This document shows positions 1-25,286 of a DNA stretch of 25,286 nucleotides, piece after piece; the stretch's first letter is position 1, and the number at the start of each line of letters is the position of its first letter. A program made the translations under genes and the position numbers. The DNA lies in the IMG/VR virus record IMGVR_UViG_2529293142_000022. The stretch is one strand, 5' to 3'. A model generated the notes under the pieces. It had not been told where the DNA came from and did no database searches. It worked only from the letters and a program-made list of their open reading frames with translations. Source of the DNA: a virus. Lineage: Duplodnaviria; Heunggongvirae; Uroviricota; Caudoviricetes.

Positions 1-10096: not shown

Positions 10097-11459
10097 AGAT
10101 TGTAGATGAGTTTATTCTCCTGAAAAAGCAGAAAAGCCAGCTTTTGAGCCTGTTTAGGATTCTGTGTAAATGCCTTTTCTCAGAAGTGACCGTCCAGGCG
10201 GTCACCGAACTCGATAATAAAGCGGCTCATTGCCATTCGCCAGTCCTTCAACGGCATCGTCCATTTCTGGGACGCAGACTGGATTGCCAGCCACACCACT
10301 TTTTTCACCGAGTCGTCTGTCGGGAACACTTTACGCTTTTGATCGCATGGCGGATCACGCTGTTTAGCGACTCGATGGCATTCGTCGTATAGATCACTTT
10401 GCGGATGTCCGTTGGATAAGCGAAGAACGTGGCAAGATTCGGCCAGTTAGCCTGCCAGCTTCTGCTTATCTGAGGATAGCGACTGTCCCACGCCGCAGCG
10501 AACGCTTCCAGTGCCTGCTGACCTGCCTCTTCCGTGGGAGCCTGATAAATCGCTTTCAGGTCGCGAGTGACGGCTTTGTAGTCCTTCCATGACACGAAGC
10601 GCAGGCTGTTGCGCACCATATGCACGATGCATAACTGGATGCGGGCCTTCGGATATACTGTGTTGATGGCATCCGGGAAGCCTTTCAGGCCATCCACACA
10701 GGCGATGAGGATATCGTTCAGACCGCGGTTTTTCAGTTCAGTCAGCACATTGAGCCAGAACTTCGCCCCTTCATTTTCGGCCAGCCACATACCCAGCAGT
10801 TCTTTCTGACCTTCGATATTGATGCCCAGTGCCAGGAACACCGATTTGTTGATGACGCGGCTGTCCTGCCGAACTTTCAGGACGATACAGTCAAGATAAA
10901 CAATGGGGTAAACAGCATCCAGTGGTCTGTTTTGCCATTCTACAACCTGCTCCATCACGGCATCGGTGACCTTTGATATCAGTGCCGGTGAAACATCTGC
11001 GTCATACAGTTCTTTGAACGCAGTAGCTATCTCACGGGTGGTCATCCCTTTGGCATACAACGAGAGGATCTGGTTATCCATCCCGGTAATACGGGTCTGA
11101 TTTTTCTTACCAGTTGTGGTTCGAAGGTACCGTCACGATCGCGCGGAGTACGCAGTTCCAGTGGGCCGTCGCCTGTGATAACGGTCTTTGTGGAATAACC
11201 GTTGCGGGAGTTAGCTCCTGGTCTGGACTGATTTTTCTCATACCCAAGATGGTGTGTCAGTCTCAGCATTGAGAGCGGCTTCAACGCTGAGCTTTTTCAG
11301 CAGCCGATCAAACTGACTGAGGTCTTCAGGGGTTTTGAGGTTTTTGGCCAGTTCGTTAGCCAGAGCCTGTAACTGTTTTTCGTCCATAAATTAACCTTCA
11401 TTTGATGCTGGATTGAACATATCAAAATCAGGCAATTACACAAATCTATGTACAGGCTC
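10097..11459 (-). mobile_element. IS256-family (Mutator-type) insertion sequence, decayed; boundaries approximate
   Basis: Transposase remnant spanning 10180..11387; weak terminal similarity (tgtacatagatttgtgtaattgcc versus tgtagatgagtttattctcc); no clear target duplication. Confidence 0.55.
10180..11387 (-). pseudogene. IS256-family transposase with at least three frameshifts
   Basis: Fragments MDEKQLQALANELAKNL.. (11238..11387), ..LTHHLGYEKNQ..NSRNGYSTKTV.. (11042..11284), MDNQILSLYAKGMTTREI... (10305..11081) and ..KVFPTDDSVKKVVWLAIQSASQKWTMPLKDW.. to the stop at 10180; two shifts are 1-bp deletions in A-runs. Confidence 0.75.
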
Positions 11460-11574
11460 TCTGGCCGGTTCGGATTCGTACCTCGCAGAGGTCTTTCCTC
11501 GTTACCAGTGCCGTCACTATGACGGTTAAACAGATGACGATCAGGGCGATTAACATCGCCTTTTGCTGCTTCAT
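11446..11574 (-). pseudogene. hokD: hokD (relF) toxin gene, 3' truncated: 38 native codons then RACT-stop
   Basis: MKQQKAMLIALIVICLTVIVTALVTRKDLCEVRIRTGQ matches Hok-family HokD as recalled, then diverges exactly where the IS256-like sequence begins (about 11459/11460). Confidence 0.65.
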
Positions 11575-11645
11575 AGCCTGCTTCTCCTGTCAACGCAAAG
11601 CAGAAGTGTCACCTTCGGTGCGAAACAGAGATGTCATGCTTTGGT

Positions 11646-11933
11646 TCAGAGAATGCGTTTGACCGCCTCGCTATATACTTCCGAGCGTTCTCTTTTCCCA
11701 ACAGAAATCACGAAAACGACAACTTTCTCGTCTATAACCTGGTATACAAGGCGATAGCCTGAAGACCGGAGCTTAATCTTGTAACAATCAGGCATACCAC
11801 GGAGCTTGTTTGCTTCAATCCGGGGTGACTCAAGTACTTCAACCAGCTTCTTTTTCAACTGTTCACGTACCGTCGAGCCCAGCTTTCGCCATTCCTTTAG
11901 TGCCCGCTCGTCAAAATCCAGAAAATACGCCAT
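11646..11933 (-). CDS. relE: RelE mRNA interferase toxin (95 aa)
   Basis: MAYFLDFDERALKEWRKLGSTVREQLKKKL...YRLVYQVIDEKVVVFVISVGKRERSEVY; 1-nt overlap with relB. Confidence 0.95.
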   Translation of the reverse strand: MAYFLDFDERALKEWRKLGSTVREQLKKKLVEVLESPRIEANKLRGMPDCYKIKLRSSGYRLVYQVIDEKVVVFVISVGKRERSEVYSEAVKRIL

Positions 11934-12172
11934 CAGAGTTCATCCAGCGTCACACGTACTGGCTTAGGATTACGAAGCCGTTCTTTCACTATCTCCACAA
12001 GTTCAGCATCTTCATCACTCAGGAGTGTCTGTTTGAACGGCAAGCGTTCATTGTCAGCGATATACTCGAGCATGAGACGAAGCGCTTCAGAAGGAGTTAC
12101 ACCCATTTTTTCAAGCGCGGCGTAAGAACGCGCTTTAAGTTCATCGTCAATACGCAGGTTAATGCTACCCAT
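11933..12172 (-). CDS. relB: RelB antitoxin (79 aa)
   Basis: MGSINLRIDDELKARSYA..LEKMGVTPSEALRLMLEYIADNERLPFKQ...; ATG at 12170-12172. Confidence 0.95.
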   Translation of the reverse strand: MGSINLRIDDELKARSYAALEKMGVTPSEALRLMLEYIADNERLPFKQTLLSDEDAELVEIVKERLRNPKPVRVTLDEL

Positions 12173-12183
12173 GTCTTACACCT

Positions 12184-12209
12184 CTTGTAATTACAAATGT
12201 CATTACAAG
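12184..12209 (-). promoter_or_regulatory. relBE operator/promoter (relO-like repeats)
   Basis: cttgtaattacaaatgtcattacaag: two overlapping TTGTAAT(T/G)ACA-type repeats 12-37 nt upstream of the relB start. Confidence 0.55.
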
Positions 12210-12502
12210 TATCGCACTACAACATGCTTAGGGCAAGTCACGAAGGAAGTCAGAAAGTAGTCGTAAGAACGGTGATCACTGTCCGCTTTGTGCCAGGAGC
12301 AGCCATTGCTAAGTCCATCCTGTATTGTGCAGGTCAGCTCGTTTTTAAAGAGTCCGGCCATCATCTTACTGGTACAGACACCATATACTTTGTGACGGTC
12401 AGGCTACATATGCACAACTCAACTTATTCATCTATTTTTTGCTTTAGCATGTCAGTATTGCTTTCTCGTCGGCGGGTGAGCGGTGACCTGACCTGTCGAT
12501 AA
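12197..12502 (+). CDS. YdfV-like hypothetical ORF (101 aa); doubtful coding status
   Basis: Track ORF in the K-12 ydfV position and of the same length, but it starts inside the relBE operator and has no recognisable domain. Confidence 0.25.
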   Translation: MSLQVSHYNMLRASHEGSQKVVVRTVITVRFVPGAAIAKSILYCAGQLVFKESGHHLTGTDTIYFVTVRLHMHNSTYSSIFCFSMSVLLSRRRVSGDLTCR

Positions 12503-12654
12503 AGGAACGTAACACGTTTTATGCAACACCCGCATGCGGCAGAAAATTATTGCCGAACGTTTACCCCTGTCAACAAGCTTTACTTTCTGAGGCGCGCCAG
12601 CCCGCGAGGAAAACAATCTGAACATCAAACAATTAATGACACAAGAAATACGAT

Positions 12655-12681
12655 TAAAGATTTTTTTGTGCATGCCGATAG
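12655..12681 (+). promoter_or_regulatory. Sigma-28 (FliA) class 3 flagellar promoter for flxA
   Basis: TAAAGATT-11 nt-GCCGATAG versus consensus TAAAGTTT-N11-GCCGATAA, 24 nt upstream of the flxA ATG. Confidence 0.6.
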
Positions 12682-12704
12682 TGCTTTTTTAAAAGGAGAA
12701 ATCT

Positions 12705-13037
12705 ATGTCTGTCACAATTCAGGGAAATACCTCAACCGTTATTTCAAACAACTCCGCCCCGGAAGGAACATCAGAAATAGCCAAAATCACAAGACAAATT
12801 CAGGTGCTGACTGAAAAGCTTGGGAAAATCTCATCGGAAGAGGGGATGACGACACAGCAGAAAAAAGAAATGGCTGCATTGGTACAGAAGCAAATTGAAA
12901 GCCTCTGGGCTCAACTGGAGCAGTTGTTAAGGCAGCAGGCAGAGAAAAAGAATGAAGACGCGACAGTTCAGCCTGATAAAAAAGAAGAGAAAAAAGACGA
13001 TACAAATACCGCTGGCACCATTGATATTTACGTCTAA
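12705..13037 (+). CDS. flxA: FlxA (FliA-regulated prophage protein), 110 aa
   Basis: MSVTIQGNTSTVISNNSAPEGTSEIAKITRQIQVLTEKLGK...; AAGGAG Shine-Dalgarno; sigma-28 promoter upstream. Confidence 0.9.
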   Translation: MSVTIQGNTSTVISNNSAPEGTSEIAKITRQIQVLTEKLGKISSEEGMTTQQKKEMAALVQKQIESLWAQLEQLLRQQAEKKNEDATVQPDKKEEKKDDTNTAGTIDIYV

Positions 13038-13051
13038 GTGACAGCCGTATT

Positions 13052-13074
13052 GTGGCCCTCATCGGGCCACTTTT
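13052..13074 (+). terminator. Rho-independent terminator after flxA
   Basis: Hairpin gtggccc-tcatc-gggccac followed by tttt, 15 nt after the flxA stop. Confidence 0.6.
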
Positions 13075-13439
13075 CGCCATCAGCCTTTTCTTTAAAGACA
13101 TATTATCTTTGTATCATTTCTGATAGTTAACATTACAAGATATAAGTAATGGACGCACTCCCAATTAGTCTATTTAAATCGCCACGAGTTTAACTGACAA
13201 CCCATGATCAATTATGAATTGCAACTATTTCTGTAGTCACTTTTGTGGGGACAGTCCACAAAACTGCCAACTTCCGCTTCTTGCTCTTAGCGGACATTAG
13301 CATAGGCTATTTACCATAACGCCTCATTACGCGCACCGCCCAGACTGACTCAGCGCGTTTCTGGCATATCCCCGGTAAAACAAGTAACAAACCACCCGAA
13401 AATGAACACCAGAAACGCGACTTAAGAATCTACCCTATG

Positions 13440-14830
13440 AATGGATATGCACTCAACCGAATCGATCTTGGTTTCAATCTTTTTTATCGGGATCAGGCTT
13501 CTTTTTAGGTAACTTCGGGGGCTTAACTTGCTGATGACTTTGCATTCGGCGCGTAAGCCAGGGATGGTCAGCTTTAGGTTTAACATAGTATTTTGAGCGT
13601 AAATCAATACGGGCATTATCCACTCGTTCATGGACACTCTTTTCATCATCCAGTGGTATAGGCTCCGGGCCATCAACATACTTTTCCCAGCCCAGCGCTT
13701 TCCCGTCATACAGAACGTTAATTTCACCGTCAAAGTTCTCGCATACAGTAACAACCGAATGCCTAAGTCGATATCCCCGGCCCTCACTGCGTACCTGAAA
13801 CGCACTGCTTTTGTACTGGAAAGTGAGATTTTTAGACAGAACGCGCTTCGCCTGTAGGCTGAAGATATAACCCAGTTCCTCTTCAGAATGGTGCACATCA
13901 AGATGAGCATTATCAGTAGTACGAGGCGACGTAGCGAACCGGTTGTTATAGGCTTCAATAAAGGTCGGCAACCATGCATTTGCTGTTTCAATATCACTGA
14001 TATTCTGAAGCCGCATTTCTTTGACCAGCCTGTCCTGTAGTGTCTGATTGGCGCGCTCTACCCGCCCTTTTGCCTGCGGGCTGTTGGCATGGATTGGCTC
14101 GATGCCCAGTGTCTTTATCGCACGAGTGAACTGGGTCAGCTCACCTTCCCGCTCTGGGTTATTTACCCTGAATATACTGTGTCTATCAGAGTAGAGAGCG
14201 AGCGGTACGCCATGATCATTAAGGTAACCCCGGAGGGTTTCCATGTAAGCCCGGGTTGTTTCAGCAGGCACAAAACGCAACGCCATCAACGCACTGGTGG
14301 CATCATCAATGAAAACGATCAGTGTACATCTGGGGCCTCGATTTTCAAACCAGTCATGAGGTGAGCCATCAATCTGGATCAGTTCACCGTAAGATGGTCG
14401 TCGCATGCGGCGTTGATATATACGGGCAATTTTACGACGGCGTTCACGCCATAACCCCTCTTCTATCATCCACTTTCTGAGAGTTTCAACGGATAAAGAT
14501 AAACCGTGTATCTCGCGCAATTTTTCGCACGCAAACGTAGGTCCAAAATCAGCGTAACGGCCTTTGAGGAGTGAAATTACTGTTGCTCTGAATTCAGTAG
14601 AAAAGGAATTATTAGGACGCTTTCCACGTCGGTGGGAAACCAGACCAGAAGGCCCTTCATTTCTATACCGTTGCACCAGACGTTTAACCTGCCGAATAGA
14701 AATGCCAATGCGTGCCGCAGCTTGTTCCTGAATAATCTGAAGTCGGTGGAGTTCCTTATGACTCATCGTAACAGTCTCTTTGATCATGAAAAATCCCCCA
14801 GAGAATTGTCTGGGGACATTTTAGAATGGT
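13440..14830 (-). mobile_element. IS element carrying an rve-type transposase (IS481/ISNCY-like); ends not determined
   Basis: Single long transposase ORF; I could not identify terminal inverted repeats or a target duplication, so the coordinates are only a bracket around the gene. Confidence 0.35.
13474..14787 (-). CDS. DDE transposase with N-terminal helix-turn-helix and rve integrase-core domain (437 aa)
   Basis: LIVFIDDATS, LALYSDRHSIF and SPQAKGRVERANQTLQDRL motifs (D, D, E); basic C-terminal tail. Confidence 0.85.
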   Translation of the reverse strand: MIKETVTMSHKELHRLQIIQEQAAARIGISIRQVKRLVQRYRNEGPSGLVSHRRGKRPNNSFSTEFRATVISLLKGRYADFGPTFACEKLREIHGLSLSVETLRKWMIEEGLWRERRRKIARIYQRRMRRPSYGELIQIDGSPHDWFENRGPRCTLIVFIDDATSALMALRFVPAETTRAYMETLRGYLNDHGVPLALYSDRHSIFRVNNPEREGELTQFTRAIKTLGIEPIHANSPQAKGRVERANQTLQDRLVKEMRLQNISDIETANAWLPTFIEAYNNRFATSPRTTDNAHLDVHHSEEELGYIFSLQAKRVLSKNLTFQYKSSAFQVRSEGRGYRLRHSVVTVCENFDGEINVLYDGKALGWEKYVDGPEPIPLDDEKSVHERVDNARIDLRSKYYVKPKADHPWLTRRMQSHQQVKPPKLPKKKPDPDKKD

Positions 14831-15121
14831 TCAAAGGGGACATTACAGCTTGGTGTTAACAATAGCCTGCTTCTCCGTGCCTTTCGGCACGTAAGAGGCT
14901 AACCTACATGTGTCTAGCATGAAATTGGCCTCAGATTAATGTTAAGCGTCTTGCAGGACGCGTAATGTTAACTGGGGCTTTTCTCTATCTGCCGTTGGTG
15001 TCCATGCCCGAGGCAGATAGCCTCAAGCACCCGCAGTCATTCTACTTAACTAAGATTTCCCCGCAAACCGTTTTTGTCCAGCACAGTAAATATCCAACTA
15101 AACCAATGGAGTTCGCTGTAT

Positions 15122-15301
15122 TTACCGCCAGTATTCAATGCACATGACCGCCATGAACACCCCTAAAAAAAGGGCATTTATATATCCAAATATTAATATC
15201 AAAACATCAACTTTTTCCATATACCTTGCTGTGAAGATGATGGGCATACATGATGCGAACAACCAGAACGCAACAAACAAAAACTGCAATGCGTTTTTCA
15301 T
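15122..15301 (-). CDS. Small membrane protein, 59 aa, two predicted transmembrane helices
   Basis: MKNALQFLFVAFWLFASCMPIIFTARYMEKVDVLILIFGYINALFLGVFMAVMCIEYWR; strong TAGGAGGAATA Shine-Dalgarno before the ATG at 15299-15301; the track ORF (15122..15340) starts earlier. Confidence 0.5.
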   Translation of the reverse strand: MKNALQFLFVAFWLFASCMPIIFTARYMEKVDVLILIFGYINALFLGVFMAVMCIEYWR

Positions 15302-15555
15302 TATTCCTCCTACAATCAATGTGCAATTACATTTAAACACACCTCAATTTGGCCGGACATATAAATATCTAAACCAGAAAAAATCACTTACATAGCGTTA
15401 CAAACTCTTTAGTCTAAAGGTTCATCGTAAAACATTCCCCATACTTATCAGTCCGTTCCGCGCCAGGTAGCTCATTGCCTTATCTGGCAACCTGTAATCA
15501 GGTTTCCGCTTTTTCAGTTGGCTGGTCGTTTAACCGACATAGTTAACCCATTAAT

Positions 15556-15843
15556 CTAGTTGCCGGATGTTGGTGGATTTTCGCGTTTTAGTTGTTCATA
15601 AAAGTGCACAGCTTTAACCAATTCTTCTGATGTAACCGGGACTGGTGAGGCAGTGAATAAGGCCTGAATTTGATAGTTCGGCCTGTCGTTACAATCCTCT
15701 TTTTTCGGTACATATTTCCAGTCACCAGACCACTACTTCCCCTGAAAGTCCGTAACGCCTTTTTTCACGTAGCGATATCGCCATGTCACTGGTTTTGCTT
15801 GCCCCGCCGTTTCATGCCCTTCCTGATAATTAATCTCGCTCAT
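15556..15843 (-). pseudogene. Nin-region-like ORF (95 codons) interrupted by an in-frame TAG at codon 37
   Basis: MSEINYQEGHETAGQAKPVTWRYRYVKKGVTDFQGK-TAG-WSGDWKYVPKKEDCNDRPNYQIQALFTASPVPVTSEELVKAVHFYEQLKRENPPTSGN; its ATG overlaps the stop of the upstream ORF (ATGA). Confidence 0.4.
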
Positions 15844-16031
15844 TCATCGCCCCACTCATCACAATATGCTTCGACCGGAGTTTTTCCCGCTTCATAGTCA
15901 TCACGCTAGGATTCGACATCAGCAGCACTTCCACCGCGTAACTCACCATAGTCCATTAATAGTTCATCCCGCTCTTCAAAACTGATGTTATATTTAGCTG
16001 AACAAAAATCAGCCACTTTGTTCTTCCTCAT
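15840..16031 (-). pseudogene. Small acidic ORF (64 codons) interrupted by an in-frame TAG at codon 42
   Basis: MRKNKVADFCSAKYNISFEERDELLMDYGELRGGSAADVES-TAG-RDDYEAGKTPVEAYCDEWGDE; TGA overlaps the ATG of the next ORF. Confidence 0.35.
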
Positions 16032-16080
16032 CGTCTTTTATTTCGTGGTATGAGTAATTGCAGTAGTTAAAGAAAATTTC

Positions 16081-16191
16081 TTATGCTCCGTCATGAATTT
16101 CATCAGGTGTTGCGTCATCGTCCACTTCGAATACATCCTCAAAATCTCCACCAGCTATTCCCGTTTCAATAATAATTTTGAACTTTCGCAT
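16081..16191 (-). CDS. Candidate small acidic protein (36 aa)
   Basis: MRKFKIIIETGIAGGDFEDVFEVDDDATPDEIHDGA; weak Shine-Dalgarno; a GC hairpin (ccgccc-tttc-gggcgg) lies just upstream. Confidence 0.25.
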   Translation of the reverse strand: MRKFKIIIETGIAGGDFEDVFEVDDDATPDEIHDGA

Positions 16192-16453
16192 TTCACTACC
16201 GCCCTTTCGGGCGGCCTCCTGATGTTCTGAGGGTGCAGAAATCCATCCGGTTAAGGATTAAATTTTATTTACAGAACTGAATTTAATTATTCAGATATAC
16301 GTATCTGTAGCCTTACGAATCTACTCACTGGATGCCTCTTTCATAAAAATAATCCAGTGGGTTTTATCGTTTTTTCCCTGTTCGTTGACAGATAACAGGT
16401 TTTCTGTCTGTCAGTGCCAGAATCTGGCTTACCGGTATTTGCGTTTCATTCCA

Positions 16454-16810
16454 TTAAAAAATCAGAACGCCGTGCGGCCTCAACACCCGAAAGGCTTCTT
16501 TAAATCTCTGTCGCAAATCATCACGCCAGGCATCTTTATTCAGCCGTCCATATTTCTTTCCCATCCAGGCGTTATCACCAACACGCTCAAGATGCGGAGG
16601 GTCTAATACAACCATCGAAAAAGATGCGTCTGCAAATGATAATGCACGAAAATCTGCGATAATGTCAGGGTTGATAATCAAGCGTCTCCCATTGCGTAAT
16701 GTGTATCCTTCTTTTCTGATATCGCTGAATATCGCCCGTTCGTCAGACTTATCGAACCAGAACATGCGGCTGCCACAGCACATATCAAGAATGGTTGCCG
16801 GTGCACTCAC
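16454..16810 (-). CDS. Short SAM-dependent DNA methyltransferase-like protein (118 aa), probably C-terminally truncated
   Basis: Motif I-like ILDMCCGSRMF and motif IV VVLDPPH; GTG start overlaps the upstream stop (GTGA); no continuation in any frame downstream. Confidence 0.5.
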   Translation of the reverse strand: MSAPATILDMCCGSRMFWFDKSDERAIFSDIRKEGYTLRNGRRLIINPDIIADFRALSFADASFSMVVLDPPHLERVGDNAWMGKKYGRLNKDAWRDDLRQRFKEAFRVLRPHGVLIF

Positions 16811-17229
16811 TGCGCCACGTCCTGAAAATTACCCTGATAGAAAGCCAGTATGCGCTGCATAACTTCGCTCTTCCGGCACTCGCGACAGATTATGTTTAGG
16901 CGACTGTCGTAGCGACGTATTTCTCCGTCAGGTGATGACCAGATAAGGTCCGGATCAACCACAGCAGGTTTCTTCACCTTTGCCCTCGAGAGTTTTTTGC
17001 GGGCGTTTTGCCAGTCCTTACGCGCCTGTTCAGAGGGGAATAACCCGTAGCCGGAGTTGTATACATCGCCACTGGCTACCAGCTCTCTGGCAAGAACGCT
17101 CATCAGATATCTAGTCGCACCTGTTTTAGCTTCCAGTTGCCGTAACGTCTCACGGCCGCTCTGGCGCACGAGTTCCACCACCTGCCATTTAATTTTTTCC
17201 CGCTCTTCTTGTGTAAAAACTTTTGCCAC
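16807..17229 (-). CDS. Hypothetical early-region protein (140 aa)
   Basis: GTG start preceded by AAGGGGGA Shine-Dalgarno; coupled to the methyltransferase-like ORF; no family recognised. Confidence 0.55.
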   Translation of the reverse strand: MAKVFTQEEREKIKWQVVELVRQSGRETLRQLEAKTGATRYLMSVLARELVASGDVYNSGYGLFPSEQARKDWQNARKKLSRAKVKKPAVVDPDLIWSSPDGEIRRYDSRLNIICRECRKSEVMQRILAFYQGNFQDVAQ

Positions 17230-17269
17230 AAGTCCCCCTTAAAATTACCTCATGACCTGAAATCAACAC

Positions 17270-18235
17270 TTATCCTCTGAAACCAGGCGGAATTTCTGTA
17301 TCCGGTTCAGAAATATGATTAACACAACGCTGTACAGGTGAACGTCCCAGGCGGATGACCAGTTCGTCCCATTTTTCGCGGAGCTTTGACGGGCTCATGA
17401 TGTTTTTTACCCAGAATGGATCTCGCTGAACCCGACCAAACATTTCGCAAATTTGTCTGTGGCTTCTGCCATCCAGCATCCGCATTGTGCGCACGTCATT
17501 GGCCCAGGCAGTCCAGTTAGGCTCTTTTGGTCGCATGATCTCGCCATCATCACTGGCTGCCTGTTCGTAGAGACCCACGATCCGCCCCCAGATCCACTGC
17601 GCACACGCCAAATCCTCCCTGCTACCCCACTGGCGTTTTTTCGCACTAAACACAACCGCGTCGGAGTTCCGGGTTAAAAAATCCTGTTCAGTCGTCTGCG
17701 GGTCCGGTTGCGAAGCTTCCGGACGAAAAGTGTTTTTATTCTCTGTAGTAATCTCTGTTGTATTCTCTGTAAGATCATCAGGCCATTTTGACCCGATGAC
17801 ATTGGGTCGTTTTGAATCAATGGAGCGTTTCATTTTGACCTCTTCCATCGTGTCATTTTGACCTGATGGAGCGGCGCATTTTGAACCGATGGATTCGCTC
17901 AATTTGCCACCATCTAAAAGCTCGCTCCCATAGTTGATCGTGTAGAAATTGGTCATATCGCGCTTTGATTTATTGAGCTTTTCACAACGCAAAAGCCCCA
18001 GCGTTTTCAGACTTGCAAACGCGCGCTTTAACGTTGACTCTGACCAGAATGGGAACTGTTCCAGCCATTGTTCCGTTGTGTTATAAATCCAGCGAACACC
18101 ATCACATTCCATGCCGGAGTTGGTATCTCTCAACCAGTAGTGCAGTTGTTGCAAAACAATGGCTTCGTTTAAGCCAATTTTCATTGCCAGCTGCGTGTTT
18201 ATAACCAGTGGGCGTTCAGCAAAAAGAAGGCTCAT
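17270..18235 (-). CDS. Replication initiation protein, phage replisome-organiser (O-like/DnaD-like) N-terminal domain, 321 aa from ATG
   Basis: MSLLFAERPLVINTQLAMKIGLNEAIVLQQLHYWL...WSESTLKRAFASLKTLGLL; iteron array inside the gene; track ORF starts at a TTG (18289). Confidence 0.8.
   Translation of the reverse strand: MSLLFAERPLVINTQLAMKIGLNEAIVLQQLHYWLRDTNSGMECDGVRWIYNTTEQWLEQFPFWSESTLKRAFASLKTLGLLRCEKLNKSKRDMTNFYTINYGSELLDGGKLSESIGSKCAAPSGQNDTMEEVKMKRSIDSKRPNVIGSKWPDDLTENTTEITTENKNTFRPEASQPDPQTTEQDFLTRNSDAVVFSAKKRQWGSREDLACAQWIWGRIVGLYEQAASDDGEIMRPKEPNWTAWANDVRTMRMLDGRSHRQICEMFGRVQRDPFWVKNIMSPSKLREKWDELVIRLGRSPVQRCVNHISEPDTEIPPGFRG
17784..17914. repeat. Iteron array: six CATTTTGACC-like repeats at about 23-bp spacing; putative prophage replication origin
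   Basis: Repeat starts at 17784, 17808, 17831, 17854, 17877, 17900; lies in the low-complexity linker of the O-like gene. Confidence 0.6.

Positions 18236-25286: not shown

Follow-up and report, generated by a model that had tools for sequence, protein, structure and literature searches.

A hokD toxin gene truncated by a decayed IS1414 element next to an intact relBE pair in an Escherichia coli Qin-type cryptic prophage

In Escherichia coli K-12 MG1655 the genes relB, relE and hokD (relBEF; b1564-b1562) of the Qin prophage are followed downstream by rem (b1561), and the locus described here has the same gene order and orientation. Insertion sequences (ISs) on the 3' side of chromosomal hok genes are a classic finding in K-12: according to PMC3562002, which cites Pedersen and Gerdes 1999, IS186 is located just downstream of hokC/gef and disrupts the fold-back element, and as it lies downstream of the reading frame the peptide is intact. 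IS1414, a member of the IS256 family, carries the gene astA embedded within its transposase gene (PMC12585946), and the decayed state of this element is common, with 67 of the 270 prototype astA genes being located outside an intact IS1414 (PMC12585946). Here, we describe an allele in which a decayed IS1414 cuts the coding sequence of hokD, located in a stretch of viral DNA of 25,286 nucleotides, the whole of which is referred to as the window.

The relBE module and the truncated hokD gene

The window is collinear with K-12 MG1655 at 99.9% identity, spanning ydfT, ydfU, relE, relB, ydfV and flxA, and it is an E. coli Qin-type cryptic prophage. Two segments, 8682-10145 and 11460-13658, follow K-12 without rearrangement at 99.9% identity, and 475 bp of K-12 (positions 2186-2660 in the numbering of our K-12 reference locus, L012) are absent between them. 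To the left, window positions 8682-10145 align without gaps to L012 722-2185, in agreement with strain NCTC9112 (locus L002). To the right, the window from 11460 onward is identical to L012 from 2661 onward, and across 11460-12456, i.e. from codon 1 of hokD through relE and relB to the promoter/operator region, there are zero mismatches to MG1655. K-12 homology ends at 13658 and restarts at 18458, about 4.8 kb of the window being missing from K-12.

Both genes of the toxin-antitoxin pair are intact. relE (11646-11933, minus strand) encodes 95 residues identical to K-12 RelE and matches PF05016 at 2.2e-13, and relB (11933-12172, minus strand) encodes 79 residues identical to K-12 RelB and matches PF04221 at 1e-32. 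The 80 bp upstream of relB, which constitute the promoter/operator region (12173-12252, minus strand) and contain CTTGTAATGACATTTGTAATTACAAG, are identical to MG1655 as well. Palindromic TTGTAAT/ATTACAA repeats are located within these 80 bp, and we take 12173-12252 with its repeats to be the relBE operator. Neighbouring relB and relE genes with an autoregulated promoter/operator, as present here, are the features of a RelBE type II toxin-antitoxin module. relBE would probably still be a working toxin-antitoxin pair, and neither its proteins nor its promoter should be affected. An earlier reading of the window from its letters and open reading frames (the sequence-only reading) had called relB and relE intact with their operator, and the identity to K-12 bears this out.

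hokD, in contrast to its K-12 counterpart of 51 residues, is truncated to 42 codons (11446-11574, minus strand), of which the native part (11460-11574) provides 38 codons and 1 nt and IS sequence (11446-11459) the rest. The product, HokD', consists of MKQQKAMLIALIVICLTVIVTALVTRKDLCEVRIRTGQ followed by RACT and a stop codon; its residues 1-38 are identical to K-12 HokD. The junction codons are A|GA GCC TGT ACA TAG, i.e. codon 39 onward is read from the terminal inverted repeat of IS1414, and the RACT tail with its stop is encoded by the outer 14 nt of the right inverted repeat. Residues 39-51 of HokD (TEVAVFTAYEPEE) are replaced by RACT in the window. That the frame follows the Hok family for 38 codons and then breaks had already been stated in the sequence-only reading, and it proves exact to the codon. 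Moreover, full-length HokD homologues terminate in ...TEVAVFTAYEPEE or ...TEVTVFTAYESER rather than in ...RIRTGQRACT, an ending that would have pointed to a natural C-terminus.

The Pfam profile HOK_GEF (PF01848) matches residues 6-39 of HokD' with 61.7 bits (cut-off 22). Profile positions 1-34 of 42 are matched, which include the transmembrane helix at the N-terminus as well as the conserved LCE motif, and positions 35-42 are missing, i.e. HokD' lacks a complete C-terminal periplasmic segment with the conserved Tyr/Cys close to its end (family members having about 50 aa in total), whereas the transmembrane helix and the conserved Cys30 are retained. Between window positions 9900 and 12400 no match to sok (RF01794) was found at E-values up to 1, i.e. 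there is no cis-antisense Sok beside hokD; K-12 hokD is reportedly likewise without Sok RNA and mok leader. Elsewhere in the window, a full-length match to Rfam sok antitoxin (CssrC; RF01794, 104 bits vs. a gathering score of 59) is located at 14861-15032 on the minus strand, away from hokD and just upstream of the gene for an intact ISNCY-type transposase of 437 aa (13474-14787, minus strand), whose 3' end corresponds to the small K-12 gene ydfW; no Hok-like ORF was found near this match. DicF sRNA (20481-20532, plus strand) and two cspA-type thermoregulator leaders (1378-1763 and 4272-4664, both minus strand) are present as expected in Qin.

A full-length IS1414 in place of 475 bp

The place of the 475 bp of the reference locus is filled by IS1414 (10146-11459, transposase on the minus strand), which was identified by comparison with 5,426 complete E. 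coli genomes. Throughout its 1314 bp the element shares 98.0-99.4% identity with five intact copies (1315 bp) annotated on chromosomes and plasmids, and like these it begins with GAGCCTGT... and terminates in ...ACAGGCTC. The left terminal inverted repeat (10146-10175) pairs with the right one (11430-11459), the two arms of 30 nt being 73% complementary in a repeat search. The sequence-only reading had spoken of a decayed remnant of an IS256-type transposase with at least three frameshifts; the family is correct and the frameshifts are exactly three, but the IS is of full length, and a truncated remnant is rejected by the presence of both inverted repeats and all 1314 bp. The left boundary had been set at 10097, which has to be moved 49 bp to the right, as the left end of the IS is at 10146; positions 10112-10145 belong to rem and 10097-10111 lie beyond it, downstream of rem.

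The decay of the element consists of three indels of one base each: one T is missing after 10336 and another after 11106, and an extra G is present at 11260; these indels and three substitutions are absent from all five intact copies compared. The two closest intact copies (99.4% identity) encode intact 402-aa transposases, whereas in the window this protein is split into four pieces in three reading frames rather than encoded by a single ORF. Fragment 1 (11238-11387, minus strand) comprises residues 1-42 with an out-of-frame tail and is ended by the G insertion, and fragment 2 (11042-11284, minus strand; approximately residues 43-93) is ended by the T loss after 11106 (TTT to TT). Fragment 3 (10305-11081, minus strand), a 258-aa ORF with the catalytic core, matches PF00872 (Transposase_mut, Mutator-type DDE) at 4.1e-90 over profile positions 104-352 of 379 and is ended by the T loss after 10336 (TTTTT to TTTT); the transposase is thus a true IS gene of IS1414 and does not align to a non-IS gene. 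ORF and indel comparison assigns the C-terminal 49 residues to fragment 4 (10180-10329, minus strand) in the third reading frame, and this 49-aa product is recorded elsewhere only at unrelated IS1414 remnants beside IS1. In exact-product look-ups, ORFs specific for the frameshifts in the T-runs or spanning the left junction were absent elsewhere, and sequencing errors at the two homopolymers are therefore possible.

astA, coding for the heat-stable enterotoxin EAST1, is preserved as an intact ORF of 38 aa (10556-10672, minus strand; PF08090, Enterotoxin_HS1, at 1.5e-25 over positions 1-36 of 36). It is embedded in the transposase gene in a different frame and has 0 nucleotide differences to the five intact IS1414 copies. 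The gene shares its strand with relBE-hokD' and follows the stop of hokD' at a distance of about 770 nt.

As compared to K-12 and to NCTC9112, which is free of an IS at this site, one contiguous block of 475 bp is missing and IS1414 exactly fills the gap. From hokD, 41 nt are lost, which correspond to codons 39-51 with the stop; the spacer of 216 nt between hokD and rem is gone entirely, and rem (L012 2152-2403 in K-12) has lost 218 of its 252 nt. What remains of rem is its 3' end (10112-10145, minus strand), made up of 1 nt, ten final codons (KAGFSAFSGE) and the stop. In the reference, a single terminator-like hairpin follows hokD (NCTC9112, L002 3812-3795; AACCCGCTTCGGCGGGTT and then a T-rich run); it falls inside the spacer and hence inside the lost segment, and no terminator-like sites were found in the window between 9900 and 12400. 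Rfam Sok or hok-mRNA elements beside hokD were likewise not found in the window, and the 3' UTR of the reference hokD gave only a sub-threshold isrK-like match (25 bits, E-value 0.006; L002 3791-3872, minus strand). This match overlaps the region of the terminator-like hairpin and its segment is deleted from the window. The name IS1414, the structural completeness of the element, the loss of rem and of the hairpin, and the intact astA are points on which the sequence-only reading, although right about the locus, was silent.

Origin and occurrence of the hokD::IS1414 junction

The window IS1414 is flanked by CAGCTTTT and TCTGGCCG, i.e. both junctions are at the exact IS termini and there is no 8-bp target duplication. 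Clean 8-bp duplications are found at three intact IS1414 copies elsewhere, and those recorded for intact copies are GGCGAATT (strain 67-1), CGCTGGCA (NCTC9112), TAAAAATT (TUM9803) and GCTTTTAT (HSP425). Exact termini, the lack of a duplication and one contiguous missing block are the signature of an IS-mediated adjacent deletion, and it is the adjacent 475-bp deletion that accounts for the missing duplication. We therefore consider it very likely that IS1414 inserted, that an IS-mediated event then deleted the adjacent 475 bp, and that the element subsequently decayed in place. The sequence-only reading had proposed insertion plus deletion from the lack of a visible duplication, and the replacement of 475 bp by the IS relative to both K-12 MG1655 and NCTC9112 makes this the best account.

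In the proposed course of events an IS1414 copy would first have inserted within the rem-hokD segment of the Qin-type prophage. An IS-mediated event would then have removed the DNA from one IS end to a nearby point. Either the element transposed intramolecularly, or it recombined with another IS1414 copy close by and in the same orientation. This would leave one complete IS1414 with exact termini and no duplication, 475 bp of host DNA gone and hokD ending in RACT, and the IS would finally have decayed in place by the three one-base indels in the transposase gene. The structure is compatible with both deletion routes and with either junction as the original insertion site and does not distinguish between them. 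The reverse order, i.e. a deletion first and an insertion into the scar second, is rejected since it would leave an 8-bp duplication.

Other strains were considered as source of the allele. The nearest one is rem::IS1414 of E. coli HSP425 (NZ_CM136999.1) and NZ_OZ547038.1, which has the same orientation, resides in the same Qin-type prophage and lies 2 bp from the left junction of the window. However, unlike the window allele it has the 8-bp duplication GCTTTTAT, an intact transposase, and hokD as well as the 5' part of rem, and its IS1414 is another sequence variant, about 2% divergent from the window copy. Owing to the 2-bp offset and the divergence of the IS, the HSP425/OZ547038 insertions are independent and are rejected as the same event or as a precursor. 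Strain 67-1 is rejected as a precursor, too, as its IS1414 is located 133 bp to the left, with the duplication GGCGAATT. A direct precursor, i.e. an allele with the same site, a target duplication and intact hokD, was not found, HSP425/OZ547038 being the nearest allele. In other strains, several independent insertions of IS1414 lie close together in this part of Qin (HSP425, L006 10449-11763 and 13830-15144; L001 3314-4628; L002 5481-6795), the sites being 2 bp from the left junction of the window, 133 bp to the left, and just after flxA (HSP425 and NCTC9112). This clustering hints at a preferred target region or a mere tolerance of insertions.

Neither window junction was found in 5,426 complete E. 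coli genomes, of which 1,199 have the hokD-relE-relB stretch and 2,754 the rem-hokD 3' segment, and exact 32-mer scans of metagenome contigs and GTDB species representatives gave no match to either junction. The exact 42-aa HokD', on the other hand, is present on 14 draft contigs from several assemblies (including GCA_000225185.3, GCA_900016115.1, GCA_002133845.1, GCA_035967155.1 and GCA_035967725.1) and as an NCBI nr entry named 'Hok/Gef family protein', so the hokD::IS junction is real. The 90%-identity protein cluster that holds HokD' is represented by an unrelated 92-aa protein, encoded by a gene between ydfU and rem, which looks like an artefact of database clustering. A contig of one of the assemblies (GCA_000225185.3) is 100% identical to the window across 6,457 bp and has the extra G at 11260 as well, whereas a contig of another one (GCA_900016115.1) shares the hokD::IS junction but lacks this insertion; the comparison suggests that the IS1414 decay continued after the junction had formed, to be taken with caution as draft contigs end inside repeats. 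The left junction and the two T-run deletions are seen in the window alone.

A second IS insertion in the same prophage, a 2504-bp IS66-family element at 6178-8681 (ISEc22-like per the annotation of matching genomes), interrupts the antiterminator gene ydfT close to its 5' end and is flanked by a clean target duplication of 8 bp, TGGTAAGG (6170-6177 and 8682-8689). In GCA_035967725.1, whose hokD is truncated in the same way, flxA is abutted at window position 12731 by one end of the IS66-family element (L011 1-185), pointing to more IS rearrangement within the lineage.

The truncation of hokD might have been selected, the gain in fitness resulting from the loss of a toxic third gene or of rem, or from a rewiring of relBE by which its stress-induced transcripts drive IS1414 and astA. 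ISs at or just after several K-12 hok loci disrupt a 3' regulatory element, as stated in PMC3562002 citing Pedersen and Gerdes 1999, the allele persists across several assemblies, and the hairpin after hokD is gone, with astA following on the same strand. Nevertheless, selection is very unlikely: the allele occurs in 0 of 5,426 complete genomes although 1,199 of them have hokD-relE-relB, the prophage bears other IS insertions such as the IS66-family element in ydfT, as neutral decay predicts, and Rho would readily terminate the transposase RNA upstream of astA, as this RNA is frameshifted and not translated. The whole event would rather be neutral decay of a cryptic prophage.

Alternatively, two direct IS1414 copies in rem and hokD, flanking the 475-bp segment, might have been collapsed into one during assembly. 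Assemblies typically collapse at IS copies, each of the 14 draft contigs that bear the hokD' junction stops inside the IS, and, as mentioned, the left junction is private to the window. Yet the window crosses the entire IS1414, whose unique private changes make the copy distinguishable from others, the element belongs to one variant type throughout and shows no sign of a chimera, and two insertions 475 bp apart would still be needed, which makes a collapse highly improbable. Finally, that HokD' is a natural short Hok variant with an IS inserted downstream of an already short gene has nothing but the open 42-codon frame in its favour and is rejected with near certainty, as the last four codons and the stop are IS1414 terminal-repeat sequence, HokD of K-12 and others continues with TEVAVFTAYEPEE or TEVTVFTAYESER, and the match to the Pfam profile stops at position 34 of 42.

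Consequences and comparison with known systems

HokD' is probably non-toxic because it has lost the C-terminal periplasmic segment including Tyr47, and from this analysis we regard an inactive protein as the likely outcome. Alignment of both proteins shows that Tyr47 of HokD corresponds to Tyr48 of Hok from plasmid R1, where, according to PMC9841398, the exchange Y48N abolishes toxicity, as does a C-terminal tag or a C-terminal extension by 17 aa (PMC9841398). Similarly, PMC8509063 cites Poulsen 1991 for Gef being non-toxic when its C-terminal region is swapped for PhoA. HokC-PhoA fusions, however, are reported to be still toxic (PMC8509063), so that a native C-terminus may not be needed in every member of the Hok family. 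Moreover, the near-C-terminal Tyr codon is reportedly edited to Cys at the RNA level in hokC, hokD and hokE, and the disulfide arising from Tyr-to-Cys editing is essential for the toxicity of HokB (bioRxiv 10.1101/2025.08.07.668861).

With no terminator-like hairpin left, relB-relE-hokD' transcripts probably run on into IS1414 in sense direction. It is very unlikely, though, that the junction created a new transcription unit with stress-inducible astA by relBE read-through and, separately, a membrane-active HokD' of altered activity. If the former were true, degradation of RelB under stress would de-repress the relBE promoter and result in expression of astA (EAST1); if the latter were true, the hard-wired, IS-encoded Cys41 would stand in for the edited Tyr47 codon of hokD.

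In terms of annotation, the 42-aa product is to be regarded as a truncated hokD pseudogene rather than a 'Hok/Gef family protein', and the rem remnant should be flagged. The strain scores astA-positive although its IS1414 cannot move on its own. Beyond annotation the importance is small, i.e. a cryptic prophage decays around an untouched relBE and one more chromosomal hok gene is damaged by an IS. The locus represents ordinary IS-driven prophage decay, all of its parts being known genes and the allele already being in public databases, and both IS damage at hok loci and decayed IS1414 with intact astA have been documented before.

As compared to relBEF of K-12, the window has IS1414 for 475 bp, a HokD of 42 instead of 51 aa, and lacks the hairpin and most of rem. 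As in the IS-disrupted hok loci of K-12, an IS borders a chromosomal hok gene on its 3' side and destroys 3' sequences; in contrast to hokC/gef, however, the break falls within the reading frame and comes with a deletion of 475 bp, and the IS belongs to the IS256 rather than the IS4 or IS3 family. Finally, there is no essential difference to the decayed IS1414 elements described earlier (PMC12585946), in which the transposase is mutated and the embedded astA is kept, just like in the window, whose copy retains both ends and has three one-base indels as its defects.

What the first reader, a model, noticed from the sequence alone, without database searches (positions are those of the whole stretch)
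15122..15301. Well-expressed-looking 59-aa two-helix membrane protein next to the transposase
This ORF has the strongest ribosome-binding site in the region (TAGGAGGAATA-ATG) and encodes two hydrophobic helices with a short basic/aromatic tail. It is the last gene of the small-ORF block before the rve transposase. Small two-helix membrane proteins in prophage accessory slots are often toxins, superinfection-exclusion or lysis-modulating factors.
Basis: partly seen in the sequence, partly recalled or inferred. Interest (0 to 1): 0.45.

Follow-up and report, generated by a model that had tools for sequence, protein, structure and literature searches.

The report
Unannotated 59-residue prophage membrane protein gene
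The small open reading frame is very probably a real gene for a tiny membrane protein carried by E. coli prophages, in a family that reference annotation skips and nobody has studied, but its function is unknown and nothing about it is extraordinary.

Summary
On the minus strand, 15301..15122 encodes 59 aa behind AGGAGG-AATA-ATG, with two hydrophobic helices and an IEYWR tail.

It is more than a chance ORF. A second E. coli lineage has a paralog of exactly 59 codons, ungapped, at 41% aa and 59% nt identity. Similarity stops at the ORF borders, only this frame is open in both, and pS 0.72 exceeds pN 0.34 (p=9e-5).

The family has no Pfam, NCBIfam, PHROG, PADLOC or PDB match. It was found only in Escherichia/Shigella. 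No RefSeq chromosome row listed for this DNA carried an annotation, and phage records call the opposite strand.

The ORF sits in a ~345-bp AT-rich module that is present or absent in the nin-like region of Qin-type lambdoid prophages, always 54-55 nt upstream of a hok/sok promoter. It is not directly next to the transposase. The severed hok leader lies between them, cut at its start codon by a 3.3-kb IS1202-family unit carrying relBE-ydfV-flxA.

All members keep a lipobox-like S17-C18, so helix 1 may be a lipoprotein signal peptide.

Function is untested. Polymorphism within each lineage shows no purifying selection. This is a new member of a known kind, of modest interest.

The parts
15122..15301 (-). 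59-codon CDS plus stop: a small membrane protein and founding member of an undescribed Escherichia/Shigella family
   Evidence: Translation. A paralog of identical length is 41% identical in aa. Homology is confined to the ORF, and only this frame is open in both lineages. pS 0.72 against pN 0.34, Fisher p=8.7e-5.
15306..15311 (-). Shine-Dalgarno AGGAGG, 4 nt (AATA) upstream of the ATG
   Evidence: Read directly from the sequence. One of 5 AGGAGG hexamers in the window. Unpaired in the predicted mRNA fold.
15233..15292 (-). Hydrophobic segment 1 (residues 4-23): either TM helix 1 or the h-region of a signal peptide
   Evidence: Hydropathy and AF2 helix 2-26.
15248..15259 (-). Codons 15-18, F-A-S-C: lipobox-like motif. 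S17-C18 is invariant in all 25 family sequences examined.
   Evidence: A PS00013-type pattern matches all 25 members. The paralog's V-I-S-C fits the strict lipobox. Chance given the composition is about 6-7%.
15140..15205 (-). Hydrophobic segment 2 (residues 33-54), with a conserved small-residue face G39-x3-A43-x3-G47 and N42
15125..15139 (-). Conserved C-terminal tail I-E-(Y/C)-W-R
   Evidence: Alignment A2.
15076..15421 (-). AT-rich module of ~345 bp (GC 36% against 46-49% in the flanks) that carries the ORF plus ~120 nt of upstream non-coding DNA. It is present or absent between the same flanking genes.
   Evidence: 13 related prophage contigs lack it. They carry instead a 27-codon ORF that overlaps the upstream gene's stop. 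Composition. The boundaries are approximate.
15138..15395 (+). Antisense 85-codon ORF that deposited phage annotations call a gene ('hornerin' or hypothetical protein). Judged spurious.
   Evidence: Annotated in ON470612 and PV340562. This frame has 2 stops in the paralog and pN/pS 0.91.
15039..15066 (-). Inferred hok promoter (TTGCGG-16 nt-TAGAAT), starting 56 nt downstream of the ORF's stop codon
   Evidence: Sits 7 nt upstream of the first base of the Rfam hok-leader match. Conserved in 120 viral contigs. The promoter function is inferred, not shown.
14862..15032 (-). Context: hok mRNA leader with the mok start (ATG at 14920) and the sok region, severed at the hok start codon
   Evidence: Rfam RF01794, 104 bits, E=6e-23. 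92% identical to hokW/mokW/sokW of phage 933W. Intact loci continue with ATGAAGCAG....
11588..14861 (-). Context: a 3274-bp IS1202-family (ISEsa1-like) transposable unit carrying relE, relB, ydfV and flxA. It separates the ORF and hok leader from the hokD coding region.
   Evidence: 19/26 terminal inverted repeats with TGT...ACA ends. A perfect 15-bp direct repeat ATAGCCTGCTTCTCC at 11573-11587 and 14862-14876. Intact hok loci serve as the empty site. Family features from PMC10132070.

Best explanation
The ORF is a genuine protein-coding gene for a 59-residue protein of the cytoplasmic membrane. It is accessory cargo on a ~345-bp AT-rich, moron-like module in the nin-like (replication-to-Q) region of Qin-type lambdoid prophages, immediately upstream of a hok/sok locus.

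Shown:
- The reading frame was conserved as a protein across a deep split into two E. coli lineages.
- It has a strong SD and two hydrophobic helices.
- Conserved residues line one face of each helix: W13, S17, C18, P20, I21/I22 and T24 on the first, and L36, G39, A43 and G47 plus N42 on the second.
- The C-terminus is a conserved IE-x-WR.

Inferred:
- It inserts N-in/C-in, with a short periplasmic loop. The paralog has MRK at the N-terminus, an acidic loop and a WR tail.
- It has no promoter of its own, so it is transcribed by read-through of the phage early-right operon. That means mainly after derepression, not in the quiescent lysogen.
- It acts through tight helix-helix packing in the membrane, either self-association or binding a host or phage membrane protein, rather than catalytically.

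My best guess for its role is a non-essential phage factor that modifies the inner membrane during lytic development. Lysis timing or membrane energetics, or exclusion of competing phage DNA entry, are the candidates. The specific role is not established by any evidence here.
For: Real gene:
- A full-library phmmer search found a 59-aa protein that aligns without gaps from M1 to R59 at 41% identity (E=1.2e-8; tblastn E=3e-11).
- Nucleotide identity is 59% inside the ORF and about 25% (random) outside it.
- Of six frames, only this one is open in both lineages. pS 0.72 against pN 0.34, p=8.7e-5, omega about 0.19.
- T is periodic at codon position 2.
- The ORF is intact in 102/102 hok-anchored viral contigs.
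- It is intact in all but one of the metagenome copies that lie clear of a contig end.

Carried by phages: deposited phage records vB_EcoS-640R1, vB_EcoS-813R8 and PhiR42_1 contain it.

Accessory module:
- It is present or absent between the same flanks.
- Its GC is 36% against 46-49% in the flanks.
- It is found in 1553 of 5426 complete E. coli genomes.

Membrane hairpin: hydropathy and AF2. Conserved faces come from alignment A2.

Read-through transcription:
- No sigma-70-like promoter was found.
- The ORF has the same orientation as the upstream early genes.
- No terminator lies before hok.
Against: - Within each lineage there is no sign of purifying selection. About 12 of 13 segregating sites are nonsynonymous, which rejects omega=0.2 at p~5e-4. 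Present copies, mostly in decaying prophages, may therefore be drifting.
- No expression data exist. K-12 lacks the gene, so published K-12 small-protein screens are uninformative.
- NCBI's PGAP pipeline skips it: the 80 RefSeq chromosome rows listed show no annotation under the match. One RefSeq plasmid record does show a 'hypothetical protein' there.
- The family is confined to Escherichia/Shigella, with only two sublineages. That is narrow for a broadly useful phage function.
- The module is dispensable: it is absent from 13/116 relatives and from K-12, and IS1 disrupts the ORF in at least 8 genomes.
- The functional assignment rests on analogy only.
Confidence: 0.5

Rival explanations
1. 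Same gene, different biochemistry: it is a prolipoprotein. Residues 1-17 would be an SPase II signal peptide (n-region MK/MRK, hydrophobic h-region, lipobox F/V-A/V/I-S-C). Lgt and LspA would process it to a 42-residue N-acyl-diacylglyceryl peptide, C18 to R59. This peptide would be held in the inner membrane by its single C-terminal TM helix, with the IEYWR tail in the cytoplasm. It would then resemble small phage or plasmid lipoproteins (Rz1, colicin lysis proteins, entericidins, Cor/Llp) more than a helical hairpin.
For: - S17-C18 is invariant in all 25 sequences of both sublineages.
- All 25 match the PROSITE PS00013-type lipoprotein pattern, with Cys at position 18 and K/R in the first 3 residues. 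The paralog's V-I-S-C fits the strict lipobox.
- The A16V polymorphism stays within the residues allowed at position -2.
- Only 6-7% of composition-preserving shuffles of segment 1 give such a motif.
Against: - The residues after the Cys (MPIIF or VPIIL) are hydrophobic. They extend segment 1 to a full 20-residue TM length, which is unusual for lipoprotein tethers.
- F at position -3 is uncommon.
- AF2 models one continuous helix, 2-26.
- Pfam's lipoprotein-attachment models gave no hit at E<=1.
- No dedicated predictor (LipoP, SignalP 6) was available.
- A 6-7% chance rate is not negligible, and the two lineages are not independent observations.
Confidence: 0.3
2. It is a membrane-damaging toxin, either a type I-toxin-like or a holin/pinholin-like pore former, whose strong SD is normally kept silent. 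Expression would depolarise or permeabilise the inner membrane, possibly cooperating with the neighbouring Hok in killing or in phage release.
For: - It is small and very hydrophobic (GRAVY 1.27) with a glycine-zipper-like G39xxxA43xxxG47.
- Sublineage 1 sits 54-55 nt upstream of a hok promoter in 79 of 79 informative loci.
- hokW-sokW in prophage Sp5 is reported to aid phage release (PMC8621323, abstract seen).
- The top Foldseek BFVD neighbours include small phage membrane proteins and holins, but none is significant.
Against: - No match to Hok/Gef or any holin model.
- No antisense RNA family hit, and no structured or SD-occluding leader: the fold z-score is +0.63 and the SD is unpaired.
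- There is no charged C-terminal tail and no dual start. The gene is not in the lysis cassette, which this prophage has elsewhere (essD-ydfR-rrrQ-rzpQ).
- The paralog has no hok/sok within about 1 kb, so coupling to Hok is not a family trait.
- An unregulated strong-SD toxin would be hard to maintain in about 29% of E. coli genomes.
Confidence: 0.15
3. It is not, or is no longer, a functional gene. The ORF would be a fossil or a chance frame that stays open only because all copies are very recent.
For: - All sublineage-1 copies are at least 95% identical in DNA.
- Within-lineage polymorphism is almost entirely nonsynonymous.
- The paralog lies among gene remnants (a truncated integrase and truncated sit genes), and the window's own prophage is riddled with IS elements and pseudogenes.
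- PGAP does not call it on the listed chromosomes.
Against: - Two lineages have diverged to saturation at synonymous sites yet keep 59 codons, no indels, the same start and stop, and pN well below pS in this frame only.
- Similarity ends at the ORF borders.
- Segregating-site density is lower in the ORF (3.3 per 100 nt) than in the flanking non-coding parts of the module (8.9 and 5.4).
- The replacements are conservative. Three of them (A16V, I37M, Y40H) move toward the paralog's residue.

This rival can hold only in the weak form 'real family, currently under relaxed selection'.
Confidence: 0.15
4. The real gene is the 83-85-codon ORF on the opposite (+) strand, 15138/15144-15395, as annotated in the deposited phage genomes ('hornerin' or hypothetical protein).
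For: Automated annotations of ON470612, ON470619 and PV340562 call it. It is the longest ORF across the interval.
Against: That frame has 2 stop codons in the paralog and pN/pS 0.91. No antisense ORF of 40 aa or more spans the paralog.
Confidence: 0.02

Closest known systems
Hok/Gef family type I toxins (the adjacent hok/sok locus; Pfam Hok/Gef family)
   Same: Both are small, hydrophobic, prophage-borne proteins that target the inner membrane. In sublineage 1 this ORF is physically adjacent to a hok locus, 54-55 nt from the hok promoter, in every informative locus examined.
   Different: There is no sequence similarity (Pfam scan empty at E<=1). This protein has two hydrophobic segments, whereas Hok has one TM plus a periplasmic Cys-containing domain. 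No mok-like leader ORF, sok-like antisense RNA or fold-back mRNA structure belongs to this ORF. The paralog is not next to any hok.
Class II holins / pinholins such as S21 of phage 21 (from my own knowledge)
   Same: About 60-70 residues, two TM domains, N-in/C-in topology, phage-encoded, with small-residue helix-packing motifs.
   Different: No holin model matches in Pfam or PHROGs. The C-terminal tail is 5 residues rather than a long, highly charged tail. There is no dual-start motif. The gene lies in the nin-like early region, not beside an endolysin, and the prophage already has a holin (essD).
Small phage, plasmid and chromosomal lipoproteins: Rz1 o-spanin, T1 gp11 u-spanin, colicin lysis proteins, entericidins, and the Cor/Llp exclusion lipoproteins (from my own knowledge)
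   Same: A short precursor with a basic n-region, a hydrophobic h-region and a lipobox-like [F/V][A/V/I]SC at residues 15-18. Like a u-spanin, it would combine a lipoprotein signal with a C-terminal TM helix. Cor and Llp show that prophage lipoproteins can act in exclusion.
   Different: No sequence similarity to any of them. Only about 14 residues separate the Cys from the TM helix, far too short to span the periplasm as a spanin does. The mature part is almost entirely hydrophobic rather than a soluble or amphipathic domain. Processing is unproven.
Morons of lambdoid phages and small inner-membrane exclusion proteins such as HK97 gp15 and T4 Imm (from my own knowledge)
   Same: A discrete insertion between conserved neighbours, with base composition unlike the flanks, dispensable, and encoding a small membrane protein.
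   Different: Classical morons carry their own promoter and terminator and are expressed in the lysogen. Neither signal was detectable here. There is no sequence or significant fold similarity to known exclusion proteins.

Membership tests
Hok/Gef type I toxin | Sequence match to the family model | tested here: not met
   The Pfam scan at E<=1 returned 0 families for the 59-aa protein. NCBIfam and PHROGs were also empty.
Hok/Gef type I toxin | A single N-terminal TM helix followed by a periplasmic domain | tested here: not met
   There are two hydrophobic segments, 4-23 and 33-54, and a 5-residue tail.
Hok/Gef type I toxin | mok leader ORF, sok antisense RNA and a structured mRNA leader belonging to the toxin ORF | tested here: not met
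   The RF01794 match (14861-15032) lies downstream of the ORF and belongs to the neighbouring hok. The ORF's own 5' region has no significant structure, z=+0.63.
Type I toxin (generic) | A cis- or trans-encoded antisense RNA antitoxin | tested here: inconclusive
   No Rfam family hit over the ORF at E<=1, and no promoter-like site on either strand. An undescribed sRNA cannot be excluded without RNA-seq.
Type I toxin (generic) | Toxicity on expression | not testable with these tools
   Needs inducible expression.
Class II holin / pinholin | Two TM domains with N-in/C-in topology | tested here: inconclusive
   Two helices are predicted. Topology is inferred only from charge distribution, which is clear in the paralog (MRK / acidic loop / WR) but ambiguous in the window protein.
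Class II holin / pinholin | A charged cytoplasmic C-terminal tail and a position in the lysis cassette next to an endolysin | tested here: not met
   The tail is IEYWR. The ORF lies between early-region genes and hok. The lysis genes essD-ydfR-rrrQ-rzpQ lie about 12 kb away.
Class II holin / pinholin | Match to a holin family model | tested here: not met
   No Pfam or PHROG hit. Foldseek BFVD holin neighbours have E>=3.
Bacterial lipoprotein (Lgt/LspA substrate) | Signal peptide with a basic n-region, an uncharged h-region and a lipobox ending in Cys at positions 15-35 | tested here: met
   The PS00013-type pattern matches all 25 family members at C18. The strict lipobox is met by the paralog sublineage only.
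Bacterial lipoprotein (Lgt/LspA substrate) | Actual lipidation and SPase II cleavage | not testable with these tools
   Needs globomycin treatment, lipid labelling and a C18A mutant.
Phage moron | A discrete insertion between genes that are adjacent in related phages, with deviant base composition | tested here: met
   13 related contigs join the upstream gene to the hok promoter with only about 74 nt between them, against about 420 nt in the window. Module GC is 36% against 46-49% in the flanks.
Phage moron | Own promoter and terminator, giving expression from the repressed prophage | tested here: not met
   No promoter-like site in 14700-15900, and no terminator between the ORF and hok. The consensus scans are crude, so this is a weak negative.
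Superinfection-exclusion membrane proteins | Blocks infection by a defined set of phages | not testable with these tools
   No PADLOC model matches. The class has no unifying sequence signature.

The most novel reading that the evidence does not exclude
The 59-residue protein founds an undescribed class of phage-borne micro-proteins, possibly lipidated. In this reading it works together with the adjacent Hok toxin, for example by gating or enhancing Hok-mediated permeabilisation to time phage release. Alternatively it is a new inner-membrane superinfection-exclusion factor. The excess of amino-acid-changing polymorphism within lineages, including position 31 varying in both sublineages, would then reflect an arms race rather than decay.
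Probability: 0.1. Interest if true: 0.6.

Novelty: new member of a known kind. Interest (0 to 1): 0.3.

Why it matters
This DNA is in about 29% of complete E. coli genomes, and the paralog is in another ~19%. No RefSeq chromosome row listed for either stretch carries an annotation. Deposited phage records annotate the wrong strand instead. It is a concrete case of the small-membrane-protein blind spot in annotation.

E. coli K-12 lost the gene in a deletion, so K-12 small-protein screens could not have found it.

If the protein turns out to affect membrane integrity, lysis timing or phage entry, it would bear on prophage induction and phage-host range in commensal and pathogenic E. coli. If it is lipidated, it would be an unusually small lipoprotein with a TM anchor.

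As it stands, it is a well-supported gene call with unknown function, not a surprise.

Tried and rejected
Homology and fold searches that found nothing:
- Pfam, NCBIfam, PHROGs and PADLOC scans gave no hit.
- A PDB profile search gave none at E<=10.
- Foldseek against BFVD returned only non-significant generic hairpins, best E=0.9. The afdb50 library was unavailable.

Searches for more relatives:
- A word-indexed profile search of 5.8 billion proteins and a full phmmer search of 1.84 billion representatives found only the two E. coli/Shigella sublineages, plus truncated or fused calls.
- The genome-contig scan found only Shigella and one spurious Asticcacaulis hit.
- tblastn against the phage and plasmid collections added nothing new.
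- A degenerate motif scan of the metagenome collection (C-x-P-I-I-x-T ... F-G-x-x-N-A) returned 103 stretches. All were the two known sublineages except 2 chance hits, so there is no third sublineage.

Regulatory signals:
- The promoter/terminator scan found 0 promoter-like sites.
- RNA folds of the 5' region and of the ORF-hok spacer were not different from shuffles.

Literature:
- Full-text searches for the peptide strings found 0 papers.
- Searches on small prophage membrane proteins found nothing relevant.

Ideas considered and rejected:
- The antisense 85-codon ORF as the gene (stops in the paralog).
- The ORF as part of the hok regulatory region. The hok promoter and leader lie downstream of it. 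Phage 933W's hokW locus matches only the leader and promoter stretch, window 14862-15078, which ends 44 nt short of the ORF's stop codon.
- A u-spanin (linker too short).

Within-lineage dN/dS was attempted as a test of coding. It gave no purifying-selection signal and is reported as a caveat.

It was rerun with 9 accepted sequences.
Full report
WHERE THE WINDOW COMES FROM

The window is an E. coli Qin-type lambdoid prophage. It carries cspI/B/F, essD, ydfT (a Q-like antiterminator), relBE, flxA, dicA/dicC, DicF, dicB, int and rspAB. It is 99-100% identical to many E. coli chromosomes, for example ATCC 8739 and strain EC14.

Compared with EC14 it has picked up two more IS elements. One is an IS66-family element at 6178-8681. 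The other is an IS256-family element with a frameshifted transposase at 10146-11459.

THE OBSERVATION

The ORF is on the minus strand, 15301..15122. It encodes 59 aa: MKNALQFLFVAFWLFASCMPIIFTARYMEKVDVLILIFGYINALFLGVFMAVMCIEYWR.

AGGAGG sits 4 nt upstream of the ATG. There are only five AGGAGG hexamers on both strands of the 25-kb window. Only two of them precede an ATG by 3-9 nt, and the other opens 11 codons.

Hydropathy shows two hydrophobic segments, at about residues 4-23 and 33-54. AlphaFold2, run on a 9-sequence family alignment, gives helices 2-26 and 28-58 with mean pLDDT 74.

T makes up 53% of second codon positions but only 24% of third positions. So the hydrophobic character is a codon-periodic signal, not a by-product of T-rich DNA.

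IS IT A GENE?

All family libraries were silent: Pfam, NCBIfam, PHROGs and PADLOC. None of the 80 RefSeq chromosome rows listed for this DNA shows an annotated feature. One RefSeq plasmid record does show a 'hypothetical protein' under the match. Three deposited phage genomes annotate the opposite-strand 83-codon ORF instead, labelled 'hornerin' or hypothetical. GenBank submitters call the minus-strand ORF 'hypothetical' or 'putative membrane protein', as 59 or 72 aa.

The decisive result came from the exhaustive phmmer search. It found a 59-aa protein, P0039/P0044, that aligns from M1 to R59 without a gap at 41% identity. It is encoded at a different E. coli locus, between ttcA plus an integrase remnant and remnants of sit genes, uspF and ompN. 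This is the Rac attachment region, beside a cdt prophage in one contig. It is present in 1045 of 5426 complete genomes. The 25 listed rows again show no annotation.

Between the two lineages:
- Nucleotide identity is 59% inside the ORF and at the random level, about 25%, in both flanks.
- Synonymous sites are saturated (pS 0.72) while pN is 0.34, giving omega about 0.19 and Fisher p=8.7e-5.
- Of the six frames, only this one is open in both lineages.
- The antisense frame that phage annotators chose has two stops in the paralog and pN/pS 0.91.

I take this as strong evidence that the 59-codon frame has been maintained as a protein.

CAVEAT ON RECENT EVOLUTION

Within each lineage the picture differs. 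In samples anchored on flanking DNA or on a residue motif, not on ORF integrity, sublineage 1 has about 8 nonsynonymous and 1 synonymous segregating site. Sublineage 2 has 4 and 0. That fits omega near 1 and rejects omega=0.2 at p~5e-4.

The replacements are conservative: A16V, V31I, I37M, Y40H and L44I. Three of them move toward the paralog's residue. Site density in the ORF (3.3 per 100 nt) is below that of the adjoining non-coding DNA (8.9 and 5.4).

Relaxed selection in decaying prophages, the known time-lag of dN/dS among very close genomes, or diversifying selection would each explain this. I cannot separate them.

The ORF is intact in 102 of 102 hok-anchored viral contigs. It is intact in all but one of the metagenome copies that lie clear of a contig end. 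IS1 interrupts it at 15200-15208 in at least 8 complete genomes.

GENOMIC ANATOMY

In relatives that lack the IS, the gene order on the minus strand is: replication genes - DUF977 - ... - DUF7167 - two small hypotheticals - [this ORF, unannotated] - hok/sok - (rem) - hypothetical - DUF968/ydfU - rusA - Q. So the ORF lies in the nin-like early-right region, in the same orientation as that operon.

It is part of a ~345-bp module, window ~15421-15076, with GC 36% against 46-49% around it. Thirteen of 116 contigs that share the hok promoter lack this module. In those, a 27-codon hydrophobic ORF (MTWPEAFTTTGIAMAAALVVYSICSWG) overlaps the upstream gene's stop in an ATGA arrangement.

In 79 of 79 informative ORF-anchored loci, the hok promoter lies 54-55 nt downstream of the stop codon. 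The paralog has no hok/sok nearby.

No sigma-70-like promoter, no terminator and no significant RNA structure accompanies the ORF, and the SD is unpaired in the predicted fold. Transcription is therefore most simply by read-through from the early operon. This step is inferred.

K-12 lacks the gene. A deletion there joins the transposase C-terminal fragment 'ydfW' to ydfX/dicC.

WHAT LIES BETWEEN THE ORF AND THE TRANSPOSASE

Rfam finds RF01794 (sok, in practice the hok mRNA leader) at 14861-15032 on the minus strand, at 104 bits. It is 92% identical to hokW/mokW/sokW of phage 933W.

The match stops at 14862, exactly at the AT of the hok ATG...GGAGAAGCAGGCTAT|TGTTAACACC.

The 15-mer ATAGCCTGCTTCTCC recurs at 11573-11587, directly upstream of the hokD coding sequence.

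The 3274 bp in between start and end with 19/26 inverted repeats with TGT...ACA termini. The best match to the right-end repeat anywhere in 11500-13700 is the one that abuts the direct repeat. By eye, each end also carries a second, inner copy of the repeat core.

The unit encodes an IS1202-family (ISEsa1-like) transposase and also flxA, ydfV, relB and relE. The terminal features agree with those published for the IS1202 family (PMC10132070). Intact hok loci provide the empty site.

That relBE integrated into an ancestral hokD of about 70 codons has been reported (PMC6379469, citing Ramisetty and Santhosh 2016). The complete TIR and 15-bp duplication structure of the vehicle, preserved in this window, is what I add. 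I did not check whether that has been published.

In this window hokD is also truncated after codon 38 by the IS256-family element.

FEATURES OF THE PROTEIN AND LIKELY MODE OF ACTION

Invariant or nearly invariant positions across 25 sequences are L5, L8, W13, S17, C18, P20, I21, I22, T24, Y27, L36, F38, G39, N42, A43, L44, G47, V48, F49, I55, E56, W58 and R59.

They follow an i, i+3/i+4 spacing on each helix. TM2 has a small-residue face, G39-A43-G47, next to N42. That points to specific helix-helix packing rather than bulk hydrophobicity.

Charge distribution favours N-in/C-in. It is clear in the paralog (MRK / acidic loop / WR) and ambiguous in the window protein.

They have a basic n-region, an uncharged h-region and [F/V][A/V/I]-S-C18. 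The paralog fits the strict lipobox. Only 6-7% of composition-preserving shuffles of segment 1 do so. Helix 1 may therefore be an SPase II signal peptide, which would leave a 42-residue lipidated peptide with one TM anchor. Against this, the residues after C18 are hydrophobic and AF2 models one continuous helix. I put it at about 0.3.

The biological role cannot be read from sequence. My best guess is a dispensable phage accessory factor that acts in the inner membrane during lytic growth, in lysis timing or membrane energetics, or in exclusion of competitors. This rests on context and analogy only.

COMPARISON WITH KNOWN FAMILIES

It is not a Hok/Gef protein. There is no model match, the architecture is different, and it has no mok/sok of its own.

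It is not a recognisable holin. There is no model match, no charged tail, and it lies outside the lysis cassette.

It is not a spanin. The linker between the Cys and the TM helix is too short.

It resembles a moron in being a compositionally deviant indel, but no autonomous promoter or terminator is detectable.

It may be a very small lipoprotein.

The family itself is undescribed. It seems confined to Escherichia/Shigella and has just two sublineages.

VERDICT

The functional interpretation is untested.

It is a new member of a familiar kind, a small prophage-encoded membrane protein. It has practical value as an annotation correction. Scientific interest is modest (0.3) unless experiments reveal a phenotype.

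Noticed in passing
window 14862-15032 (-), promoter ~15039-15066: A hok/sok locus remnant: the hok mRNA leader, the mok start (ATG at 14920) and the sok region (Rfam RF01794, 104 bits; 92% identical to hokW/sokW of phage 933W). It is cut exactly at the hok start codon by the IS end.
   Followed up: yes
window 11588-14861, with direct repeats at 11573-11587 and 14862-14876: relE, relB, ydfV, flxA and the IS1202-family (ISEsa1-like) transposase form one 3274-bp unit. It has 19/26 terminal inverted repeats (TGT...ACA) and a perfect 15-bp target duplication of the hok SD/start (ATAGCCTGCTTCTCC). Intact hok loci act as the empty site. The classic relBE-relF(hokD) operon therefore looks like a transposon-type insertion that cut hokD off from its own promoter, mok and sok. 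Integration of relBE into hokD is already in the literature (PMC6379469). I did not check whether the TIR/TSD structure of the vehicle has been published.
   Followed up: partly
L119, L096, L167 and 10 further viral contigs (position equivalent to window ~15421-15076): Prophages that lack the 59-aa module carry a 27-codon hydrophobic ORF in the same slot: MTWPEAFTTTGIAMAAALVVYSICSWG. Its ATG overlaps the stop of the upstream gene (ATGA). This looks like a second, alternative membrane mini-protein just upstream of hok. It has no PADLOC hit and was not examined further.
   Followed up: partly
L212-L219, L208 and L221 (gene at 6001-6180 in L212): The 59-aa paralog (MRKILMYLCISIWIVISCVPIILTSEYLTEASIMALMFGHANALCIGVFISIIYIECWR) sits in a fossil island at the ttcA/Rac attachment region, between a truncated integrase and truncated sit (ABC-3) genes, next to uspF-ompN. 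One contig has a cdtABC prophage beside it. It is in 1045 of 5426 complete E. coli genomes, and the 25 listed RefSeq rows show no annotation there.
   Followed up: partly
window 15138-15395 (+): Deposited phage genomes (ON470612, ON470619, PV340562) annotate the antisense ORF here as 'hornerin' or hypothetical protein. This appears to be a wrong-strand gene call.
   Followed up: yes
window 10146-11459 and 11460-11574: An IS256-family element with a frameshifted transposase replaces rem and the 3' part of hokD. In this window hokD is truncated after codon 38 (…RIRTGQ|RACT*), unlike in K-12, ATCC 8739 and EC14.
   Followed up: partly
window 6178-8681: An IS66-family element (486-aa transposase at 6339-7799, minus strand) is inserted at the ydfU-ydfT (Q-like antiterminator) junction, relative to strain EC14. 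The 8-bp overlap of the flanking alignments suggests a target duplication.
   Followed up: partly
window 15200-15208: In at least 8 complete E. coli genomes (for example MB57 and ETEC4089) an IS1 with a 9-bp duplication is inserted inside the 59-aa ORF. Protein-database entries ending in ...GDAANLLI are read-throughs into the IS1 end.
   Followed up: yes
window 13659 to about 18400, compared with K-12 (L223): K-12 Qin has a deletion that joins the C-terminal fragment of the IS1202-family transposase (annotated 'ydfW') to ydfX/dicC. The deletion removes the hok leader, the 59-aa ORF, the methyltransferase and the replication genes. YdfW therefore appears to be a transposase fragment.
   Followed up: partly
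window 15422-15843 (-) and ~16009-16191 (-): The two genes upstream of the ORF (a hypothetical protein and a DUF7167 protein) are pseudogenes in this prophage, with frameshifts and internal stops per PGAP in identical genomes. They are intact in relatives L005 and L006.
   Followed up: no
window 1378-1763 and 4272-4664 (-); 20481-20532 (+): Rfam finds two cspA-type thermoregulator leaders (cspI and cspB) and the DicF sRNA, as expected for Qin.
   Followed up: no
window 15489-15513 (+): A terminator-like hairpin followed by a T-run on the + strand, antisense to the early operon and about 190 nt upstream of the ORF. About 1.2 such sites are expected by chance in the scanned region. Its significance is unknown.
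   Followed up: no

Follow-up and report, generated by a model that had tools for sequence, protein, structure and literature searches.

The viral record IMGVR_UViG_2529293142_000022 (Duplodnaviria; Heunggongvirae; Uroviricota; Caudoviricetes) comprises 25,286 nt of DNA, referred to here as the window, in which two small overlapping ORFs are each interrupted by an in-frame TAG. Such frames could be decayed genes, genes that are expressed only with a suppressor, or deliberately shortened products, and the question raised by this locus is which of these applies. Our analysis indicates that the two frames, ORF-A and ORF-B, are very probably ordinary nonsense-inactivated pseudogenes in a defective Qin-type prophage. 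The locus would then exemplify, in textbook fashion, how genes decay once a prophage is domesticated, and it would carry little biological weight.

Translation of the minus strand confirmed both frames. A sequence-only reading of the window had placed them at 15840..16031 and 15556..15843; these coordinates hold, but the genes lie on the minus strand. ORF 16031..15840, with a single in-frame TAG at 15908-15906, translates as MRKNKVADFCSAKYNISFEERDELLMDYGELRGGSAADVES up to the TAG and as RDDYEAGKTPVEAYCDEWGDE from there to the terminal stop. ORF 15843..15556, with an in-frame TAG at 15735-15733 (TAG1), reads MSEINYQEGHETAGQAKPVTWRYRYVKKGVTDFQGK and WSGDWKYVPKKEDCNDRPNYQIQALFTASPVPVTSEELVKAVHFYEQLKRENPPTSGN in the same manner, and the two frames overlap by ATGA at 15843-15840, as had been proposed. 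Homology places the start of ORF-A at 16016 and not at the ATG at 16031, which is the product of a substitution specific to the window lineage. The codon at 16016 is GTG in the window and ATG in intact relatives, in which the start of ORF-A overlaps the stop of the upstream gene as ATGGCTGA. The features discussed below are as follows.

16321..16810, minus strand: SAM-dependent DNA methyltransferase pseudogene, labelled "frameshifted; internal stop" by PGAP
16009..16191, minus strand: DUF7167 pseudogene, labelled "internal stop" by PGAP, directly upstream of ORF-A, with its stop overlapping the ORF-A start
15840..16016, minus strand: ORF-A pseudogene, homologue of a 58-aa lambdoid-phage protein (phrog_519)
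15422..15843, minus strand: ORF-B pseudogene, phrog_660 family
15760..15765, minus strand: A6 homopolymer in ORF-B, 8 codons upstream of TAG1
13474..14787, minus strand: transposase gene of an ISNCY-family element that has inserted directly 3' of the dead genes

The earlier impression that both frames look protein-like across the stop reflects real homology, as 239 and 40 database homologues and matches to phrog_660 and phrog_519 were found for the two frames. No Pfam family matched the protein of either frame. Relatives at 89-95% DNA identity carry intact, overlapping genes for DUF7167 (60 aa; PF23768/phrog_1997), a 58-aa protein (phrog_519), and a 119-aa protein (phrog_660), all families of unknown function. 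Both window frames share 89-90% DNA identity with their relatives in L004, and the intact L004 relatives of ORF-A and ORF-B matched the phrog_519 and phrog_660 profiles at 1.8e-23 and 3.7e-43, respectively. An AlphaFold model of an intact ORF-A relative predicted a three-helix bundle (pLDDT 88), with the stop falling in helix 2. When searched by structure, the model of the ORF-A family retrieved only uncharacterised phage proteins and no match in the PDB. The predicted structure of the ORF-B family was poor (pLDDT 45).

The same gene order is found in the early set of Rac-/Qin-like lambdoid prophages and phages (NZ_CP101269, which is L004; phage vB_EcoS-640R1; and PP818812.1). These intact sets share the overlapping junctions of the window, the one between DUF7167 and ORF-A as well as ATGA, at 89-95% DNA identity. 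DUF7167 and ORF-A are open in them, and ORF-B is open in L004 and L008, whereas all three genes are interrupted in the window. PP818812.1 (L008) is named "Actinobacillus phage vB_Apl-pPE4". At 90% nucleotide identity, it carries the present lambdoid early region of E. coli, and its recorded host, Actinobacillus pleuropneumoniae, looks like a doubtful assignment.

Judged from its sequence, the window is a defective Qin-type lambdoid prophage that has become fixed beside rspB in the E. coli chromosome. It aligns along its length with the region that cryptic Qin occupies in many E. coli chromosomes, and both alignment and gene order identified it as a less-deleted version of Qin. In isolate 07-4299, the order begins with nohA, ynfO, ydfO, gnsB, cspI, rzpQ/rrrQ, cspB/F, and ydfT/U, followed by rem, hokD, relBE, ydfV, flxA, ydfW, an IS remnant, and the region of interest. 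It continues with DUF977, a replication-protein-O-like gene, a ydaT-like gene, cro/cI-like repressors, and ydfABC, and it closes with dicB, ydfD, an exonuclease, an excisionase, an integrase, and finally rspB. Rfam matches in the window comprised DicF, sok, and two cspA leaders. The four dead genes sit in the early region of the prophage, with replication genes on one side and the antiterminator Q gene on the other.

The matching region of K-12 MG1655 (b1544-b1579) is annotated as "cryptic prophage Qin". It occupies the same chromosomal site, adjacent to rspB, and shares with the window the order ydfO, gnsB, cspI, rzpQ/rrrQ, cspB/F, ydfT/U, rem, hokD, relBE, flxA, ydfW ... dicC/dicA, ydfABC, DicF, dicB, and ydfD. 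Identity between the two was 94.9-100% in the blocks flanking the K-12 deletion on both sides. Unlike the window, K-12 Qin lacks a stretch of 4.8 kb (window 13659-18457) between ydfW/ydfX and dicC, which holds the four pseudogenes and replication genes, while the window retains intact-looking exonuclease, excisionase, and integrase genes and carries three IS elements (6178-8681, 10146-11459, and about 13400-14860). Variability and decay of Qin, and also the insertion of relBE at hokD, have been described previously (Ramisetty and Sudhakari, 2019; PMC6379469). With three IS elements in the window and 4.8 kb deleted in K-12, decay around the genes is visible.

The K-12 MG1655 deletion is clean (L012 4358/4359, with ydfX at the junction) and takes the ISNCY element, the sok remnant, the four pseudogenes, DUF977, the replication gene, and part of the ydaT-like gene. 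As for the IS elements themselves, the ISNCY-family transposase is intact at 437 aa, and the IS66-family element carries tnpA, tnpB, and tnpC. The IS256-family element has its transposase split over two ORFs (10305-11081 and 11042-11284) and replaces 476 nt of strain 07-4299, including the 3' end of hokD.

The interrupted codons were then compared with those of intact homologues, which carry a sense codon and a continuing frame at the amber sites; the suggested check of whether TAG replaces a sense codon of orthologues was positive for both frames. In ORF-A, TAG replaces TGG, the codon of the near-invariant W37: codon-level alignment showed TGG in L002, L003, L004, L007, and L008, and protein alignment showed W at position 37 in all full-length homologues translated with table 11. 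The truncation thereby removes the C-terminal half of the protein, which is the most conserved half. ORF-A has also changed its start codon at 16016-16014 from ATG to GTG (M1V) and its conserved W16 to R, the second conserved Trp lost.

In ORF-B, TAG1 lies at a variable position where homologues have Gln, Leu, Pro, or Met (Gln, for example, in NCBI protein P0008). This frame had been credited with one TAG, and the internal TAG1 is indeed present; however, its apparent natural stop (TAG2, 15558-15556) is itself a CAG>TAG nonsense change, as NCBI proteins P0033 and P0044 have Gln there. Past TAG2, the frame, like the ancestral gene, runs on to one of two ends: TGA 15516-15514, the one used in P0033, or, once shifted near 15530, TGA 15424-15422, the one used in P0005 and P0044. 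The latter agrees with the PGAP label "frameshifted; internal stop" for ORF-B, given at L001 1958-2379, which corresponds to window 15843-15422. L003 and L007 lack 57 nt in the 3' part of the gene (window about 15500-15560), which yields the C-terminal variant …NPPASGNLITDSQIRQ, and at least three different ORF-B 3' ends are in circulation.

The two genes upstream carry disabling lesions of their own. DUF7167 has K37 changed from AAA to TAA at 16083-16081, where relatives have K. The methyltransferase gene has AAA>TAA at 16456-16454 (K in relatives), a 1-nt insertion at about 16379, and its ancestral TAG terminator changed to GAG. In total, at least seven linked disabling lesions are distributed across four adjacent genes; besides the two ambers first noticed, they comprise two TAA codons, the 1-nt insertion, the lost stop, ATG>GTG, the second TAG, and the 3' frameshift. 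Because several of these lesions are not amber, no amber-specific mechanism would rescue the gene run. The inactivation is already known in part, since PGAP gives a pseudogene label to three of the four, namely the methyltransferase, DUF7167, and ORF-B, in a genome that is 99.9% identical to the window over the 901-nt stretch searched; in the same genome, PGAP makes no call for ORF-A.

To estimate the spread of these alleles, short exact sequences around the ambers were searched in 5426 complete E. coli genomes. The 61-mer containing the ORF-A TAG was found in 496/5426 genomes, always as a single chromosomal copy, with E. coli W among the carriers, and the 60-mer containing TAG1 was found in 925/5426. 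TAG1 also occurs in a clade of 93% identity whose other genes are intact. The suggestion that the frames are fresh amber pseudogenes was therefore half right: at least seven linked lesions in four genes make them pseudogenes, but alleles present in 496 and 925 genomes are not fresh. A haplotype set was assembled from 67 metagenomic or IMG/VR contigs with the ORF-A TAG and four matching loci (71 loci). Counted among the loci covering each site, the DUF7167 TAA was present in 69/69, TAG2 in 63/63, TAG1 in 65/68, and the methyltransferase TAA in 60/62. These results show that the lesions travel together as one haplotype. Further lesions had arisen in sublineages of the 71 loci, namely loss of G at 15759 (seven loci), an A8 run (one locus), and a new CAA>TAA change (one locus).

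Whether two ambers in adjacent coupled genes are unusual, as had been suggested, was evaluated with branch-specific substitutions, defined as departures of the window from a state common to three intact relatives. DUF7167, ORF-A, and ORF-B contained 42 of them: 19 synonymous, 21 nonsynonymous, and 2 stop-creating. Given the transition bias in the data, neutrality predicts that 1.85 of the 42 would create a stop, so that neutral decay with about 1.9 expected stops is enough to account for them; one further stop-creating change is at a variable site, outside the count with an inferable ancestor. Two adjacent ambers are striking when viewed alone, yet they fall within neutral expectation once the whole lesion run is seen.

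On the window branch, the 58-aa ORF-A has acquired nine amino-acid changes, M1V and W16R included, and a stop. Its dN/dS was 0.21-0.27 in pairs with the window vs 0.04-0.11 in intact pairs, which clearly points to relaxed constraint on ORF-A. ORF-B dN/dS showed no clear rise (0.19 in window pairs vs 0.30 between two intact relatives). Polymorphism within the TAG haplotype amounted to 24 nonsynonymous or stop-creating vs 16 synonymous variants, somewhat below the neutral ratio (p = 0.03). This synonymous excess vanished after alleles common to intact relatives were removed, and such alleles were probably imported by recombination. Variants absent from intact relatives numbered 14 nonsynonymous and one stop-creating vs eight synonymous, and neutrality was not rejected (p = 0.22).

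Based on these results, a course of decay can be proposed. The four small genes (methyltransferase, DUF7167, ORF-A, and ORF-B) would once have been chained, each start overlapping the previous stop, so that translation of one gene would feed the next. When the prophage turned cryptic, its accessory genes would have been freed of selection and would have taken up point mutations at the neutral rate. The stops would have arisen by TGG>TAG, CAG>TAG twice, and AAA>TAA twice, accompanied by small indels, a lost start, and a lost stop. Ribosomes would terminate at the premature stops via the normal release factors, giving fragments of at most 36 aa, and because each stop precedes the overlapping start of the following gene by 60-110 nt, translational coupling would be lost as well. 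The haplotype may have spread with the Qin prophage through vertical descent and recombination while sublineages kept adding lesions. The gene run would now be a non-functional relic awaiting deletion, a fate that it has already met in K-12.

The A6 run upstream of TAG1 is a site of indels in relatives. Either A8 or the loss of G at 15759 leads into a frame that passes TAG1 as AGT-AGT; A8 was found in the 93% clade, in L002, L003, and L007, and in L052, and the loss of G in seven loci. Such independent entries into the TAG-skipping frame could be chance or compensation. In L013 1575-1625 (NCBI GCA_054890285.1; window 15733-15765), a 93%-identity relative, A8 is combined with an extra T after the TAG. 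These paired indels restore the ORF-B frame, with the TAG read as AGT-AGT, and give an intact 105-aa ORF. This allele could hint at selection to keep ORF-B in that other clade. Programmed frameshifting at the A6 run was considered and rejected, as the run is not in the X_XXY_YYZ register and the protein of the alternative frame is unconserved and rich in Arg, Lys, and Ser.

A low-level function would be an alternative to pseudogene decay, if natural UAG read-through made some full-length ORF-A and ORF-B protein and the stops served as expression attenuators. We consider this very unlikely. The TAG alleles are unchanged in hundreds of genomes, but such persistence is expected anyway in a vertically inherited region that is 99% identical. 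The unfiltered polymorphism is slightly biased toward synonymous variants (p = 0.03) and the L013 frame-restoring allele fits this reading, whereas the novel variants look neutral and K-12 has deleted the segment. Two read-through events would be needed for ORF-B, and ORF-A also lacks its ATG and a conserved Trp. UAG read-through without a suppressor is very inefficient in E. coli, which counts against such a function. The upstream TAA stops and the frameshift would also break the coupled chain and so argue against read-through. It is these TAA stops and frameshifts, together with the loss of the start codon beside the ambers, that give read-through its low probability.

It has been argued that some conserved in-frame stops in bacteria are read through (Belinky et al., 2021; PMC7918605). 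Those stops resemble the present ones in that an in-frame TAG stands where orthologues have CAG and is common to many genomes. Unlike those cases, the present locus has TAA stops, frameshifts, a lost start, IS insertions, and neutral-looking polymorphism, and with these accompanying lesions and this polymorphism the pseudogene reading suffices. A broader version, in which ORF-B and perhaps ORF-A would not be fully dead, with low-level product made by read-through or by slippage at A6/A8, TAG1 being tolerated and the indels (A8, the G loss, and the L013 pair) reflecting selection to regain expression, appears just as improbable.

The 36-aa N-terminal fragments of ORF-A and ORF-B might instead be new functional micro-proteins, in line with the earlier idea of deliberately shortened products. 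The short ORFs are stable over many genomes, and some gene callers list products of 36-41 aa (P0147 and P0151). However, helices 2 and 3 of the model fall outside the ORF-A fragment, which also loses nearly every invariant residue. Lineage-specific replacements pile up in the N-terminal part of ORF-A, which is the opposite of conservation. For its translation, ORF-A relies on a weakened GTG start and on an upstream gene whose own frame is cut short. With the most conserved half of ORF-A removed by the truncation, no support was found for shortened products, and this possibility is rated as highly improbable.

A still smaller chance is assigned to TAG being read as Gln, either through phage-style recoding (genetic code 15) or through a host suppressor (supE or supF), and at the level of sequence data this reading is refuted. 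The idea of genes expressed only with a suppressor found no backing, since the window contains no tRNA gene and the suppressor alleles are scarce in the host. An exact supE (glnV CUA) allele occurred in 155/5426 genomes; the 40 carriers among the matches listed were all K-12 laboratory derivatives, and K-12 Qin lacks the ORF-A/ORF-B segment. The supF allele was found in 0/5426 genomes by exact search. Wild-type copies matched the supE and supF query sequences with exactly one mismatch, which supports these queries.

TAG-recoded (code 15) phages also have in-frame TAG in phage-derived genes. In contrast to such phages, where TAG spreads across many genes and does not serve as a terminator, the window has no suppressor tRNA, only three sites, all of them in the two dead genes, have an in-frame TAG, and the other annotated genes, including the long prophage genes, are open under table 11. 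An intact methyltransferase relative terminates with TAG, and the ancestral residue at the ORF-A site is Trp, not Gln.

What speaks for a Gln reading is that public protein sets contain "full-length" versions with Q (P0121, P0001, and P0004), some gene callers having translated window-type contigs with TAG as Gln. The Gln at the TAG sites in P0121, P0122, P0148, P0001, and P0004 was considered as a sign of CAG ancestors or revertants and rejected. Two of the contigs behind the listed "full-length" ORF-A/ORF-B proteins with Gln at the amber positions were checked (L010 205-725 and L011 761-1233), and both carry TAG. As no table-11 translation of these contigs gives the listed proteins, the Gln residues are artefactual, and a code with TAG as Gln must have been in use during gene calling. 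Without a look at the DNA, such database entries can be mistaken for signs of revertants or recoding. Finally, sequencing or assembly errors in a single record are excluded, since the identical alleles recur in independent complete genomes (496 and 925) and in 67 contigs of metagenomic or viral origin.

Three further features were observed near the dead gene run. The minus-strand sequence GGCCGCCC-GAAA-GGGCGG (window about 16198-16217) makes up a GC-rich hairpin that lies directly upstream of the DUF7167 start and its ribosome-binding site and is kept in all aligned relatives; it is unlike a simple terminator because no T-run follows it. An ORF of 72 aa with strong hydrophobicity (MFKCNCTLIVGGIMKNALQFLFVAFWLFASCMPIIF...; window 15122-15340, minus strand) occupies the space from ORF-B to the sok remnant; it has no PGAP annotation and no NCBIfam match, and L010 and its relatives have conserved it. 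The hok/sok locus is in two parts, with the sok RNA and hok leader at 14862-15032 and the hokD coding part at 11460-11588, 3.3 kb apart. The relE-relB-ydfV-flxA-ydfW-ISNCY segment (11589-14861) lies between them, whereas they are contiguous in relatives such as L002.

Follow-up and report, generated by a model that had tools for sequence, protein, structure and literature searches.

[quoted passage not shown] In lambda, the iterons are spaced by 20, 24, and 23 bp. Plasmid pSK41 has an origin, defined by experiment, that likewise resides inside its rep gene, where it carries four palindromic GTGTCAAAAGGACAC boxes spaced by exactly 23 bp, and the Rep protein has a three-part layout wherein the linker encoded by the origin is dispensable (PMC5703833). 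The pSK41 boxes are followed by approximately 2.5 copies of TGATACTGATTTTAT, which are AT-rich short repeats.

Here, we analyzed a 25,286-nt stretch of viral DNA (hereafter termed the window). It represents an E. coli lambdoid prophage of the Qin/mEp460 type and is largely colinear with phage PhiR42_1. The preliminary description of this DNA had drawn attention to six regularly spaced repeats within an O-like replication gene and had likened them to the lambda origin. Our analysis supports this view, in that all features predicted at the level of sequence for a lambda-like layout, with an origin inside the initiator gene, are present. Specifically, nucleotides 17737 to 17914, which reside within the linker-coding portion of the prophage's own initiator gene, probably serve as its replication origin, and we estimate the probability of this interpretation to be approximately 0.85. 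The arrangement is a textbook one, wherein an uncharacterized family of initiators belongs to a well-known kind of system rather than to a new kind. The interpretation draws on sequence and its comparison, namely the anatomy of the repeats, selection at the DNA level, coupling of the repeats to the N-terminal domain of the initiator, the low stability of an adjoining tract, domain homologies, and the absence of a helicase loader. The relevant features, with iterons numbered in gene order, are as follows.

18979 to 19006, minus strand: pR-like promoter, TTGACT-16-AATAAT, upstream of cro (10 of 12 matches in a promoter scan)
18721 to 18951, minus strand: cro-like gene (Pfam P22_Cro), upstream of the initiator gene in the same operon
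18216 to 18737, minus strand: cII-like/YdaT-family gene (Pfam YdaT_toxin; PHROG 163, 'CII-like'), in the same operon
17270 to 18235, minus strand: initiator gene, 321 amino acids from the ATG at 18235 (ORF list; PHROG 391)
17915 to 18235, minus strand: N-terminal, putative winged-helix domain (amino acids 1 to 107), the putative iteron-binding domain
17892 to 17914: iteron 1, degenerate, sense strand GATGGTGGCAAATTGAGCGAATC; many relatives have a full-consensus copy at this position
17869 to 17891: iteron 2, sense strand CATCGGTTCAAAATGCGCCGCTC
17846 to 17868: iteron 3, sense strand CATCAGGTCAAAATGACACGATG
17823 to 17845: iteron 4, sense strand GAAGAGGTCAAAATGAAACGCTC
17800 to 17822: iteron 5, sense strand CATTGATTCAAAACGACCCAATG
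17776 to 17798: iteron 6, the best palindrome, adjoining the putative unwinding tract, sense strand CATCGGGTCAAAATGGCCTGATG
17737 to 17772: three tandem 12-mers, the putative DNA-unwinding element, sense strand TTACAGAGAATA CAACAGAGATTA CTACAGAGAATA (Tandem Repeats Finder)
17348 to 17713, minus strand: C-terminal domain (about amino acids 175 to 296), homologue of the lambda O C-terminal domain (BLASTP; AlphaFold2 helical bundle with pLDDT 58 to 79)
17273 to 17332, minus strand: C-terminal 20-amino-acid tail QRCVNHISEPDTEIPPGFRG, which mimics the C terminus of DnaT (14 of 20 identical)
16807 to 17229, minus strand: downstream DUF977/Ren-like gene (Pfam DUF977, E = 5e-29; PHROG 142, 'Ren-like exclusion protein')

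The strand of the initiator gene, which is the minus strand, was absent from the preliminary description. Judging from its orientation, the pR-like promoter probably drives transcription of the cro-like and cII-like genes and of the initiator gene, and hence of the putative origin. Upstream, on the plus strand, lies a DicA-like repressor gene. The downstream DUF977/Ren-like gene, which is not a helicase loader, sits at the place occupied in lambda by P, and a methyltransferase gene is found past it. The locus had also been suggested to be a self-contained replication module. This holds insofar as the initiator and the putative origin are present together, but Pfam and PHROG searches found no P, DnaB, or DnaC-like gene after the initiator gene, and none is present in the whole PhiR42_1 genome either.

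The open reading frame assigned by the program reaches further than the start codon used here, to a TTG at 18289. The PhiR42_1 counterpart is a 966-nt coding sequence labeled 'DNA replication protein O' that is 99.8% identical over this stretch, and the window gene has identities of 96.7 to 99.8% to its counterparts in the deposited phages mEp460_ev081, HannyBb, and PhiR42_1. The protein matches the PHROG 391 profile 'replication initiation O-like' over its full length (E = 9.8e-92; ORF amino acids 35 to 339 against profile positions 11 to 298 of 298), and searches of Pfam (E < 0.01) and NCBIfam returned no family for it. The designation "O-like" is justified for the C-terminal domain, wherein BLASTP aligns amino acids ~147 to 294 with residues 135 to 270 of lambda O (34% identity over 148 amino acids, E = 1e-26). 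It does not extend to the N-terminal domain, for which no Pfam match to that of PF04492 (Phage_rep_O) was found; the BLASTP alignment with lambda O covers the C-terminal half only. Instead, the N-terminal domain is a predicted winged helix whose closest fold match is plasmid RepA, a similarity at the level of fold only. In the AlphaFold2 model of the initiator, which has a modest mean pLDDT of 57.6, the linker (amino acids 109 to 174; pLDDT < 50) is predicted to be disordered. Given that the iterons code for amino acids 108 to 154 and the 12-mer tract for amino acids 155 to 167, the repeats do reside in a low-complexity linker, as had been noted. The initiator reads as a chimera composed of a putative RepA-like winged helix, a lambda O C-terminal domain, and a DnaT tail.

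Membership in the RepA_N family was considered and rejected on the basis of Pfam, hhalign, and an HMM search of the PDB, and only a likeness of fold and architecture is claimed. PF06970 (RepA_N) gave no Pfam match to the window protein or to 16 diverse N-terminal domains, and comparison of the initiator with pSK41 Rep yielded a BLASTP E value of 0.88 and an hhalign probability of 0.07%.

Plus-strand cores of the repeats begin at 17784 (CATTTTGACC), 17808 (CGTTTTGAAT), 17831 (CATTTTGACC), 17854 (CATTTTGACC), 17877 (CATTTTGAAC), and 17900 (CAATTTGCCA), with core-to-core steps of 24, 23, 23, 23, and 23 bp. The six positions and the spacing of about 23 bp originally reported are therefore correct as plus-strand coordinates, with five good copies and one degenerate copy. 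The full unit is a 23-bp iteron arranged head to tail, with unit starts at 17776, 17800, 17823, 17846, 17869, and 17892 in an array that spans nucleotides 17776 to 17914. The six-unit consensus CATCGGGTCATTTTGACCCGATG can be divided as CATCGGGTCA-TTT-TGACCCGATG, which is a near-perfect palindrome of 10+3+10 nucleotides. Three of ten core positions are mismatched in the degenerate iteron (17892 to 17914, core at 17900). The 24-bp step ahead of iteron 6 is kept across the family. Phased TTTT/AAAA tracts are located at the center of each iteron. These palindromes can be explained as probable protein-binding dyads that lie within a coding region. A terminator-like match at 17789 to 17809 proved to be merely the iteron palindrome on the antisense strand.

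The repeats are also in phase. Self-identity at period 23 is 0.574 over 115 nt (at 17786), compared to a background of 0.257 ± 0.044 for periods 7 to 60 at all positions, a signal that is 7 SD over background and ranks second in the window. The first-ranked periodicity has a period of 21 bp, lies in a RecE-like ORF, and is in frame, encoding 7-amino-acid units; this is a protein-level repeat, in contrast to the 23-bp iterons. Apart from this single stronger signal, the periodicity scan found no comparable repeat array elsewhere in the window. All three copies of the exact 10-mer core in the 25.3-kb window fall within the iteron array. For TCAAAATG, the raw count of four copies versus 2.2 expected in the window is not significant alone, and its nonrandomness rests on the fact that all four are clustered within 100 bp, on a single strand, and in 23-bp phase. 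Tandem Repeats Finder reported the adjacent 12-mer array but not the iterons because the iteron copies are too diverged, and the latter were analyzed by register-based and periodicity methods.

The repeats encode a segment of low complexity (…IGSKC…GQND…IGSKW…TENTTEITTEN…) with predicted disorder, which raises the prospect that they matter solely for the protein, as a peptide repeat or a linker of low complexity, and that the DNA itself has no function. The period of 23 bp is not a multiple of three, however, and therefore successive iterons are read in three different frames. That the units are palindromic also counts against this prospect. To this can be added the entropy at each codon position among 63 distinct diverged relatives that share the iteron type. 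In the N-terminal domain, entropies at the first, second, and third positions are 0.31, 0.18, and 0.97, whereas those of the iteron array are 0.32, 0.36, and 0.36 (permutation p = 0.38 for a third-position excess) and those of the tract are 0.00, 0.26, and 0.08. Thus, third-position variability is elevated 3- to 5-fold in the codons of the flanking domains of the same genes but not in the iterons. The loss of this variability in the iterons and the tract supports the conclusion that selection acts on the DNA in both. This flat codon-position profile together with the 23-bp period rules out a mere peptide repeat, an explanation that the entropy result in effect refutes and that we consider extremely improbable.

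If the iterons are binding sites for the initiator, their sequences should follow its N-terminal domain, since the rule for lambdoid phages is that origin specificity is set by the N-terminal half of the initiator. Among loci recovered with the tract 20-mer, the N-terminal domains form at least six clusters and the C-terminal domains at least nine, and these occur in mosaic combinations. Nearly every type of N-terminal domain is accompanied by four to six repeats with a period of ~23 bp that end beside the tract at the same distance, and the iteron cores vary with this type (GGTCAAAATG, GGGCAAATTGCCC of the Pantoea AH07 type, CAATTTGTC, GGGAAACCC, ATGCAGGAA, and AAAGGGCCA). Where the N-terminal domain is the same and the C-terminal domain is unrelated, identity of the iteron arrays is 81% (373 pairs; 100 distinct mosaic loci). 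In the converse case, with an unrelated N-terminal domain and the same C-terminal domain, identity is 29%, which is the chance level (10 pairs, all with the single recombinant L094). Regression over the 100 distinct loci gave an array identity of 0.84 × N + 0.13 × C. This coupling is the strongest in silico evidence in support of the view that the iterons are the binding sites of the initiator itself.

Sites bound by the initiator, or by another protein, might nevertheless be regulatory, with the real origin located elsewhere. Candidate roles would be autoregulation, control of copy number by titration or handcuffing, exclusion of related phages, and packaging or partition. Indeed, the iterons of plasmids also have a role in copy control and incompatibility. 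Our search of the literature found no origin assay for this family of initiators, nor any experiment that demonstrates origin activity, binding, or unwinding; searches on mEp460 replication, and text searches with the tract or its peptide, returned nothing relevant. Scans for the DnaA box and the IHF consensus near the array yielded only matches with one mismatch, which carry no weight. These points must be set against the fact that the array is always paired, at a fixed distance, with a conserved and easily melted tract, that the window holds no other comparable repeat array, and that the array occupies the same mid-gene place as the proven origins of lambda, the Stx phages, and pSK41 (PMC7466680, PMC5703833). 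We therefore regard a purely regulatory function as very unlikely.

A putative AT-rich unwinding tract beside the repeats, which had been suggested as something to look for, is indeed present at nucleotides 17737 to 17772. With respect to transcription, the tract lies downstream of the iterons, and it is separated from iteron 6 by a GATC site at 17773. It forms the least stable 36-bp duplex of the gene (dG of −41.3 versus −50.6 ± 3.4 kcal/mol), and the 36-bp segment of lowest stability is placed at 17732 to 17768, where GC content is 35%. At 65% A+T, the tract is less extreme than that of lambda. Its sequence is invariant across phages that differ in their iterons and domains. At least 120 viral contigs contain the tract 20-mer TACAGAGAATACAACAGAGA; in every case it is located in the middle of an ORF, in the same sense, and the proteins encoded have 290 to 367 amino acids. 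Loci L006 to L125 were chosen via this 20-mer, and the conservation of their tracts is partly circular, which is offset by a megablast comparison and by a sample chosen with N-terminal domain peptides only. In the latter, 44 of 76 usable loci have at least two CAGAGA repeats at the expected position within the gene with a spacing of 11 to 13 bp, compared to a background of one such run in 777 kb.

This sample derives from a survey that took a single genome from each species and relied solely on the N-terminal domain peptides NEAI[VA]LQQ and EQWLEQFP. The survey yielded 176 relatives from Enterobacterales, Vibrionaceae, Pseudomonas, Acinetobacter, Bacillus, Staphylococcus, lactobacilli, Clostridia, and others. 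Periodic repeats of ~22 to 24 bp are also present in the relatives from Staphylococcus, Limosilactobacillus, Bacillus, and Clostridia, and the layout of four to six iterons at ~23 bp followed by CAGAGA-type 11- to 12-mers extends from Enterobacterales to prophages of Staphylococcus, Bacillus, and Lactobacillus. For example, a Staphylococcus caprae prophage carries GGTCAAAATGACC iterons spaced 22 to 23 bp apart, followed by CCAGAGATTTC ACAGAGATTTC TTCAGAGACTTC. In this prophage and in Limosilactobacillus, the first two CAGAGA units are 11 bp apart, such that the first is read in another frame (TRD versus TEI), which indicates an element that functions at the DNA level. The module matches 2797 of 5426 complete E. 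coli genomes, and relatives of the initiator make up 4278 protein clusters. The 98 phage records with this N-terminal domain do not include any of the lambdoid phages of classical study.

The mosaic joints of these loci occur at or after the tract, such that the N-terminal domain and the iterons travel jointly while C-terminal domains are swapped. Moreover, the only stretch shared with the Stx phages by megablast is a 40-bp segment that includes the tract (97.5% identity), which is the pattern of a boundary sequence. Both observations would be expected if the CAGAGA tract were kept mainly as a recombination junction for the exchange of modules and were not an unwinding element, in which case the iterons alone would constitute the origin. 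We consider this unlikely. The tract is the thermodynamic minimum of the gene and is located at the exact place of the lambda AT-rich region, and in an Edwardsiella relative (L135) the sequence passes into lambda-like sequence directly after the tract. In addition, CAGAGA repeats are kept in Firmicutes relatives whose flanks have no similarity at the nucleotide level, with successive units 11 bp apart and hence in different frames. This persistence and change of frame suggest a conserved function of the DNA and argue against recent spread. The roles of junction and of unwinding element are compatible.

Given that no P, DnaB, or DnaC gene accompanies the initiator, the functions of the host must be used for helicase loading. 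One candidate for the link is the C-terminal tail. The sequence QRCVNHISEPDTEIPPGFRG is identical at 14 of 20 positions (70%) to residues 160 to 179, the last 20, of E. coli K-12 DnaT, and …VN.ISEPD..IPPGFRG is present at the C terminus of both proteins. The tail matches the DnaT chains 2ru8, 6aep, and 9zbt in the PDB. Outside these last 20 residues, the initiator does not match DnaT: with the NCBIfam DnaT model NF002770, it reaches 16.2 bits where the cutoff is 201, and the alignment is confined to positions 160 to 179. The label 'Primosomal protein I', given in RAST style to the mEp460 records, is a mislabel that stems from the tail alone.

Phage helicase or loader genes neighbor the initiator gene in 3 of 47 distinct loci with P-x-GFRG tails versus 7 of 17 with other tails, where Pfam confirmed them as DnaC-like, DnaB-like, or lambda-P-like (Fisher p = 0.002 for the comparison). 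Only Enterobacterales loci were found to have GFRG tails. A strict replacement of the loader by this tail is ruled out by the three GFRG-tailed loci that have a DnaC-like gene and by a third type of tail, an extension of ~60 amino acids ending in …IWKQATE…, that also occurs without a loader. The literature consulted gives no function for the DnaT tail and calls the recruitment of DnaB/DnaC by DnaT unknown (PMC5778457, PMC13377028), and a 2018 review of restart and a 2026 paper on the preprimosome name no contact for it. The tail may plug the initiator into DnaT-dependent loading by the host, which is the least certain step of our proposal.

From these features we infer binding, bending, melting, and origin firing, as well as the partner of the tail, in the following manner. 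Transcription of the rightward operon from the pR-like promoter would lead to production of the initiator and would traverse the origin. Dimers of the N-terminal winged-helix domain would bind the dyad-symmetric 23-bp iterons, five or six in number, to create a bent nucleoprotein complex, wherein bending would be favored by the phased A and T tracts at the iteron centers. The resulting stress could open the adjoining, easily melted tract of three 12-bp CAGAGA repeats. Since the phage has no P, DnaB, or DnaC of its own, recruitment of the host DnaB–DnaC machinery, via the usual partner of the DnaT tail, would then fall to the C-terminal domain related to lambda O and to the DnaT-like tail.

A broader reading joins the tail and the tract, and we put it forward tentatively as a possible but doubtful one. 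The DnaT-like tail might be the means by which loader-less ("initiator-solo") phage initiators capture helicase loading by the host, either via DnaB–DnaC directly or via PriA/PriB/DnaT. The CAGAGA 11- to 12-mer tract might likewise be a specific element for recognition or unwinding, hitherto undescribed, in a very large class of phage origins and not merely AT-rich DNA. If true, these phages give a clue to the role of the last ~20 residues of DnaT and offer a simple genetic handle on the handover from the restart preprimosome to DnaB/DnaC. The CAGAGA repeat at the presumed site of melting and the mimicry of the DnaT tail in loader-less initiators are both testable leads. On a practical level, the family is very common and has no Pfam or NCBIfam model, its members usually being labeled 'hypothetical protein' or, wrongly, as the primosomal protein noted above. 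Recognition of the module permits annotators to place the origin of a very common type of prophage.

Three features of the locus go beyond the textbook arrangement, namely the chimeric initiator, a 23-bp dyad-iteron design shared with plasmids and phages of Gram-positive bacteria, and the deeply conserved CAGAGA tract. Among the closest known systems are oriλ and the six-iteron origins of the Stx phages 933W and P27. [quoted passage not shown] The linker between domains is encoded by the iterons, the N-terminal half sets origin specificity (PMC7466680), the C-terminal domains are homologous (34% identity), and a Ren-like gene is found downstream. Unlike lambda O, the window initiator has an N-terminal DNA-binding domain that is unrelated in sequence, and its iterons are of another sequence with a spacing of 23 bp (one step of 24 bp). 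The window tract is a conserved repeat of three CAGAGA 12-mers, whereas that of lambda is an A-rich run. Also unlike in lambda, no P gene comes next and the initiator bears a DnaT-like tail, which lambda O lacks.

The RepA_N plasmid pSK41 shares with the window the central position of the boxes in the initiator gene, their coding for a linker, the 23-bp spacing, and the three-part protein. It differs in being a Firmicutes theta plasmid, whereas the window element belongs to a phage whose host is Gram-negative; in its C-terminal domain, which is a DnaG-binding RepA CTD rather than lambda-O-like; and in its downstream repeats, which in the window are 12-mers of a different sequence. The origins of lambda-type phages and of RepA_N plasmids look like one design, comprising a winged helix and an exchangeable domain for interaction with the host, together with 23-bp dyad iterons that encode a disordered linker and with short tandem repeats.

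The strongest periodic signal of the whole window is a 21-bp repeat (22635-22830; self-identity 0.617), which lies in frame within a RecE-like gene and encodes a peptide with a 7-residue period that is rich in Q, N and E (…NQNQHESERNYQKAEQNSPNALQNEPETKQPEP…). In contrast with the 23-bp iterons, this repeat is a feature at the protein level. TRF found two further short tandem repeats, of about 1.9 copies each.
21171-23648, plus strand, RecE-like (exodeoxyribonuclease VIII) open reading frame containing the 21-bp repeat
12186-12208, short tandem repeat with a 12-bp unit
20711-20735, short tandem repeat with a 13-bp unit

The related phage PhiR42_1 is colinear with the window and >97% identical to it outside three segments that have no counterpart in that phage.
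6178-8681, unmatched segment
10146-11459, unmatched segment
18860-19355, unmatched segment spanning the repressor/operator region
Because the last of these covers the repressor/operator region, the immunity specificity of the window prophage probably differs from that of PhiR42_1. The initiator gene also occurs, 96-97% identical to its E. coli counterpart, in two genome contigs (L130 and L132). Binning placed these in MAGs labelled “Bacillota bacterium” and “Veillonella parvula”, but they almost certainly come from Escherichia prophages and were assigned there in error.

Many initiators of Enterobacterales phages without a loader end in (I/V)P-x-GFRG, a copy of the host DnaT C terminus. This tail is present in the window (17273-17332), in the compared loci L002, L003 and L005, and in many among L006-L167. 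The “Primosomal protein I” label that RAST-type pipelines assign to such initiators likely results from it. The initiator tail is exchangeable, as an alternative ending of about 60 amino acids (…VERD..F…NRI…IWKQATE…) is also found on both types of C-domain.

The initiator of the Stx2a-converting phage Stx2_14040 (L004) has an N-domain unrelated to that of the window, terminates in …NFNW rather than GFRG, and has DnaC-like and DnaB-like genes after it. The iterons in this locus (iterons and tract within 2480-2720) are of the GGGAAACCC type with 23 bp spacing. Despite the different N-domain and iterons, the CAGAGA 12-mer tract is the same, with four units. In the window, a GATC (Dam) site at position 17773 is located exactly between the last iteron and the 12-mer tract. 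The versions from E. coli, Klebsiella and Stx phages share this site, but it is not conserved in Pantoea AH07. Several relatives carry a gene for Dam or another adenine methylase directly after the initiator.

In the Edwardsiella piscicida relative (L135, about 3500-3600), five CAGAGA units are followed immediately by …GGAATTCTGGCGAATCCCCCGAC…, which resembles the …GAGAATTCTGGCGAATCCTCTGAC… located just right of the AT-rich region of lambda (L126, 540-600), where only one CAGAGAAT occupies the equivalent spot. This arrangement suggests that the CAGAGA tract and the lambda AT-rich region are positional equivalents.
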